Below, in pieces: positions 1 to 64,000 of a stretch of DNA of 64,000 nucleotides (position 1 is the stretch's first letter; each line of letters opens with the position of its first letter). The translations under genes and the position numbers were made by a program. The stretch comes from an uncultured Gammaproteobacteria bacterium (GTDB taxonomy: Bacteria; Pseudomonadota; Gammaproteobacteria; Xanthomonadales; SZUA-36), in the NCBI GenBank assembly GCA_963766195.1, contig CAVXYY010000018.1, positions 81,753 to 145,752 on the forward strand, given 5' to 3'. The notes under the pieces were generated by a model. That model saw nothing but the letters and a program-made list of their open reading frames with translations, was not told the origin of the DNA and did no database searches.

Positions 1-808
1 CCTGCTGTGCGCCTATGCCTCGCACGGTGATACCCGGCACCCGCTCCTTTTTCCTTCCGATCCGCGCGAGTGCTTTGAAATGGCAGTGGCGGCTTTTGAC
101 CTGGCGGAACGGCTGCAAACCCCGGTTTTCATGCTGTCCGACCTGGATATCGGCATGAATGACTGGATGGTTCCCGAACTCAGTTGGGACGACAGCTACC
201 GCCATGACCGGGGAAAGGTTCTGGGTCCGGAGGATCTGGCAAAAATGGAACGTTTCGTCCGTTACCTGGATGTGGACGGTGACGGCATCACCTACCGTAC
301 CCTTCCGGGCGAAGACCCCAAGGGCGCCTATTTCGTGCGCGGGTCAGGCCACAACCGCTATGGCGCCTATACCGAAAATCCTGACGAATACCAGGACGTG
401 ATGGACCGCTTGCTGGTGAAATGGGAAACGGCGAAGACCCTGGTTCCCAACGCCCTGCTGAGCAAGGCTGAGCGACCGACAAACCTCGGTATCGTCGCTT
501 TTGGCAGTTCCGACGGCGCCGTCATCGAAGCACGTGACAGGCTGGCGGCGCAGGGCATTCACATGGATTACCTGCGAATCAGGGCCTTTCCATTCACTCA
601 GGAAGTGGTCGAATTCCTGCGCTCCCACGACACGAATTTCGTCGTGGAACAGAATCGTGACGGCCAGATGAAGGCACTTTTGATGTTGGAAGCCAATGAT
701 ATCGCCGACAGACTGGTTTCCATACGGCATTACAACGGGCTGCCCATACCCAGCGCATGTGTCGTGCAGGGTGTTATCGCTCACGTCCAAAAGGAGACAG
801 CAGCATGA
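1..808 (+). CDS. korA: 2-oxoacid:ferredoxin oxidoreductase alpha subunit, C-terminal part (5' end outside window)
   Basis: Frame 2 is open from nt 2 (LLCAYASHGDTRHPLLFPSDPRECFEMAVAAFDLAERLQTPV...), which is typical of KorA-type alpha subunits. The stop TGA at 806-808 overlaps the ATG of the beta-subunit gene (ATGA). Confidence 0.8.
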   Translation, partial: LLCAYASHGDTRHPLLFPSDPRECFEMAVAAFDLAERLQTPVFMLSDLDIGMNDWMVPELSWDDSYRHDRGKVLGPEDLAKMERFVRYLDVDGDGITYRTLPGEDPKGAYFVRGSGHNRYGAYTENPDEYQDVMDRLLVKWETAKTLVPNALLSKAERPTNLGIVAFGSSDGAVIEARDRLAAQGIHMDYLRIRAFPFTQEVVEFLRSHDTNFVVEQNRDGQMKALLMLEANDIADRLVSIRHYNGLPIPSACVVQGVIAHVQKETAA

Positions 809-1857
809 CGTACGCCAGGCCAAAAATTGATTTACCCGGCCAGAAAGTCAATGCGCTCGGGCTGGCCCAGCGGGATTACGAGGGCGCCTTGTCGACGTTG
901 TGCGCGGGCTGTGGCCACGATTCGATCACTGCTGCACTGGTTCAGGCCCTGTGGGAAATGTCGATCGCGCCCGAACAGCTGATCAAGATGTCGGGCATCG
1001 GTTGTTCGTCCAAGACCCCGGCCTATTTCGTCCATGGAGCGCACGGTTTCAATTCGGTTCACGGTCGTATGCCCTCGGTGGCCACCGGGGCGCTTGCAGG
1101 AAATCGCAACCTGATCGGAATTGGCGTGTCTGGTGACGGCGATTCCCTGTCGATCGGCTTTGGACAGTTTGGTCACGTGATCCGCCGGAACGTGAACATG
1201 CTCTACCTGATCGAGAACAACGGCGTTTACGGCCTGACCAAGGGGCAGTTTTCAGCATCAGCAGACGCCGGCAGTACGTCGAAAAAAGGCACGGTCAACC
1301 AGATGCAGAACATCAATACGGTCGCAACAGCCATATCCATGGGCGCCAGTTTTGTCGCCCGCAGTTTTTCCGGCGACCGCGAGCAACTGGTGCCGCTGAT
1401 CAAGGCTGCCATCGCACATCCCGGCTGCGCCGTGGTGGATGTGTTCTCTCCCTGTGTCACGTTCAACGATCACGAAGGCTCAACCAAGAGTTACGCCTAT
1501 ACCCGCGCGCATAAACACGCCGCCACGGAGACCGACCTGATTCCGCCACGCGCTGAAATCAAGGCCAGCTATTATGCGGGTGATGCGCACCCGGTCCGCT
1601 TGCACGACGGATCGACCATCCTGTTGAGAAAAGTCGATCCGGACTATGACCCGACGCGCCGGAACAATGCGCTGGGTTACCTCGAAAGGCAGCGTACCCG
1701 GGGCGAGATTGTCACCGGGCTCCTTTTCATCGACCAGAATGTACCGGATATGCACGAGCAGTCCCGCACGGTTGCTACGCCGCTGAAGGACCTGGAGTTT
1801 GAAAAGCTCATTCCAGGCAGCAAGGCGATGGCCGAACTGCAAAAAGCAATGCGTTGA
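805..1857 (+). CDS. korB: 2-oxoacid:ferredoxin oxidoreductase beta subunit (ThDP-binding)
   Basis: AAGGAG lies 8 nt upstream of the ATG at 805 (MTYARPK...). Contains the CAGCGHDSI and GDGDSLSIG ThDP-binding motifs and is translationally coupled to korA. The tracked ORF start at 757 is an upstream extension. Confidence 0.85.
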   Translation: MTYARPKIDLPGQKVNALGLAQRDYEGALSTLCAGCGHDSITAALVQALWEMSIAPEQLIKMSGIGCSSKTPAYFVHGAHGFNSVHGRMPSVATGALAGNRNLIGIGVSGDGDSLSIGFGQFGHVIRRNVNMLYLIENNGVYGLTKGQFSASADAGSTSKKGTVNQMQNINTVATAISMGASFVARSFSGDREQLVPLIKAAIAHPGCAVVDVFSPCVTFNDHEGSTKSYAYTRAHKHAATETDLIPPRAEIKASYYAGDAHPVRLHDGSTILLRKVDPDYDPTRRNNALGYLERQRTRGEIVTGLLFIDQNVPDMHEQSRTVATPLKDLEFEKLIPGSKAMAELQKAMR

Positions 1858-1952
1858 GAAGTGCTTGGCACTTAAGCACTTAGCCCTTAGTATTACTTGT
1901 TTGGGTCCGCGGTTTTTCCGTGATCCGACCAATGAAATCGTGAGGGTTCCCC

Positions 1953-3617
1953 ATGTGCTCGATATTCGGCGTCCTGGAAATACGCCAGGACCTCCAGACA
2001 GTGCGGAAGCTGGCGCTCCAGCAGTCACGCCTGCTGCGGCATCGCGGCCCCGACTGGAGCGGTGTTTATACGACTGACAAGGCGGTGCTGGCGCACGAGC
2101 GTTTGGCCATTGTCGACGTCAACACCGGCGCCCAGCCGATCCTGAGTGAAAGCGGCCGTCAGGCTCTGGCCGTCAACGGTGAAATCTACAACCACCTTCC
2201 GATCCGCGAAACGTTTGCCGGCCGGTATGCATTCCGCACCGAGTCGGATTGCGAAGTCATTCTGCCGCTGTATCTCGAGCACGGGACGGATTTCCTTGAA
2301 CAGCTGACTGGCATGTACGCTTTCTGCCTGTACGACGAGGACAAGGACTTCTGGATGATGGCGCGGGACCCGATTGGCATCATTCCGCTGTACTATGGCT
2401 ATGATGCAAACGGCCAGTTATTCGTTGCCTCCGAAATGAAGGCCCTGGTGGACGTGTGCAACCAGGTGCACGAGTTTCCGCCGGGACATTACTGGTGTTC
2501 CGGCCAGTCGGCACCCGAAAAGTGGTACCGGCGGGATTGGGAAGACTTTGACGCGGTCAAGGATGCTGTGACCGATCGGCAAGCCGTGCATGACGCCCTT
2601 GAAAGTGCCGTGGTCAGTCACCTGATGACGGACGTGCCGTACGGGGTTCTGCTTTCCGGCGGCCTGGACTCTTCCATCACCGCCGCCCTGGCCGCCAGGC
2701 ACGCCGCCATGCGCGTGGAAGACCATGAGCAGAGTCCGGCCTGGTGGCCGCGACTGCACTCGTTCGCTATCGGCCTGGAAGGTTCCCCTGACCTCGCTGC
2801 TGCGCAGAAAGCGGCCGAGCACATCGGCACGGTGCACCATGGCTTTATCTTTACCATCCAGGAAGGTCTTGATGCGCTGGAGGAGGTCATTTATCACCTG
2901 GAAACCTACGACGTGACGACCATCCGGGCGGCGACCCCGATGTTCCTGATGGCGCGCAAGATCCGGGCAATGGGCATCAAGATGGTGCTGTCGGGAGAAG
3001 GCGCCGACGAAATTTTCGGTGGCTACCTGTATTTCCACAAGGCGCCGAACGCACGTGCGTTTCACGAGGAAACAGTGCGTAAACTGTCCCGCTTGCACAG
3101 CTACGATTGCCTGCGCGCCAACAAGTCCATGTCAGCCTGGGGCGTGGAAGCCCGCGTGCCTTTCCTCGACAAGGAATTCCTCGATGTGGCCATGCGCATC
3201 AACCCGGCCGACAAGATGATTACCGAAGGAAAGATCGAGAAACAGATTTTGCGCGAAGCGTTCAGCTACCTGCTTCCGGAATCCATCGCCTGGCGGCAGA
3301 AGGAGCAGTTTTCCGACGGCGTGGGCTACGGCTGGATCGACGCAGTGAAAGATTTTACCAGGGAGCATGTCAGCGACGCCGAAATGTCCCGGGCGGCGGG
3401 GCGGTTTCCGTTCAACACTCCGGTTTCCAAGGAAGCATACTGGTTCAGGGAAGTGTTTGAAAAGCACTACCCGCTGGCCTCCGCAGCGCAGACGGTTCCC
3501 GGCGGGCCAACGGTTGCCTGCAGCACACCTGAAGCCGTACTGTGGGACAAGGAACTGCAGCAAATGAACGACCCGTCGGGCCGGGCCATGCGTGCTGTTC
3601 ACAAGGATGCATACTAG
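1953..3617 (+). CDS. asnB: Asparagine synthetase B (glutamine-hydrolysing)
   Basis: N-terminal MCSIFG places the Cys2 nucleophile correctly. The SGGLDSS PP-loop is present, the length is 554 aa, and GAGGG precedes the ATG. Confidence 0.93.
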   Translation: MCSIFGVLEIRQDLQTVRKLALQQSRLLRHRGPDWSGVYTTDKAVLAHERLAIVDVNTGAQPILSESGRQALAVNGEIYNHLPIRETFAGRYAFRTESDCEVILPLYLEHGTDFLEQLTGMYAFCLYDEDKDFWMMARDPIGIIPLYYGYDANGQLFVASEMKALVDVCNQVHEFPPGHYWCSGQSAPEKWYRRDWEDFDAVKDAVTDRQAVHDALESAVVSHLMTDVPYGVLLSGGLDSSITAALAARHAAMRVEDHEQSPAWWPRLHSFAIGLEGSPDLAAAQKAAEHIGTVHHGFIFTIQEGLDALEEVIYHLETYDVTTIRAATPMFLMARKIRAMGIKMVLSGEGADEIFGGYLYFHKAPNARAFHEETVRKLSRLHSYDCLRANKSMSAWGVEARVPFLDKEFLDVAMRINPADKMITEGKIEKQILREAFSYLLPESIAWRQKEQFSDGVGYGWIDAVKDFTREHVSDAEMSRAAGRFPFNTPVSKEAYWFREVFEKHYPLASAAQTVPGGPTVACSTPEAVLWDKELQQMNDPSGRAMRAVHKDAY

Positions 3618-3639
3618 TGTCCTGTAATTAGAGGGAGCT

Positions 3640-6126
3640 TTGTACGTGGGTGATATTCAACAAGGGGCCAGGAAACAACTGGTTCAGAAATTTGGCGGGA
3701 CCTCGCTGGCCGACCTGGTGGGGTTCGAAGCCAGCGCGGACGTGATCGGTCGTTACACGGATCAGTACCAGGTCATCGTCCTGCTGTCCGCTGTCAAGGG
3801 CGTGACGGACCTGCTGCTGGCTGCGATCGACACGGCCGTCGAGGGCGGAGACGGCGCAGCGCACCTTGAAGAAGCGATTGACCGCGAGCGGTCCATTGTC
3901 AGGGACATGGCGGCTAAAGGTATCGCAACCCCGTTGGGTAGCGCCTTCCTGGAAGAACAACACGCCGTGCTCTCGCGCCGCGTCGAGGGTATCAGGCTAT
4001 TGGGCCAGTGCCCGGATGAAACCCGTGCCAGGATCCTGGCCAGTGGCGAAGGTTTCAGCAGCCGCCTGATGGTGGACCTGTTAAACCACCAGGGCTTCAA
4101 GGCGCAATGGTCGGACACCGACGTGCTGCCCCTGGCCAACGAAAGCTGGCTGGATTCCCTGGTCGATATCGAGGCCGCCGCCCCGTTGCTGAAGGAGCGG
4201 TTCGCTGCCGCCAGCCAGGTCATCGTGTTGCCCGGTTTCTATGGCCGCAATGCCCGCGGCGACATCCAGCTGCTCGGACGCAACGGCACCGATTATTCGG
4301 CCGCGGCGATCGCCGCCGCGATCGAAGCTGGCCTGTGCCAGATATGGAAGGACGTGGACGGCTTCTTTACCGCGGACCCGCGCATTGTCAGCAATGCCCG
4401 TTGCCTCGACGAAGTCAGTTACGACGAAGCCATGGAGCTGACCTATTTTGGCGCCAAGGTGATCTCGGCCAAGGCGCTGGCGCCGCTGGCAGCCAATAAC
4501 ATACCGTGCGAAGTGCGCAATACCTACGACCCGTCCAAGCCCGGAACCCTGGTGCACAGTGAAGCCAAACGGTCCCACGTGGTTCGCGGCATCTCCCACC
4601 TGCAGGACGTTTCTTCGATCACCCTGCAGGGTGGCGGACTGCGGGGCAGGGTAGGTATTGCACGCCGCGTAATGGATGCTTTGGCCAGCGAATCGATTTC
4701 CATCCTGTTGATCGTGCAATCGTCATCCGAATACAGCATCACTCTGTGCGTGCGCCAGGCGGACGAGGCAAAAGCGCGAAAAGCGCTCGAGGAGGAATTT
4801 CACTTCGAGCGCCTGCACGGGCTGATCGAAGAAATCGGCGTGCAGAGCAACCGGGCCGTGGTTTCACTGGTCGGTGAGGGCATGAAGCACTACCGCGGTA
4901 TTGCCGCCCGGTTCCTGACGGCTATTTCCTCGGCTGGCGTGAACGTGGAAGTCATCGCCCAGGGTTCAACCGAGTGCGCGATCGCGGTAGTGGTTCGCGG
5001 CGAGGACGCCCAACCGGCGACGCGTGCATGCCATACGGCATTTTTCAGCCATTCTTCGCACATCGATGTGATCCTCATGGGCTGCGGCAACGTCGGTGCG
5101 GAGCTTCTCGACCAGTTCCAACGCCAGGCCAAAACCCTGGTTGACCATCACGTGGATCTGCGTGTCAGGGCGATTGCCAACAGCGAACGGCTGCTGGTCG
5201 CCAGTGATGTCGTGGATCTTTCCTGCTGGAAACAGGCATTGGAAACACAGGGCCAGCCCTGGACCATCCAGGACGTCATCGATATCCGTAAAAAGCTCGG
5301 CCTGCTCAGCCCGACCATCGTCGATTGCACTACGGATCAGAAGCTTGCGCTCGAATACGTCAATCTGCTGGATAACGGGTTCAACATCGTTGCTGCGAAC
5401 AAGAAAGCAAATACTTCCAGTTATGACTATTACGCGGCCATGCGGCAGGCCGAGCGCCGCAACTTCCGCAAATTCCTTTACGAAACAAACGTGGCAGCGG
5501 GCCTGCCCTTCATCGATACCCTGCAGGGCCTGATCCGTTCGGGTGATGAGTTGAGAACGTTCGAGGGCATTCTGTCCGGCTCGCTGTCGATGATTTTCGG
5601 CTTGCTGGAAGACGGCGTACCGTTGTCTTCCGCGGTGGCGAAAGCGATGGAGCTGGGTTACACGGAACCGGACCCGCGTGACGACCTGTCCGGCATGGAT
5701 GTGGCCAGAAAGCTGTTGATCATCGCCCGTGAAGTCGGGTTGAAACTCGAACTCGATGACATCGCCGTGGAGCCGGTGGTACCGATGGAAGTTGTCGGTC
5801 ACGTAGACCGGTCACAGTTGATTGACACGTTGCGGTCGCTGGATGAATCTTTTTCAGCGCGGATTGCACAGGCAGCCGGTAGTGACCGGGTGCTGCGTTA
5901 TGTCGCGCGGCTGGAAGAGGGAAATTGCCGGGTGTCGATCGAGGAAGTTCCCCGCAGCAAGCCCCTCGGCGCCGTTCGTGATGGCGAAAATGCGCTGGTC
6001 ATTCACACGCATTATTACCAGCCGATTCCAATGGTGCTGAGAGGATACGGCGCCGGCGCGGCGGTCACGGCGGCAGGGGTTTTCGGCGATCTGCTGAGAA
6101 CCGTCTGGCGCCCCCTGGATCGCTGA
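3640..6126 (+). CDS. thrA: Bifunctional aspartokinase / homoserine dehydrogenase
   Basis: KFGGTSLA kinase N-terminus, ACT region and C-terminal homoserine dehydrogenase domain, about 825 aa. The ORF opens with TTG at 3640. GTG at 3646 has better spacing to GAGGGAG (3631-3637), so the true start may be 3646. Confidence 0.93.
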   Translation: MYVGDIQQGARKQLVQKFGGTSLADLVGFEASADVIGRYTDQYQVIVLLSAVKGVTDLLLAAIDTAVEGGDGAAHLEEAIDRERSIVRDMAAKGIATPLGSAFLEEQHAVLSRRVEGIRLLGQCPDETRARILASGEGFSSRLMVDLLNHQGFKAQWSDTDVLPLANESWLDSLVDIEAAAPLLKERFAAASQVIVLPGFYGRNARGDIQLLGRNGTDYSAAAIAAAIEAGLCQIWKDVDGFFTADPRIVSNARCLDEVSYDEAMELTYFGAKVISAKALAPLAANNIPCEVRNTYDPSKPGTLVHSEAKRSHVVRGISHLQDVSSITLQGGGLRGRVGIARRVMDALASESISILLIVQSSSEYSITLCVRQADEAKARKALEEEFHFERLHGLIEEIGVQSNRAVVSLVGEGMKHYRGIAARFLTAISSAGVNVEVIAQGSTECAIAVVVRGEDAQPATRACHTAFFSHSSHIDVILMGCGNVGAELLDQFQRQAKTLVDHHVDLRVRAIANSERLLVASDVVDLSCWKQALETQGQPWTIQDVIDIRKKLGLLSPTIVDCTTDQKLALEYVNLLDNGFNIVAANKKANTSSYDYYAAMRQAERRNFRKFLYETNVAAGLPFIDTLQGLIRSGDELRTFEGILSGSLSMIFGLLEDGVPLSSAVAKAMELGYTEPDPRDDLSGMDVARKLLIIAREVGLKLELDDIAVEPVVPMEVVGHVDRSQLIDTLRSLDESFSARIAQAAGSDRVLRYVARLEEGNCRVSIEEVPRSKPLGAVRDGENALVIHTHYYQPIPMVLRGYGAGAAVTAAGVFGDLLRTVWRPLDR

Positions 6127-7106
6127 TGGTCAGTACCCTGTCGGTATACGCACCCGCCTCGATCGGCAACCTGTCGGTCGGTTTTGACTCGCTCGGATTG
6201 GCCCTTGCGCCGGTCGATGGTTCGCTGCTGGGTGACCGGATCCGGCTCCGGTCATTCACTGGCGACAAAGACGGGAGCGAGTGGAAGCTGGAACTGCAAG
6301 GGCCGTTTGCGGCGGATTTGCCGGCTGATCCGGAACAAAATGTCGTCATTTCCTGCTGCCGGGCCTTCCAGGATGCGGCGGCGGAAAAAGGCGTGGAAAT
6401 CCGTCCGCTGCGGATTCTGCTGGACAAGAGACTGCCGATAGGCAGCGGCCTGGGTTCGAGCGCGAGCTCGATCGTGGCCGCACTGGAGGCATTGAATCGC
6501 TGGCATGATCACTTGCTCAGCAGTCGGGAGCTTTTCCGCCTGATGGCCCGGATGGAAGGCGGCATCAGCGGTGAAATTCATCTCGATAATGTCGCACCCT
6601 GTTTATATGGCGGTTTGCGGCTTTGTCCGCCGGGGGACTACCGGGAATATCCTCTGCCCTGGCCTGCCGCCTGGCGCGCCGTGGTTTGCTGGCCCGGCAC
6701 CCAGCTCATCACGCGGGAAGCCCGGGCCGTGCTGCCGGAAAAAGTGCCCAGTAAACTGGCGGTGCGTTTCGGGGCGCAATTTGCCGAGTTTGTGCATGCC
6801 CTCCACACGGGAAACGTAAAACGCGCCGCCGAATGCGTGGTGGATCACATTGCCGAGCCACACCGGCGCAAATTGTTACCCGGTTTTGACGAAGCGAAAG
6901 CCGCCTTGAGCGGAATCGGCGCGCTGGCCGTGGGTATTTCCGGTTCCGGACCGACCATCTTCGCACTGGTGGATGACCCGGCGGTCGCCGCAAAAGCCGC
7001 AGCCTGGATGGCTGAAAACTACTGCAAAAATGAACAGGGTTTCGTGCACATTTGCCGGGCTGATCTTGGCGGAGCGCGCAGCATCAGGATGGAGGGGCCG
7101 GGTTAG
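6126..7106 (+). CDS. thrB: Homoserine kinase
   Basis: N-terminus VYAPASIGNLSVGFDSLG and the GHMP motif PIGSGLGSSASS. The ATG overlaps the thrA stop (TGATG). Confidence 0.92.
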   Translation: MVSTLSVYAPASIGNLSVGFDSLGLALAPVDGSLLGDRIRLRSFTGDKDGSEWKLELQGPFAADLPADPEQNVVISCCRAFQDAAAEKGVEIRPLRILLDKRLPIGSGLGSSASSIVAALEALNRWHDHLLSSRELFRLMARMEGGISGEIHLDNVAPCLYGGLRLCPPGDYREYPLPWPAAWRAVVCWPGTQLITREARAVLPEKVPSKLAVRFGAQFAEFVHALHTGNVKRAAECVVDHIAEPHRRKLLPGFDEAKAALSGIGALAVGISGSGPTIFALVDDPAVAAKAAAWMAENYCKNEQGFVHICRADLGGARSIRMEGPG

Positions 7107-8386
7107 TGCAATTGATCAACATCAAGCACAACAGCGAGCAAGTGAGCTTCCGGCAGGCCGTGCTGCAGGGCCTGGGGCGGGACCAGGGGTTGTTTTTCCC
7201 GCGGGAATTCACCGTGCTGCCTGATGCACCGGACCTGTTGCAGGAATCGTTTGTTCCCCGCAGCATCGCGGTCCTGGATCACCTGGTCGGTGATGAAATC
7301 GGTCACGCAGCGGTCCGGTCGATGGTTACTTCGGCGTTTGATTTTCCGGTGGCAGTGCCTGCGCTGGATGATCAGGTAAGTGCGCTGGAACTGTTTCACG
7401 GACCGTCACTGGCGTTCAAGGATTTTGGCGCCCGCTTCATGGCGCGCTGCCTGCTGGAGTTTCACGATGGCGGGCCGATGACGATTCTTACTGCCACCTC
7501 GGGTGATACCGGCGCGGCCGTCGCGCACGCTTTCTTCAACCAGCCGGGCATCCGCGTCGTCATTCTTTACCCCAGGGGGAAAATCTCGCCGCTGCAGGAA
7601 AAATTGTTCTGTACGCTGGGTGGGAATGTCACGACCATCGCGGTGGATTCGGATTTTGACACGTGCCAGCAACTGGTCAAGCGGTCCTTCGAAGACGAAG
7701 AACTCAAGCAGGACCTGGGACTCAATTCTGCCAACTCCATCAACATTGCCCGCCTGCTGGCCCAGGTTTGCTATTACTTCGAAGCAGGCGCCGCGGTGGC
7801 GGATGTTGGAAAAATGGTGCTCAGCGTGCCGAGTGGCAATTTCGGTAACGTCACGGCCGGCTTGATCGCCCGCCGGATCGGCCTCGGGTACAAACGGGTC
7901 ATCGCTGCAACCAACATCAACGATACGGTTCCCAGGTTCCTTGCCTCCGGCCGCTGGGACCCCAACCCCACCGTCGCCACGATCACCAATGCGATGGACG
8001 TTTCGCTGCCGAACAACTTCCCGCGCGTCCTGGAGCTTGGAGAGCGCCACGGACTGCCGCTGGAAACGCTGTTGTCATCGACCTCCCTGGATGATGACGA
8101 AACCGCCTCGGCAATCCGTGAACTGTATTCCATGGGTTACCTGGCTGACCCGCACTCGGCGCTGGCCTGGGCCGCCCTGGATGCTTCTTTGCAGGATGAC
8201 GAGGAAGGCGTTTTCCTGTGCACCGCTCACCCCGCCAAGTTTCTCGAAACCATGGAAGCAACGCTGGGAGTCCGGATCCCGATTCCACCGGAGTTAGCGG
8301 CGGTGCAGAATGAGGCGGTTTTGTCCAGCACCATCAGCGGGGATTTCGAGGCACTGAAACGGGAACTCGAACCGCTGCGGAAATAA
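7106..8386 (+). CDS. thrC: Threonine synthase
   Basis: The GTG start overlaps the thrB stop (TAGTG). Contains the PLP-lysine region PSLAFKDFG, is 426 aa long, and completes the thrABC order. Confidence 0.92.
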   Translation: MQLINIKHNSEQVSFRQAVLQGLGRDQGLFFPREFTVLPDAPDLLQESFVPRSIAVLDHLVGDEIGHAAVRSMVTSAFDFPVAVPALDDQVSALELFHGPSLAFKDFGARFMARCLLEFHDGGPMTILTATSGDTGAAVAHAFFNQPGIRVVILYPRGKISPLQEKLFCTLGGNVTTIAVDSDFDTCQQLVKRSFEDEELKQDLGLNSANSINIARLLAQVCYYFEAGAAVADVGKMVLSVPSGNFGNVTAGLIARRIGLGYKRVIAATNINDTVPRFLASGRWDPNPTVATITNAMDVSLPNNFPRVLELGERHGLPLETLLSSTSLDDDETASAIRELYSMGYLADPHSALAWAALDASLQDDEEGVFLCTAHPAKFLETMEATLGVRIPIPPELAAVQNEAVLSSTISGDFEALKRELEPLRK

Positions 8387-8418
8387 ACCCCGGTCGCAGC
8401 CATTTACGGGAGAGATCC

Positions 8419-10428
8419 ATGCGCCCTGTTCCATCCCCCAGGTTTGGCCCCGCCTTGCTGGTATCGACCTGGCTGGTTCTTTTTAGCGCCGGAGTATCGG
8501 CGGATGAGGTCCGCGCTTACGAATGGCTGACTGCTGGCAAGGTCTCCGGCCAGCTGGTTCTGACCTTGCGTGAAGATGGTGCCCGGTTATCCGATTTCGA
8601 ATTCAATGACCGCGGGCGCGGCCCGAAAATTCACGAACTGATCGAAACCGGTGAAAACGGCGCAGTAGTTTCGATGCAGATCAGTGGGAATTCCTACATG
8701 GGTGCGCCGGTGGATGAGCGTTTCCGCATTACGGACGGAATCGCGCGCTGGCAAAGTACCTTCGAAAAGGGCGAGGCGCCGGCGGGGCCGTTTTACTGGG
8801 CCAATGAAGGCACACCGGAACAACTGGCGCAGCTGGCACGCTCATTGCTGGCGTCGGACGCCGGGCAACAGGATCTGCTGCCGTCCGGCCATGCCTCCAT
8901 CCGGAAGGTCGCTGTACATGACAATGCCGTCCTCTATGCGATCTCCGGACTTGACCTGGTTCCTCAATATGTCTGGCTGGACCCGCAGGGTGAATTGTTC
9001 GCCATAGCCTTGGGCGGGATGGGCCTGGTGCGGCAAGGCTACCGGGAAATATTGCCCGATTTACAGCAGATCCAGGACGCGGAAGACAGGAACCGTCAAC
9101 GCGATCTGGCCCAATCCCTGACCCATGAATTGCCGGCCAACTGGATCATCCGCAACGTATCTGTCGTCGACGTTGAGAGCGGCACACTAAAGCCGCACCA
9201 GTTGGTTGCGGTGATTGACGGCCGGATTGCGCGCGTTGTCGATGACGAAGGGCTGGACTTGCCGGTTTACGGCGACCTGCAGCCGAAAATCATCGACGGC
9301 CAGGGTTTGACGCTGATTCCGGGCTTGTGGGATATGCACACCCATCTCACGATGGAAGACGGCTTGCTGCACATTGCCGCGGGCGTGACGAATGTGCGAG
9401 ACCTCGGCAATGATCCGCCCCGGCTGGTTGAAATCCGGGCCGCTTTCGATGCGGGCGAAGTTATCGGCCCGCGTTCGACGGCGGCAGGGTTTATCGACGG
9501 CAAAAGCCCTTACTCGGCGCCCACTCCCAACCTGGTGGAAAACCTGGAAGAGGCATTGGTCCTGGTCGATGAATTCGCTGCGGCGGGTGTTCCGCAGGTC
9601 AAGATCTATTCCTCTATGGATCCTGCCTGGGTGAAGCCGCTTGCGGACGAAATTCACCGCAAGGGCATGCGCCTTTCCGGCCACATCCCCTCGTACATGA
9701 GCGCTCAACAGGCGGTGACCGACGGCTTCGACGAGATTCAACATGTCAATATGCTGTTTCTGAATTTCCTGGCCGGTCCGGAAGACGATACCCGCACACC
9801 ACTCAGGTTCACGCTGGTGGCTGAAAATGCCGGCGGCATGGATCTTGATTCACCCCGGGTACAGGAGTTCATCGCCCTGTTGAAGGACCGGGGCGTCGTC
9901 GTTGATCCCACGGTTGCGGTTTTCGACAGCATGTTCCGTCACCGTTCAGGAGAACTTGATCCTTCGTACGCCATGATCGCAGACCATATGCCGCCCTCGG
10001 TCAGGCGCGGCATGCTGGCCGGCGAACTGGACATCAGCGACGCCAACGCTGCCGTCTACACCCGCTCGGCTGATGCCCTGCTGGAAATGATCGCGAAACT
10101 GCACGCCGCCGGTGTGCCGCTGGTCGCGGGCACGGATGGAATGGCGGGTTTTACGCTGCACCGTGAACTTGAGCTGTACCGCCAGGCTGGAATTCCTGAT
10201 GGCGACGTGCTGAAGATCGCCACGCTTGACGCCGCCGGGGTCGCTCGGAGGGCGGCAGACAGCGGGTCAATCAGCGCCGGCAAGGAGGCTGATTTCGTGT
10301 TGTTGGCCGGTAACCCGCTCGAAGACATCACCGCTGTCCGGAGGCCGGTTGCGGTGTTCAAAGGGGATCGTTGGTTCGATCCTGCACAGATTTACGAGGC
10401 GCTGGGTATTCGGCCGTTTACCCGCTGA
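8419..10428 (+). CDS. Exported amidohydrolase-family metallohydrolase with an extra ~270-aa N-terminal domain
   Basis: Signal-peptide-like N-terminus (LLVSTWLVLFSAGVSADE) and the metal-binding motif PGLWDMHTHL. The C-terminal GTDG...GKEADFVLL pattern fits the amidohydrolase superfamily. GGGAGAG RBS. Confidence 0.75.
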   Translation: MRPVPSPRFGPALLVSTWLVLFSAGVSADEVRAYEWLTAGKVSGQLVLTLREDGARLSDFEFNDRGRGPKIHELIETGENGAVVSMQISGNSYMGAPVDERFRITDGIARWQSTFEKGEAPAGPFYWANEGTPEQLAQLARSLLASDAGQQDLLPSGHASIRKVAVHDNAVLYAISGLDLVPQYVWLDPQGELFAIALGGMGLVRQGYREILPDLQQIQDAEDRNRQRDLAQSLTHELPANWIIRNVSVVDVESGTLKPHQLVAVIDGRIARVVDDEGLDLPVYGDLQPKIIDGQGLTLIPGLWDMHTHLTMEDGLLHIAAGVTNVRDLGNDPPRLVEIRAAFDAGEVIGPRSTAAGFIDGKSPYSAPTPNLVENLEEALVLVDEFAAAGVPQVKIYSSMDPAWVKPLADEIHRKGMRLSGHIPSYMSAQQAVTDGFDEIQHVNMLFLNFLAGPEDDTRTPLRFTLVAENAGGMDLDSPRVQEFIALLKDRGVVVDPTVAVFDSMFRHRSGELDPSYAMIADHMPPSVRRGMLAGELDISDANAAVYTRSADALLEMIAKLHAAGVPLVAGTDGMAGFTLHRELELYRQAGIPDGDVLKIATLDAAGVARRAADSGSISAGKEADFVLLAGNPLEDITAVRRPVAVFKGDRWFDPAQIYEALGIRPFTR

Positions 10429-10560
10429 CCGGCGGGGAGCGGGCCTTTACGGGCGCCGGTAAAGTTGCTGTCACGCCTGTGTATAATCAATCAGCCGTTC
10501 CTTGGAATGATGACAGGGAGTTTTAGCGCCTGAACAGGCGCAAAGGATGAGGAAAAACCA

Positions 10561-11787
10561 TTGAACCAGACAATCCCTACCGTTTCGCAAGCCCGCCTGG
10601 AACACCTGGTGCTGGAGGCGCAACGACGCGCACCGCTGGATGTGGCGCAGATATTGCTCGAGGAAAGTGATGAAACCGTGGGCGCGGTGTTGCAGCATTT
10701 ACACCCCGCGCCTGCTTACCGCATTCTTTTACGCTTCCCCAAGGACCGGCGTCACGCGATTGTTCCACTGGCCGGCGATCACGTGGGTGATCCGTGGAAA
10801 GAAGCCCAAAAGTTTGATGAAGATCACGTCGGGCGACTGATGGAACCCGTTGTCGCGTTGGTCGGACCGGATGAAACGGTCAGAATGGCGGTGGACAAAC
10901 TGCGTGAGTGGGTGCACGAAGCGTTGATTACCTATGCCTACGTGGTCGACGATGAGGATCACCTGCTCGGTGTCCTGGTGATGCGCGACCTGTTGCTGGC
11001 TGACCCGGACGACCTGCTGAAAAATGTCATGCTCACGGAGCCTTTTTCCCTGCGGCCGGACATGACGGTCGAGGATGCGATGAAGGAAGTGGTATACCGC
11101 CATTACCCGGTATACCCGGTTTGCGATGGGGACGGCCGCCTGGTCGGCATCGTCCAGGGCTACATGCTGTTCGAGCAGCAACACTTCGAAATCAGTGCGC
11201 AGGCCGGCCAGATGGTGGGTGTGGATAAAGAGGAGCATGCCACGACCGATTGGCATCGTTCATTCCGGATGCGCCATCCCTGGCTCGAGCTCAACCTCGT
11301 CACCGCCTTTGTCGCTGCATTCGTGGTCAGCCTGTTTGAAGACACCATTGCCCAGGTCGTGGTGTTGGCGGCATTCCTTCCGGTGCTGGCCGGCCAGTCG
11401 GGCAACACCGGCTGCCAGTCGCTGGCGGTCACCATTCGCGGAATGACGCTCAATGAGTTCAAGCCCGGCGTGTTTCACAAGGCGCTGATCAAGGAAACCC
11501 TGCTGGGTACTTTGAACGGAGCAGTCGTCGGCCTGGTGGCGGCCGCAGCCATGGTGGCCTATGCGATCTTCTCCGGCGCGGATCAGCCACTCATGCTGGG
11601 TCTCGTCGTCTTTCTCGCGATGACCGGCGCATGCGTAGCCAGCGGAATGACCGGGGTGCTGGTACCCATAACGCTGCAGAGGCTGGGCGCAGATCCTGCG
11701 ACTGCCTCCAGCATTTTCCTGACAACCGCTACCGACGTCGTGAGCATGGGGTTGTTCCTGTGGCTGGCCAATATACTGGTGCTTTGA
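10561..11787 (+). CDS. mgtE: Magnesium transporter MgtE
   Basis: A CBS pair (VDDEDHLLGVLVMRDLL; VCDGDGRLVGIV) is followed by the MgtE membrane domain (FLPVLAGQSGNTGCQSLAVTIRGM). The start is TTG in the tracked ORF, so the exact start is uncertain. Confidence 0.88.
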   Translation: MNQTIPTVSQARLEHLVLEAQRRAPLDVAQILLEESDETVGAVLQHLHPAPAYRILLRFPKDRRHAIVPLAGDHVGDPWKEAQKFDEDHVGRLMEPVVALVGPDETVRMAVDKLREWVHEALITYAYVVDDEDHLLGVLVMRDLLLADPDDLLKNVMLTEPFSLRPDMTVEDAMKEVVYRHYPVYPVCDGDGRLVGIVQGYMLFEQQHFEISAQAGQMVGVDKEEHATTDWHRSFRMRHPWLELNLVTAFVAAFVVSLFEDTIAQVVVLAAFLPVLAGQSGNTGCQSLAVTIRGMTLNEFKPGVFHKALIKETLLGTLNGAVVGLVAAAAMVAYAIFSGADQPLMLGLVVFLAMTGACVASGMTGVLVPITLQRLGADPATASSIFLTTATDVVSMGLFLWLANILVL

Positions 11788-11848
11788 TGAACAGCCACCG
11801 CCCTGTCGTGCCTGGACTTCCGGTTTTCCTGTTAAAGGCAGCAAGCTG

Positions 11849-13585
11849 ATGAGAAAAACCGCGGCCTGGCTGGTGCGCCAGGCACTCGAGCAGATCGGAG
11901 TCCGCTATACCTTCGGTATCCCGGGCGTGCATAACATCGAGCTCTATGACGAGCTGAATGAATCTGAAAGTATCCAGCCGCTGCTGGTGACGCACGAAGC
12001 CGGCGCGGCGTTCATGGCTGACGCCGTCAGCCGGGTTTCGAACCAGGTTGGCGTCCTGGTCGTTGTACCGGCGGCCGGCCTGACCCACGCGATGAGCGGG
12101 ATTGGTGAGGCGTTCCTTGACGGGATTCCGATGTTGGTCATTTCCGGGGGCGTCAGGAACGACCTGGAGCAAGGCTTCCAGTTACACGAACTCGACCAGC
12201 AGGCGCTGATGCGTCCCCTGACGAAGGCTACCTACCGGATAGAGAGCTACGACGAAGTCGTGGCAACGGTTTTCCGTGCTTACCTCAAGGCCATCGAGGG
12301 TGAACCGGGACCGGTATACATCGAATTGCCGGCCAATCTGCAATTGTTGAGCGGCGAGGTCGGTGACGTCCCTGCTTTCGAAAACCAAACCGGGCGACCC
12401 GCACTGGATGAGGAGGCCATCAAGGCGGCGGCCACGCTGCTGTCTTCGGCTCAGCGACCGGGAATATTCGTCGGTTGGGGCGCCCGCGAAGTGGCCGGGG
12501 AGATCCGCGTGATCGCTGAGCACCTGGGTGCTCCGGTGGCCACCACGCTGCAGGGATTGGCGGCGTTTCCAGCGGATCACCCGCTGCACACGGGCATGGG
12601 CTTTGGCCCCGCTTCCGTTCCTGCATCCGAGAATGCATTCAAGGATTGTGACGCCATGCTGGCGGTGGGAACACGTTTTGCGGAAATTTGTACCGGCAGT
12701 TTCGGTGCGATTCCGCCCAAAAACCTGGTCCATATCGACATCAATCCAGGTGCACTGGGACGAAACCACCCCACGGCAGTGCCGATTCACGCTGATTCCA
12801 GGGACGCCGTGCCCGCGCTCGCCCGCGCCTTGCTGGCATCAGGTCCGGCTCGCGACGGCGGAGCGATGAAGAACGCCATTGCCGCGGACAAGGCTGCATG
12901 GATGGACGGGTGGCTGGGGCATGACTCAGGAGATCGCGTCAATCCAGGCCTGTTTTTCAGCGCACTGCGCGCCCGGCTGGATCGGGACGCGATCATCGTG
13001 GCCGATGACGGCAATCACACGTTCCTGACAGCGGAATTGATGCCGATATACGAGGGCGGGAACTACCTTTCGCCCACGGATTTCAACTGCATGGGTTATT
13101 GCGTGCCCGGCAGTATCGGGGCAAAGCTGGTGCAGCCGGACCGGCAGGTCATCGGAATCGTTGGCGATGGCGCATTCCTGATGACCGGGTTGGAAACCAT
13201 TACCGCCGTCCGGAACAGTCTGGGCGTGGCCTGGTTCGTGTTCAACGATGGCGAGTTGTCGCAGATTGCCCAGGCCCAGGAGTTGCCGTACCAGCGCAAA
13301 ACCTGCACCGGGGTCGGCGCGTTGGACTACCGCATGTTCGCTGCTGCAACCGGGTGCGAGTTCGTGGCGATCGAAAACAACCAGGTGGTCGATGCCGGAA
13401 TCGAACGGGTGGTCGGCTTGATGGCGGAAAACCGTCCGGTAATCGTGGATGTGCGCATCGATTACTCCAGGCAAACCCGGTTCACGATCGGCGCGGTGAA
13501 AACCAACCTGAAGCGGTTCGACACGCGTAACAAGCTGAGGATCATCAGCCGGGCGCTGTGGCGCAAGCTGAAATACCGAAAATAA
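11849..13585 (+). CDS. Thiamine-diphosphate-dependent enzyme (acetolactate-synthase-like family), substrate unknown
   Basis: N-terminal IGVRYTFGIPGVHNIELYDEL, a central domain, and the ThDP motif GDGAFLM...NDGELS. Length 578 aa with an unusual basic C-terminal tail. Confidence 0.8.
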   Translation: MRKTAAWLVRQALEQIGVRYTFGIPGVHNIELYDELNESESIQPLLVTHEAGAAFMADAVSRVSNQVGVLVVVPAAGLTHAMSGIGEAFLDGIPMLVISGGVRNDLEQGFQLHELDQQALMRPLTKATYRIESYDEVVATVFRAYLKAIEGEPGPVYIELPANLQLLSGEVGDVPAFENQTGRPALDEEAIKAAATLLSSAQRPGIFVGWGAREVAGEIRVIAEHLGAPVATTLQGLAAFPADHPLHTGMGFGPASVPASENAFKDCDAMLAVGTRFAEICTGSFGAIPPKNLVHIDINPGALGRNHPTAVPIHADSRDAVPALARALLASGPARDGGAMKNAIAADKAAWMDGWLGHDSGDRVNPGLFFSALRARLDRDAIIVADDGNHTFLTAELMPIYEGGNYLSPTDFNCMGYCVPGSIGAKLVQPDRQVIGIVGDGAFLMTGLETITAVRNSLGVAWFVFNDGELSQIAQAQELPYQRKTCTGVGALDYRMFAAATGCEFVAIENNQVVDAGIERVVGLMAENRPVIVDVRIDYSRQTRFTIGAVKTNLKRFDTRNKLRIISRALWRKLKYRK

Positions 13586-13606
13586 AAAGGGGTCTGTCCC
13601 CTTTTT
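13584..13606. terminator. Bidirectional rho-independent terminator between convergent genes
   Basis: AAAAAGGGG-tctgt-CCCCTTTTT is a perfect 9-bp stem flanked by A and T runs. It sits between the stop at 13585 (+) and the stop at 13614 (-). Confidence 0.7.
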
Positions 13607-13613
13607 ATTCTTT

Positions 13614-14105
13614 TTATTGACCAAAACCCAGCTGAAACACGAAAATCCCGATCATCAGGAAGGCAATCGCCAATTTGGCCGCGGTCGCCAGGACCATGCC
13701 GATCCAGGCGCCGACACCGGCGCGGCCTGACTGAACCATGGTGCTGCCGCCGCTGAGTTCACCCAGCACGGCGCCGGCAAAGGGGCCCAGGAGCATTCCG
13801 GCGATACCAAAAAAGATCCCCACCACGGCCCCGATCGTGGCGCCCCAAAACGCGCGGGAACTGGCTCCCAGGTAGCGCGCCCCGGCAGCGGCGGCGAGGA
13901 AGTCAATGACCCAGGCAATGATGGCCAGCGTGGCGAGAATGCCGATCGTTGTCCAGCCGACAACCTCGAAATGACCGGCCCATGCGCCGATCAACAATCC
14001 CAGGAAAACCATCGGAACACCGGGAAGCGCGGGAACGACGGTTCCGGCCAGTCCCGCAATAACGATTATGCAGGCCAGGACCCACCATAGAATTGTCCAG
14101 TCCAT
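13614..14105 (-). CDS. DUF456-type small membrane protein
   Basis: Four to five glycine-rich TM helices (MDWTILWWVLACIIVIAGLAGTVVPALPGVPMV...). The start is taken at the Met preceded by AGGAA. The tracked ORF begins 6 codons upstream at 14123. Confidence 0.7.
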   Translation of the reverse strand: MDWTILWWVLACIIVIAGLAGTVVPALPGVPMVFLGLLIGAWAGHFEVVGWTTIGILATLAIIAWVIDFLAAAAGARYLGASSRAFWGATIGAVVGIFFGIAGMLLGPFAGAVLGELSGGSTMVQSGRAGVGAWIGMVLATAAKLAIAFLMIGIFVFQLGFGQ

Positions 14106-14193
14106 TGAGGTTCCTTTAAACAATTGACCTGTGACCTACATGATAGAACAAAAAACGCGCTAAATTAGCAGGAACGATCAGAGGTTCCCCAGG

Positions 14194-15318
14194 ATGGCCC
14201 TGCCCCGCACCGACCAGATGCAACTCGACCTGTTCTATGAGCAGTTGCAACAGGATGCTTCCAGGGAAATCGGTTACCCGGTTGCATTCGACTTTGACTA
14301 CAGCGCCCTGGTGCCTTTCCTGTCGTTCAGTCTGAACAATGCGGGTGATCCCTTCATGCCGATGACCTACCTGCTCAATTCCCACGACTTTGAGCGGGAA
14401 GTCGTTTCTTTCTATGCGCAACTGGCCCGGGCGCCGGCTGACCAATGGTGGGGTTACGTCACCAACGGCAGCACGGAAGGGAATTTATACGGGCTCTACC
14501 TGGCCCGGGAATTGCTGCCCGACGGTATCGTCTACTTCTCCCAGGATAGCCATTACAGTGTCGGTAAAAACCTGCACTTCCTGGGCATGCGCCATATCAT
14601 GATCCGCTCACAGCCGAACGGCGAGATCGACTACGAAGACCTGCGTGAAACGTTGCGCATCAGGCGGGATGCGCCACCCATCATTTTTGCCAATATCGGC
14701 ACTACGATGAAGGAAGCCCGCGACGATATACACCGGATTCGCTCGATTCTCGACGATCTGGCCATAGAAAATCGCTATATCCATTGCGATGCCGCGCTTT
14801 GTGGTGGTTATGCGGCGTTTCTCGATCCGCCGCCGGCCTGGGACTTCAAAGACGGGGCGGACAGCATTGCCATTTCGGGGCATAAATTCCTGGGTTCGCC
14901 CATCCCCTGTGGCATCGTGCTGGCCCGGCGTGCGCATGTCGAAAGGATCGGACACTCCGTCGCCTATATCGGCAGTATAGATACGACCATCAGCGGATCC
15001 CGGAATGGCTTTACTCCGCTGGTGCTGTGGTACGCCATCCGTTCGCTCGGGCTGGAAGGAATGCGGATTCGCACCAGCAATTCACTTTCCAATGCAGCTT
15101 ATGCCGAGGACCGGTTCAAAAGTGCCGGGATCGAAGCCTGGCGCAACCCGCAGGCGCTGACGGTCGTGTTTCCGGAACCCCCGGGCAAGGTTCGTGAAAA
15201 GTGGCAACTGGCCAGTGCAAACGGCCTCAGTCACCTGATCTGCATGCCCCATGTGCGCCGGGAGCAAATCGACGAATTGCTCTTCGACATTCAACAGGCC
15301 GGAGGAGATAGCGCATGA
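14194..15318 (+). CDS. hdc: PLP-dependent histidine decarboxylase (Gram-negative group II type)
   Basis: Colinear with my recollection of the Morganella/Klebsiella-type HDC: GYPVAFDFDYSAL, LLNSHDFEREV, WGYVTNGSTEGNLYG, QPNGEIDYEDL, IIFANIGTT, SGHKFLGSPIPCGIV, ISGSRNGFTPL. Length 374 aa. Confidence 0.88.
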   Translation: MALPRTDQMQLDLFYEQLQQDASREIGYPVAFDFDYSALVPFLSFSLNNAGDPFMPMTYLLNSHDFEREVVSFYAQLARAPADQWWGYVTNGSTEGNLYGLYLARELLPDGIVYFSQDSHYSVGKNLHFLGMRHIMIRSQPNGEIDYEDLRETLRIRRDAPPIIFANIGTTMKEARDDIHRIRSILDDLAIENRYIHCDAALCGGYAAFLDPPPAWDFKDGADSIAISGHKFLGSPIPCGIVLARRAHVERIGHSVAYIGSIDTTISGSRNGFTPLVLWYAIRSLGLEGMRIRTSNSLSNAAYAEDRFKSAGIEAWRNPQALTVVFPEPPGKVREKWQLASANGLSHLICMPHVRREQIDELLFDIQQAGGDSA

Positions 15319-15704
15319 AAGTGCTGAATATCATCCAGGAAGACCATCCGGGGCTGCTGGCGGAAGTGACCACGTTGCTGGAAAGCGAAAACATCACTGT
15401 AACGGATTTTTCGGGGACTTCGGTTGGCAACACCGCGGTTATCAGCCTCAGCATCGACCGGGACAAGGACGCTTTCCGCCTGTTGAGCGACGCCGGTTAC
15501 CGCGTGGTTGCCAGTGAACACCTGCTGGTGCGCCTGCGAAAGCATCCTGGCGCCCTGGCCGAATTGTCACGGCGCCTGGCGGAACAGGGGATCAACGTGC
15601 GCGGCATGCACATTGTCAATCGGGATGAAGACACCGCTGTCGTAGCGCTGGAAACCGCCGATCATGAAAAAGCCCGGGAGGTTTTGCAGGATTTCCTGGT
15701 GTAG
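15315..15704 (+). CDS. Tandem ACT-domain protein, translationally coupled to hdc
   Basis: Two ~60-aa beta-alpha-beta-beta-alpha-beta-like halves, each beginning with a hydrophobic strand plus GxLA (DHPGLLAEVT; KHPGALAELS). The ATG overlaps the hdc stop (ATGA). Confidence 0.7.
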   Translation: MKVLNIIQEDHPGLLAEVTTLLESENITVTDFSGTSVGNTAVISLSIDRDKDAFRLLSDAGYRVVASEHLLVRLRKHPGALAELSRRLAEQGINVRGMHIVNRDEDTAVVALETADHEKAREVLQDFLV

Positions 15705-15719
15705 AAGCGGAACGAACGC

Positions 15720-15779
15720 GGAGCGGCCCATGGCCGCGATTCTTCAGAGAAACCAGCATTCGCGGCCATGGGCCGCTCC
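15720..15779. repeat. Inverted pair of REP-like elements (GGAGCGGCCCATGGCCGCGAT)
   Basis: GGAGCGGCCCATGGCCGCGAT at 15720-15740 has its reverse complement at 15759-15779. The pair lies between the convergent ACT gene and ppk2. The same unit recurs at 17535 and 37533, with a variant at 43716. Confidence 0.75.
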
Positions 15780-15789
15780 AACAATGCGG

Positions 15790-16776
15790 TTACCCGTCCG
15801 GCCAGGCATCCAGATGCACATCCTTTCTGATGACCTGGGACGGGGAACCGACGATCAGTGGATCCGGCCCGGTTACGACATCAAGGTTTTTGTCCGGGTA
15901 GTCGAGGCGGCTCAGGAAATGCTGCATGCAGTTGAGCCGGGCCCGTTTCTTGTCATCCGACTTGATGATGGTCCAGGGGCAAGATGCTGTGTCGGTATAG
16001 AAGAACATGGCCTCCTTGGCCCGCGTGTACTCATGCCAAAGCCCGACGGAGGCCTTGTCCACCGGACTCAGTTTCCACTGTTTGAGCGGATCTTCCATGC
16101 GCGTGGCGAAGCGGTCGCGCTGCTCTTTGCGGGTCACCGAGAAGTAGTATTTGAACAAGCGGATACCGGAATTGACGAGCATGCGTTCAAATTCGGGGCA
16201 TTGCCGCATGAATTCGAGGTATTCGGTGGAGTCGCAAAACCCCATGACCCGCTCTACGCCCGCCCGGTTGTACCAGGACCGGTCGAGAAACAGGATCTCT
16301 CCCCGGGTCGGCAGATGAACCACGTAACGCTGGAAATACCATTGGCCTTTTTCGTGCTCCGTCGGCTTTTCGAGGGCGACAACCTTTGCCGCGCGCGGGT
16401 TAAGGTGCTCCATGAATCGCTTGATGGTCCCGCCTTTGCCGGCCGCGTCCCGGCCTTCGAAAATAATGACTACTTTCTGACCGGTCATTTTTACCCAGTT
16501 CTGCACCTTCAGGAGCTCAATCTGCAGTTGGGCTTTTTCCGTTTCGTACTTGTCGCGCGGAATCCGGTCGGTGTAGGGGTACTTGCCTTCTTTGAACAGC
16601 GCGCTGATAGCCCGCGGATCCTGGCGCAGCTGGGAAATCGTATCGGAATGATAGGTGCCGCCCATTGCATGGACCTGTTCGTGTTTTTCCGCGGCTGAGC
16701 CGGGGCTTGCCTTTTCTTCCGGCGAGCCAGAAGCGGCCGGTTTTTTCGAATCGACGATTTTCAGATCTGAACTCAT
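15790..16776 (-). CDS. ppk2: Polyphosphate kinase 2
   Basis: FEGRDAAGKGGTIKRFMEHLNPR (Walker A), QWYFQRYVVHLP and DRSWYNRAGVERVMGF are classic PPK2 motifs. Confidence 0.9.
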   Translation of the reverse strand: MSSDLKIVDSKKPAASGSPEEKASPGSAAEKHEQVHAMGGTYHSDTISQLRQDPRAISALFKEGKYPYTDRIPRDKYETEKAQLQIELLKVQNWVKMTGQKVVIIFEGRDAAGKGGTIKRFMEHLNPRAAKVVALEKPTEHEKGQWYFQRYVVHLPTRGEILFLDRSWYNRAGVERVMGFCDSTEYLEFMRQCPEFERMLVNSGIRLFKYYFSVTRKEQRDRFATRMEDPLKQWKLSPVDKASVGLWHEYTRAKEAMFFYTDTASCPWTIIKSDDKKRARLNCMQHFLSRLDYPDKNLDVVTGPDPLIVGSPSQVIRKDVHLDAWPDG

Positions 16777-17002
16777 CCAGGGAACCTCTGATCAATGATG
16801 TGCGGAGCGCTTTTCCACCGAAAAGACCGCAAAACAGCTATTGCGGGCCGAGCGCGGGCAACACGATAATCAAATGAAAACACACCCGTTAACGCTGATC
16901 AACACCAGCGCCATTCAGGGTGTGCTCTGTTTTCTGGCTTAATCGCATGGCCCGAACCAGGCTGTGCGCCCGATTCGGGTCAGAAACCGGCCTGCTACTT
17001 TG

Positions 17003-17464
17003 TCAGAACAGGGCCTTGATTTTCTGCAGCAGCTGCACCGCCTGCTTGCGGTCGGACGGGTTCAAACCATCGAACTTTTGTTTCAAAAATTCGATGTGCC
17101 GGGGGAATTGTTGCTGATAAACCCGTTTTCCCCGACGGGTAAGCACAACGATGGTTTTACGGCCGTCACCTTCAACCGTCCAGCGCTCAACCAGGCCCTT
17201 TTCTTCCAGCCGGTCGACTACACCCGTCAGGGTTCCTTTCGTGATCAGCGTGATGTCACCGATATCCTTGCAGGTCATGCCCTCCGACTCGCCCAGCGTG
17301 AATATCACGCGCGCCTGCGAAGGTGTCAGGCCTGATCCGGATACGCGCAAGCCTTCCGCATCGTACAAGGAAAAAGCCTGGTAAGCCCCGGCCAGTTCTT
17401 CGATCAGGGGGATAAAAGTCTGTGCCGAAGCACTCTGTGGGGTCAGTTTAGCCATTTGATGCAT
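17003..17464 (-). CDS. MarR-family transcriptional regulator
   Basis: 153 aa with a winged-helix core (LTPSQARVIFTLGESEGMTCKDIGDITLITKGTLTGVVDRLEEKGLVER...DGRKTIVVLT). Confidence 0.85.
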   Translation of the reverse strand: MHQMAKLTPQSASAQTFIPLIEELAGAYQAFSLYDAEGLRVSGSGLTPSQARVIFTLGESEGMTCKDIGDITLITKGTLTGVVDRLEEKGLVERWTVEGDGRKTIVVLTRRGKRVYQQQFPRHIEFLKQKFDGLNPSDRKQAVQLLQKIKALF

Positions 17465-17534
17465 CCTTTTGAATCAATACGTTCGCGTCAGTACATTATT
17501 ATAGTACTGACTGAAACATATATCAATGACTGTT

Positions 17535-17620
17535 GGAGCGGCCCATGGCCGCGATTGGTTTTGTAAGAGCGGATGGAAAGGAGCAGGCCGAGCCGGCGAT
17601 TTCGCGACCATGGGTCGCTT
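17535..17620. repeat. REP-like element plus a diverged inverted partner
   Basis: GGAGCGGCCCATGGCCGCGAT lies at 17535-17555. A diverged inverted copy (TCGCGACCATGGGTCGC) lies at about 17601-17617, and its two substitutions are complementary, so the palindrome is kept. Confidence 0.65.
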
Positions 17621-17634
17621 TTGCGTTTTAAAAA

Positions 17635-19068
17635 TCAGGCGCGCTTGAGCTGTGGCTGTGCCAGCTCCAGGTACTGGATGATCGAGAGGGCGGTTTCCCG
17701 GGCGTCTGCAATCGCGGTGACGACCAGGTCTGAGCCCCTGACCATGTCGCCGGCGGCAAAAATAGCCGGGTTGCTGGTCTGCCCCCGGAGCCGGGCCGTC
17801 ATGCTGACCAGGCCGCTGTCGTCGGTATCCACGCCAATGGACTGCAGCCACCGCGGCGGGCTTGGGCGGTAGCCGAACGCAAAAATCAGCGCTGTTGCCG
17901 GAATCACCTGTTCACTGCCGCTGATGACTTCAGGCCGGGCGCGGCCTCCCCCGGACGAAATCAGACGGGTCCTGGTGATTTCCAGTCCGGTCAGTTTGCG
18001 GTCTTCATGGATCAGCCGCTCCGGCTGCGAATTGAATTCAAACCGGACCCCTTCCTTCATGGCATGCTGGACTTCGCGCTGCGATCCCGGCATGTTTTTC
18101 TGGTCACGGCGGTATACACAATGCACCGAGGCGGCACCCTGGCGAATTGCCGTGCGAACGCAATCCATGGCTGTATCCCCTCCTCCCAGCACCAGTACCT
18201 GCTCGCCGGCCAGGTTGATGTGTTTGTATCCGGGTATTTCCATTCCATAAAGGTGCGCCGTTTGGCCGATCAGGTACTCCATGGCAGGGATGATTCCGCC
18301 CAGCTCCATACCTGGCAGGCTCGCCTCAACCGGCGTGTAGGTGCCGAGGCCGAAAAACAGCGCGTCATGCATTTTTTCGAGCTCATGCGCCTGGATGTCC
18401 CGGCCGATTTCACAATTCAGCTTGAAATGGACGCCGGCGCCTTCCAACACTTCCCGCCGCCGCCGCATCACCTGTAATTCGAGTTTGAAATCGGGGATTC
18501 CAAAACTGAGCAAGCCACCGATTTCAGGATAGCGGTCGTATACCGTCACGCTGATGCCATTACGGGTCAGGATATCGGCGCAGGCCAGGCCAGCCGGGCC
18601 GGCGCCAACAATACCGACGCTCCACGGTTTGGTCTGGACGCTGGAAAGGTCCGGCCGCCAGCCCTGTTTCAGCGCTTCGTCCACGATATAGCGCTCGATC
18701 GCACCAATCGTTACCGCGCCGAATCCTGTCTCCAGCGTGCAGGCCTGCTCACAGAGGCGATCCTGCGGGCAAATCCGGCCACAAACCTCGGGCAGACTGT
18801 TGGTTTCATGGCACAGGTCCGCAGCTTCCATGATGCGCCCTTCGCGGGCCAGTTTGAGCCAGTTCGGAATGTAGTTGTGCACCGGGCACTTCCACTCGCA
18901 ATAGGGGTTCCCGCAATCCAGGCACCGTTCAGCCTGGTTCGCGGCTTCATCCGCATCGAGGGGTTTGTAGATTTCCCGGAATTCCGTTTGGCGGACGCTC
19001 AGGGGGTAGACATCCGGATCCGCACGCGGACGCTCGAGGAAAGCAAAGTTGTCGGTTTTTCGCTTCAT
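17635..19068 (-). CDS. gltD: Glutamate synthase (NADPH) small subunit
   Basis: Fe-S cysteine motifs (CLDCGNPYCEWKCP; CGRICPQDRLCEQAC) and two dinucleotide folds (GIVGAGPAGLA; VLGGGDTAMDC). Length 477 aa. Confidence 0.93.
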   Translation of the reverse strand: MKRKTDNFAFLERPRADPDVYPLSVRQTEFREIYKPLDADEAANQAERCLDCGNPYCEWKCPVHNYIPNWLKLAREGRIMEAADLCHETNSLPEVCGRICPQDRLCEQACTLETGFGAVTIGAIERYIVDEALKQGWRPDLSSVQTKPWSVGIVGAGPAGLACADILTRNGISVTVYDRYPEIGGLLSFGIPDFKLELQVMRRRREVLEGAGVHFKLNCEIGRDIQAHELEKMHDALFFGLGTYTPVEASLPGMELGGIIPAMEYLIGQTAHLYGMEIPGYKHINLAGEQVLVLGGGDTAMDCVRTAIRQGAASVHCVYRRDQKNMPGSQREVQHAMKEGVRFEFNSQPERLIHEDRKLTGLEITRTRLISSGGGRARPEVISGSEQVIPATALIFAFGYRPSPPRWLQSIGVDTDDSGLVSMTARLRGQTSNPAIFAAGDMVRGSDLVVTAIADARETALSIIQYLELAQPQLKRA

Positions 19069-19080
19069 TCCGGGCTCTTC

Positions 19081-22000
19081 CTACGCCTTCACCAACCGGA
19101 GAGGAACATCCTGCTGGGATATTTCATTGCTCGCCGCCAGGTTCTTCGGAATGATGTAAACCCAGTGCGGCAGCATTAACTCCCAGGAATCCAGCACCCT
19201 GCGGCCCCATTCGCTGCCAGTCTGGGCCACGTGGGTGGAGATCAATCCCTTGAGGCGCCTGCGGGGGGCATCGAAGCGCTGATCCTCGAGTGGGGAAGAA
19301 ACCACGAACTCGGGATTGAGATGGCGCTCCGTTTGCCGGTTCGGATCGAGCAGGAACAGCTCGCCTCCGGTCATCCCCGCTGCAAGGTTGGGGCCGAAAG
19401 GACCCATGATGACGACCGTGCCTCCGGTCATGTACTCGCAGGCATGGTGGCCGGCGCCCTCGATCACGGCCCGGGCGCCGGAGTTGCGAACCGCAAACCG
19501 TTCACCGGCGTGTCCATTGGCAAAAAACTCACCCCCGGTGGCGCCGTACAGGCAGGCGTTTCCACAGATAACGTTGCGGCGGGCGAGTTCACGATCAGCA
19601 TCCGCGGTCGTCAGTACGATGCGCCCTCCGGACATGCCTTTTCCAACATAGTCATTGGCATCACCTTCCAGGTGGATGGAAATACCCGGCATGTTCCAGC
19701 AACCCAGGCTCTGACCCGCGGTGCCGGTCAAATTTACCCTCAGAGAATCTTCCGCCAGACCTTCCCGGCCATGCACGCGGGCGACTTCACCGGACAGGCT
19801 GGCGCCCACCGTGCGGTCATAGTTATGGATGCCGAAATGCCCGGACCATTTTTCCCTGCGCTCCACGGCATCTCGCGCGGCAGCGAGAATTTCCTGGTTG
19901 AGGCGGCCGGAATCAAACGGTGGATTGCTCTTGACCGTGCAATAAGGCTGGTTCCTGTTGCGCGTGGCGGCCGAGGCGAGGATGGCACTGAAGTCAAGCG
20001 CCTGCTGCTTTGCGGTGTTTCCGGGTAATTGTTCAAGCAAGTCACTGCGGCCAATGACATCGGTAAAATTCCGGAGTCCGAGGCTGGCGAGGATTTCCCG
20101 GACATCCCGCGCAATGAAGCGGAAATACTGCATGACGCGCTCGGGCAGGCCATGGAAGTGTTCGGCTCGCAGCTGTTTGTTCTGGGTTGCGATGCCGGTG
20201 GCGCAATTATTCAGGTGGCAGATGCGCAGGTACTTACAGCCAAGCGCGACCATCGGGCCGGTTCCGAATCCGAAACTTTCCGCCCCCAAAATACCCGCTT
20301 TAACGACGTCCAGGCCGGTTTTCAGGCCACCATCCACCTGCAGGCGAATTTTATGCCGCAGACCGTTTTCGACCAGCGCCTGGTGGGTTTCAGCAAGACC
20401 CAGCTCCCACGGCAAGCCGGCATATTTCACCGAACTCAGCGGGCTGGCGCCGGTCCCGCCATCATACCCGGCAATCGTGATGAGGTCCGCGTAAGCTTTT
20501 GCCACGCCCACGGCAATGGTTCCTACCCCCGCGCCGGAAACCAGCTTGACGGAGACCAGTGCCCGGGGATTGACCATTTTCAAATCGAAAATCAGCTGGG
20601 AAAGGTCCTCGATCGAATAGATGTCGTGATGCGGCGGCGGCGAAATCAACGTGACGCCGGGTGTCGAACAACGCAACGCGGCAATTTCCGCGGTCACCTT
20701 GTGGCCCGGCAGCTGCCCGCCCTCCCCGGGCTTGGCGCCCTGGGCAACCTTGATCTGCAGAACATCGGCGTTGACCAGGTAATGGGCATTGACGCCGAAA
20801 CGCCCCGAGGCGACCTGCTTGATCCGGGAATTCTTTTCCGTTTTGAAGCGTACCGGATCTTCCCCCCCCTCACCCGAATTCGAACGGCCGCCCAAGCGGT
20901 TCATCGCGATTGCCAGGGACTCGTGCGCCTCGGGCGAAAGCGCACCGATCGACATGGCGGCAGTGTCAAAGCGCGGAAACAGGTTGTCTTCACTTTCGAC
21001 CCGGCTGACCGGTAGTGGCTTATCTGATGGCTTGAGCGCCAGCAGGTCGCGAATGGCCAGGGCTGGCCGGTGATTGACACTGTCCGCAAATTTACGGTAG
21101 TCAGCCCACTCGCCGCTCGCCACCGCCTGCTGAAGCTGCATGACCACATCAGGGTTATAAGCGTGCTGTTCTCCGCCATGCATATAACGATAAATCCCGT
21201 CACGCGCTGGCCGTGTCTGTTCGGTCCAGGCCAGGTTGGCGACTTTGCGCAAATCACTCTCGAGCTCGGCGAAACCGGCGCCGGCAATCTTGGAGGTCAC
21301 CTTTGGACAGCAAAGTTCGATCACTTCCGGCGCCAGGCCGACGGCTTCGAACAACTGAGACCCGCGGTAGCTGGCCATCGTGCAGATGCCCATTTTGGAC
21401 AGGATTTTCAGCAGACCTTTGCGGATTCCACGGCGGTAATTTTTGCGCAACTCGATCGGATCACCCTCCAGCGCACCGGATTCCTGTTGCTGATTGATGG
21501 TCTGGAAAGCGAGATAGGGATAGATGGCCGTAGCGCCCAGACCGAGCAGCACCGCGTATTGGTGCGGATCCCGGGCGGAACCGGTTTCGATCAGGATGTT
21601 GGAGTTCGGCCGTTCGCTGGCCTTCAGCAGCGCCTGGTGGACCGCACCGACGGCCAGCGGCGCAGGAATTGGCAGCCGGTCGCGGGCGATATCCCGGTCG
21701 CTGAGCACGATAATGGTCGCACCACCCTGAATGGCGCTGACACAGCCTTCAACCAGCTTTTCAAGCGCTGCGCGAAGGTCGAGTGTGGCGGGTTCATAGT
21801 TGAGGCTGAATCGAACATTCCGGTAATACCGCTGGTCCAGGCCCAGCAGCGTCTGGTATTTAACATAATTCAACACCGGCCAGGGCAGCAGCACCCGGAA
21901 AGCATGTGAAGCTGTTTCGTTGAACACGTTGTGCTCACGGCCAATGCAGGTTTCCAGCGACATGACCGCCGATTCCCTCAGAGGATCGATCGGCGGGTTG

Positions 22001-23571
22001 GTGACCTGGGCGAAAGATTGCCGGAAATAATCGTAAATGGATCTGTTTCGCTCGGAAAGCACCGCCACGGGCGTGTCGTCGCCCATCGAACCCACCGGCT
22101 CCTGCGATTCCAGCGCCATCGGCATGATGATGGTTTCAATTTCCTCGGCGCCCAGGCCGAACATTTTCTGGTAAGCCGGTACCTGCTCCGAGGACTCACG
22201 CATGAACTTGCTGGCGGCCTTGCGTTCCTGGTCGTCGTTGTTCCAGACCCTAAGGACGTTTTCGGTCATCCACTCGCGGTAGGCGTGCCTTGCTTTCAGG
22301 CTGTCGTCAATGGCGTTGTTCTTCCAAAACCTGCCGGTCTCTGTGTCCACGGCGATCATTTCACCCGGCCCGAGGCGGCCCCGGCGCTTGATTCGCTCGG
22401 GTGGGCAATCCCAGACGCCGGTCTCCGAAGCGACGGTAAAAATGCCGTCATGCGTGATGCTGTAACGTGCCGGGCGCAGGCCGTTGCGGTCCATGTTGCA
22501 ACTGGCGATCGTGCCATTGGTGGAGACCACGCCGGCCGGGCCGTCCCAGGGCTCCTGGTGCATGGAATTGAATTCCAGGAACGCCTTCAGATCGGAATCC
22601 ATGTCATCACGGATCGCGGGCGGCAGCAGCAGGCGCATCGCGCGGAACACGTCCATGCCTCCCGCCAGGAAAACCTCGAGCAGATTATCCAGCGACGAGG
22701 AATCGGAGCCATCGCCGTTCACCAGGTGTGAGAGCTTTTCCAGGGCGGGCAGCAGGGGGGAGTAAAGTATCCCGGAACGGGCGTTAGCCCAGTCCCGGTT
22801 GGCGTTTACGCTGTTGATCTCACCGTTGTGGGCAAGATACCGGAACGGCTGAGCGTAATTCCAGCGCGGCAAAGTATTGGTTGAAAACCGCTGATGACAT
22901 ATGCCGATCGAGCTGGTCATGCGCTCATCGAGCAAGTCAGGGTAGAAATCACCCAGGTGCTCGGCCTGCACCAGGCCCTTGTAGACCATGGTCAGGTTGG
23001 AAAGCGTTACCACGTAATAATAGGGGTCCGGGTCCGGCAGCCTGCGTTCTTCTTCAAAAGCCAGTCGCCGGGCGGCGAATAGCTGGCGCTCGATGTCATG
23101 CGGCTGCCATCCCGCCGGTGCGTTGACGAAAACCTGGTAAATGGCCGGCATGCTTTCGAGTGCCTGCTCACCCACGACTTCCGGCCGGGTCGGGACTTCA
23201 CGCCAGCCCACCACGTCAAGTGCTGAACGAGCCAGGTGGCGGGTCAGAATCTGCTGTCCGCGCTCGATGAGCGCCGGGTCGGGGGTAAAAAATACCAGCC
23301 CTGAAGCAAACCGCTCCGCCAGCCTGAACCCGCATTCCCCCGCGACTTCACGCAGGAAAGGTTCCGGAAATTGCAGCATGATGCCGCAGCCATCTCCCGA
23401 CTTGCCATCCGCCGCAACGGCCCCCCTGTGGGTCAGGCGTGCCAGCGACTTCAACGTAGTCTGAACCAGCCAGTGGCTTTTTTCGCCGTCCATATGCGCC
23501 AGGAGTGCGAATCCGCAACTGTCCCTGAAATCTTTTACAGGGTCATGTAACTTGGCGATTTTACGAGACAA
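19081..23571 (-). CDS. gltB: Glutamate synthase (NADPH) large subunit
   Basis: Amidotransferase N-terminus CGFALLAHMDGEKSH, an FMN/Fe-S domain and a C-terminal GXGXG domain. The start is placed at TTG 23571 (MSRKIAKLHDP...), 6 nt after GGGAG, giving 1496 aa. The tracked ORF runs on to 23733 through an AT-rich non-coding-looking stretch. Confidence 0.93.
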   Translation of the reverse strand: MSRKIAKLHDPVKDFRDSCGFALLAHMDGEKSHWLVQTTLKSLARLTHRGAVAADGKSGDGCGIMLQFPEPFLREVAGECGFRLAERFASGLVFFTPDPALIERGQQILTRHLARSALDVVGWREVPTRPEVVGEQALESMPAIYQVFVNAPAGWQPHDIERQLFAARRLAFEEERRLPDPDPYYYVVTLSNLTMVYKGLVQAEHLGDFYPDLLDERMTSSIGICHQRFSTNTLPRWNYAQPFRYLAHNGEINSVNANRDWANARSGILYSPLLPALEKLSHLVNGDGSDSSSLDNLLEVFLAGGMDVFRAMRLLLPPAIRDDMDSDLKAFLEFNSMHQEPWDGPAGVVSTNGTIASCNMDRNGLRPARYSITHDGIFTVASETGVWDCPPERIKRRGRLGPGEMIAVDTETGRFWKNNAIDDSLKARHAYREWMTENVLRVWNNDDQERKAASKFMRESSEQVPAYQKMFGLGAEEIETIIMPMALESQEPVGSMGDDTPVAVLSERNRSIYDYFRQSFAQVTNPPIDPLRESAVMSLETCIGREHNVFNETASHAFRVLLPWPVLNYVKYQTLLGLDQRYYRNVRFSLNYEPATLDLRAALEKLVEGCVSAIQGGATIIVLSDRDIARDRLPIPAPLAVGAVHQALLKASERPNSNILIETGSARDPHQYAVLLGLGATAIYPYLAFQTINQQQESGALEGDPIELRKNYRRGIRKGLLKILSKMGICTMASYRGSQLFEAVGLAPEVIELCCPKVTSKIAGAGFAELESDLRKVANLAWTEQTRPARDGIYRYMHGGEQHAYNPDVVMQLQQAVASGEWADYRKFADSVNHRPALAIRDLLALKPSDKPLPVSRVESEDNLFPRFDTAAMSIGALSPEAHESLAIAMNRLGGRSNSGEGGEDPVRFKTEKNSRIKQVASGRFGVNAHYLVNADVLQIKVAQGAKPGEGGQLPGHKVTAEIAALRCSTPGVTLISPPPHHDIYSIEDLSQLIFDLKMVNPRALVSVKLVSGAGVGTIAVGVAKAYADLITIAGYDGGTGASPLSSVKYAGLPWELGLAETHQALVENGLRHKIRLQVDGGLKTGLDVVKAGILGAESFGFGTGPMVALGCKYLRICHLNNCATGIATQNKQLRAEHFHGLPERVMQYFRFIARDVREILASLGLRNFTDVIGRSDLLEQLPGNTAKQQALDFSAILASAATRNRNQPYCTVKSNPPFDSGRLNQEILAAARDAVERREKWSGHFGIHNYDRTVGASLSGEVARVHGREGLAEDSLRVNLTGTAGQSLGCWNMPGISIHLEGDANDYVGKGMSGGRIVLTTADADRELARRNVICGNACLYGATGGEFFANGHAGERFAVRNSGARAVIEGAGHHACEYMTGGTVVIMGPFGPNLAAGMTGGELFLLDPNRQTERHLNPEFVVSSPLEDQRFDAPRRRLKGLISTHVAQTGSEWGRRVLDSWELMLPHWVYIIPKNLAASNEISQQDVPLRLVKA

Positions 23572-23587
23572 ATCAGCTCCCGGGAGA

Positions 23588-23619
23588 CAAAAAACGAAAG
23601 GCGGGGCCGTCAGTCCCGC
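23588..23619 (-). promoter_or_regulatory. Possible leader hairpin plus U-run just upstream of gltB
   Basis: On the minus strand, GCGGG-actgacggc-CCCGC is followed by CTTTCGTTTTTTG. It ends about 17 nt before the gltB start. The stem is short (5-6 bp), so this call is weak. Confidence 0.25.
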
Positions 23620-23758
23620 AGCTTCCAATCTAGCCGAACGCCAATCATTGTGATATTTAATATTTTGAATATAATAATGCTTATTATTAATAATGAGGAT
23701 CCGTTCACGTGGGTAATTTGACCCGCGAAGCAAGACACCGTTTCCCTATAATGGGGAA

Positions 23759-25306
23759 ATGAGTCTTGCTGGAATGAGAAAATGGCTGCTACCGCTGGCC
23801 CTCGTGCTGGTGGGCGGGCTGGCTTATTTGACGTGGAATCACCTCGCGCCGCCCGCCGGGTCAGAACCCGGGAAAGAACCCGGGCTCGATAAACCAGAGC
23901 GCCCACAGATCTACCTGGGTCCCGCAAATTCGATTGCCGTGCTGCGGTTCACCGGTGATCCGGCAGGTCAGGAACCAGAATTCTGGTCTTTTGGTTTTTC
24001 CCGGGAGTTGTACCGCCTGGTTACCAGAGCGCCCGGGTTACAGGTCACCTCGCATAATTCCTCTTTTTTCTTCGAAAGCCAGTCCGTTCCTCTACCCATC
24101 ATTGCGGAGCGATTGCAGACGCGCTACCTGCTGTCGGGTGAAATACGGGTCTCCGGCGGGCAGATGCAGGTTAGTGCAAGCCTATTCGATGTCAAAAAGA
24201 AAGAGGATGCCTGGTCCCACAGTTTTGAAGGGAGTATTGGTGACGCCTTTATGATCCAGGATGAAATCCTGGCTGATGTCTTGGAAACCATTGCGCCACG
24301 ACGGCTGGACGAGATGCCGTATTCACGGCCGGTCAGCAGCGAAGCCTGGGCAGCCTACCTGGAAGGCCTTTACTACCGTGAACAGAAAACAAAGGCTGGT
24401 TTCGAGGCGGCTGAACAGGCTTTCCTGACGGCGATCGGGGTTGAACCGGACTTCGCGATGGCCCAGGTGGGGCTGGCCGCATTATGGCTGGAAATCAGCA
24501 GCTTCGGGGTGGGGGATGTGACCCGGGTTGAACAGGCGCGGCAGGCGCTGGATGCCGCACTCCTGTCCGAACCCGACTTGCCGGAGGCGCTCGGATTGCT
24601 GAGTTATATCCAACGGAACCTGGATTGGAATTGGACCGCGGCATTGGAAACGGCCAGGCAGGCAGTCCTTCTGAGTCCCGGCGACCCGGAATTGATGGGC
24701 ACCGCCAGCCTGGCGATGTTTTCCCTGGGGCAATTTGAAAAAGCCGGTGATTTGCTCGCTGCCTCTGCCGCTCAGGACCCTGTGAACCTGGTGCGGAGGC
24801 TGCAGCTGGGCTTGCTGCAGGAATTTTCCGGCCAATATGATGAAGCCCTGGGCAGTTATCGCCAGATCATTGGCCTGAACCCGGATTTTCCGGGCGTGCG
24901 AGCCTTCCGGGCGCGGGTGAAGATCATCCAGGACAAGCCGGAATCCGCTCTGAAAGAGAGCGAGTTGGAAGTAGACCCGTTCTGGAAGCGTTATTCATTG
25001 ATCCTCGCCTATTCAGCGCTGGGCCGGGATGATGAGGCGCTGCCGCTGCTGGATCAGATGATTGCCGCAGACGGGGAGCGTTCGGCCTACCAGGTTGCCG
25101 AGATCCTGTCGTTCCGCGGCGCCGTTGACCCCGCTTTTGAATGGCTGCAACGGGCCTACGAGCAGAAGGACGGCGGAATGAGCGAAGTGATCGGTAACTT
25201 TTTTCTCAACAATCTTCATGCCGACACCAGGTGGGCAGGCTTTTTGAACCAGATGGGCCTGCCAACCGGCGGGACCGGCCAGGCCACCGCAACGCCTTCT
25301 GATTGA
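23759..25306 (+). CDS. Membrane-anchored protein with a TolB-N-like domain and C-terminal TPR repeats
   Basis: One N-terminal TM segment (LLPLALVLVGGLAYL), then IAVLRFTG...FGFSRELYRLV...RYLLSGEIRVSGGQMQVSASLFD, then TPR-like repeats. It is a paralogue of the protein at 47468-49306. Confidence 0.7.
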   Translation: MSLAGMRKWLLPLALVLVGGLAYLTWNHLAPPAGSEPGKEPGLDKPERPQIYLGPANSIAVLRFTGDPAGQEPEFWSFGFSRELYRLVTRAPGLQVTSHNSSFFFESQSVPLPIIAERLQTRYLLSGEIRVSGGQMQVSASLFDVKKKEDAWSHSFEGSIGDAFMIQDEILADVLETIAPRRLDEMPYSRPVSSEAWAAYLEGLYYREQKTKAGFEAAEQAFLTAIGVEPDFAMAQVGLAALWLEISSFGVGDVTRVEQARQALDAALLSEPDLPEALGLLSYIQRNLDWNWTAALETARQAVLLSPGDPELMGTASLAMFSLGQFEKAGDLLAASAAQDPVNLVRRLQLGLLQEFSGQYDEALGSYRQIIGLNPDFPGVRAFRARVKIIQDKPESALKESELEVDPFWKRYSLILAYSALGRDDEALPLLDQMIAADGERSAYQVAEILSFRGAVDPAFEWLQRAYEQKDGGMSEVIGNFFLNNLHADTRWAGFLNQMGLPTGGTGQATATPSD

Positions 25307-25309
25307 TGG

Positions 25310-26455
25310 TCACAGAAGTCGTTTCCAGGCGCCGACCAGTTCATCAGCCGCCCGGTCAACGTGAATTTTCGTGGTGCCACGGCCGAGCGTCAGTCGAACG
25401 CTGCCCGCCGCTGATTCCAGCGGGATACCCATCGCCAGGATGACCGCGGACGCTGAGTCCTTTCCTTCGTGACAGGCAGAGCCAGTGGATGCGGCGACAG
25501 CCGGGCATTCCGCCAGCAGGGCATTGCCGGAAACCCCGGGAAAGCGGACGTTCAGCGTGTTGGGCAAACGATCGACGGGATGTCCGTTGAGGGCCAGGCC
25601 GGGAATCTGCCCGTTCAGACGGTCCCACAGGTGATCGCGCAGGGCGGTGATGCGCAAAGACTCCTTCGCCAGGTCCCGGTGTGCGATCGCGCAAGCCCGG
25701 CCCAGGCCGGCGATGGCGGCAACGTTTTCGGTGCCCGGGCGCAGGCCGCGTTCATGCCCGGCGCCCAGCAGCAAGGGTTCAATGCCGGTCCCGGAGCGAA
25801 CGAATAGTGCCCCGACGCCTTGCGGCGCGTAAAGCTTGTGCCCTGCAACCGACAACAGGTCCACCCCTTCGCGTCGCACGGATACGGCAACCTTGCCAAG
25901 AGACTGGGCTGCATCGGTATGCATCAGCGCGCCCGATGCATGGGCGATTCCGGCTATTTCACCAATGGCCTGCAGTGTGCCCGTTTCGCTGTTGGCATGC
26001 ATGACCGTGACCAGGAGGGTGTTCCCGCCAATGACCGAACGGATATCCGGCAGCTTCACGGCGCCCGCTTCATCCACGGCTACCCGGTCTACCTGGTACC
26101 CCTGGCCCTCGAGAAAAGCGCAGGGACCGGAGGTCGCCGGGTGCTCGATTACAGAGGTTACGATGTGCTGACGGCCGGGGTTTGCCGCGGCCACCCCCCG
26201 GATCGCCAGGTTGTTGGCTTCCGTCCCGCCCGAGGTGAAATAAATTTCCCTGGAATGACAATCGATCAGCCGGGCAAGTTGTTCGCGCGCCTGTTCCACG
26301 GCGTCGCGCATGGCCCGGCCATAGACGTGGGTGCTGGAAGGATTGCCATAGTGTTCCGACAGGTACGGCAGCATCGCTTCGAGCACTTCCGGCAACACCG
26401 GTGTGCTCGCATTGTGATCGAGATAGATGGGTTTGAGGAACCTCTGATCAGTCAT
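25310..26455 (-). CDS. Cysteine desulfurase (NifS/IscS-like class V aminotransferase)
   Basis: IYLDHNASTP, GNPSSTH, FTSGGTEANNLAIRG, the PLP lysine in SVAGHKLYAPQGVGALFVR, and the active-site loop ASTGSACHE. Confidence 0.88.
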   Translation of the reverse strand: MTDQRFLKPIYLDHNASTPVLPEVLEAMLPYLSEHYGNPSSTHVYGRAMRDAVEQAREQLARLIDCHSREIYFTSGGTEANNLAIRGVAAANPGRQHIVTSVIEHPATSGPCAFLEGQGYQVDRVAVDEAGAVKLPDIRSVIGGNTLLVTVMHANSETGTLQAIGEIAGIAHASGALMHTDAAQSLGKVAVSVRREGVDLLSVAGHKLYAPQGVGALFVRSGTGIEPLLLGAGHERGLRPGTENVAAIAGLGRACAIAHRDLAKESLRITALRDHLWDRLNGQIPGLALNGHPVDRLPNTLNVRFPGVSGNALLAECPAVAASTGSACHEGKDSASAVILAMGIPLESAAGSVRLTLGRGTTKIHVDRAADELVGAWKRLL

Positions 26456-26523
26456 CTCTCGATGATACGCTGAATAAGAGGGTTAATCCGGGTGCCTGCA
26501 GTGGTCCAAGCTCAGAGTTTGAA

Positions 26524-26916
26524 TCAGGCAGTCTCCAGGCCGGCACTATAGGCGGCAAGATCCTCCATCATCCGCGCGTGCAGGTTTTTGCCTTTCTTGC
26601 TGAGCGACAGGCGACGGACCCGGCGGTCTGATTCGTCGATCACCTGTTTGATCCACCCCCGGCCGCCGCGGGTTTCACCAAGCTGGGAAATCACCCGGGA
26701 TACCGTCTTGGCCGAAAGCCCGGTCAATTGGGCAACCTCGATCTGGGTCGCGCCATCGTTACTGGCGACGCACCAGAATACCGCGTAACTGGAAAGTGAC
26801 GCCTCGGTCTGTCCCAGCAGTTTCAGCGGTTGTGAAAAGGCCCTGGAAAACAGGCCGGTCAATGCCCGTTCAGAAATGACACTGCTGACGCTGATGGGTT
26901 GGTCATTGTTGTTCAT
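26524..26916 (-). CDS. MarR-like winged-helix regulator
   Basis: 130 aa with an HTH (ATQIEVAQLTGLSAKTVSRVISQL) and a wing (DESDRRVRRLSLSKKG). It lies between the photoreceptor-like regulator and the cysteine desulfurase on the same strand. Confidence 0.75.
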   Translation of the reverse strand: MNNNDQPISVSSVISERALTGLFSRAFSQPLKLLGQTEASLSSYAVFWCVASNDGATQIEVAQLTGLSAKTVSRVISQLGETRGGRGWIKQVIDESDRRVRRLSLSKKGKNLHARMMEDLAAYSAGLETA

Positions 26917-26977
26917 TAGATAATCTTAACATACGACAAAGCGAATCATTGACTGTACACGCCCGGCCATTACCGTT

Positions 26978-27892
26978 TTATGACAGCAGTTCATCCATCA
27001 TCTGCAGGCCGTGGTCAATGTCCCGGCCCAGGGCCACAGCACCAGCACGGTTGATGGCATCAAATCCGTATACGGACGAAAGCCCCCCGACCAGGACCGG
27101 CACGCCGGCCTCGCTGACCAGCGCGGGCAGGCTTCTGGAAAGCGTCTTCAAAGAGGGTTCGATCGCACCGGAAAGGAGGATAGCCGAGCAACCTTTCATT
27201 TTTGCTACCGACGCCAGCTCTTCGAGCGGCATGTTGGCTCCGAGTGGAATGATGCGATAACCCGCGGCATCAGCCGCCAGGGCAAACAGAAGTAATCCAA
27301 TCTCGTGGTATTCACACGGCAGCCCTGCCAGCAAAACCAGCGGCCCGCTGTTTATACGTGACCGGTGATGATAGCGGGCACCCAGTTTGTTGCGCAGGTA
27401 GAAAGAGAAAAAATGTTCCTCGGCGATACTGCCTTCCTGGTCTACCCAGCGCAATCCCAATTCAATCAAAAGCGGCGTCAGGAGATTTCGTGTAACCAGC
27501 CCGATCGGATACAGCGACAGCGCCTCGTTGTAAATCTCCTCCAGGCGTACCTCGTCGAACGCAATGATCGCAGCGATCATATTGTTGAGGTAATTCCTCC
27601 AGACATCCGGTTTGCTGTCCTGGCTGGCTGATAAATCGCTTTCCAGCATACCTGGGCTGATCTGGCTGATGCGAACCCCCTGCTGGGTCAGGGCCGTGAT
27701 GCGGTTGATCTGGTCGATGTGCTCACGGGTATACAGCCGGTGACCACTGTCCTTCCTGACCGGCTCTATCAGGCCGTGCCGGCGCTCCCACGCGCGCAGC
27801 GTGATAGCGCCTACACCGGTCAGTTTCGATACGGTGCCAATCGTGTACAGCTTTTCGTCAGGGTAATCCGTCTCGTTTGCTTGTGCGTTCAT
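26978..27892 (-). CDS. carH: MerR-family regulator with a B12-binding domain (CarH/LitR-type light-responsive repressor)
   Basis: MerR HTH (YTIGTVSKLTGVGAITLRAWERRHGLIEP...GHRLYT). W149-x9-E159-H160 (RWVDQEGSIAEEHFF, nt 27413-27448). E-x-H-x-x-G (CEYHEIGLL, nt 27296-27313) followed by a Rossmann-like B12 domain. Confidence 0.8.
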   Translation of the reverse strand: MNAQANETDYPDEKLYTIGTVSKLTGVGAITLRAWERRHGLIEPVRKDSGHRLYTREHIDQINRITALTQQGVRISQISPGMLESDLSASQDSKPDVWRNYLNNMIAAIIAFDEVRLEEIYNEALSLYPIGLVTRNLLTPLLIELGLRWVDQEGSIAEEHFFSFYLRNKLGARYHHRSRINSGPLVLLAGLPCEYHEIGLLLFALAADAAGYRIIPLGANMPLEELASVAKMKGCSAILLSGAIEPSLKTLSRSLPALVSEAGVPVLVGGLSSVYGFDAINRAGAVALGRDIDHGLQMMDELLS

Positions 27893-27939
27893 TAGTAATC
27901 TCGTGGGAATTAGCTTTTAAAGAAATAATGCATTTGTAA

Positions 27940-27970
27940 ATACTATACATTATATATACACGTTTGGCAA
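27940..27970 (-). promoter_or_regulatory. Putative sigma70 promoter of the carH-like gene overlapped by two tandem 11-bp repeats
   Basis: Minus strand: TTGCCA (27970-27965), 17-nt spacer, TATAGT (27947-27942). Plus-strand repeats ATACTATACAT (27940-27950) and TATATATACAC (27951-27961) cover the spacer and -10. Confidence 0.5.
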
Positions 27971-27997
27971 AATAATTAAATAAACACAAAATAATAC

Positions 27998-28036
27998 TTG
28001 CAATAACTATACAGTAACTGTACATTACTTCATGCT
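27998..28036 (+). promoter_or_regulatory. Putative sigma70 promoter of the 28150-37493 operon overlapped by tandem 11-bp direct repeats (candidate CarH operator)
   Basis: TTGCAA (27998-28003), 17-nt spacer, TACATT (28021-28026). Repeats TAACTATACAG (28004-28014), TAACTGTACAT (28015-28025) and degenerate TACTTCATGCT (28026-28036). The first two fit nAnnTnnACAn exactly. Confidence 0.55.
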
Positions 28037-28149
28037 CCAGTAACGAAGAACGTTGACGGAGCTGAATTTAAGGCGGTTTTTAGACTTTTTCGGACCAGCG
28101 ACCGCCGCAGATGACACAAAAATTGTACAAAACTTAATAGGAGATTCAC

Positions 28150-29268
28150 ATGATCAAGGTAAAGGCCGCTGTCTCAACAGCCCTATTGATGACCATGAGT
28201 TCGTCTGCGTTTGCTGCAGCCAAGGTTGCCGTAGCGCACTTTGCGCCGTTCGCCGATACTGTCGACGGAACGGCTGTAAACATTTCAGTAAACGGAACCC
28301 CGGTCGATGCATTGCAGGGAGTCAAGTTCAAGGACTTTACCGGTTATATCGATTTTGACGCCGGCACTTACACGATCGACGTGATCCCGGTGGGAGCAAC
28401 CGATCCGGCGATTACAGGTGAGTTCACCCTTACCGATGGAACCAGCTACACGGTTTATGCAGCAGGTGACGGCGTGAAGCAGGACCTGGAGTTGCGCGCG
28501 CTGGTTGATGACACAACCACGCCGGCAGCCGGGAACCTGAACATCCGGGTAGTCCACGCCGCGCCATTCGCAGCCGACCTGGCAGCCACCGAGGTTTCCA
28601 TCCGCACTGCTGACGGGATGCTGGTTAACAACCTGACAGGCGTGCCTTACAACGTCGACAGCGGCTTTTTCGAAATACCTGCCGGCACTTACGACCTCAA
28701 GGTCGCTTCCAATGATGGTTCAGTGAACTACATTGATCCCCTTCCGGCTGCTTTGCCGGCCGGCGCCAATGTAACCGTGTATGCGGTCGGTGATGGCATG
28801 AACCAGCCCCTCGGTATTATTGCTTTCCCGGTCGGAGAACTGGCAACGCGCACTCCGGTTGACAACTCGACCAATGGAACCTGGGAAATCATCGAAGGGT
28901 CCGGCACCGGTTTTATCTTCCAGCCGATCCCTGCGCAGAATCGCGCCACGGGTACCTGGTACACCTATGATGCAGACGGAAACCCGCTGTTCCTCTCATT
29001 TGACAGCTGCCTGGAGCAGGTCAATGAAATGGGCGACTTCGAATGTTCCACCCCAGGCGCCTTTGATGGAGAAATGGCTACCACTTCACTGTACCTGAGC
29101 ACCGGTGGCGGCCCGTCTGAAGACGATGTGGTTGAAACTGTTAAAATTGGTGAGATTGACTTCGAGTTCTCGGGCTGCCTTGATGCCATGGCCACCGTGC
29201 GACTGGACGGTGAACCGGCCGCGATGTACACGGCTGCGAATCTGACCGCGGCATTCTGCAACGACTAG
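28150..29268 (+). CDS. Exported DUF4397-repeat protein with a Cys-containing C-terminal domain of unknown function
   Basis: Signal peptide (ALLMTMSSSAFAA). Two DUF4397-like repeats (VAHFAPFADT...YTVYAAGDG; VVHAAPFAADL...VTVYAVGDG). The C-terminal segment carries NGTWEIIEGSGTGFIF...GTWYTYDADGNPLFL. AGGAG RBS. Confidence 0.75.
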   Translation: MIKVKAAVSTALLMTMSSSAFAAAKVAVAHFAPFADTVDGTAVNISVNGTPVDALQGVKFKDFTGYIDFDAGTYTIDVIPVGATDPAITGEFTLTDGTSYTVYAAGDGVKQDLELRALVDDTTTPAAGNLNIRVVHAAPFAADLAATEVSIRTADGMLVNNLTGVPYNVDSGFFEIPAGTYDLKVASNDGSVNYIDPLPAALPAGANVTVYAVGDGMNQPLGIIAFPVGELATRTPVDNSTNGTWEIIEGSGTGFIFQPIPAQNRATGTWYTYDADGNPLFLSFDSCLEQVNEMGDFECSTPGAFDGEMATTSLYLSTGGGPSEDDVVETVKIGEIDFEFSGCLDAMATVRLDGEPAAMYTAANLTAAFCND

Positions 29269-29299
29269 TCATACCTCTTTACCAAAACAGGACTTACTG

Positions 29300-30382
29300 A
29301 TGAGCACAGCCGCTATCAAAGCATCAAGTACCGTCCTTGACTGGACAGAACGCGGCCTGGTGCCGGACAGCGTATTACGCGCCGGCATCAGGCGGCTCTG
29401 CCGTCAACGACTGAAGGACATCAGGGCGGGAGATATCGAAACCTCCGGCCATATGACGGAAGCCTTTATCGATTACATGAACGGGTCGGAGATTGCCCTC
29501 GTACCCGAACTTGCCAATGAACAGCACTACGAACTTCCGCCGGAGTTTTTCAGCACCGTGCTGGGCCATCACGCCAAGTACAGCTGTTGTTACTGGGGCG
29601 ACGGGGTCCGGACACTGGATCACGCCGAGGCCGCCGCACTGGAGATCAGTTGTCAGCGGGCAGACATCCGGAACGGCATGGATGTGCTGGATCTCGGCTG
29701 CGGCTGGGGTTCTTTAAGCCTCTGGATTGCCGCGCATTTTCCGGCATGCAAGGTCACCTCGGTCTCAAATTCAAAACCGCAGGGTGAATACATCCGGAAA
29801 CTGGCCCGGGAACGCGGTCTGTCCAATATTGAAGTGCTGACCGCCGACATGAACAACTTCCAGGCACCCGGGCAGTATGACCGCATCGTGTCCGTTGAAA
29901 TGTTCGAGCACATGAGGAATTACCGCGAGTTGTTTGCTCGCCTCAGCCAGTGGCTCAAGCCGGATGGAAAATTCTTCATGCACATTTTCTGTCACCGGAA
30001 CACGCCCTACGAATTTCTGGATGAGGGGCCGTCCGACTGGATGGGCCGTCATTTCTTTTCCGGTGGAATCATGCCCAGCGATGATCTGCCGCTGCGCTTC
30101 CAGGAACGGCTGCACCTTTTGAGGCGCGACCGCTGGAGCGGAAATCATTACGAAAAAACCGCAAATGCCTGGTTGGCCAACATGGACAGCAGGAAAGACC
30201 GCATCATGCCGATGTTTGCCGAGACATACGGGGAGGCGGACGCCGAGCGCTGGTTCCAGCGCTGGCGCATTTTCTTCATGGCCTGTGCGGAGCTGTTTGC
30301 CTTTAACAATGGTGAAGAGTGGTTTGTCTCACACTACCTGTTCGGTCTGCCGAGTCACACAGGTGAAGGAGCGCAGCCGTGA
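29300..30382 (+). CDS. SAM-dependent methyltransferase of the cyclopropane-fatty-acyl-phospholipid-synthase family
   Basis: HYELPPEFF, the SAM motif VLDLGCGWGSLSLWIA and VSVEMFEHM. Length 360 aa. Confidence 0.85.
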   Translation: MSTAAIKASSTVLDWTERGLVPDSVLRAGIRRLCRQRLKDIRAGDIETSGHMTEAFIDYMNGSEIALVPELANEQHYELPPEFFSTVLGHHAKYSCCYWGDGVRTLDHAEAAALEISCQRADIRNGMDVLDLGCGWGSLSLWIAAHFPACKVTSVSNSKPQGEYIRKLARERGLSNIEVLTADMNNFQAPGQYDRIVSVEMFEHMRNYRELFARLSQWLKPDGKFFMHIFCHRNTPYEFLDEGPSDWMGRHFFSGGIMPSDDLPLRFQERLHLLRRDRWSGNHYEKTANAWLANMDSRKDRIMPMFAETYGEADAERWFQRWRIFFMACAELFAFNNGEEWFVSHYLFGLPSHTGEGAQP

Positions 30383-30990
30383 TCAGGGTGGTGGTCAACC
30401 TGGCGGCGTCTGAAGCCGGTTGGCTTGCCTGCGTTTCCGGGGCAGCCAACGGCATGCCCTGGGCCGGTCCGCTGGTCGTGCTGGCATTTGTAGCGACTCA
30501 TCTGTGGTTGTCGAAACGGCCGGGCCCTGAATTAACACTGGTCATTCTGGCGGTATTGATCGGCCTGGTTGCAGACAGCGCTTTGGTTGTTACAGGTCTT
30601 GTCAGTTATCCCTCCGGAACCTGGATCGAAGGATTTGCGCCGTACTGGATTCTTGCCATGTGGGCGATGTTTGCAACCACTCTGAACGTCTCGATGAGAT
30701 GGTTGCGCAACCGTAATGCCCTGGCCGCTGCGCTGGGGGCGGTCTTCGGACCGCTGGCTTACCTCGCGGGCCAGGAGTTTGGCGCGATCACGTTCAACCG
30801 GACGGCTATGGCGATCGCTGCGCTTGCCGTCATCTGGGCTGTGGCGATGCCGCTTCTCGTGGTGCTGGCCCGCCGGCTGGATGGCGTCAGTGAAAAGAGG
30901 CCTCCGGACTTTATCCTGCGTGACTGGAGGACATCACGGGCGCCGCAGGCGACTCGCCGGCCCCGGTTGGGGGAGTCTGGCAATGCCTGA
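30379..30990 (+). CDS. DUF2878-type membrane protein
   Basis: Five hydrophobic helices. The GTG start overlaps the preceding stop. The family name is recalled from its frequent position next to cfa-like genes and was not verified. Confidence 0.65.
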   Translation: MIRVVVNLAASEAGWLACVSGAANGMPWAGPLVVLAFVATHLWLSKRPGPELTLVILAVLIGLVADSALVVTGLVSYPSGTWIEGFAPYWILAMWAMFATTLNVSMRWLRNRNALAAALGAVFGPLAYLAGQEFGAITFNRTAMAIAALAVIWAVAMPLLVVLARRLDGVSEKRPPDFILRDWRTSRAPQATRRPRLGESGNA

Positions 30991-31795
30991 GTTGAGCGCC
31001 TGGTTCTGGTCATTGCTCGCTGTGCTGATGGTGTCAGTAGTGGCGTGGCTGGTCAGTGTTGTCCGCCGTGATGTGAGCATCGTCGATAGCTTGTGGTCCC
31101 TGATGATCCTGCTGTGCGCGCTGGTCTACGTGGTTCTGGCCGAGGACACCGGCCCGCGGACCGTGATGTTAATCGCCCTGCTGTCAGCGTGGGCAATACG
31201 GCTTTCGCTCCACATTACCCTGCGTAACCACGGCCAGCCCGAAGACCGGCGATACGCGGAAATTCGCCGCAACAACCAACCGTACTTCGAATGGAAAAGC
31301 CTGTATATCGTATTCCTTTTCCAGGGTTTTTTGGCCTGGGTGATCTGTCTGCCCGTCGTCGCGGCTGTCGGCGGCCAGACACCACCCGGGCCGCTTGATT
31401 ATGCCGGGATCGCGCTGTGGATGGCCGGCATGTTTTTTGAAGTCACGGGTGACTACCAACTGGCCCGTTTCCGCCGCAGTGAGCGGACCTCCGACGAGGT
31501 GCTGGATACCGGCCTGTGGCGCTACACGCGGCATCCGAACTACTTCGGCGAGGCCGTAATCTGGTGGGGTTTTTACCTGCTGGCGCTTTCGGCTGGAGCG
31601 TGGTGGACCATTTTTGCCCCGTTACTGATGACCTTCCTGTTGTTGAAGGTATCAGGTGTTGCCATGCTGGAAAAAGATATCGCAGGGCGCCGGCCTGCAT
31701 ACCGCGACTATATCAGGCGAACCAATGCCTTCTTTCCGGGCCGGCCGAAATATGAAGCGCACCAGCCCGGTTCACAACACACTGGCGGAGGTTAG
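30983..31795 (+). CDS. DUF1295 / steroid-5-alpha-reductase-like membrane protein
   Basis: The ATG at 30983 overlaps the upstream gene by 8 nt. Contains GLWRYTRHPNYFGEAVIWWGFYLLA near the C-terminus. The tracked ORF start at 30716 is an out-of-context extension. Confidence 0.8.
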   Translation: MPELSAWFWSLLAVLMVSVVAWLVSVVRRDVSIVDSLWSLMILLCALVYVVLAEDTGPRTVMLIALLSAWAIRLSLHITLRNHGQPEDRRYAEIRRNNQPYFEWKSLYIVFLFQGFLAWVICLPVVAAVGGQTPPGPLDYAGIALWMAGMFFEVTGDYQLARFRRSERTSDEVLDTGLWRYTRHPNYFGEAVIWWGFYLLALSAGAWWTIFAPLLMTFLLLKVSGVAMLEKDIAGRRPAYRDYIRRTNAFFPGRPKYEAHQPGSQHTGGG

Positions 31796-31799
31796 CAGG

Positions 31800-32495
31800 A
31801 TGGAATACAGAAGAAACAAGCTGATTGAAGTGCTGGTCGCCTCCGGCCTGTCGATCGTTATGCTACTCGCAGCCGGGCCATCGTTCGCAGAACCGGCCCC
31901 TGGCGACGACGGAGCCATGGGAAGCGCGTGGAAATTCCGGGTGTACCTGGATGACAAGGAAATCGGCTACCACCACTTTTACCTCGCAGAATCGGGAAAT
32001 ACCCGGCAACTCAAGAGCGTCGCCAACTTTGAATACAACCTGATGTTTGTCCGCCTGTTTCATTATGAGCATGAGAACAACGAGATCTGGAATGGCGATT
32101 GCCTTCAGAGCATCGATTCACAAACCGATTCCAATGGCAAGCCGTTCCGGGTTAACGGCCGCCGCGCTGCCGGTGAATTCCGGGTTTCGGCCAATGGCGG
32201 TGAGGAATCGCTGCCGGAGTGTGTCATGACGTTTGCTTACTGGAATCCCGCGTTTCTCGAGCAGTCATCTTTGCTCAACTCCCAGGACGGTGAATTCCTC
32301 GAGGTCGAGGTTTCCGAGCCTGTTTTCGAACAACTGGAAGTCGAAGGTGCACAACTTCCGTCCTATCGCTATCATCTGGCCGCCGGCGCACTTAAACTCG
32401 ATCTGTGGTACTCCACGGACAGCAATTGGCTGGCCCTTGAAAGCGAAGTGCGGGGTGGCCGCATGCTTCGATACGTGAGGTATGATGATGCTTAG
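31800..32495 (+). CDS. Exported beta-rich protein of unknown function
   Basis: ATG at 31800 after GGAGG. Signal peptide (LVASGLSIVMLLAAGPSFAEP). I cannot confidently name a family. Confidence 0.6.
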   Translation: MEYRRNKLIEVLVASGLSIVMLLAAGPSFAEPAPGDDGAMGSAWKFRVYLDDKEIGYHHFYLAESGNTRQLKSVANFEYNLMFVRLFHYEHENNEIWNGDCLQSIDSQTDSNGKPFRVNGRRAAGEFRVSANGGEESLPECVMTFAYWNPAFLEQSSLLNSQDGEFLEVEVSEPVFEQLEVEGAQLPSYRYHLAAGALKLDLWYSTDSNWLALESEVRGGRMLRYVRYDDA

Positions 32496-33012
32496 AAAAT
32501 CACTGTTGAGCCTGTCCGGAGCAGTCCTGCTGTCAGGCTGCCAGGCCAGTCTGCCCGCACTCGAAACCGTCGATTACGTGGATCTCGAGCGCTTCATGGG
32601 GGACTGGTACGTGATTGCGAATATCCCGACCTTCGTCGAGAAAGGGGCGCATAACGCGGTGGAATCCTATCGCCTGGATGAAGACGGCACCATTGCCACG
32701 ACGTTTACTTTTCGGAAGGATGCTTTCGACGGGCCGGAGAAACAGTACCATCCGCGGGGCTTCGTGCGAGACACCCAAAGCAACGCCGAATGGGGTATGC
32801 AATTTATCTGGCCGTTCAAGGGCGACTACCGGATCATTTACCTGGCGGACGACTACTCTGCCACCATCATCGGGCGAACGAAGCGGGATTACGTGTGGTT
32901 GATGGCCCGCTCACCCGAGATGAGCGCTGACGCCTACCGCGAGGCGGTGCAATTTATCGAACGCGCCGGATACGATACGGCTGATTTGCAACGTGTTCCG
33001 CAGAAGTGGTGA
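32482..33012 (+). CDS. blc: Bacterial lipocalin (outer-membrane lipoprotein Blc-like)
   Basis: Lipobox LLSGC, then the lipocalin signature LERFMGDWYVIANIP and YRIIYLADDYSATIIG...YVWLMARSP. Confidence 0.85.
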   Translation: MMMLRKSLLSLSGAVLLSGCQASLPALETVDYVDLERFMGDWYVIANIPTFVEKGAHNAVESYRLDEDGTIATTFTFRKDAFDGPEKQYHPRGFVRDTQSNAEWGMQFIWPFKGDYRIIYLADDYSATIIGRTKRDYVWLMARSPEMSADAYREAVQFIERAGYDTADLQRVPQKW

Positions 33013-33016
33013 CGCC

Positions 33017-34321
33017 TTGAAAATTGCAATCATCGGCACCGGGATTGCCGGAAACGTAGCCGCTTACCGCCTGGCGCAACAACATGACATCACGGTTTTC
33101 GAAGCCGATAGCCGTATCGGCGGCCACACCAACACGGTTGATGTCGTTGCCGCCGGCCAACGGTGGGCCGTGGACACCGGGTTCATCGTATTCAATAACG
33201 TCACTTACCCGAACTTCATTTCCCTGCTCGATGAACTGGGGGTTGATTCCCAGGACAGTGACATGAGTTTCAGTGTCCGCAATGAGCGCAATGGCCTGGA
33301 ATACAATGGAGCCTCGCTCAACGCCCTGTTCGCCCAGCGCACAAACCTGCTGAAGCCCTCCTTTTACCGGATGTTGGCGGATATCCTGCGCTTTAACCGG
33401 GAAGCGCCGGCGCTGCTTGACCAGCCGGGCAACCCGGTAACCCTGGGTGAATACCTGGATTCAAACGGTTACTCAAAAGGTTTTATTGACCACTATATCG
33501 TTCCCATGGGCGCGGCGATCTGGTCTGCTACCCCGGGTGGAATGCGGGCTGTTCCGGCGACGTTCTTCATCCGCTTTTTCCACAACCACGGTTTGCTGTC
33601 GGTTAATCAGCGTCCCGTATGGCGGGTGGTCAGGGGCGGCTCGCGGAGCTACGTGGAAAAACTGGTGGCCGGACACCGGGACCGGATTCGCCTCGATACA
33701 CCGGTAGAATGGATTCGCCGGCATCCCGGGTATGTTGAAGTCAAGGCCAGGGGTGCGGCGGTGGAGAAGTTTGACCGTATTTTCCTGGCTTGCCACAGCG
33801 ACCAGGCTCTGGAACTCCTCGCTGACCCGACTCCCGAGGAACGCGCCGTTCTGGGCGCTATCCGCTACCAGCAAAACGAGGCGGTCCTTCACACCGACCA
33901 GTCACTGATGCCAAAGCGGCGCCTGGCATGGGCGGCCTGGAATTACCATATTCCGCAAGGCGCCTCGGATCCGGAAGGCAAGGCCGCTCTGACCTACAAC
34001 ATGAATATCCTGCAAAGCCTTGCCGCGCCGGTGCAGTTTTGCGTCACGTTGAATTACACGGCGGCAATCGATCCGGGCAAGATCATCCAGACCTTCAACT
34101 ATACGCACCCGGTTTTCACCGAAAAAGCGGTTGCTGCCCAGCAACGTCACCGCGAAATCAACGGTGCGCGCCGGACCTATTTCTGTGGCGCCTACTGGCG
34201 CTATGGTTTTCATGAAGACGGCGTGGTCAGTGCGATTGCCGCACTGGATCATTTCAACGCAGACGGGGCCGGTTCTGAGAGTCTATATCATGAAGAGCGC
34301 GATTTACGCCGGGCGGGTTAG
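33017..34321 (+). CDS. FAD-dependent oxidoreductase (amine-oxidase / phytoene-desaturase-like)
   Basis: Dinucleotide fold KIAIIGTGIAGNVAAYRL...VFEA..RIGGHT. The start is taken at TTG 33017, 5 nt after the blc stop. GTG at 32993 is an alternative. Confidence 0.85.
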   Translation: MKIAIIGTGIAGNVAAYRLAQQHDITVFEADSRIGGHTNTVDVVAAGQRWAVDTGFIVFNNVTYPNFISLLDELGVDSQDSDMSFSVRNERNGLEYNGASLNALFAQRTNLLKPSFYRMLADILRFNREAPALLDQPGNPVTLGEYLDSNGYSKGFIDHYIVPMGAAIWSATPGGMRAVPATFFIRFFHNHGLLSVNQRPVWRVVRGGSRSYVEKLVAGHRDRIRLDTPVEWIRRHPGYVEVKARGAAVEKFDRIFLACHSDQALELLADPTPEERAVLGAIRYQQNEAVLHTDQSLMPKRRLAWAAWNYHIPQGASDPEGKAALTYNMNILQSLAAPVQFCVTLNYTAAIDPGKIIQTFNYTHPVFTEKAVAAQQRHREINGARRTYFCGAYWRYGFHEDGVVSAIAALDHFNADGAGSESLYHEERDLRRAG

Positions 34322-35066
34322 GCACCGGCGCATCAAGCCGGTCGCGCATGAGTTCAGCTACCGGATGTTCATGATGTATCTCGATCTGGCCGAGCTTCCG
34401 GAAGTTTTCCAGGGACGCTGGCTCTGGTCCTCTCGCAGGCCGGCACTGGCCCGGTTCCGTCGCGAAGACCACCTCGGTGATCCTGCCGTGCCACTTGCAG
34501 ACGCTGTCCGGGATCTTGTCCGCGTTAAAACAGGGCAACGCCCTTCCGGGCCGATCCGGTTACTGACCCAGTTGAGCTATTTTGGGTACGTTTTTAATCC
34601 GGTGAGCTTTTATTATTGTTATAACGCGGACGACACCGAATTGGAGACCATCGTGGCCGAGGTGAATAACACCCCCTGGGGTGAAAGGCACTGCTACGTG
34701 CTGTCACCGGACATGAATCAGGGTGTCGCCGGCCACAAGCGCTATTTTCCGCCGAAAGAGATGCACGTGTCGCCATTCATGCCAATGGACATCGACTATG
34801 ACTGGCGTTTCAATACACCCAATGAAGAATTAACGGCGCACATGGAGAATGCTCGCGAGGGGTGCAAGATATTTGACGCTACGATCGTGCTGCAGCGGGA
34901 GGAAATCAGTGGCCGCTCCCTGGCGCGCGTGCTATTTACTTTTCCCTTGATGACCGTAAAAATAATCCTGGCCATCCATTGGCAGGCTCTGAAGCTCTGG
35001 GGCAAGGGCGTCCCGGTGCATGATCATCCCGCTAAAGGCAAACCCGGACTGGAGAGTGCAGGATGA
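34290..35066 (+). CDS. DUF1365-family protein
   Basis: The ATG at 34290 gives MKSAIYAGRVRHRRIKPVAHEFSYRMFMMYLDLAEL, the typical DUF1365 N-terminus. It overlaps the oxidoreductase gene by 32 nt. Confidence 0.8.
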   Translation: MKSAIYAGRVRHRRIKPVAHEFSYRMFMMYLDLAELPEVFQGRWLWSSRRPALARFRREDHLGDPAVPLADAVRDLVRVKTGQRPSGPIRLLTQLSYFGYVFNPVSFYYCYNADDTELETIVAEVNNTPWGERHCYVLSPDMNQGVAGHKRYFPPKEMHVSPFMPMDIDYDWRFNTPNEELTAHMENAREGCKIFDATIVLQREEISGRSLARVLFTFPLMTVKIILAIHWQALKLWGKGVPVHDHPAKGKPGLESAG

Positions 35067-36325
35067 AGTCTGTTTCGCTTTCGTCGCCACGCCACCTTGC
35101 AGGCACCGTCAAGCCGACCATGCTGGATAACCTGGCCCGCCGTTCGGTGCGGCGGCAGCTTGAAAAACTGGACACCGGCTCACTCAGCCTGGTCGATGGG
35201 GCGCAGGAGCTTCGATTCGGGCCGGCCAACCCTTCCGGGGTCAGCGCGCACCTTCGGGTAAAAGATCCGAGGTTCTACAGCGAAATCGCATTCGGCGGGT
35301 CAATCGGTGGCGGTGAAGCCTACATGCACGGCTACTGGGACTGCGACGACCTGGTGTCCGTAGTCCGCCTGCTGTTACAAAACCGGCATGTGCTGGATGG
35401 CATGGAAAAAGGCATTGCTCGTGTGACCGAACCGCTGCAAAAACTGTTTCACTGGGTCAATCGAAATACGCACGAGGGAGCGCGCCGGAATATCTCTGCG
35501 CACTACGACCTGGGTAATGAATTCTTCGCCTTGTGGCTGGACGAAACAATGATGTATTCGGCAGCCATTTTCGAAAATCAGCAAACCAGTCTGCACGATG
35601 CTCAAATCGCGCGCATGAAGCATATCTGTGAGCGTTTACAGCTCAAGCCCGATGAGCACCTCGTGGAAATTGGCACGGGCTGGGGAAGTTTTGCCCTCTA
35701 TGCGGCGCAAAACTACGGTTGCCGGGTCACCACCACGACCATTTCGCGCGAACAGTACGAGAAAGCCAAAGAGCGGGTCGCGCAAGCCGGCCTGGAAGAC
35801 CGCATTTCTGTGCTGTTCGAGGATTTCCGGAATCTCGAAGGTCAATACGACAAGCTGGTTTCGATAGAAATGATCGAGGCAATCGATCATGCCTTGTTTG
35901 ATACGTATTTCAGCAAGTGCAGCCAATTGTTAAAAGCGGATGGCGTCATGCTGATCCAGGCGATCACCATCGCGGACCAGCGTTACGAGGAATATCGCAG
36001 ATCGATCGACTTCATCCAGCGCTACATATTCCCCGGCAGCGGGCTGCCGTCATCGGCCGTTATGACCGATTGCGTCGCCCGCATGACCGACATGCGCCTG
36101 CTGGGCATCGAAGACATTGGTCTGCACTACGCCACGACGCTGAACCACTGGCGCAAAAACTTTTTCGCGCAGATCGACGAGGTCAGGCAGCAGGGCTTTT
36201 CGGAAGCGTTTATCCGGATGTGGGAATACTATCTTTGCTATTGTGAAGGTGCTTTTCTGGAGCGCGCAATTTCCGATGTGCAGATCCTGTTCGCCAAGCC
36301 CGAAAGCCGGTTGAAAACCCTTTAG
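35063..36325 (+). CDS. cfa: Cyclopropane-fatty-acyl-phospholipid synthase
   Basis: HYDLGNEFFALWLD.TMMYSAAIF, the SAM motif LVEIGTGWGSFALYAA, and SIEMIEAI...YFSKC. Length 420 aa with an ATGA overlap upstream. Confidence 0.9.
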   Translation: MKSVSLSSPRHLAGTVKPTMLDNLARRSVRRQLEKLDTGSLSLVDGAQELRFGPANPSGVSAHLRVKDPRFYSEIAFGGSIGGGEAYMHGYWDCDDLVSVVRLLLQNRHVLDGMEKGIARVTEPLQKLFHWVNRNTHEGARRNISAHYDLGNEFFALWLDETMMYSAAIFENQQTSLHDAQIARMKHICERLQLKPDEHLVEIGTGWGSFALYAAQNYGCRVTTTTISREQYEKAKERVAQAGLEDRISVLFEDFRNLEGQYDKLVSIEMIEAIDHALFDTYFSKCSQLLKADGVMLIQAITIADQRYEEYRRSIDFIQRYIFPGSGLPSSAVMTDCVARMTDMRLLGIEDIGLHYATTLNHWRKNFFAQIDEVRQQGFSEAFIRMWEYYLCYCEGAFLERAISDVQILFAKPESRLKTL

Positions 36326-36335
36326 GAGAAGGCCC

Positions 36336-36842
36336 TTGAGTTCCCGCATGGTCGTCGTGAAGGACCGGATGCAATCCGGTTACCATTACCTGTGCACGGA
36401 ACCCGAGGGTCGGAACTTCCACCCGGAATTCAAACCGGAGCTGACCCCGGCGCAAATGCTCGAGATGGGCGTTTTCGGTGGAAAATACCTGACCGACTGC
36501 CAGCAGGAGTTTCCCGCTGAGTGGTTTCAGAAGGCCAAGCTGAGCCCGGAGAAAGCAAACCACCGCCTCAATTTCTTCGGGGTCCATGCCTCCAAGCCCC
36601 TGGCTTACTGGATCGAAAAAGGCTGGATCTGGCCGGAAGATCCGCGGGGCTGGTTTCAGTGGTACTGCCGTTATTACATGGGCCGCCGTTGTGACGACGA
36701 TGCCCGGCAGATCGGGCGCTGGAAAGCCATGACAAGGCACATTGCACAGCTTCGCAAGAACTGCATCAAGGGTGATTTGCTGTGCCGGCCCAGGCAACGC
36801 CAGGCCCTGCTCCACTGGGCCTACGATTCGCGCAAGTTTTGA
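36336..36842 (+). CDS. Trp/Cys-rich conserved hypothetical protein
   Basis: 168 aa (GVFGGKYLTDCQQEFPAEWF...DPRGWFQWYCRYYMGRR). TTG start 7 nt after AGGAG. Its codon usage resembles its neighbours, but I did not recognise a family. Confidence 0.6.
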   Translation: MSSRMVVVKDRMQSGYHYLCTEPEGRNFHPEFKPELTPAQMLEMGVFGGKYLTDCQQEFPAEWFQKAKLSPEKANHRLNFFGVHASKPLAYWIEKGWIWPEDPRGWFQWYCRYYMGRRCDDDARQIGRWKAMTRHIAQLRKNCIKGDLLCRPRQRQALLHWAYDSRKF

Positions 36843-36872
36843 TCAGCGCAACAAACTACCTGAGGTAAAAAA

Positions 36873-37493
36873 ATGAAGAAAGGGCTGATGGCTTTGGCTT
36901 TTGGAACGCTTGCAATTGTGGCTGAAAGACTTCCTGCAATTGAGGAAGCAGAGTACCTGGTCGTTCAGAAATCCGGGGATATCGAGCTGCGTGATTACTC
37001 GCCATCCATCGTGGCTGAAACGCTGGTCAAGGATGATTTTGAAGACGCCGGCAGCAAGGCGTTCAAAAAATTGTTCAAGTACATCTCAGGTGCAAACACG
37101 GCGCAGGACAAAATTGCGATGACCTCGCCGGTGGCACAGGAAAAACGCCCGGAAAAAATCGCAATGACCTCACCTGTCGGCCAGCGGGCGGCAACAGAGG
37201 GTTGGGCGGTGAGTTTCATGATGCCAGCGAGCTACACAATGGACACGATCCCCAGCCCAACAGACCCGCAGGTTGTGATCCGTGAAATTCCGGCCTATCG
37301 CGCGGCTGTTATTCAGTACTCGGGTCGCTGGACCGAAAAAAATTTCCAGGAACACCTCGCGCTTCTCCAGGACTGGATGGTGAAAAGTGAGATACGGGCA
37401 GCCGGAGAGCCGGTATGGGCCCGATACGATCCACCCTTCAAGCCTTGGTTCATGCGGCGCAACGAAATCCTGATTCCCGTTCAACAGCAGTGA
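36873..37493 (+). CDS. SOUL/HEBP-family haem-binding-like protein (exported)
   Basis: Signal peptide. YEVR-like start (EYLVVQKSGDIELRDY), FKKLFKYISGAN and a duplicated KIAMTSPV motif, with the C-terminal NEILIPV typical of SOUL proteins. Confidence 0.8.
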   Translation: MKKGLMALAFGTLAIVAERLPAIEEAEYLVVQKSGDIELRDYSPSIVAETLVKDDFEDAGSKAFKKLFKYISGANTAQDKIAMTSPVAQEKRPEKIAMTSPVGQRAATEGWAVSFMMPASYTMDTIPSPTDPQVVIREIPAYRAAVIQYSGRWTEKNFQEHLALLQDWMVKSEIRAAGEPVWARYDPPFKPWFMRRNEILIPVQQQ

Positions 37494-37532
37494 GACTCTG
37501 AAGCAGGCGCCGGCCTTGGTGGAGCGCCTGTA

Positions 37533-37553
37533 GGAGCGGCCCATGGCCGCGAT
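37533..37553 (+). repeat. REP-like element
   Basis: CCTGTA-GGAGCGGCCCATGGCCGCGAT lies 40 nt after the SOUL-gene stop and is identical to the units at 15720 and 17535. Confidence 0.7.
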
Positions 37554-37781
37554 TGAGAACTCCAAACCCGGTAAGAAACCGGGTGTCTGTCGGCGGGACA
37601 AGCGCGAGACTCCCTGGCCGCTTTTCAGCTGTTCCGGACAGCTAAAAGTCCCGACAACGGCCCCCGGTCAGTCACCTGTTCTTGTTGCCGCCGGTCAACA
37701 TTGCGCTCTATTTACAATATAGCGGACTTGTGACAATCTACTCGCGCGTTGGGCCCTGCGGCCCGGTCGAGGTTATCGGCG

Positions 37782-38033
37782 ATGCAAATCAAATTGGCGG
37801 TTTCCGTTCGCGGGCATCGGTTTTTTGGTGCCTTGGCGGGAATGCTTGCCTTGTTTTCCCTGGTCCCCTCACCCATTTTTGCCTCCGCAAAATCACCGGC
37901 TGACACCGTCCATCTGGTTCCCCCAAAAGCCAGACATCTCAGCGCTTCCCGGGGTATGTTCGAAACCGAATTTGAATACTCGTACGGCGCTGATTTGGCC
38001 GCCGGTAATTTCACCCCCGAGTTCCCCCACTGA
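37782..38033 (+). CDS. Possible 83-aa exported protein, or the N-terminal remnant of an outer-membrane protein
   Basis: ATG 9 nt after GAGG. Signal-peptide-like FFGALAGMLALFSLVPSPIFASA, ending in ...FETEFEYSYGADLAAGNFTPEFPH. There is no family match, and an antisense ORF of similar size exists. Confidence 0.25.
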   Translation: MQIKLAVSVRGHRFFGALAGMLALFSLVPSPIFASAKSPADTVHLVPPKARHLSASRGMFETEFEYSYGADLAAGNFTPEFPH

Positions 38034-38190
38034 TTGAACGCTGAATTTCTCGTCGCTGCCAGGCAGACGGCGTTACACCCATCCCGGCGACGACAGATCG
38101 AAACCGCGCCTTGTTCGGCGCGCCACCCTGACGGAACACCGCGTTTGCGTTCCGATCGAGGCCACCCCCTGACCGCTTGAGGATAAGTTC

Positions 38191-38853
38191 ATGAAGTTTC
38201 ATACGTTTGGCCAGACTACCCTGTTCACGATTTGCCTGACCCTGATCGGCCTTGCACCTCACCCGGCGCAAGCGCAGCCCGCTTCATCAGTTGCCTACTC
38301 GGCGGACTTCGTATTCGAAACTGCTGACATGGCGCAAACCGGCCGGATCTACGTGTCTGCGGGGAAGGAGCGGCGGGAGGCCCTGATGGAGGGAATCACC
38401 ATGATCACCATCCGCCGCGAGGACCTGGGCAAGACCTGGATGCTCATGCCCGATGAACAGATGTACATGGAATTCGGTCACGGCCAGAAAAACCCCTCCG
38501 GCATGACGGCCGACAACCCTGCCGATTATGACGTGCAGATGACTGAGGTGGGCCCCGAAGTACTGGACGGCCTGGAAACCATCAAGCAAAAAGTCATCAT
38601 GACCGCCAAGGACGGCAGCAAGATGGGTGGTTTCTGGTGGACGACCCCCGAGGGAATCACGATCAAGATGGATATGCTCGCCGTTGATGAAGGGGAAAAG
38701 ATGCGCCTCAAACAAGTGTTGAGCAACGTGGTGATTGGCGAACCCGAACCCGCCCTGTTCGAGATCCCGGCCGGCTACGAAAACATGATGATGGGCATGG
38801 GTATGGGCATGGGTATGGCGATGCAGATGCCCGGCCTGCCGAAGCGCAACTGA
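38191..38853 (+). CDS. Exported protein of unknown function with a C-terminal Met/Gly-rich tail
   Basis: Signal peptide (LFTICLTLIGLAPHPAQA). A beta-rich body, possibly LolA/DUF4412-like, which is a guess. Tail MMMGMGMGMGMAMQMPG. Confidence 0.7.
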   Translation: MKFHTFGQTTLFTICLTLIGLAPHPAQAQPASSVAYSADFVFETADMAQTGRIYVSAGKERREALMEGITMITIRREDLGKTWMLMPDEQMYMEFGHGQKNPSGMTADNPADYDVQMTEVGPEVLDGLETIKQKVIMTAKDGSKMGGFWWTTPEGITIKMDMLAVDEGEKMRLKQVLSNVVIGEPEPALFEIPAGYENMMMGMGMGMGMAMQMPGLPKRN

Positions 38854-38862
38854 GGCGGTAGC

Positions 38863-39762
38863 GTGATGCACAAGATGAGATTACCCCTGGCGCTCGGCCT
38901 GGCGCTGCTGGCCGCGACCCCGTTGTGGGCCGATGATGTTTGTTCACCTGAAGAACGCCGCGCTGGCGATGCCGCGTTGTCGCGCGCCCAGGCGGCTGAA
39001 AACTCGGGTGACCTGGTAACCGCGTTGAAACTGGCGAACAGTTACGAAGTAAAGGGCTGCGGCGATCAAAAGACCTCAGAAGCCCTGGTGCGGCGTGTCA
39101 ACGAGAAACTGGGCCGGAAGGCCGAGGCGGATGGTGACCTGAAAGCGGCATTCAACTACTTCAATGCGGGCGGCTTTCCCGATGACGCGCGCCGGGTCGG
39201 CCTCAAGCAGCTGGCCGCTGCGCCCGGAAATTTCCAGCTTTCTTCCGACCTGATGTCGTTCATGCAGGAAAACGGCTTTGCTGAAGGTGTTGCGGCAGTG
39301 CGTGAGAACGCGCGGCAGCAGGCTCAGGAGCTCTTGTCCGAGGAAGAGCGCACTTTTGCAGTACGGAATCCGCAAAAGGATCTGCTGGAGAAAGCGCAAA
39401 AATGGCTGCAGCTGGCCGGCGAGCCGGTGGCGCCGGTCGAAGCACGGGCCTTGCAGCGCGCGGATGGCTACCTGGCGCTGGACTACGCGTTTGCCTTGCA
39501 GCAGGCGATGGAGTACTACGAGCTTGCCGGTCGTGCAGACAAAATCGAAGCAGTGCGTGCCAAGGCGCGCCGGCTGGCCGATCAACTGGCCGGGGGTGAA
39601 AACTGGGCGGCCGCAGTCGAGCTGTACCAGATCGCGGGCGATTCGGAGCGGGCAGACGAATTGGTTGTCCGGCGCGAAGCCAGCGCGGCTGAAACGGAAG
39701 CAGCGCGCAAGGAGGAGTTCCAGAAGGAACAGGACGACCTGGAAAAGGAACTCGATTTTTAG
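38863..39762 (+). CDS. Exported alpha-helical repeat protein of unknown function
   Basis: Signal peptide (LPLALGLALLAATPLWA). Three x-Y-x-x-AG repeat motifs (FNYFNAGG, MEYYELAGR, VELYQIAGD) and an acidic coiled-coil C-terminus. The start is GTG 38863 or ATG 38866. Confidence 0.7.
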   Translation: MMHKMRLPLALGLALLAATPLWADDVCSPEERRAGDAALSRAQAAENSGDLVTALKLANSYEVKGCGDQKTSEALVRRVNEKLGRKAEADGDLKAAFNYFNAGGFPDDARRVGLKQLAAAPGNFQLSSDLMSFMQENGFAEGVAAVRENARQQAQELLSEEERTFAVRNPQKDLLEKAQKWLQLAGEPVAPVEARALQRADGYLALDYAFALQQAMEYYELAGRADKIEAVRAKARRLADQLAGGENWAAAVELYQIAGDSERADELVVRREASAAETEAARKEEFQKEQDDLEKELDF

Positions 39763-39873
39763 GCAAAGCACCGCCGTGTATTCCCCCGATTGCCCGGCGA
39801 ACACCGAGCATGAAAAAGCCAACCTGGCTTCGAGCCGGCGTTTTGGCAATTGTTGTAACCCGAGGATTTCAAA

Positions 39874-40530
39874 ATGAATTTCAGACTTTATGTTCCGAAC
39901 CGTTTCAGCCCAGCTATCGTGCTGCTGGCCGCCATCACCCTTCTGCCGTTGCAGGCTGCCGCAGACGACAAGGTGCCAGCCTCATTAGCTGCCCTGTTGC
40001 CCGCAGGGGCTGAGCTCACGTCCCAATCCTGGGGTGTTGACGAAGATGAAGAATTCGGAGACAGCTTCAATGGGGGCATGTACGCGGACTTTCCCGGCAA
40101 ATATCCATCCTGTTCCTGGAGCCTGTACAAGTCGAGGATAACGGTCGAAATCCAAGGCCGAAAGTTGGATAAAAACACATTTTGGCTGGAGAATGCCGCT
40201 GAAACCTATGAATCCGATTACGAAGCTTCTGGCCAATCGATGGCCGAAGACCTGGCCAGGTCATACAAAAACAATGACACTTTGAAGTCCATGGGCGCCG
40301 TGCAGGAAGAGCAGTTTCTCAGCGGCCGTATTGCCTATATCGAATGGACTGAAGACTGCGACCGACATCCCAACGGCACGAAAGCCAAGCTCAAGGGGAG
40401 CGCCCTCCGAGACGCCACCATCCTGACTTTTAACCTGGAGCTGAGCGCAACAGCTGCCGAGGCGCGCACGATGGCGCTCGAGATTCTCAGCAAGTTCGAG
40501 CAACTGGATATCAACGCGCTCTTCGAGTAA
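39874..40530 (+). CDS. Exported protein of unknown function
   Basis: Signal peptide (AIVLLAAITLLPLQAAA), 218 aa, no recognisable motif. Same strand and codon usage as its neighbours. Confidence 0.65.
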   Translation: MNFRLYVPNRFSPAIVLLAAITLLPLQAAADDKVPASLAALLPAGAELTSQSWGVDEDEEFGDSFNGGMYADFPGKYPSCSWSLYKSRITVEIQGRKLDKNTFWLENAAETYESDYEASGQSMAEDLARSYKNNDTLKSMGAVQEEQFLSGRIAYIEWTEDCDRHPNGTKAKLKGSALRDATILTFNLELSATAAEARTMALEILSKFEQLDINALFE

Positions 40531-40583
40531 CTACCGCCCGGCAAACGACCGCGATTCCCTTTGCCACATTGGACTGGTGCACC

Positions 40584-42725
40584 ATGAATAGCAAAATCAT
40601 AGCTGGCCCAAAACTGTTATCCGGCCTGGCATTAACCCTGGTGCTCACCGCCGGCTCTGCGACGGGAGCTGCAGACGAGACAGGAACGTTTTCCGGCACG
40701 GTGAAATTCAGCTCCACTCCCAGGACGGGCGAGGAGGGGATGGGGTTCACCATCACCGACGGCACTGCCACCGTGACCTGGACCCTGGTGGAAGAGTTAC
40801 CGGATGTGCGCACCTACACCGCCAGCGGCACCATCAGCGGCGGGCTGGCCCCGGAAATTGAATACGGTAACTGCAAGCCGGTGCCGGTAACGGGCGCGAT
40901 TGCCTCCGGGGACAAGCTCGTCGTTTACACCGAGCGAGCCAACTGGAATCCGGCCACTTACGCTTTCGCTCTCATGCTGGCCGATAACAACACCCCACTG
41001 ACCACCACTTGCACAGACGAAGATGGCGACGAATTTCCGGTAACTTTCCCGAACACCCTCATGGTATCTGTGGGCCACAATTGCCTGCCTGACCTGACAC
41101 CCAGGCCCGTTCCGTTCACTGATCCGGAAGTCCTGGAAGGCACCTTTGACTGCCCCGGCAACAATTTTTTTACCGGCATCAGTGCAAAGTGGAGCTTCAC
41201 CGGAAAGCTCGGGGATGTGATTCTCGAAATCACCCCCTCCGGGGGCTATAAAAAGTGGCGCCCGAGTGCCGATAGGGACGGCGGCGATGGTGAACCGGTG
41301 GAATTCACCGCCACGCTCAAGACCAAGGATGGTGGCGTGCCGGAACAGCGCATCAAGGAGCTGGAATGGGAGTTGATGGAAACTTCCGCCGAGCCGGGCT
41401 TCACCATCAACTGGCCCCAGGTACCCGATAAAAACGAGCCTGATTTGTATTTCAAAGACCAGCCTGCAACCACTCCAGGTGCGGTCCGCAGGGCGGTAGG
41501 CGAAACGGGACAGAAGGTTATCGTCACGTACTCTGACGACGGCAAGCTGAGCGACAGCATCGCCGTCCATCCGCGTGACTGGGGTGGCTGGAGCACACTG
41601 CAGGTGACTGCCGTGCTGAACGATGACCGGCGGGTCAGCGGCCGCCTGGCCGGTGCCTCGGAAGACGGGGTGCGCCTGCCCGACCGCGACCCGGGGCGCT
41701 ACATCGCGCGCTCCTGGCTCAGCGATAAGGGGATCAGCGATGGTGACCGTTCCGACCTGGAAGACCAGCCGAAGGGGGATTCGAACAAGGGGGATGGCCT
41801 GACCCTGTACGAGGAATACCGCGGCTTCTATGTCAACGGTGAACGGGTCGAGGGCGATCCCAAGCTCAAGGAGATGTTCATCGTGAACGAAGGCGAGGAA
41901 CCCGGTTCAGCCGGGACAGCGAACGGCGTCGCCGGGATCGCGCTTTTCCAGAAGCTCACCGGCCTGAAGGTGCACGGAACCTTCAAACGCGAGGAGATGG
42001 ACGCAGACCGGGTGGTGAACCACAACGCCAGCGCCAGAACCCCCCGGCTCGGGCCACAGCACGCGGTGCTGATCAAGGTCGATCCGGAGCTGGCGGGGCA
42101 AGCCAATGCGTTTACGCCCGATGATCGCCCGAAAACACCCGGCGGCGTCAAGTACGTGGGCCTGCCCATAGACATCCTCTCGCGTCCAACCATGAACCCT
42201 GGGGTCAGCTACGCCGCCATCACGGTGGCTCACGAACTGCTGCACGCGGTTAACGTTTACCACCATGGAGAGGGCGATGAGGTGGTGTCCTGGTCGCACG
42301 ACGCCGAAGGCAGATTGTTCGAGCAGAACACAGAAGAGCAGAAGGATGGCACCTATAAACTGGTCGGTAAACGTATTGAGATCCGAGCATTCCTGGAATC
42401 CGGCCAAGACGTCACCGCCAATGCCGATCCCGGTCTCCGCTTTCTCGGCCAGCGGCGTGGTCAGCACTCCGGGCATGAAAACTGCGTGATGCGCTACGAC
42501 CTTGCCCGTGCCTCGGTTTCAATCGCAAACCCCACCAGTTACCGCTATGTCTTCGGGGACACCAAGGATATGCAGGGCACCGGTCTGGACGATACTGCTC
42601 AAGGCACCGATTTCAATAAATTGGAAAGGGAACCACAATCGCGCTATGGGATGGCTGCACGGGGCCGGGGTAATTGCAAGGGCCAGATACTGGTCAACGA
42701 CATGGTTCCACCACCCGCGCGTTAA
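40584..42725 (+). CDS. Exported 713-aa protein with a C-terminal metzincin-like zinc-protease signature
   Basis: ATG at 40584 gives the signal peptide MNSKIIAGPKLLSGLALTLVLTAGSATGA. The N-terminal half is Cys-containing and beta-rich. HELLHAVNVYH lies at nt 42231-42263 and CVMRY at nt 42483-42497. Confidence 0.75.
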   Translation: MNSKIIAGPKLLSGLALTLVLTAGSATGAADETGTFSGTVKFSSTPRTGEEGMGFTITDGTATVTWTLVEELPDVRTYTASGTISGGLAPEIEYGNCKPVPVTGAIASGDKLVVYTERANWNPATYAFALMLADNNTPLTTTCTDEDGDEFPVTFPNTLMVSVGHNCLPDLTPRPVPFTDPEVLEGTFDCPGNNFFTGISAKWSFTGKLGDVILEITPSGGYKKWRPSADRDGGDGEPVEFTATLKTKDGGVPEQRIKELEWELMETSAEPGFTINWPQVPDKNEPDLYFKDQPATTPGAVRRAVGETGQKVIVTYSDDGKLSDSIAVHPRDWGGWSTLQVTAVLNDDRRVSGRLAGASEDGVRLPDRDPGRYIARSWLSDKGISDGDRSDLEDQPKGDSNKGDGLTLYEEYRGFYVNGERVEGDPKLKEMFIVNEGEEPGSAGTANGVAGIALFQKLTGLKVHGTFKREEMDADRVVNHNASARTPRLGPQHAVLIKVDPELAGQANAFTPDDRPKTPGGVKYVGLPIDILSRPTMNPGVSYAAITVAHELLHAVNVYHHGEGDEVVSWSHDAEGRLFEQNTEEQKDGTYKLVGKRIEIRAFLESGQDVTANADPGLRFLGQRRGQHSGHENCVMRYDLARASVSIANPTSYRYVFGDTKDMQGTGLDDTAQGTDFNKLEREPQSRYGMAARGRGNCKGQILVNDMVPPPAR

Positions 42726-42745
42726 TATCACAGGAGACCCTATCC

Positions 42746-43621
42746 ATGCTGCGACGTTACCTGGCCCAGATGCAGATTCCGCTGATCGTTTTGCTGCTGT
42801 TGGCAGCCTGCGGTGATGAACAGGCGCCCGTGGTCGTGACGACACCCGGGGCCGCCCCGTCTCCCGCTGCCGAAACTGCCGTAGCAGCAGACTTGGCAGA
42901 CACGCCCAACGCGCCATTCAGCCTGACCGTCTACGCCACTCTGGGCGCGGAACCCGTCATTCACCGGGGTGAGCCGTTGCTGGTCGAAGCGCTGCTGATC
43001 CTGACCGGGGACGAACCCACCCGGATCGCCCTGGCGGACGGCGCGCCGTGGACCCGCGCACTGTCGTTGACGCTCACGGACGGCAATGGAAAAGCGGTGG
43101 CGGCCGCATGGTCCGGCCTGGAGCAGGCCGGAACCGATCTGGAGTTCAGCGCTGACGCCATCGAAATCCGGGCTGTCGCGGCCTTGTCGCCCGGGGCGCT
43201 TGATGCCCTTGCGCCGGGTGACTACCGCCTGACTGCCGTCTTCGATACCCGGGACAGCGCCGCCACTGGCGCCTGGGCGGGTCGTCTGTCCGCCCCTGGC
43301 GCGCCAATCACGATCAGCGGCTCTGCGCGGGGAAGTAGCGAAGACGAGCAGATTTTCAGCCGGCGCTTGCTGGCCCGCTGGCAACAGCTGGACAACCAGC
43401 CGCAGGCCGCACTCGAAACACTGGACGCCGCGCTGCAACTATCGCCCGGGGATATCGGCACGATGTCGGACAAGGCGGAGGTGCTGGTCGAACTGCAGCG
43501 CAATGACGAGGCCATTGAACTGCTGCAGCAAGCCATCGCACAGTATGGTCAGCGCTACCCGAACGACAACCACCCGCCCCGCGAGTTGATTCATCGCCTG
43601 AATGAATTAAGCCCGTACTGA
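42746..43621 (+). CDS. Lipoprotein with C-terminal TPR-like repeats, function unknown
   Basis: AGGAG lies 9 nt before the ATG at 42746. Lipobox LLLLAAC. The C-terminal helical repeats read ...ALETLDAALQLSPGDIGTMSDKAEVLVELQRNDEAIELLQQAI. Confidence 0.7.
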   Translation: MLRRYLAQMQIPLIVLLLLAACGDEQAPVVVTTPGAAPSPAAETAVAADLADTPNAPFSLTVYATLGAEPVIHRGEPLLVEALLILTGDEPTRIALADGAPWTRALSLTLTDGNGKAVAAAWSGLEQAGTDLEFSADAIEIRAVAALSPGALDALAPGDYRLTAVFDTRDSAATGAWAGRLSAPGAPITISGSARGSSEDEQIFSRRLLARWQQLDNQPQAALETLDAALQLSPGDIGTMSDKAEVLVELQRNDEAIELLQQAIAQYGQRYPNDNHPPRELIHRLNELSPY

Positions 43622-43715
43622 ACGCCGGTAGGGACGTACCCGTTAAACTTGTGACCTGGCGCGCAATTTCTTAAGCGCGGATTACGTTCATGCCACAATC
43701 GAAATGCGAACCGGA

Positions 43716-43741
43716 ATCGCGGATAAATCCGCTCCTACAGG
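43716..43741 (-). repeat. REP-like element, loop variant
   Basis: The minus strand reads CCTGTAGGAGCGGATTTATCCGCGAT. The flanks match the other copies (CCTGTAGGAGCGG...CCGCGAT) but the central loop differs. It sits directly after the yqjG stop. Confidence 0.6.
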
Positions 43742-43743
43742 GG

Positions 43744-44715
43744 TCAACCCCGTCCGTGAGGCGCCCACAGGTCCAGCTTCGGGCCGGCCGGCACCACGCC
43801 GGTGGGGTTGATCATCGTATGGCTCACATAGTAGTGGTGCTTTATATGCTTCATGTCGATGGTTTCCGCCACGCCCTCGTGCTGGTAGAGGTCGCGGGTA
43901 TAGGCCCACAGGTTGGGGTAGTCTGAGAGCCGGCGGATGTTGCACTTGAAATGCCCTACGTAAACGGGATCGAAACGGATCAGTGTCGTGAACAAACGCC
44001 AGTCAGCTTCCGTCAGGCGGTCGCCAAACAGGTAACGTTTCGACGCGAGTCGGTGCTCCAGCCAGTCCAGGGTTTCAAACAGCGGTTCCACTGCTTCTTC
44101 GTAGGCCTCCTGGGACGTTGCGAAACCGGCCTTGTAAACGCCGTTGTTCACACAGCTGTAAATGCGTGAATTGATTTCATCGATCTGGTGGTGCAGGTCT
44201 TGCGGGTAGTAATCCCCCGGGGTTGCGCCGATGTCGTCGAATGCGCTGTTGAACATGCGGATGATTTCCGATGACTCGTTGGAAACAACCGTTCCTTCCT
44301 GTTTGTCCCACAAAACCGGAACGGTCACCCTGCCTGAATAGTCGGCATCCGCATGGGTATATACCTGGTGCATATATTGGGCGTTGAACAACGGGTCCGG
44401 AATCACGCCGTCGCCGTGCTGGAACGTCCAGCCGTGTTCGGCCATGTGCCAATGCACTACCGACAGGCTGATCATTTCCTCCAGGCCTTTGAGGTGGCGG
44501 AAGATCAGCGTCCGGTTAGCCCACGGGCAAGCCAGTGATACATAGAGGTGGTAGCGGTTCGGCTCTGCCTTGAAGCCGCCCCGGCCGCTGGGGCCGGGGC
44601 TGCCATCAGCAGTAACCCAGTTGCGAAACTTCGCGGCGCTGCGTACAAAGTGGCCCTTGTGGCCCTCGGTGTCATACCACTGGTCGACCCATTGGCCTTT
44701 AATCAAAAGTCCCAT
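43744..44715 (-). CDS. yqjG: Glutathionyl-hydroquinone reductase (Xi-class GST, YqjG/ECM4-like)
   Basis: RYHLYVSLACPWANRTLI carries the CPWA active site. Length 323 aa, with the C-terminal GST fold FDPVYVGHFKCN. Confidence 0.9.
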   Translation of the reverse strand: MGLLIKGQWVDQWYDTEGHKGHFVRSAAKFRNWVTADGSPGPSGRGGFKAEPNRYHLYVSLACPWANRTLIFRHLKGLEEMISLSVVHWHMAEHGWTFQHGDGVIPDPLFNAQYMHQVYTHADADYSGRVTVPVLWDKQEGTVVSNESSEIIRMFNSAFDDIGATPGDYYPQDLHHQIDEINSRIYSCVNNGVYKAGFATSQEAYEEAVEPLFETLDWLEHRLASKRYLFGDRLTEADWRLFTTLIRFDPVYVGHFKCNIRRLSDYPNLWAYTRDLYQHEGVAETIDMKHIKHHYYVSHTMINPTGVVPAGPKLDLWAPHGRG

Positions 44716-44736
44716 TTGATAGCTCCTCTGCTGTTT

Positions 44737-45594
44737 CTAGAAACGGTTGTGCCGGTAATCGTCGAAGGCCTGCATGATTTCCTCTTTCGTGTTCATGACG
44801 AAAGGGCCGCCACGGGCCACGGGCTCATGCAGTGGTTGGGCCGAGACCAGCAGAAAGCGGGCGCCCGCGGACGTACTCACTTCAATCGCGCTTCCCGGCC
44901 CCAAGATTCCCAGCGTTCGTCGTCCCAGGCGGGTGTGTTGCCCGCCTGTTTCGAGTTCGCCGTCGATGACGAAAAGGAAAGCGTTGTCGGTGGTGTTAAC
45001 CGCCTGTGTAAATGATTCCCCGGCCGGCAGCGATACGTCCAGGTAGGTCGGGTGGACAAATTCATTCCTCACGATCCCTTCTGTTCCTTCGCTGGTGGTT
45101 CCGGCAATCACCCGGACCTCGATGCCGTTGTCCCGCACTTCCAGCGGAGTCTGTGAAGGCGGGTATTCCTGGTAGCCGGGTTCCGACATCTTGGCCCGCG
45201 CGGGCAGGTTGACCCACAGCTGAAAGCCCATCAGCAGGCCATTTTCCTGTTCCGGCATTTCAGAGTGAATGATGCCTTTACCTGCAGTCATCCACTGCAC
45301 ACCACCCGGCTCGATCACGCCTTCGTTACCGGCGTTGTCCTTGTGCCGCATGCGGCCGGCCAACAGGTAGGTCACGGTTTCGAAACCGCGGTGCGGATGA
45401 CTCGGGAAACCGCCGATATAGTCCTGTGGCTGGTCGGATTCGAAGGCGTCCAGCAGCAGGAACGGATCCAGCATGTTGAGTTCCTGCGAGCCGATCACCC
45501 GGGTCATCCTGACGCCGTCACCATCGGTGGCCGGTACCCCGGGTGTCGTGGCGACAACTTCGCGAACGATGCTCTTTTCTTCAGACCTGTTCAT
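44737..45594 (-). CDS. Pirin-family protein
   Basis: FPSHPHRGFETVTYLLAG...H.D..GN.G.I..G.VQWMTAGKGIIHSE. The start is taken at the ATG 7 nt after GGAG; the tracked ORF extends 17 codons upstream. Confidence 0.9.
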   Translation of the reverse strand: MNRSEEKSIVREVVATTPGVPATDGDGVRMTRVIGSQELNMLDPFLLLDAFESDQPQDYIGGFPSHPHRGFETVTYLLAGRMRHKDNAGNEGVIEPGGVQWMTAGKGIIHSEMPEQENGLLMGFQLWVNLPARAKMSEPGYQEYPPSQTPLEVRDNGIEVRVIAGTTSEGTEGIVRNEFVHPTYLDVSLPAGESFTQAVNTTDNAFLFVIDGELETGGQHTRLGRRTLGILGPGSAIEVSTSAGARFLLVSAQPLHEPVARGGPFVMNTKEEIMQAFDDYRHNRF

Positions 45595-45595
45595 C

Positions 45596-45982
45596 TCAAC
45601 TCCGATTTCGGTTGTCGATCGACCAGGAGCCCGCGCCGAGCGCAACGATCATCAGGAAGCCGCCGGCAATCGCCAGGTTTTTCATGAACATGATCATCTG
45701 CATCTGGTCGCCGATATTGCCATGGAACAGGATGCCGGACAGCAGGGTGAAGCCGGCCAGCAGGAACGCAGCCAGCCGCGTATGCCAGCCGAGGATGATG
45801 GCCAGGCCGCCCAGCAGTTCGAGGGCGATGACAACAGGCAACAACATACCCGGAACGCCGGCGGATTCCATGTAAGCCTGGGTGCCGGCGAAGCTGCCCA
45901 GTTTGTTGATGCCTGACAGGACAAAAATCAGCGCAATAAGGATTCGGCCTGCCGGTGCTGCCAGTGATTGAAAGGTATTCAT
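45596..45982 (-). CDS. doxX: DoxX-family membrane protein
   Basis: 128 aa with four TM helices (GRILIALIFVLSGINKL...ALELLGGLAIILGWHTRLAA...FHGN). Confidence 0.85.
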   Translation of the reverse strand: MNTFQSLAAPAGRILIALIFVLSGINKLGSFAGTQAYMESAGVPGMLLPVVIALELLGGLAIILGWHTRLAAFLLAGFTLLSGILFHGNIGDQMQMIMFMKNLAIAGGFLMIVALGAGSWSIDNRNRS

Positions 45983-46086
45983 GTTTTTCTTTCTCCGTTG
46001 GGTTGATCTATGCCTGTCATATTAACTGTTGCCTGATTAGCTAAAAATATCAATAATTACAAAATATAGTTCTGAAAAAGAGAACA

Positions 46087-47007
46087 ATGAATCCATTCGA
46101 AGAGATGCGTAACTTTATCCGCGTGGTCGAAGCCGGCAGCATCAGCAAGGCTGCGGAACAGCTGGGTATGGCCAAGTCCGGCGTCAGTCGCCGCCTGGTC
46201 GACCTGGAATCCCGGCTGGGCGTGCGCCTGCTGAACCGCACCACCCGCCGGTCCAGTCTGACCGAAGCGGGGCAGGCGTATTACCAGGGCGCGGTAAAGT
46301 TGCTGACGGACATTTCAGAGTTGGACTCGGCTACGGCCGATTCCGGCGCCCTGCTCAAAGGGACTCTGCGTTTAGCGGTGCCGTTGTCGTTCGGGCTGAG
46401 CCACTTGTCACCGGCTATCGACGAATTCCTGAAAGCACACCGGGAACTGACCATCAATATCGACTTTTCAGACCGCCATGTCGACCTGGTTGGGCAAGGC
46501 GTTGACCTTGCCATCCGCATCGCTGACCTGCGCGATTCCAACCTGCAGGCAAGGAGAATTTGTCCGATCAGGTTACTTCTGTGCGCAAGCCCTGCTTACC
46601 TGGCGCAATACGGTGTGCCGGCCGTTCCGGAAGACCTGAAAAAGCAACGGATTTTGCAATACGATATCGGGAACGCACCGGTGCTCAGACTGCAGGATCA
46701 ACTGGGGGCGGAACACGTGGTTCAGGTTAGACCGGCCATCGTCGCCAACAACGGGGATTTTCTCCGCGACATGGCCATGGCGGGGCACGGAATCATTCTC
46801 ACGCCCTCCTTCATTGCCTGGCAGGCGCTGGCAGCCGGTGACCTGGTCTCAATCATGCCGGACTACTGCCCGCCGCAGCGCAGCGCATATGCGGTCTATC
46901 CCCGCAACCGTTACCTTTCCCGGCGTGCGCGGATGTTCATTGATTTCCTGGTCGAGCGGTTCGGGGAAAATCCCTATTGGGATCAGTTTTCCCGGCACGG
47001 GCAATGA
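46087..47007 (+). CDS. LysR-family transcriptional regulator
   Basis: N-terminal HTH (FIRVVEAGSISKAAEQLGMAKSGVSRRLVDLESRLGVRLLNRTTR) and a LysR substrate domain. It is divergent from doxX-pirin-yqjG. Confidence 0.9.
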   Translation: MNPFEEMRNFIRVVEAGSISKAAEQLGMAKSGVSRRLVDLESRLGVRLLNRTTRRSSLTEAGQAYYQGAVKLLTDISELDSATADSGALLKGTLRLAVPLSFGLSHLSPAIDEFLKAHRELTINIDFSDRHVDLVGQGVDLAIRIADLRDSNLQARRICPIRLLLCASPAYLAQYGVPAVPEDLKKQRILQYDIGNAPVLRLQDQLGAEHVVQVRPAIVANNGDFLRDMAMAGHGIILTPSFIAWQALAAGDLVSIMPDYCPPQRSAYAVYPRNRYLSRRARMFIDFLVERFGENPYWDQFSRHGQ

Positions 47008-47047
47008 AGTGAGACTCCTCTATAATGAGGTTGTCTCCGGGTTTGGA

Positions 47048-47452
47048 ATGGGTCAAATGAAACAGTTGATGATCACGTGTATCACCCTCGTTTTTGCTGG
47101 AACTGCGCTCAATGTGCAGGCCGGAGAACTCGTTCGTGAGTTTTCCGGGAGCCGCAGCACCGAAACCGCGGAATTTGACGTGAAAGCGCCCTGGCTGATC
47201 GACTGGCGGGTAAACAGTGATTTTCCGAGCGCAATGGGTATCGCCGTCACCCTGGCTTATGGAGTGACCGGGTATCATGCCGGAAATGTCTTCAAAACCA
47301 AGACCCCCGGCGACGGCTTGCGCCTGATTGAAGAAAGCGGCCGCTTTAAATTCAAGGTTGACTCGGCTATTGCGAACTGGACGATAAAAGTGATCCAGCT
47401 CACGCCGGAGGAAGCAAAGCAGTACACTCCCAAAAATACGCTCAATTACTGA
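47048..47452 (+). CDS. Small exported protein of unknown function
   Basis: Signal peptide MKQLMITCITLVFAGTALNVQA, with a start at 47048 or 47057. The upstream part of the tracked ORF (from 46814) overlaps the LysR gene and is rejected. Confidence 0.55.
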   Translation: MGQMKQLMITCITLVFAGTALNVQAGELVREFSGSRSTETAEFDVKAPWLIDWRVNSDFPSAMGIAVTLAYGVTGYHAGNVFKTKTPGDGLRLIEESGRFKFKVDSAIANWTIKVIQLTPEEAKQYTPKNTLNY

Positions 47453-47467
47453 GGCGCTGCATTCCGC

Positions 47468-49306
47468 ATGTCCTTCCTGAACGAACTAAAGCGCCGAAAT
47501 GTCGTCCGCATGGGCATGCTGTACGTGGTGGCCAGTTGGGTCTTGCTGCAGATATCGGATGTGATTTTCGAACCGCTGGGTGTCCCGCCCTGGGTGTTCC
47601 GGATGATGATGAGCCTGCTGGCGCTGGGGTTTCCTTTTGCCCTGGTTTTTGCGTGGATTTTTGAGCTGACCCCGGAAGGGCTGAAACGGGAGCGGGACAT
47701 AGACCGCAGCCAGTCCATCGTTCACCAAACCGGGCACAAGATGAACACGGTGATCGTGGTCTTGTTGGTGCTGGCGATCGGCGGACTGATTGCCGACCGT
47801 TTGATCCCGGAATCCGGCGCGCCTCCTATCGAAGTGGTTGCTGTACCCGGTGCGGTGAATTTACCGGCCGAGTCCGCGGATGATGCGCTCGCCGATGCCG
47901 CAAATGAAAATTCCATAGCGGTGCTGCCGTTTGTAAATATGAGCGGCGACCCGGAAAACGAGTATTTTTCCGATGGCCTGAGCGAGGAACTCCTCAACGC
48001 CCTGGTCAAGTTGGGCGGCCTTCAGGTGACCGGGCGCACGTCGTCATTCGCCTTCAAGGGCCAGAACCAGGATTTGCGTGAAATCGGCCGTTTGCTGAAC
48101 GTCTCCAGCGTGCTGGAAGGCAGCGTACGCAAGGCCGGCAACCGGGTGCGCATCACGGCCCAGTTGATCAAGGCGTCGGATGGCTACCACCTCTGGTCAG
48201 ATTCCTTTGATCGCGAACTGGATGACATCTTCAGCATCCAGGCAGAAATTGCCGGGCAGGTCAGCAAGGCGTTGCACTTGACGCTTCTAGGCGGCGATGA
48301 GCCGACACAGGCTGTAACGGTTCCCGCCAGCGAAAATGCGGAAGCCTACGAGGAATACCTGCGCGGGATGTATGTGCTGCAGCGTAACCCCGATAACGAG
48401 GCCGGGTTGGAGCAAGCCAAAAACCATTTCACGGCTGCTCTCGAAATTGATCCCGCGTATGTGGATGCGAACTGGGGGTTATTCCTGGTCTGGGACAGGA
48501 GCAACCGCAATGGCTTCATCCCGTACCAGGAATCCATTGAAATCATGAAAACTTATGCTGCGGAGCTGGAAAGGCTGGCTCCCGACAGCGAGCATGCATT
48601 GTTCGCGGTCGCCCGCATCGCAACCAATAATTACGACTACAGGCGGGCGGCCGAGTACCTGACGGAGGCTGCCCGGCTTTATCCCGGAAGTGCCAGTATC
48701 CAAACGGCCTACGCCTCGGCGCTGCTGCTTGCAAATCCGGCCAACCGTCCGGGCAGCTCGGCAGACGCCAGGGATGAGGCCGCGCAGGCCATTGAAAAAT
48801 CCATACGGCTGGACCCACTTTCACTGGGAGCACTACGTTTCAAGGCTCTCTGGCTGCTCCAGCAAGGTGACTGCAGCGAGCTGGAAAAAACACTCAAACG
48901 CGCTTTGGATCTGGAGCCGGAAGCCGGCCGGTTTCATTACGGGCTGGCCACTTGTATTTACGCCTACGAAGGGGACGTAAACCGGGCACTGACCATTATC
49001 GAACAGGAACCGCTGCAATACGCCCGAAACAGCCTGCTGGCCATATTGCATCACAAGTTGGGAAACCAGGATTTGGCGCAGCAGTACCTTGATGAACTGT
49101 ACCTGGAAAACAGTGATGCTGCGTCCTACCAATACGGCCAGATCCACGCGCAATGGGGGGAGACGGAAACAGCGCTGATCTGGCTCGAAAATGCACTGAA
49201 AATCCGCGATCCTGGGATCATCCTGTCCATCTGGGATCCGCTCCTCGATCCATTGCGTAGTGAACCGGAATTTCAGAAAATTCTTGAGGCGGCTGGTTAC
49301 AGGTAG
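47468..49306 (+). CDS. Membrane-anchored TolB-N-like / TPR protein
   Basis: N-terminal amphipathic and TM segments. SIAVLPFVNMSGDPENEYFSDGLSEELLNALVKLGGLQVTGRTSSF...VLEGSVRKAGNRVRITAQLI, then about 300 aa of TPR repeats. Confidence 0.75.
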   Translation: MSFLNELKRRNVVRMGMLYVVASWVLLQISDVIFEPLGVPPWVFRMMMSLLALGFPFALVFAWIFELTPEGLKRERDIDRSQSIVHQTGHKMNTVIVVLLVLAIGGLIADRLIPESGAPPIEVVAVPGAVNLPAESADDALADAANENSIAVLPFVNMSGDPENEYFSDGLSEELLNALVKLGGLQVTGRTSSFAFKGQNQDLREIGRLLNVSSVLEGSVRKAGNRVRITAQLIKASDGYHLWSDSFDRELDDIFSIQAEIAGQVSKALHLTLLGGDEPTQAVTVPASENAEAYEEYLRGMYVLQRNPDNEAGLEQAKNHFTAALEIDPAYVDANWGLFLVWDRSNRNGFIPYQESIEIMKTYAAELERLAPDSEHALFAVARIATNNYDYRRAAEYLTEAARLYPGSASIQTAYASALLLANPANRPGSSADARDEAAQAIEKSIRLDPLSLGALRFKALWLLQQGDCSELEKTLKRALDLEPEAGRFHYGLATCIYAYEGDVNRALTIIEQEPLQYARNSLLAILHHKLGNQDLAQQYLDELYLENSDAASYQYGQIHAQWGETETALIWLENALKIRDPGIILSIWDPLLDPLRSEPEFQKILEAAGYR

Positions 49307-49317
49307 GCTCAAATCCC

Positions 49318-49785
49318 ATGTCTATTCACATCCACAACGAAATTGAAATAGCCGCTTCAGCGAAGGACCTGTTCAACTACGTCACGCAACCGTGGTTGTG
49401 GCATGAATGGCACCCCAGTTCGAAATCCGCGAAATCCGCGCACAGTTTTCTTGCAGCTGGTGATGAATTCACCGAGTGGGTCGAGGTTCAGCCGCTGGCC
49501 CCGCTACCCCTGAGGATGAAGCGGAACGTAGCCTACACGGTCACGGAATCGGTGCCTTTTCATACCTGGGAAGCAGCAGGCGAGATGAAGGATGGCCGCA
49601 TCCGGATTCGCTATGATTTCGAGGAAAAAGGCGGCGTGACCTTTTTTGCCCGCAGCCTGGACCTCGATATTAGCGGTCTGACCCGGATCATGCTGCCCCT
49701 GCTGAAACCGAAGATGGAGAAACTTTCGATGTTCGCGCTGACCAATCTGAAAACGCTGATGAAGGCAGAACCCGTTGAACCTTGA
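49318..49785 (+). CDS. SRPBCC (START/polyketide-cyclase-like) family protein
   Basis: 155 aa. The pattern IEIAASAKDLFNYVTQPWLWHEWHP is typical of SRPBCC N-termini. Confidence 0.7.
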   Translation: MSIHIHNEIEIAASAKDLFNYVTQPWLWHEWHPSSKSAKSAHSFLAAGDEFTEWVEVQPLAPLPLRMKRNVAYTVTESVPFHTWEAAGEMKDGRIRIRYDFEEKGGVTFFARSLDLDISGLTRIMLPLLKPKMEKLSMFALTNLKTLMKAEPVEP

Positions 49786-50776
49786 CGCGGCGGTGCTCGG
49801 TGGCGGTTCCTGGGGCACGACCGTTGCCTCCCTGATTGCGCGCAACGCGCCGGTAATGCTGTGGGCGCGGGATCAGACCACGGTCGAGGAGGTCAACACC
49901 AGCCACAGCAACAGTAAGTACCTGCCGGGTGCCCGCCTCAATTCAAAGCTGCAGGCGACATCGTCAATAAAAGAAGCAGTCTCGCAGTGCGACGTGCTGG
50001 TGATGGGTGTCCCGTCACAACACTTCAGGAGTGTGCTGGAACAGGCCAGGGAACACATCAGGCCCTGGGTGCCGGTCATCAGCCTGACCAAGGGCCTGGA
50101 ACCGGCCACAAAAATGCGCATGACTGAAGTGATCCGGGAATTGCTGCCCGGGCACCCGGTCGGCGTGTTGACGGGCCCGAACCTGGCGCGTGAAATCATC
50201 GCGGGCCAGGCTGCCGCCGGCGTGATGGCCATGGAAGATGAAATCATCGTGCGCGAACTCCAGCAACTGTTTCACAGCGGCCTGTTCCGGGTGTACACCA
50301 ATACCGACCTGGTCGGCTGTGAACTCGGCGGTGTACTGAAAAACGTCATCGCGATCGCGGTCGGCATGGGTGATGGCCTGGGCGCCGGGGACAATACCCG
50401 CTCATCCCTGATCACGCGCGGGCTGGCCGAAATCAGCCGCCTTGGCGTTGCCATGGGCGGGCGGGCGGAAACCTTTTCCGGCCTGGCCGGCATGGGTGAC
50501 CTGATTGCCACCTGCACCAGTTCGCAGAGCCGGAACCATTATGTCGGCTATGAACTGGGCAAGGGCCGGCCGATTGAAGAAATCGTTGCGGAAATGGTCA
50601 TGGTCGCAGAAGGGGTTAAAAGTGCCCCGACCGTGGCGGCCCTCGGTGAGCAATACGGCATCGAAATGCCGATCACGGGTGATGTCCTGTCCGTACTGAG
50701 GGGTGAAAGAACACCGAGACAGACTTTTCGGGGTCTGCTGATGTCTTCCGTCGGCGCGGAATCCGAACCGGGTTGA
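49775..50776 (+). CDS. gpsA: NAD(P)H-dependent glycerol-3-phosphate dehydrogenase
   Basis: VLGGGSWGTTVA dinucleotide fold, LTKGLE and GVLKNVIAIAVGM. The TTG start overlaps the upstream gene by 11 nt. Confidence 0.92.
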   Translation: MNLDAAVLGGGSWGTTVASLIARNAPVMLWARDQTTVEEVNTSHSNSKYLPGARLNSKLQATSSIKEAVSQCDVLVMGVPSQHFRSVLEQAREHIRPWVPVISLTKGLEPATKMRMTEVIRELLPGHPVGVLTGPNLAREIIAGQAAAGVMAMEDEIIVRELQQLFHSGLFRVYTNTDLVGCELGGVLKNVIAIAVGMGDGLGAGDNTRSSLITRGLAEISRLGVAMGGRAETFSGLAGMGDLIATCTSSQSRNHYVGYELGKGRPIEEIVAEMVMVAEGVKSAPTVAALGEQYGIEMPITGDVLSVLRGERTPRQTFRGLLMSSVGAESEPG

Positions 50777-50814
50777 CGGTTAATGAAACCCACCGGTTGA
50801 GCCATGATTGAAAC

Positions 50815-51339
50815 ATGAAACAGCCCAAAGCAAAGGCGCAACGTCGCACCGTTTTTCCGACCATCGCTCAACTGGCGGAACTGCCCATCCAGTTCTCCGG
50901 GGCTATACCCCCCGAATGGGAAGACCGGAACGGACATGTCAATGTCCAGTTTTACGTCGCACTCTACGAGTTGGGTGGTTGGGTGATCTTTGAAGATTCG
51001 GGTATCGACGAAGACTGGTTCCAGCAGCGGGATCTCAGCGTGTTTGATCTTGAACACCACTTGCACTTCCGCGCAGAGGTCCTGGTGGGCGACGAAGTGG
51101 TAACCTATAACCGGTTGCTGAGCCGCAACGAAAAAAGCTTTCACGGTCTGTACTTCATCGTGAACCAGACCCGCGGCCGCCTGGCCGCAACCCTTGAATA
51201 CGTGTCCGCCTGTGTGGATATGTCAACGCGGCGTATCGCGCCGTTTCCGGAACAACTGGCCGGGGTGTTGGACAGCTTGCTCGAAAAACACCGGCAGCTC
51301 GGCTGGACCGCTCCGGATTGTGGACTGATGAATGTGTAG
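50815..51339 (+). CDS. Hotdog-fold thioesterase-like protein
   Basis: 174 aa. The [19 protein letters not shown] pattern is typical of 4HBT-type thioesterases. The assignment is at family level only. Confidence 0.65.
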
Positions 51340-51347
51340 GAACATCG

Positions 51348-52298
51348 ATGGAATACAAGGATTATTACGACATCATGGGCGTCAAGAAGGACGCGACGCA
51401 GGACGAGATCAAGCGCAGCTATCGCAAGCTGGCCCGCAAGTATCACCCGGATGTGAGCAAGGAAGCCAACGCCGAAGCGAAGTTCAAGGAGGTCGGTGAA
51501 GCCTACGAGGTTTTGAAAGACCCGGAAAAGCGGGTGGCTTACGATCAACTGGGTTCGCAATGGAAGGCCGGGCAGGATTTCCACCCGCCTCCGGGCTGGG
51601 ACGCCGGTTTTGAATTCAGCCAGGGTGGCGGAGGCCCGGACCTTGGCAGTTTCAGCGATTTCTTCGAGGCGCTTTACGGCCGGGCGGGCCACACGGCAGG
51701 CGGCCGCAGGCCGGGTAGTCGTGGTTTCCAGATGCGGGGCGAGGATCATCACGCCAAGGTCATGGTCAACCTGGAGGACAGTTACCATGGCGCCACGCGA
51801 TCGATCACGCTGCAGGTGTCCGGCCTGGACGAAAAAGGCCGGGTCGTGACCCGGCCCCGAACGCTCAACGTGCGGATTCCCAAGGGAATACGCCGGGGTC
51901 AACAAATTCGGCTGGCGGGCCAGGGTGGCAGTGGACACGGTGGTGGCGAAGCCGGTGATTTGTACCTCGAAGTGGATTTCAACCCGGGCAGCAACTATAC
52001 GGTCGAAGGCGCCGATGTGTACCTGGACCTGCCCCTGGCACCCTGGGAGGCGGCGCTTGGCGCCACCGTCAAAGCGCCGACCCCGGCGGGATCGGTCGAT
52101 CTGAAAATTCCGCCCGGCTCGCAGGCCGGAAAAAAACTGAGACTCAAGGGCCGTGGTATTCCGGCGCGTCAGCCAGGCGATCTGTACATCGTGTTGAAAA
52201 TCGTTCTGCCTGCCGCAAAAAACGAACAGCAGCGCCAGGTCTATGAGCAAATGAAGCAGCAGTTTTCATTCAATCCCCGCGCGGGAATGGAGGTTTAA
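51348..52298 (+). CDS. cbpA: Curved-DNA-binding protein CbpA (DnaJ homologue)
   Basis: J domain [36 protein letters not shown], then the DnaJ C-terminal domains without the zinc finger. It is followed by cbpM. Confidence 0.9.
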
Positions 52299-52301
52299 AC
52301 C

Positions 52302-52619
52302 ATGGCGCATTCAGAACCCTTGCGTGGGCAATTGATCGATGAAGAAACCCTGATCACGGTGGACGAACTTTGCCGTCACTGCAGGGTCGAGGTCACCGAA
52401 GTGGTCACCTTTGTGCAGGAAGGCATTCTCGACCCGGCAGACGACGTGGTGAAAGTGGAACGAGCCGACCGTTGGCAATTTCATATCAGCAGCGTCCAGC
52501 GCGTGCGAACCGTGGTTCACCTGCAGCGCGACCTGGGCGTCAACCTGGCTGGCGCGGCGCTGGCACTGGAACTGCTGGACCGGATTGCCGAGTTGGAACG
52601 TCTCAGGAGCGCATTTTAG
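52302..52619 (+). CDS. cbpM: Chaperone modulator CbpM (MerR-like)
   Basis: 105 aa, lying 3 nt after cbpA (VDELCRHCRVEVTEVVTFVQEGILDP; LGVNLAGAALALELLDRI). Confidence 0.85.
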   Translation: MAHSEPLRGQLIDEETLITVDELCRHCRVEVTEVVTFVQEGILDPADDVVKVERADRWQFHISSVQRVRTVVHLQRDLGVNLAGAALALELLDRIAELERLRSAF

Positions 52620-52661
52620 GAAGCCGAGTGCTGGTTTTAGCCGGGTACACTGCCCCACATC

Positions 52662-53552
52662 ATGCGCAAATTTGCCATCAAGCTTTTTCTGGTCCTGCTG
52701 ATCCCGGCGCTGGTTGCCTGCGGCTCATCCGGACAGTCCGGTTACCATGGCTACCTGTATTTCGCCAAGGGGGCATACCTGATGCGGTTCAGCCTTCGGG
52801 ATAGTGATTTATCCGTCGCTGCGGTCCTGGGGGAAAAAACCATTCGCGATGTCAGTTCTTTTGGCGAAAACAAGCTACTGATCGCAGAATCGGAGTCGGT
52901 TAACCGGCAGGAAGTTCATCGCATTTCCTGGGTGGATCTGAAGACTGGCCAGTTGTCGGCGTTGTATTCCGGGGTTATCGCACGATACCTGGCCAAGTCC
53001 GGTTTGCTGGTTTACGACGATGGTTTGAAATTATACGAAGTGGCGATCGCCGGCGACTCGAGCAGCGAAATCATCTTTTCCCACAGGATGAACCAGATTT
53101 CCTCGGTGATGGTGGTTTCAGACAACATCGTGTTGTTCGAAACGATCGAGGCCGGGCAGCCGGTCATTCGATCGTACGACGTGGTCACTGGCGCATTACA
53201 GACGCTGGATTCGTTATCCACGCTATGCCGGCTGGAGCACGCGGTCTGGATCGATGACTTCGAACAACTGGCCTGCAAGCAGCAGACGAAACAGGCCAGT
53301 GACGCGCATTATCTTCTGGTGAACCTGGATGGTGAACAGGGTGGCAGCCTGCCGCTGCCTGAGGGCAAACGGTTCGACGCACTGGCATACGTCAGTGGCC
53401 AGGGCGCCCTGATTCTGACCGAGAGCTGGCGCGGCCTGTTCGGCGGCGAAGAGCGGTCATCGGTCTGGGTTTATGACATCCACAGCGGAGAAAGCCACCG
53501 CCTGGCTAAAAATCAGAACCTCGGATCATCGGTGGTATACACCGACTACTGA
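52662..53552 (+). CDS. Lipoprotein of unknown function (beta-propeller-like)
   Basis: Lipobox LVAC followed by repeated beta-strand-rich segments. No family recognised. Confidence 0.6.
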   Translation: MRKFAIKLFLVLLIPALVACGSSGQSGYHGYLYFAKGAYLMRFSLRDSDLSVAAVLGEKTIRDVSSFGENKLLIAESESVNRQEVHRISWVDLKTGQLSALYSGVIARYLAKSGLLVYDDGLKLYEVAIAGDSSSEIIFSHRMNQISSVMVVSDNIVLFETIEAGQPVIRSYDVVTGALQTLDSLSTLCRLEHAVWIDDFEQLACKQQTKQASDAHYLLVNLDGEQGGSLPLPEGKRFDALAYVSGQGALILTESWRGLFGGEERSSVWVYDIHSGESHRLAKNQNLGSSVVYTDY

Positions 53553-55879
53553 CCAAAACCTTCCGGCAGCTTCATCCCGAGGTTCTCGAGCAAAAACGCC
53601 CAATTGTCGGAGTAATTTGCAATCAGTTTGTCGGTCGGCACCCCAGCGCCATGGCCGGCCCGCGTTTCGATCCTGATCAATACGGGGGCGTCGCCAGCCT
53701 GGGCTTCCTGCAACGCCGCCGTGTATTTAAAACTGTGTCCGGGAACCACGCGGTCATCCGTATCGGCAGTAGTCACCATGATGGCCGGATAGACGGTTCC
53801 TTCCCTGATATTGTGATAGGGAGAATATTTCAGCAGGGCTGCAAATTCTTCCGGGTTGTCGGATGAACCGTAATCGTCGGTCCAGAAACGCCCGGCCGTG
53901 AAATTATGGAAGCGCAGCATGTCCATCACGCCGACCGCGGGAATGGCCGCACCAAACAGGTCCGGCCGCTGGTTGACGACGGCACCTACCAGGAGTCCGC
54001 CGTTGCTGCCGCCAAAGATCGCCAGTTTTTCAGGACGGGTGTAGCCCTCGTTGACCAGGTATTCGGCCGCGGCGATAAAATCGTCGAATACATTTTGCTT
54101 GTTGAGCCTGGTGCCGGCCTGGTGCCATTCCTCGCCGTATTCGCCGCCACCGCGCAGGTTGGCAACGGCATAAATGCCACCCATGTCCATCCAGGTCACG
54201 CGGGTTGTCGAGTAGGAAGGCGTCATCGAGATGTTGAAACCGCCGTAACCGTAAAGCAGGGTCGGGGTGTTGCCGTCGGGCACAACGTCCTTGCGGTGCG
54301 AGATGAACATCGGCACGCGGGTTCCGTCTTTGGAGGTATAAAAAACCTGCTCCACGGTGTAGTCATCCGGGTTCATTGCAACGTCCGGCGCCCTGAAGAC
54401 CTCGACCGCACCGGTCGCGACATTCAGCCTGCTGATCGTGTTCGGGTAAATGAAGCTGGAGAATGCGAAGAACGTTTCTTCATCATCAAATTTGCCGCCA
54501 AAGCCCACGGCGGTTCCGATGCACGGCAAATCGACCGTACCCGTTTGATTTCCTTCCAGGTCCATTACCTTGACCACCGTTTTCGCGTCCTGCATGTAGC
54601 TAGCGATGATCTTTCCGCCCACCAGGTTCACATCATCCAGTACGTCGTCGGTCTGGGCGATGACTTCACGCCAGTGTTCGCGGGCGGGCTTGTTCGAGTT
54701 GATCACGATAAGGCGGTTTCGCGGAGCGCCTTCATTGGTGCGAAAATACAGGTCATCGCCGATGTTTCCGACCAGGCTGTAGTCATAGTCGAACCCTTCG
54801 ATAATCATGACCGGTTCGGCCGCAGGATCCGTGAGATCCTGGTGCACGATCGAGTAACGGCTATCCGTGCCCACGGAAATCGTTATCACCAGGTGTTTGC
54901 CGTCATCTGTGACCGTGCCGCCCATCAGCCAATCCGGTTGATCCGGCCTGGCGTATACGACCCGGTCCTGGTCCTGTGACGTACCCAGCTCATGGAAATA
55001 CAACACCATGTTCTTGTTCAGTGACTGGAATTTTTCTTCTTCTTTGGTGGCCGGAAACCGGCTGTAATAGAATCCGGAACTGTCTCCGGCCCATGAGAGA
55101 TTGGTGAATTTCAGCCAGTCCAGCTTGTCAGCCAGCTCTTCGCCGCTTTCGACATTCATCACCTTACCCACGCGCCAGTCCGAACCCCCGTCCTGCACCA
55201 GGTAAGCAACGTGCTTGCCGTCCGGGCTGGGGAAGTAAGACGCCAGCGCAACCGTGCCGTCTTCCGACCAGGTATTGGGATCGATCAACAGTTCCGGCTC
55301 GGCATCCAGGCCGGTCAGGGTGTAAATCACATCCTGATTCTGCAACCCGTTGTTATGGCTGTAAAAGTACCGGCCGTTTTCCTTGACGGGGAGGGAAAAA
55401 CGCTCGTAGTTCCAGAGTTCCTTCATCCGTGAGTGAATCGCGGGCCGTTCCTCGATGGTATCGAGATAGGCGAAAGTCACCTTGTTTTCGGCATCGACCC
55501 AACTGGCGACCGCCTCGCTTTCGCGCACGTCGTCTTCAAGCCAGCGGAAGGGATCGGCCACCTCGGTGCCATGATAGGTGTCGACGTGATCGACCTTGTC
55601 TGTTACCGGATAAATCAGCGCGACCGGTATATCTGCTACTTCTGTGACTTCAATGCTTTCAGAAACCGGTTCAGAGCACGCTGCCAGAAAAAGTGCCGCA
55701 AGCAGCGCCAGGAGCAGGCAGTTCCTTCTCGGCTTTCCCGGGCTCAGCCAGGTGGAGGTTGAAATAGGGGCACTAGCTGCTTCATGGATATCGGTGCATT
55801 GGGAGTGGGCCAAAGCCGTCAGGCTTGTCGTTCCCAGACGCGGACTCAGTGCAATCGCTTTCAGTGAAAGAGTTTTCAT
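53546..55879 (-). CDS. Prolyl oligopeptidase (S9A serine peptidase)
   Basis: N-terminal hallmarks YHGTEVADPFRWLED, a propeller region and the catalytic GGSNGGLLVGA. A lipobox (FLAAC) appears only at about residue 68 of the tracked ORF, so the true start is uncertain. Confidence 0.9.
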   Translation of the reverse strand: MKTLSLKAIALSPRLGTTSLTALAHSQCTDIHEAASAPISTSTWLSPGKPRRNCLLLALLAALFLAACSEPVSESIEVTEVADIPVALIYPVTDKVDHVDTYHGTEVADPFRWLEDDVRESEAVASWVDAENKVTFAYLDTIEERPAIHSRMKELWNYERFSLPVKENGRYFYSHNNGLQNQDVIYTLTGLDAEPELLIDPNTWSEDGTVALASYFPSPDGKHVAYLVQDGGSDWRVGKVMNVESGEELADKLDWLKFTNLSWAGDSSGFYYSRFPATKEEEKFQSLNKNMVLYFHELGTSQDQDRVVYARPDQPDWLMGGTVTDDGKHLVITISVGTDSRYSIVHQDLTDPAAEPVMIIEGFDYDYSLVGNIGDDLYFRTNEGAPRNRLIVINSNKPAREHWREVIAQTDDVLDDVNLVGGKIIASYMQDAKTVVKVMDLEGNQTGTVDLPCIGTAVGFGGKFDDEETFFAFSSFIYPNTISRLNVATGAVEVFRAPDVAMNPDDYTVEQVFYTSKDGTRVPMFISHRKDVVPDGNTPTLLYGYGGFNISMTPSYSTTRVTWMDMGGIYAVANLRGGGEYGEEWHQAGTRLNKQNVFDDFIAAAEYLVNEGYTRPEKLAIFGGSNGGLLVGAVVNQRPDLFGAAIPAVGVMDMLRFHNFTAGRFWTDDYGSSDNPEEFAALLKYSPYHNIREGTVYPAIMVTTADTDDRVVPGHSFKYTAALQEAQAGDAPVLIRIETRAGHGAGVPTDKLIANYSDNWAFLLENLGMKLPEGFGQ

Positions 55880-55950
55880 TGGGTGTTCCTGCCTTTTTCA
55901 GTAACTACACTAATCGGAAAAATATGCGCCAACAGAAAGCTTTAACCGGA
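55880..55950. other. Compositional and taxonomic breakpoint (GC-rich proteobacterial sequence to AT-rich Bacteroidota-like sequence)
   Basis: Base composition, third-codon-position preference and ribosome-binding-site usage all change here. The boundary can only be placed to within about 50-100 nt by eye. Confidence 0.6.
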
Positions 55951-56238
55951 AATTGAAGGCCGCATTGATGGCCCTCATCCGTTTGGATTTGCACCGATCC
56001 ATCATGAAACGGCGGCTTACATGATATTGCTGTGGAATCTTGGAGTCGTTGACGTAGAAAGGAGAAAGACGCCAACTGGCTCTATGCAGTAAGAGAATTT
56101 AGTCAGGAAGACAAAGTAAACTGGATCCTTTCACTGCCCGATGCCAGCGAACATTTACTTAAGGAAGGCAGTTTTATTTTTCCGGTAACGCAATGTGTAA
56201 CGATGATGGTAAAAGTAGGCGAAACAGAAAGTGGCTGA
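55924..56238 (+). pseudogene. Possible frame-shifted coding remnant
   Basis: Three consecutive short open frames read MRQQKALTGN*, then PEIEGRIDGPHPFGFAPIHHETAAYMILLWNLGVVDVERRK..., then ...KEKDANWLYAVREFSQEDKVNWILSLPDASEHLLKEGSFIFPVTQCVTMMVKVGETESG*. They look protein-like, but I cannot name a family. Confidence 0.2.
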
Positions 56239-56340
56239 GCCTCTTTTTGAAAAGAAAGAACTGGAAATAGCATTTGAAAAATGTATTCCTTTTGATTTTG
56301 TAAGAAGAAAGGCAAAGGATTTTATTTTATTAAAAGTAGA

Positions 56341-56364
56341 CTGTACAGTGTACGCTGTACAGTG
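56341..56364. repeat. Direct repeat CTGTACAGTG-tacg-CTGTACAGTG
   Basis: Two exact 10-bp copies lie 4 bp apart, each containing the palindrome TGTACA, within an AT-rich non-coding stretch. Confidence 0.5.
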
Positions 56365-56598
56365 AAAAAATAGTATTGCCCTTCGTTTACTACTTACATA
56401 TTATTGTTGTGGCATGTCGGTAGCTATGATTCCATTTGTATAGCAGTACGTTTACTGTGCTGTTATTTTTTTATCTTACTGATTCCCATTCAATTGCCTC
56501 AATGCCTGATGAAAGCCGGTGAATCATTTAAAATAAATACAACTTGAGCTTATGGGATCAACTGGAAGGTTTAGGTCAGCCATCGTTAGTTGGGATCT

Positions 56599-56631
56599 GA
56601 AAAACCCTGGCTCATATTGCATGAACCAGGG
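56599..56631 (-). terminator. Rho-independent terminator after the 56642-56929 gene
   Basis: The minus strand reads CCCTGGTTCA-tgcaata-TGAGCCAGGG (9/10 paired) followed by TTTTT. Confidence 0.6.
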
Positions 56632-56641
56632 CAGCATTTAT

Positions 56642-56929
56642 CTAGTCGACCAACTCTATCTCAATAGCCGAATGAACACGGATATTTTTATTCAACATTT
56701 TTGCCTCTTCAAAAACGGATTCAAGATATTTACCCATTTCCTTTAGTTCAACTACCCGTTGCCTGGAAAACAGATCCGGTTTTCCAAAACGTTCTTCGGA
56801 GCTCCAGTTACGCAGGTTATGAAAATTAATTTTACTGTGGATCATCTGCATAAGCATTTCTCTTATATCTCTTATTTCCACAGTGTCAAATGTACCTTCA
56901 ATAAGTTTTAATGTTTCAGTCTTTGTCAT
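56642..56929 (-). CDS. Small hypothetical protein, paralogue of 57141-57383
   Basis: 95 aa. Shares L-x-LIEG-x-F...E..DI...M....KI.FH and a C-terminal N-I-x-x-x-A-I-x motif with the 80-aa protein upstream. Confidence 0.5.
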   Translation of the reverse strand: MTKTETLKLIEGTFDTVEIRDIREMLMQMIHSKINFHNLRNWSSEERFGKPDLFSRQRVVELKEMGKYLESVFEEAKMLNKNIRVHSAIEIELVD

Positions 56930-57113
56930 AGCTATTTTGTTTTTTGTTATTATTGATTCCTGGAGTCCAGCACATACCGATTAAGGAGAGCAGGGCCAGG
57001 GAAGTAAAAAATTTATTTCCCAGTGCATCTGTTGTTGTATATGAATAAATAAATCCCATTACAAAAAGGATGGCACAGACCAATAGCAGGAAATTTTGTT
57101 TGAATCGTTGCAT
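56916..57113 (-). CDS. Small two-TM membrane protein (hypothetical)
   Basis: 65 aa with two hydrophobic segments (FLLLVCAILFVMGFIY; FFTSLALLSLIGMCW). It overlaps the downstream gene by 14 nt. Confidence 0.4.
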   Translation of the reverse strand: MQRFKQNFLLLVCAILFVMGFIYSYTTTDALGNKFFTSLALLSLIGMCWTPGINNNKKQNSYDKD

Positions 57114-57140
57114 GTTTTATTTTTTAATATTTAGGGAATA

Positions 57141-57383
57141 TCAATTCATCTGTATAGCGGCGTTGATATTTACTCCGGCCGTCTGGCTCTTCATGTGCTG
57201 CCTGAGTTGATCCAGTTCATGCTGCAGACTTTTTATCTTTTTTTCCCTCATTTTAATATCTTCCTGGTTATGGTTATTATTAATTTTCTCTTCGTGAAAC
57301 TTAATCTTTACCGCTACCATTTTTGAAATGATATCAATACTTTCAGCTGGTGTAAATTTTCCTTCAATTAATGTCAGGTTCAT
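57141..57383 (-). CDS. Small hypothetical protein, paralogue of 56642-56929
   Basis: 80 aa with an N-terminal LTLIEGKFTPAESIDIISKMVAVKIKFH and a central coiled-coil-like region. It lies 11 nt downstream of icd. Confidence 0.5.
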   Translation of the reverse strand: MNLTLIEGKFTPAESIDIISKMVAVKIKFHEEKINNNHNQEDIKMREKKIKSLQHELDQLRQHMKSQTAGVNINAAIQMN

Positions 57384-57394
57384 GGTTTATCAGT

Positions 57395-58831
57395 TTATTG
57401 GCCTTGCCCCAGTGAGAAAGCCGGTTTAGAATCAAATGCATAGAGGTTTTCTGTCTTTATGCTATCAATATCATTTTTGATTGCATTATCCAGTAACGCC
57501 ACAATGTGCTCTTTGGTAACAGGATGGCTATTCGCCTGCTTAAAGCGGCAACGCCAGTGATCGGTACAGAATGTTTCTTCAAAGCCATCGGGCCATACTT
57601 TGATACCCCGGTTAGTGATCATCGATAGTTGAATATCATTATTATCCAGTTTTTTTATCTTCTCCGCAATTTCATTGGGGTTATTACCAGTCCAGTGTAC
57701 AAACATATCAACACCTACCAATTCTTTTTTGGCAGCTTTCTTACGCTGATAGGCCGGTAACTTGATGGTACTATCTTTTTTATAGACAACTGGTTTAAGT
57801 GTTGCTGGTTGCTCATCCAGGTTGGCAATCACTGCCTGTGCAAACTCCTGAGTGCCTACGCATTTTTTACTGGTACCCTCTTTATAAATATCATTGGTAT
57901 GTATACCGTCTTCTATCGTCTTTAACCATGCGTTCTGTACTTTTTCTGCAACATCAGATTGACCGATATGGCTCAGCATCATAATAGCGCCTTGTAATAA
58001 GCCGGATGGGTTGGCTGAATTCTGTCCTGCTCTTTTAGGCGCCGATCCATGGATGGCTTCAAACATGGCGCAGGTTTCACCGATATTGGCGGAACCGGCA
58101 AGCCCTACTGATCCGGTGATCTGTGCAGCTACATCACTTAACACATCGCCATAGAGATTAGGCATTACGATAACATCAAAAGCTTCCGGTGTGTCGGCCA
58201 TTTTGGCTGCACCTATATCAATGATCCAGTGTTCGTTTTCTATTTCGGGGTATTCTACTGCAATTTCATCAAAGACCTGGTGAAACAAACCGTCTGTCTG
58301 TTTCATAATATTATCCTTGGTGAAGCATGTTACTTTTTTACGACCATGCTGGCGGGCATATTCAAACGCATAGCGGACGATCTTTTCGCATCCGGGCCGG
58401 CTGATGAGTTTAAGACATTGTACCACTTCATCTGTTTGCTGGTGTTCGATACCTGCATACAGATCTTCTTCATTCTCCCGAACAATTACAATATCCATTT
58501 CCGGATGTTTTGTTTTGACAAAAGGATGGAGGCTGATACAAGGACGGATATTGGCATACAAGCCCAGGAATTTACGGGTTGTAACATTCAGGCTTTTATA
58601 ACCACCGCCTTGTGGTGTGGTAATCGGTGCTTTTAAAAATACTTTGTTTCTGCGGATAACATCCCAGCTTTCTTTCGCTATACCGGAGGTATTACCAGCG
58701 AGGTAAACTTTCTCTCCTACTTCTATTTCTTCCACTTCAATTCTTGCTCCGGCAGCCATAATAATCTGCAGGGTGGCGTCCATTATTTCAGGACCGATAC
58801 CGTCGCCTTTGGCAACTGTGATTTTTTTCAT
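57395..58831 (-). CDS. icd: Isocitrate dehydrogenase, long form with a ~130-aa C-terminal extension
   Basis: KITVAKGDGIGPEI, SLNVTTRKFLGLYANIRP, ENEEDLYAG, MPNLYGDVLSD and HGSAP. Length 478 aa. No SD is present and codons are AT-rich. Confidence 0.85.
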   Translation of the reverse strand: MKKITVAKGDGIGPEIMDATLQIIMAAGARIEVEEIEVGEKVYLAGNTSGIAKESWDVIRRNKVFLKAPITTPQGGGYKSLNVTTRKFLGLYANIRPCISLHPFVKTKHPEMDIVIVRENEEDLYAGIEHQQTDEVVQCLKLISRPGCEKIVRYAFEYARQHGRKKVTCFTKDNIMKQTDGLFHQVFDEIAVEYPEIENEHWIIDIGAAKMADTPEAFDVIVMPNLYGDVLSDVAAQITGSVGLAGSANIGETCAMFEAIHGSAPKRAGQNSANPSGLLQGAIMMLSHIGQSDVAEKVQNAWLKTIEDGIHTNDIYKEGTSKKCVGTQEFAQAVIANLDEQPATLKPVVYKKDSTIKLPAYQRKKAAKKELVGVDMFVHWTGNNPNEIAEKIKKLDNNDIQLSMITNRGIKVWPDGFEETFCTDHWRCRFKQANSHPVTKEHIVALLDNAIKNDIDSIKTENLYAFDSKPAFSLGQGQ

Positions 58832-58890
58832 ACTGTTTGTTTTTTGTTTTACGGGGCAAAAATGAATGTTTTAATCCATAAGCTTTTATT

Positions 58891-58898
58891 TAACTTTG
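58891..58898 (+). promoter_or_regulatory. Bacteroidota-type -7 promoter motif TAnnTTTG
   Basis: TAACTTTG lies about 25 nt upstream of the LysR-gene ATG at 58923, and no Shine-Dalgarno sequence precedes the start. Confidence 0.4.
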
Positions 58899-58922
58899 CT
58901 ATGGTTATTATAAAAATTATTT

Positions 58923-59846
58923 ATGGATTATACCCTACACCAGTTACGCATCTTTCTGAAAATAGCCGAAACAGAAAGTATTACGAAGGCTGCGGAGGAA
59001 TTACATCTTACCCAGCCGGCTGTTTCCATTCAGCTAAAAAACTTACAAGATCAGTTTGATATCCCCTTAACAGAAGTAGTAAGTAAAAAACTTTACCTGA
59101 CCGATTTCGGTAAAGAGATTGCACAGTCAGCAGAGTTGGTGCTTAATGAAGTTTATGCGATAAACTATAAAACACAGCTTTACCGGCAACAGTTATCTGG
59201 CCGATTAAAACTATCTGTTGTTTCTACAGGTAAATATGTAATCCCCTATTTCCTTTCCGGATTCTTAAAACAACATCCTACAGTAGAATTGCAGATGGAT
59301 GTAACCAATAAAGCCCGGGTGGTAGAAAGTCTTGAAAAAAATGAAGTTGATTTTTCACTTGTTTCTGTACTGCCCCAAAAATTAAGGATACAAAAAATTG
59401 AATTGATGGAGAATAAAATCTTCCTCATAGCAAATGCAGACAGTAAAATACCGGATAAAAAAATTACTTTGAGAATGCTTGAATCCCTGCCACTGATCTT
59501 CCGTGAACAGGGCTCGGCTACCCGCAATGCCATGGAAAATTATTTACATAAAAATCAGTTAAGCGTTGAAAAAAAAATCGAGTTGTCTTCCAATGAAGCT
59601 GTTAAACAGGCTTTACTGGCAGGATTAGGTTATTCAATTATGCCGTTGATTGGCATAAAAAACGAACTGGGCAATAAACAATTACAAATAGTTCCTTTAA
59701 AAGGGTTGCCCATTAAAACCGCATGGAACATAATATCACTTCTTGACAAAAAAATGTCGCCGGTAGCAAATGCTTTTATGAAGTATTTAGCTAAAGAAAA
59801 AGATCAGATTATCAGCCGTCAATTTAACTGGTTGAAAAATTATTGA
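58923..59846 (+). CDS. LysR-family transcriptional regulator
   Basis: HTH LRIFLKIAETESITKAAEELHLTQPAVSIQLKNLQDQFDIPL plus a LysR substrate-binding domain. It is divergent from icd. Confidence 0.88.
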   Translation: MDYTLHQLRIFLKIAETESITKAAEELHLTQPAVSIQLKNLQDQFDIPLTEVVSKKLYLTDFGKEIAQSAELVLNEVYAINYKTQLYRQQLSGRLKLSVVSTGKYVIPYFLSGFLKQHPTVELQMDVTNKARVVESLEKNEVDFSLVSVLPQKLRIQKIELMENKIFLIANADSKIPDKKITLRMLESLPLIFREQGSATRNAMENYLHKNQLSVEKKIELSSNEAVKQALLAGLGYSIMPLIGIKNELGNKQLQIVPLKGLPIKTAWNIISLLDKKMSPVANAFMKYLAKEKDQIISRQFNWLKNY

Positions 59847-59891
59847 ATCATGATTATGTAGAAAAGTACTTTTTGTATAGGGGAAGGTTTT

Positions 59892-60626
59892 TTATAACTC
59901 ATGTTGAGATGAGAAATTTTCCCGATCGATCTCTTCATTGATCAGCCAGTATTCCAGTTCTTCTTTCTGCACCGATAACCAGGGTATCCATTGCTGTTGG
60001 TTCCGGTAATACACTTCGGTAGCATCTTTTCCTGCAAATAATTTGTAATCAAATTTAGCATCTGCTGTACTGAGATAACCGGTATAATAATAATCCAGTT
60101 GCTGCTGTAGTGCATAGCCGATCTTTAACAACACCAGGTATTTACCCAATTGCTGTTTTGCATAATCGGGATGATAATAATTCAATATTCCCGCCATCGT
60201 TTTCTCTCCCAAATCAAAAAAACCAGCGGCAATCAGTTTACCTTCTTCCCGTATAGTAATACAATGCGTATCATAAATGCTGTTCGTTGTTTCGCCCAGC
60301 AAACTATCCTGCAAGGTTTCGCTCAGTTCAAAGTCCATGGCTACTTTATATAATTGATAAAGCTCTTCCAATTCTTCCGTAATATTTCCCTCTACAAAAT
60401 CAACTGTATATTTTTTATTGGCGGTTAATAGTTGCTGTTGTTTTTTAGTAGCTTTGTATTTTGATAACGCCAGACGCAGCCAGAATACAGGCAGGAGGCG
60501 GTTATCTTTCAGAATTACATCTGTGGTAAAGATCATCTGCTGCATGCGGTACCAGCCATTGGCGAGGTAGTCGTCCAGTTTTTTACCCGCTAATTGTTCG
60601 GGATAATGTATGTCATAATATACCAT
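59892..60626 (-). CDS. Arginyl-tRNA-protein-transferase-like (ATE/Bpt C-terminal, GNAT-like) protein
   Basis: LDDYLANGWYRMQQ near the N-terminus and ...GILNYYHPDYAKQQLGKYLVLLKIGYALQQQLDYYYTGY resemble the ATE_N and ATE_C patterns. The assignment is tentative. Confidence 0.55.
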   Translation of the reverse strand: MVYYDIHYPEQLAGKKLDDYLANGWYRMQQMIFTTDVILKDNRLLPVFWLRLALSKYKATKKQQQLLTANKKYTVDFVEGNITEELEELYQLYKVAMDFELSETLQDSLLGETTNSIYDTHCITIREEGKLIAAGFFDLGEKTMAGILNYYHPDYAKQQLGKYLVLLKIGYALQQQLDYYYTGYLSTADAKFDYKLFAGKDATEVYYRNQQQWIPWLSVQKEELEYWLINEEIDRENFSSQHEL

Positions 60627-60655
60627 TGAGCGGCAAGATAAAGAAGACAGTTAGT

Positions 60656-61711
60656 TTATCCAGCTAAAAAAGTAATAGTAAATTCTGCAAAATCTCCTTC
60701 CTCGGATTCTGCTTTTAGTTCGCCCTGGTGTGCTTTAATAATATCATGGCTTAAAGACAGACCAAGCCCGGTTCCTTCCCCGGTAGGTTTGGTGGTAAAA
60801 AACGGCTGATAAATTTTATCCAGGTATTTTGGTGCAATACCTAATCCATTATCCCTGATTTTTACTTTTATAGCAGCGCCTTCTTTATATGTACTCACCG
60901 TTATTACTGGCTCATACCCTGGTTTATTTAATTTCGTCTTTTCACCTACAGAATAAAAGGCATTATTAAACAGATTCATAAGTACATGCCCCACATCCTG
61001 CGGCACTATGCTTATTTTATCAAGAAGCGGGTCTAAAGCGGTGGTAAGGGCCACATTAAATAATTTATGCTTTGTCCGGAAGCTATGATAGCTCAACTTT
61101 AAATATTCTTCGGCTAAAAAATTAATATCTGTAAGCTCTTTAATACCACTGCTGCTCCGGGCATGCTGCAGCATATTTTTTACAATGTTTTCTGCCCGTT
61201 TACCATGCCCGATTATTTTATGCAGGTTTTGAATAACATCATCTAACAACAAATTAACTTCCTCATTGTCTTTATCTGTCAATGTTTTGTTTGTCAATAT
61301 GTCTTTCATTTCAACTAACAACTCCGTATTTATTTCAGAAAAATTATTTACAAAATTTAACGGGTTTTGTATTTCATGTGCAATACCAGAAACCACTTCT
61401 CCGAGAGAAGCCATCTTTTCTTTTTGCACCAGTTGTAACTGGCTCGATTTAAGATCTGTTAACGCCAGCTGAAGACTTTCTTTTTGTTGCAGCAATTCTA
61501 CCGTTCTTTCCTTAACCCTGTCTTCGAGTAAACTATTTTGCACTTTCAGTTCCTGCTGCTGTTGCTCATGAATGGCCTGCAAATCTTTATGGTATTGTAA
61601 CTTCTTACGCTGGTTGGTGATGAACGCAATTAAAAAACTGCTGAACAAAACTACCATGGCAGAAATGCCAATAATTACCCTAGACTGTATACTGATGTCG
61701 AGCAGGTGCAT
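60656..61711 (-). CDS. Sensor histidine kinase (HisKA + HATPase_c)
   Basis: One TM segment and a coiled coil. H-box SGIAHEIQNPLNF, N-box LMNLFNNAFYS, and G-boxes RDNGLGI and GTGLGLSLS. Confidence 0.88.
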   Translation of the reverse strand: MHLLDISIQSRVIIGISAMVVLFSSFLIAFITNQRKKLQYHKDLQAIHEQQQQELKVQNSLLEDRVKERTVELLQQKESLQLALTDLKSSQLQLVQKEKMASLGEVVSGIAHEIQNPLNFVNNFSEINTELLVEMKDILTNKTLTDKDNEEVNLLLDDVIQNLHKIIGHGKRAENIVKNMLQHARSSSGIKELTDINFLAEEYLKLSYHSFRTKHKLFNVALTTALDPLLDKISIVPQDVGHVLMNLFNNAFYSVGEKTKLNKPGYEPVITVSTYKEGAAIKVKIRDNGLGIAPKYLDKIYQPFFTTKPTGEGTGLGLSLSHDIIKAHQGELKAESEEGDFAEFTITFLAG

Positions 61712-62360
61712 AAAAGGCTTTGGTTATAAAGATGCAAAATAAGATATAAGCAATATTATGAACGTCCCATATATTCAATGCAAGTTTTATATCGTGGTGT
61801 AACATAGGAACGTAAAATAAAAACACAAAAAAATTAATTACTACATAAATACTGAGCCCGGTAACCAACCAGAAATCGGCTCCGCTTGTAATATCATCTG
61901 CTTCATCTCTCAGCTTAGCAAGGTAATACTGCATACAAAAAATCAGCAACAGGTAAGATTCTGTAGCCAGTAAATTACCACTTAAATGATCGGGATTACC
62001 AAAATTTTCCACAAAACTGAAGTTGATGATTATTATCACCAGAGAAAAAAAAGGCAATATTTTCTTCAACAGGGTAAAAGAAGATTGCTTTAGCATTATA
62101 AAAAAGTAACAGAAACAGATAAACCGGATGATGGAGTGAGCATTGTATAAGGGTGTATTACTCTCCATCCATCCTGGCAAATATTCATAATATTCGCTGA
62201 TGATATCGCAAGTTAAATTGATGAATAAGGCAATAACCAGGTATATAATTATGGGTTTTAAAAACCTGGGTTGACGGGGTCTGAACAGTAAAATGCTCAG
62301 CGGTATCAGGGTTGCCCAAACCTCAGACCAATTCAGCAGTAATTTTAAAAAGCCACCCAT
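61680..62360 (-). CDS. Polytopic (6-7 TM) membrane protein, possibly the detached sensor module of the downstream kinase
   Basis: 226 aa and almost entirely hydrophobic helices. Its 3' end overlaps the kinase start by 32 nt in another frame. Confidence 0.55.
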   Translation of the reverse strand: MGGFLKLLLNWSEVWATLIPLSILLFRPRQPRFLKPIIIYLVIALFINLTCDIISEYYEYLPGWMESNTPLYNAHSIIRFICFCYFFIMLKQSSFTLLKKILPFFSLVIIIINFSFVENFGNPDHLSGNLLATESYLLLIFCMQYYLAKLRDEADDITSGADFWLVTGLSIYVVINFFVFLFYVPMLHHDIKLALNIWDVHNIAYILFCIFITKAFYAPARHQYTV

Positions 62361-62496
62361 TATTAAATAATTATTTACAAACCCTGTATGTGCCTATGTG
62401 GGAAAAAATTAACTGAATACTTATCAATAAATATAGTTTTGTCGGGTAGAAAATTACAGCTTATCTTTTATTGTTTAACCATTAAAAATAATAAGT

Positions 62497-63123
62497 ATGA
62501 GAAAGCTACCTTTTTTATCTGCGTCCGGATCCTGGCTGATACTAATGATCCTATTTTTTGCTTCCTGTAATGGGAATAAATCTTCAGAGTCTAACACTGA
62601 TAATGTCGATCCCACTATTATAACTCCAGAACCGGGGGATAGTAAAGCAGGTATTTTGACAGGAAGCCTCGATACATTGTGGATTGATGCTCCCTCTTTT
62701 TTAGCATTGGGAAATCCACCAATGCCAAGAAATTGGACCATTTTCAGGTTTTATATCGATAATTCAAATGCTTTAACCCTTGCAGGTTGGTCAGCTAATA
62801 ATGGCAATGGCCAGTTCCACCCTTCTGGCGGCACACCACCATCACCTAACCTTATATTATTAAAAGGCAATCCAAGTACAATTAACTATGCAGCTGGCGA
62901 TTACTTTGGTAATTTAATATTACGTCCGGCCCAGCTTAATAATATAAAATCGCTAATTAATTCTTCAAGTTCTAATTCTGTTTTGTTTGCACCATATATC
63001 GATAACCACCAGATTACTTATAATATTTTTCTTTCGGCCTCAAAAAATAAAAATGATGTTTCATCTAATTTAGTACCTACCGAGGAAGGTTTAAATCCAT
63101 CACCACCAAGGAATTCAAATTAG
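62497..63123 (+). CDS. Lipoprotein of unknown function
   Basis: Signal peptide with lipobox (LILMILFFASC), 208 aa, no recognisable family. Confidence 0.6.
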   Translation: MRKLPFLSASGSWLILMILFFASCNGNKSSESNTDNVDPTIITPEPGDSKAGILTGSLDTLWIDAPSFLALGNPPMPRNWTIFRFYIDNSNALTLAGWSANNGNGQFHPSGGTPPSPNLILLKGNPSTINYAAGDYFGNLILRPAQLNNIKSLINSSSSNSVLFAPYIDNHQITYNIFLSASKNKNDVSSNLVPTEEGLNPSPPRNSN

Positions 63124-63144
63124 TATATAATTGAAAATAAGAAC

Positions 63145-63199
63145 GGAGGTAAAATCGGTACTATTCAATTGGTAACTTTATTTTACCTCCTTTGTTTTA
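63145..63199 (+). terminator. Rho-independent terminator
   Basis: GGAGGTAAAAT (63145-63155) and ATTTTACCTCC (63180-63190) form a perfect 11-bp inverted repeat followed by TTTGTTTT. The loop is long (24 nt). Confidence 0.55.
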
Positions 63200-63229
63200 T
63201 ACCTATCCTGCCTATAACATCAAGCAACT

Positions 63230-63835
63230 ATGTCATCATCACCCTACCGCTATTTTATTCTCAATAAACCTTACAATATGGTATCTCAATTTGTAAGTAC
63301 CCATGCGGTAAACTTGCTGGGTAATATTGGTTTCGAATTCCCGGAAGGGATACATGCTATTGGCCGATTAGATAATCACTCCGAAGGATTATTGATTTTA
63401 ACGACGAATAAAAATATTACCCGATTATTATTTGAAGCAAAGGAGCCACATAAAAGAACGTATCTGGTACAGGTCAATCACACAGTAACAGATGAACGAT
63501 TACAATTGATAAGAGATGGAGTAAGATTCCGGATAAAGGGTAGTGGCTATTATACTTCTGCTCCCTGTAAAGCTGAAATAGTTTTAGACCCCAAAATTTC
63601 ATTTGCTGCTCCGTATGAAATGACAGAAAATATTTCCTACACCTGGCTGCGCATTTGTCTTACTGAAGGAAAATATCATCAGGTACGTAAAATGATGAGA
63701 GCTGTTCACCATCGATGTAAACGATTAATACGGGTAAGTATTGAAGACCTGACACTGGGCGACTTACAACCAGGTAGTATTAAAGAAATTGCAGAGAAAG
63801 ATTTTTTTTCACTGCTCAAAATAAAAGATAGTTAA
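63230..63835 (+). CDS. Pseudouridine synthase (RsuA/RluE-type, no S4 domain)
   Basis: YFILNKPYNMVSQF, the catalytic GRLDNHSEGLLILTTN, and KTYLVQV...GKYHQVRKMM. Confidence 0.85.
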   Translation: MSSSPYRYFILNKPYNMVSQFVSTHAVNLLGNIGFEFPEGIHAIGRLDNHSEGLLILTTNKNITRLLFEAKEPHKRTYLVQVNHTVTDERLQLIRDGVRFRIKGSGYYTSAPCKAEIVLDPKISFAAPYEMTENISYTWLRICLTEGKYHQVRKMMRAVHHRCKRLIRVSIEDLTLGDLQPGSIKEIAEKDFFSLLKIKDS

Positions 63836-64000
63836 GCGTCGTCAATTCTATTCTTTGAATATTCTTTTATCAGATTGGTACAATTACTTTCCAGTATATA
63901 AATTTCTGCTACTTCAAACTTGCATATACCAACGATTCAAATTTGGCTTTTACATCGTTATGACTGTTTGGTGTTTGCTGTGTCATAAAAAGACAAACCA

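What the first reader, a model, noticed from the sequence alone, without database searches (positions are those of the whole stretch)
55880..56640. Abrupt switch from GC-rich proteobacterial to AT-rich Bacteroidota-like sequence with no mobile-element hallmarks
**Left of ~55.9 kb**
- Every gene is GC-rich with G/C-ending codons.
- GGAG-type ribosome-binding sites are clear.

**Right of ~55.9 kb**
- Every gene is AT-rich with A/T-ending codons.
- No start codon checked (57383, 58831, 58923, 60626, 61711, 62497, 63230) is preceded by a Shine-Dalgarno sequence.
- A TAnnTTTG motif (58891) of the Bacteroidota primary-sigma type is present.
- The proteins look like Bacteroidota versions: long-form IDH, an AHEIQNPLNF kinase, FASC lipoproteins.

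**At the boundary**
- Housekeeping genes lie on both sides.
- There is no integrase, transposase, tRNA or flanking direct repeat.
- The prolyl-oligopeptidase gene loses its upstream region right at the break.

**Conclusion.** The most economical explanation is an assembly or binning chimera, or two contigs concatenated without a spacer. A genuine inter-phylum transfer would be remarkable but is less likely.
Basis: partly seen in the sequence, partly recalled or inferred. Interest (0 to 1): 0.6.

Follow-up and report, generated by a model that had tools for sequence, protein, structure and literature searches.

The report
Chimeric contig end, not gene transfer
The last 9.2 kb of this contig is ordinary chromosomal DNA of an unrelated Bacteroidota bacterium that was almost certainly joined to a gammaproteobacterial genome during assembly, so it is an artefact to trim and not a cross-phylum gene transfer.

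Summary
The composition switch is confirmed: GC falls from 0.58 to 0.37 and GC3 from 0.69 to 0.36, and Shine-Dalgarno sites disappear. The break lies at window 56057|56058 (C18:137809|137810), not 55.9 kb. The AT-rich block is the terminal 9,193 bp of contig C18, so there is only one junction.

- **Left side:** Gammaproteobacteria-like. Its uL2 scores best against Pseudomonas, E. coli and Acinetobacter ribosome structures.
- **Right side:** Bacteroidota. The 80 best IDH matches are all Bacteroidota, and LysR-IDH-small-gene synteny is conserved.
- **Junction:** it cuts a Bacteroidota 130-aa gene near codon 50.
- **Independent assemblies:** two short-read contigs carrying the identical IDH read through this point into the complete gene and an AI-2E transporter. 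A third assembly's contig of the same strain ends on the junction nucleotide.
- **Consensus quality:** three window-only indels lie within 260 nt of the junction.
- **Relatives:** none of 30 has the block, and same-genus genomes have GC-rich DNA there.
- **Host genome:** it has its own Icd.
- **Second case:** contig C10 has another foreign terminus that truncates a native gene.

No integrase, transposase, tRNA or flanking repeat is present. Verdict: assembly chimera, most likely from a chimeric long read at a contig end.

The parts
53546..55879 (-). Prolyl oligopeptidase (S9A) ORF of the GC-rich host, 777 aa as an open frame. The part conserved with relatives starts near residue 51-54 (about window 55717). 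The N-terminal ~50 codons are a remnant of an upstream redoxin gene fused in frame.
   Evidence: Pfam Peptidase_S9_N and Peptidase_S9. Orthologues at 90% (G008) and 84% (G007) match from residues 51-54 onward. Remnant structure.
55719..55931 (-). Native host-lineage DNA: a remnant of a 229-aa thioredoxin-fold (redoxin) gene with two internal deletions, plus its RBS and promoter. It is homologous to the region upstream of the oligopeptidase in same-genus genome G008.
   Evidence: blastn 74-88% identity to L095 (G008:C14), reaching 52 nt upstream of the ATG at 55879.
55932..56057 (.). 126 bp with no match to either source. The wider 55880-56057 stretch has GC 0.46. Probably host intergenic DNA.
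   Evidence: No match in G000, relatives or Bacteroidota loci. A GC of 0.46 is rare in both the host body (2% of 178-bp windows at or below it) and the tail (2% at or above it).
56057..56058 (.). The junction (C18:137809|137810) between gammaproteobacterial and Bacteroidota DNA.
   Evidence: Seven independent related contigs (L098-L104) all start aligning at 56058. Same-strain contig L002 ends at 56058.
56058..56303 (+). 3' remnant (from about residue 50 to the C-terminus) of a conserved Bacteroidota 130-aa hypothetical protein gene. Its 5' third and its divergent AI-2E transporter neighbour are missing. It carries three window-specific indels (56236, about 56297, about 56309-56314).
   Evidence: Family P0001-P0006. 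tblastn covers residues 50-109 and then residues 102-127 in a shifted frame. Multiple alignment. Native context.
56642..57383 (-). Three small Bacteroidota genes (95, 65 and 80 aa) downstream of IDH, conserved in that position in many Bacteroidota.
   Evidence: The 80-aa gene has homologues in 47 of 80 loci and the 95-aa gene in 38 of 80, in top loci immediately downstream of IDH. Exact copies occur on independent contigs.
57395..58831 (-). NADP isocitrate dehydrogenase, 478-aa type with the bacterial C-terminal domain. Bacteroidota version.
   Evidence: NCBIfam NF006673, 795 bits. The 80 best genome hits are all Bacteroidota at 76-83% identity. An identical protein is on two Logan contigs.
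58923..59846 (+). LysR-family regulator, divergent from IDH, with a TAACTTTG motif at 58891.
   Evidence: Pfam HTH_1 and LysR_substrate. Homologues in 65 of 80 Bacteroidota loci, up to 67% identity, adjacent and divergent to IDH in the top loci. Motif.
59892..63835 (.). Remaining tail genes in the window: an arginyltransferase-like protein (59892-60626, -), a histidine kinase (60656-61711, -), a 226-aa unknown (61680-62360, -), a FASC lipoprotein (62497-63123, +) and a pseudouridine synthase (63230-63835, +). The block continues to C18:147002 with a split beta-lactamase-family gene.
   Evidence: Collinear with L002.

Best explanation
The junction at window 56057|56058 is an assembly artefact. 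Contig C18 of a gammaproteobacterial MAG ends in 9,193 bp of chromosomal DNA from a co-occurring Bacteroidota organism.

The most likely route is inferred, not shown. A chimeric long read, made of a host fragment plus a Bacteroidota fragment, was used to extend the contig end, where no competing coverage could overrule it. Later polishing with genuine Bacteroidota reads cleaned most of the tail but not the last ~260 nt next to the junction.

No biological process (integration, transposition or recombination) is needed. The contig should be cut at C18:137809.
For: **Shown**
1. There is only one junction. The AT-rich block runs to the contig end, and the next 497 nt known from L002 match no other G000 contig.
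2. The two sides are different phyla. Host uL2 scores 463-468 bits against entries I know as Pseudomonas aeruginosa ribosomes, 444 against E. coli, 431 against Acinetobacter, and 312 against Flavobacterium johnsoniae 7jil (the organisms of the PDB codes are from my own knowledge). All 80 best matches to the tail IDH are Bacteroidota.
3. The tail is native Bacteroidota core context. LysR has homologues in 65 of 80 loci, the 80-aa gene in 47 and the 95-aa gene in 38, adjacent to IDH in the top loci.
4. Independent assemblies of the same strain read through the breakpoint. Logan contigs from ERR15459714 and ERR12037369 carry the identical IDH, 80-aa and 95-aa proteins with identical gene spacing. 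They continue into a complete 130-aa gene, and one continues into an AI-2E transporter, where the window has the oligopeptidase. The same divergent gene pair occurs in related lineages.
5. The junction cuts that 130-aa gene near codon 50, and seven related contigs begin aligning at exactly 56058.
6. ENA contig L002 (ERZ25039600) is essentially identical over 56358-57557 (no differences before 57258) and ends on the junction nucleotide, as expected if a physical fragment or read end lies there.
7. Three indels in 56236-56315 are unique to the window. They are absent from L002 and three relatives, and they account for the 7-nt spacing difference from the Logan contigs. There are only two substitutions nearby.
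8. None of 30 relatives has the tail DNA. G008 and G007 have GC-rich genes upstream of the oligopeptidase.
9. The host has its own Icd-type IDH (TIGR00183, 633 bits).
10. The same assembly has another foreign terminus. C10:1-2860 has no credible ORFs, has a GC skew of -0.48, and abuts a native SBF transporter gene truncated at profile position 64 of 191. Genes at contig ends are also frameshifted.
11. There are no mobile-element genes, tRNA or repeats.

**Background**
- Chimeric reads make up 1.7-8% of ONT data and include interspecies chimeras (PMC10025935).
- Interspecies chimeric contigs are common in near-complete MAGs and are missed by marker-based contamination scores (bioRxiv 10.64898/2026.10.15.759294).
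Against: - Absence of spanning reads and a coverage step are therefore not shown.
- The sequencing platform and assembler of the source MAG are unknown to me. Long-read origin is inferred from contiguity (18 contigs for 3.9 Mb) and from indel-type errors at contig ends.
- The host's true continuation beyond the break was not found in any other G000 contig. The upstream genes of G008 and G007 have no homologues in G000.
- The 126 bp at 55932-56057 are unassigned.
- No independent assembly of the host side exists in the collections.
Confidence: 0.9

Rival explanations
1. A genuine, very recent inter-phylum transfer. At least 9.2 kb of Bacteroidota chromosomal DNA entered the gammaproteobacterial chromosome by illegitimate recombination, and the contig happens to break inside the insert.
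For: The sequence is contiguous with no N spacer. The junction lies in non-essential DNA of the host, next to an already decayed gene. The 130-aa gene remnant carries frameshifts, as a pseudogene might.
Against: - There is only one junction, and no other G000 contig holds Bacteroidota-like DNA that could supply the return junction.
- The tail is essentially identical to a free-living strain over 1.2 kb, including intergenic DNA. Its IDH and small proteins are 100% identical to those on independent contigs that have the native flank.
- The cargo is core housekeeping DNA with Bacteroidota promoters and no SD sites, and it duplicates the host's Icd.
- No mobile-element machinery is present.
- All 30 relatives lack the block.
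- The damage near the junction is indel-only and clustered, unlike neutral decay.
- A second junk terminus in the same assembly shows the artefact does occur here.
Confidence: 0.04
2. An artefact of another kind: a graph misjoin through a short shared sequence, a scaffolding or gap-closing error, or two contigs concatenated without a spacer during binning or submission.
For: The outcome would be the same as for a chimeric read, namely a single sharp junction with a foreign terminal block. An independent assembly's contig of the same strain ends exactly at the junction, which would also fit a join made at a contig end.
Against: - The Bacteroidota piece is only 9.2 kb, while the matching contig in the other assembly is 35.7 kb and extends beyond the C18 end. 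So it is not a whole contig pasted on.
- No shared repeat or microhomology of 12 nt or more exists at the junction.
- C10's foreign terminus (2.9 kb) also has the size of a read fragment.
Confidence: 0.25

Closest known systems
Interspecies chimeric contigs in metagenome-assembled genomes (bioRxiv 10.64898/2026.10.15.759294)
   Same: Foreign sequence is joined inside a contig of a near-complete MAG. Marker-based quality scores do not see it (G000: 91.7% complete, 1.75% contamination), and it carries genes discordant with the MAG's lineage.
   Different: That study concerns short-read MEGAHIT and metaSPAdes assemblies. Here the contiguity and indel-type errors suggest a long-read assembly, and the join sits at a contig terminus.
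Chimeric nanopore reads in metagenomic libraries (Meta-NanoSim, PMC10025935)
   Same: Interspecies chimeric reads arise from library preparation or sequencing artefacts at 1.7-8% of reads. One such read would give exactly a host fragment followed by a fragment of another community member, with a breakpoint at a random position such as mid-gene.
   Different: No read of this sample was seen. The platform is inferred, not known.
Horizontally acquired genomic islands and integrative elements
   Same: Abrupt GC and codon-usage change, and foreign taxonomic affinity of the genes.
   Different: No integrase, transposase, tRNA target or direct repeats. Only one boundary. The cargo is core chromosomal synteny of the donor phylum. 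There is no amelioration at all. The block is absent from all relatives.

Membership tests
Interspecies chimeric contig (assembly artefact) | Sharp switch of composition and taxonomic affinity at one point | tested here: met
   GC 0.58 to 0.37 and GC3 0.69 to 0.36. Host uL2 is Gammaproteobacteria-like. Tail IDH is Bacteroidota in 80 of 80 best hits.
Interspecies chimeric contig (assembly artefact) | Independent assemblies of the donor organism continue differently across the breakpoint | tested here: met
   Two Logan contigs with identical IDH, 80-aa and 95-aa proteins continue into the full 130-aa gene and an AI-2E transporter. Related contigs show the same pair.
Interspecies chimeric contig (assembly artefact) | The recipient lineage has different, native sequence at the site | tested here: met
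   G008 and G007 (same genus) have GC-rich genes (0.55-0.57) upstream of the oligopeptidase. None of 30 relatives holds the tail DNA.
Interspecies chimeric contig (assembly artefact) | No or minimal read support across the junction, and a coverage step | not testable with these tools
Interspecies chimeric contig (assembly artefact) | The same artefact is seen elsewhere in the assembly | tested here: met
   C10:1-2860 is a foreign, ORF-free terminus abutting a truncated SBF transporter gene.
Genomic island or integrative element (true HGT) | Integrase, transposase or relaxase gene, a tRNA or other att target, and flanking direct repeats | tested here: not met
   No tRNA. No such Pfam or NCBIfam domains on either side. 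No repeats of 12 nt or more.
Genomic island or integrative element (true HGT) | Two boundaries with recipient DNA | tested here: not met
   The block runs to the contig end. No other contig carries its continuation. The low-GC heads of C10 and C14 are unrelated.
Genomic island or integrative element (true HGT) | The junction is reproducible in independent data | tested here: inconclusive
   The junction word is absent from JGI metagenome contigs, but a tail-only control word is absent too, so the strain is not represented there.

The most novel reading that the evidence does not exclude
The junction is real. An estuarine gammaproteobacterium very recently took up at least 9 kb of unameliorated Bacteroidota core chromosome (IDH, LysR, kinase) by illegitimate recombination with no mobile element, and it was caught before any sequence divergence.
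Probability: 0.04. Interest if true: 0.7.

Novelty: not a real feature. Interest (0 to 1): 0.07.

Why it matters
There is no biological significance, but there is practical significance.

This genome belongs to a set with one representative genome per species. About 9.2 kb of Bacteroidota DNA on C18 and about 2.9 kb of unrelated DNA on C10 sit inside contigs, where marker-based contamination scores (1.75% here) cannot detect them.

If left in place, these pieces would produce false inter-phylum HGT calls, a false second IDH, and wrong pangenome and metabolic inferences for this lineage. Contig C18 should be cut at 137809 and C10 near 2860.

The case also shows that, without reads, exact-protein look-ups in independent assemblies can locate a chimeric breakpoint to the nucleotide.

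Tried and rejected
- **Read mapping.** The look-up of sequencing runs and read laying were both closed.
- **Independent assemblies of the host side.** Exact-protein look-ups for the oligopeptidase and two neighbouring genes found nothing.
- **Junction word in JGI metagenome contigs.** The 37-nt junction word was absent. A tail-only control word was absent too, so this test says nothing.
- **DNA of the two Logan read-through contigs.** Not retrievable because the sample files are too large. Only their gene maps could be used.
- **Host's true continuation elsewhere in G000.** I looked for it using the genes upstream of the oligopeptidase in G008 and G007. They have no homologues in G000, so that neighbourhood is variable or missing from the bin.
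- **16S rRNA for naming the host.** G000 has none, so uL2 against PDB ribosomes was used instead.
- **C14's low-GC head as another chimera or the missing second junction.** Rejected. It is a restriction-modification island (cytosine methylase, EcoRII-C, HNH, Mrr) with milder composition and no similarity to the Bacteroidota contig.
- **The 55880-56057 stretch as a repeat or mobile-element end.** Rejected. It is unique in G000, and its left part is homologous to G008.
- **Peptides from 55940-56057 as the N-terminus of the 130-aa protein.** Rejected. The family's N-terminal ~49 residues have no counterpart in the window or anywhere in G000.

Full report

Yes. In 1-kb windows GC is 0.54-0.64 from 1 to 56 kb and 0.35-0.43 from 56 to 64 kb. 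At 200-bp resolution it falls from 0.56 to 0.33 between 55.8 and 56.3 kb.
- GC3 averages 0.69 in 41 left ORFs and 0.36 in 7 right ORFs.
- SD-like motifs precede 17 of 41 left starts and none of 10 right starts.
- TAnnTTTG is eight times denser on the right. One copy lies 32 nt upstream of the LysR start.
- The kinase H-box AHEIQNPLN and a FASC lipobox are present.
- The window has no tRNA.
- There are no integrase or transposase domains.
- No repeat of 12 nt or more links the junction to the tail.

**2.

The window is C18:81753-145752 of an 18-contig, 3.9-Mb assembly (91.7% complete, 1.75% contamination). C18 is 147,002 bp long and the low-GC block runs to its end. The foreign block is therefore a terminal 9,193-bp piece with a single junction.

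**3. Who is on each side?**

*Host.* G000's uL2 scores 463-468 bits against 7unr and 6spb/6spg, 444 against E. coli-type entries and 431 against 6v39. The next group scores 368 or less, and 7jil scores 312. From my own knowledge these codes are the ribosomes of Pseudomonas aeruginosa, E. coli, Acinetobacter baumannii and Flavobacterium johnsoniae. The host is Gammaproteobacteria-like. G000 has no 16S gene.

*Tail.* It encodes the following:
- a 478-aa NADP-IDH (NF006673, 795 bits)
- a LysR regulator
- an arginyltransferase-like protein
- a histidine kinase
- small unknown proteins
- a lipoprotein
- a pseudouridine synthase
- a split beta-lactamase-family gene

The 80 best IDH matches among species-representative genomes are all Bacteroidota at 76-83% identity: Chitinophagales, Saprospiraceae/Lewinellaceae, Cytophagales and Flavobacteriales. 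LysR has homologues in 65 of those 80 loci, the 80-aa gene in 47 and the 95-aa gene in 38, lying next to IDH in the top loci. This is core chromosomal context of the donor phylum, not a cassette.

**4. Exact breakpoint**

A search with the stitched junction peptides found a family of 128-130-aa hypothetical proteins. They align to the window only from residue 50 onward, at 56056-56235 and then in a shifted frame to 56290. Their N-terminal ~49 residues match nothing in the window or in G000.

The DNA of seven independent contigs that encode family members (L098-L104) starts aligning at exactly 56058. The break is 56057|56058 (C18:137809|137810), inside a gene.

On the left, window 55719-55931 is 74-88% identical to the region upstream of the oligopeptidase in same-genus genome G008. 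It is the remnant of a 229-aa redoxin gene (GGWCPYC motif) that has two internal deletions and is fused in frame to the oligopeptidase, together with its RBS and about 50 nt of promoter. Host-lineage DNA therefore reaches at least 55931. The 126 bp at 55932-56057 are unassigned; the 55880-56057 stretch as a whole has GC 0.46.

**5. Independent assemblies**

*Logan contigs.* The window's IDH, 80-aa and 95-aa proteins occur letter for letter on Logan contigs from ERR15459714 (6.9 kb) and ERR12037369 (4.6 kb). Gene lengths and gaps there are identical to the window's: 45, 91, 11 and 27 nt, and a 14-nt overlap. Past the 95-aa gene both contigs carry a complete 130-aa gene, and the longer one then carries a 339-aa AI-2E transporter where the window has the oligopeptidase. 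The same divergent pair occurs in related lineages.

*ENA contig.* L002 (ERZ25039600 contig_94783, 35.7 kb) matches the tail from 63858 down to 56058. It is essentially identical to the window over 56358-57557, with no differences before 57258. It extends beyond the C18 end on the far side. It ends on the junction nucleotide. A contig of the same strain ending exactly there suggests a physical fragment or read end at that base, possibly from the same read set. That last point is inference.

**6. Local sequence quality**

A five-way alignment shows three indels within 56236-56315 that only the window has: +T, +T and +6-8 nt. L002 and three relatives all lack them.

Together they explain why the 130-aa gene's stop lies 338 nt from the 95-aa gene in the window but 331 nt in both Logan contigs. 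Only two substitutions against L002 occur in the same 300 nt.

Indel-only damage confined to the ~260 nt next to the junction fits thin long-read consensus better than evolutionary decay. Other contig ends also carry frameshifted genes: Mrr and the methylase on C14's head, and the beta-lactamase-family gene at C18's end.

**7. The recipient lineage**

None of 30 relatives, including 8 of the same genus, has the tail DNA. G008 is syntenic with C18 for more than 25 kb downstream of the oligopeptidase. Upstream it has GC-rich (0.57) unrelated genes, and so does G007.

G000 has its own Icd-type IDH on C4 (TIGR00183, 633 bits against a cut-off of 567). The Bacteroidota IDH is therefore redundant.

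**8. A second case in the same assembly**

C10:1-2860 has GC 0.42-0.47, a GC skew of -0.48, no credible ORFs and no Rfam family, and it is absent from relatives. At the composition step a native SBF-family transporter gene begins at Pfam profile position 64 of 191, so it is truncated.

C14's low-GC head is an ordinary restriction-modification island.

**9. Conclusion**

The most likely route is a chimeric long read extending a contig end.
- Interspecies chimeric reads make up a few percent of ONT metagenomic data (PMC10025935).
- Interspecies chimeric contigs are frequent in near-complete MAGs and are invisible to marker-based scores (bioRxiv 10.64898/2026.10.15.759294).

I put it at about 4%.

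Noticed in passing
G000 contig C10:1-2860 (L111): A second foreign terminus. About 2.9 kb has no credible ORFs, GC 0.42-0.47 and an extreme GC skew (-0.48). It looks non-bacterial and abuts a native SBF (bile acid:sodium symporter family) gene truncated at Pfam profile position 64 of 191. It is absent from 20 relatives and has no Rfam match.
   Followed up: partly
window 55717-55879: The N-terminal ~50 codons of the 777-aa oligopeptidase ORF are not oligopeptidase. They are the signal-peptide end and one internal piece of a decayed 229-aa thioredoxin-fold redoxin gene, which is intact in same-genus genome G008. Two internal deletions (about 135 and 417 nt) fuse it in frame to the oligopeptidase lipoprotein signal (LLALLAALFLAAC).
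   Followed up: partly
window 56341-56363: Two direct copies of the palindrome CTGTACAG, 6 nt apart (ACTGTACAGTGTACGCTGTACAGT), lie in the Bacteroidota intergenic region between the 130-aa and 95-aa genes. They are identical in L002 and partly conserved in L098. This may be an operator.
   Followed up: no
window 56642-57383 and Bacteroidota loci L003-L082: Small genes with no Pfam or NCBIfam family (80, 65 and 95 aa) follow IDH. Homologues of the 80-aa gene occur in 47 of 80 loci and of the 95-aa gene in 38 of 80, across several orders. This is a widespread uncharacterised IDH-linked gene set.
   Followed up: partly
L002 versus window 57558-58757 and near 63880: The ENA contig of the same strain is only about 75% identical across the IDH body, with substitutions only, and is near-identical on both sides of it. 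Its IDH is broken into four ORFs, which suggests a cross-species consensus mix in that assembly. It also has 1.3 kb, including a YtxH-family gene, that the window lacks.
   Followed up: partly
G000 contig C14:1-4500 (L110): A low-GC restriction-modification and defence island (C5 cytosine methylase fragment, EcoRII-C, HNH, Mrr) sits at a contig start. Mrr and the methylase are split by frameshifts. It is absent from relatives.
   Followed up: partly
C18:145661-146937 (L112:2662-3938), beyond the window: A beta-lactamase-family (serine hydrolase) gene of the Bacteroidota tail is split into two ORFs (Pfam profile 2-89 and 123-320) within the last 1.3 kb of the contig. This fits poor consensus at the contig end.
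   Followed up: no
G024:C38:60531-61036 (L106): One same-order relative of the host has a 67% DNA match to the tail's 478-aa-type IDH. That IDH type may therefore exist natively in some members of the host's order.
   Followed up: no
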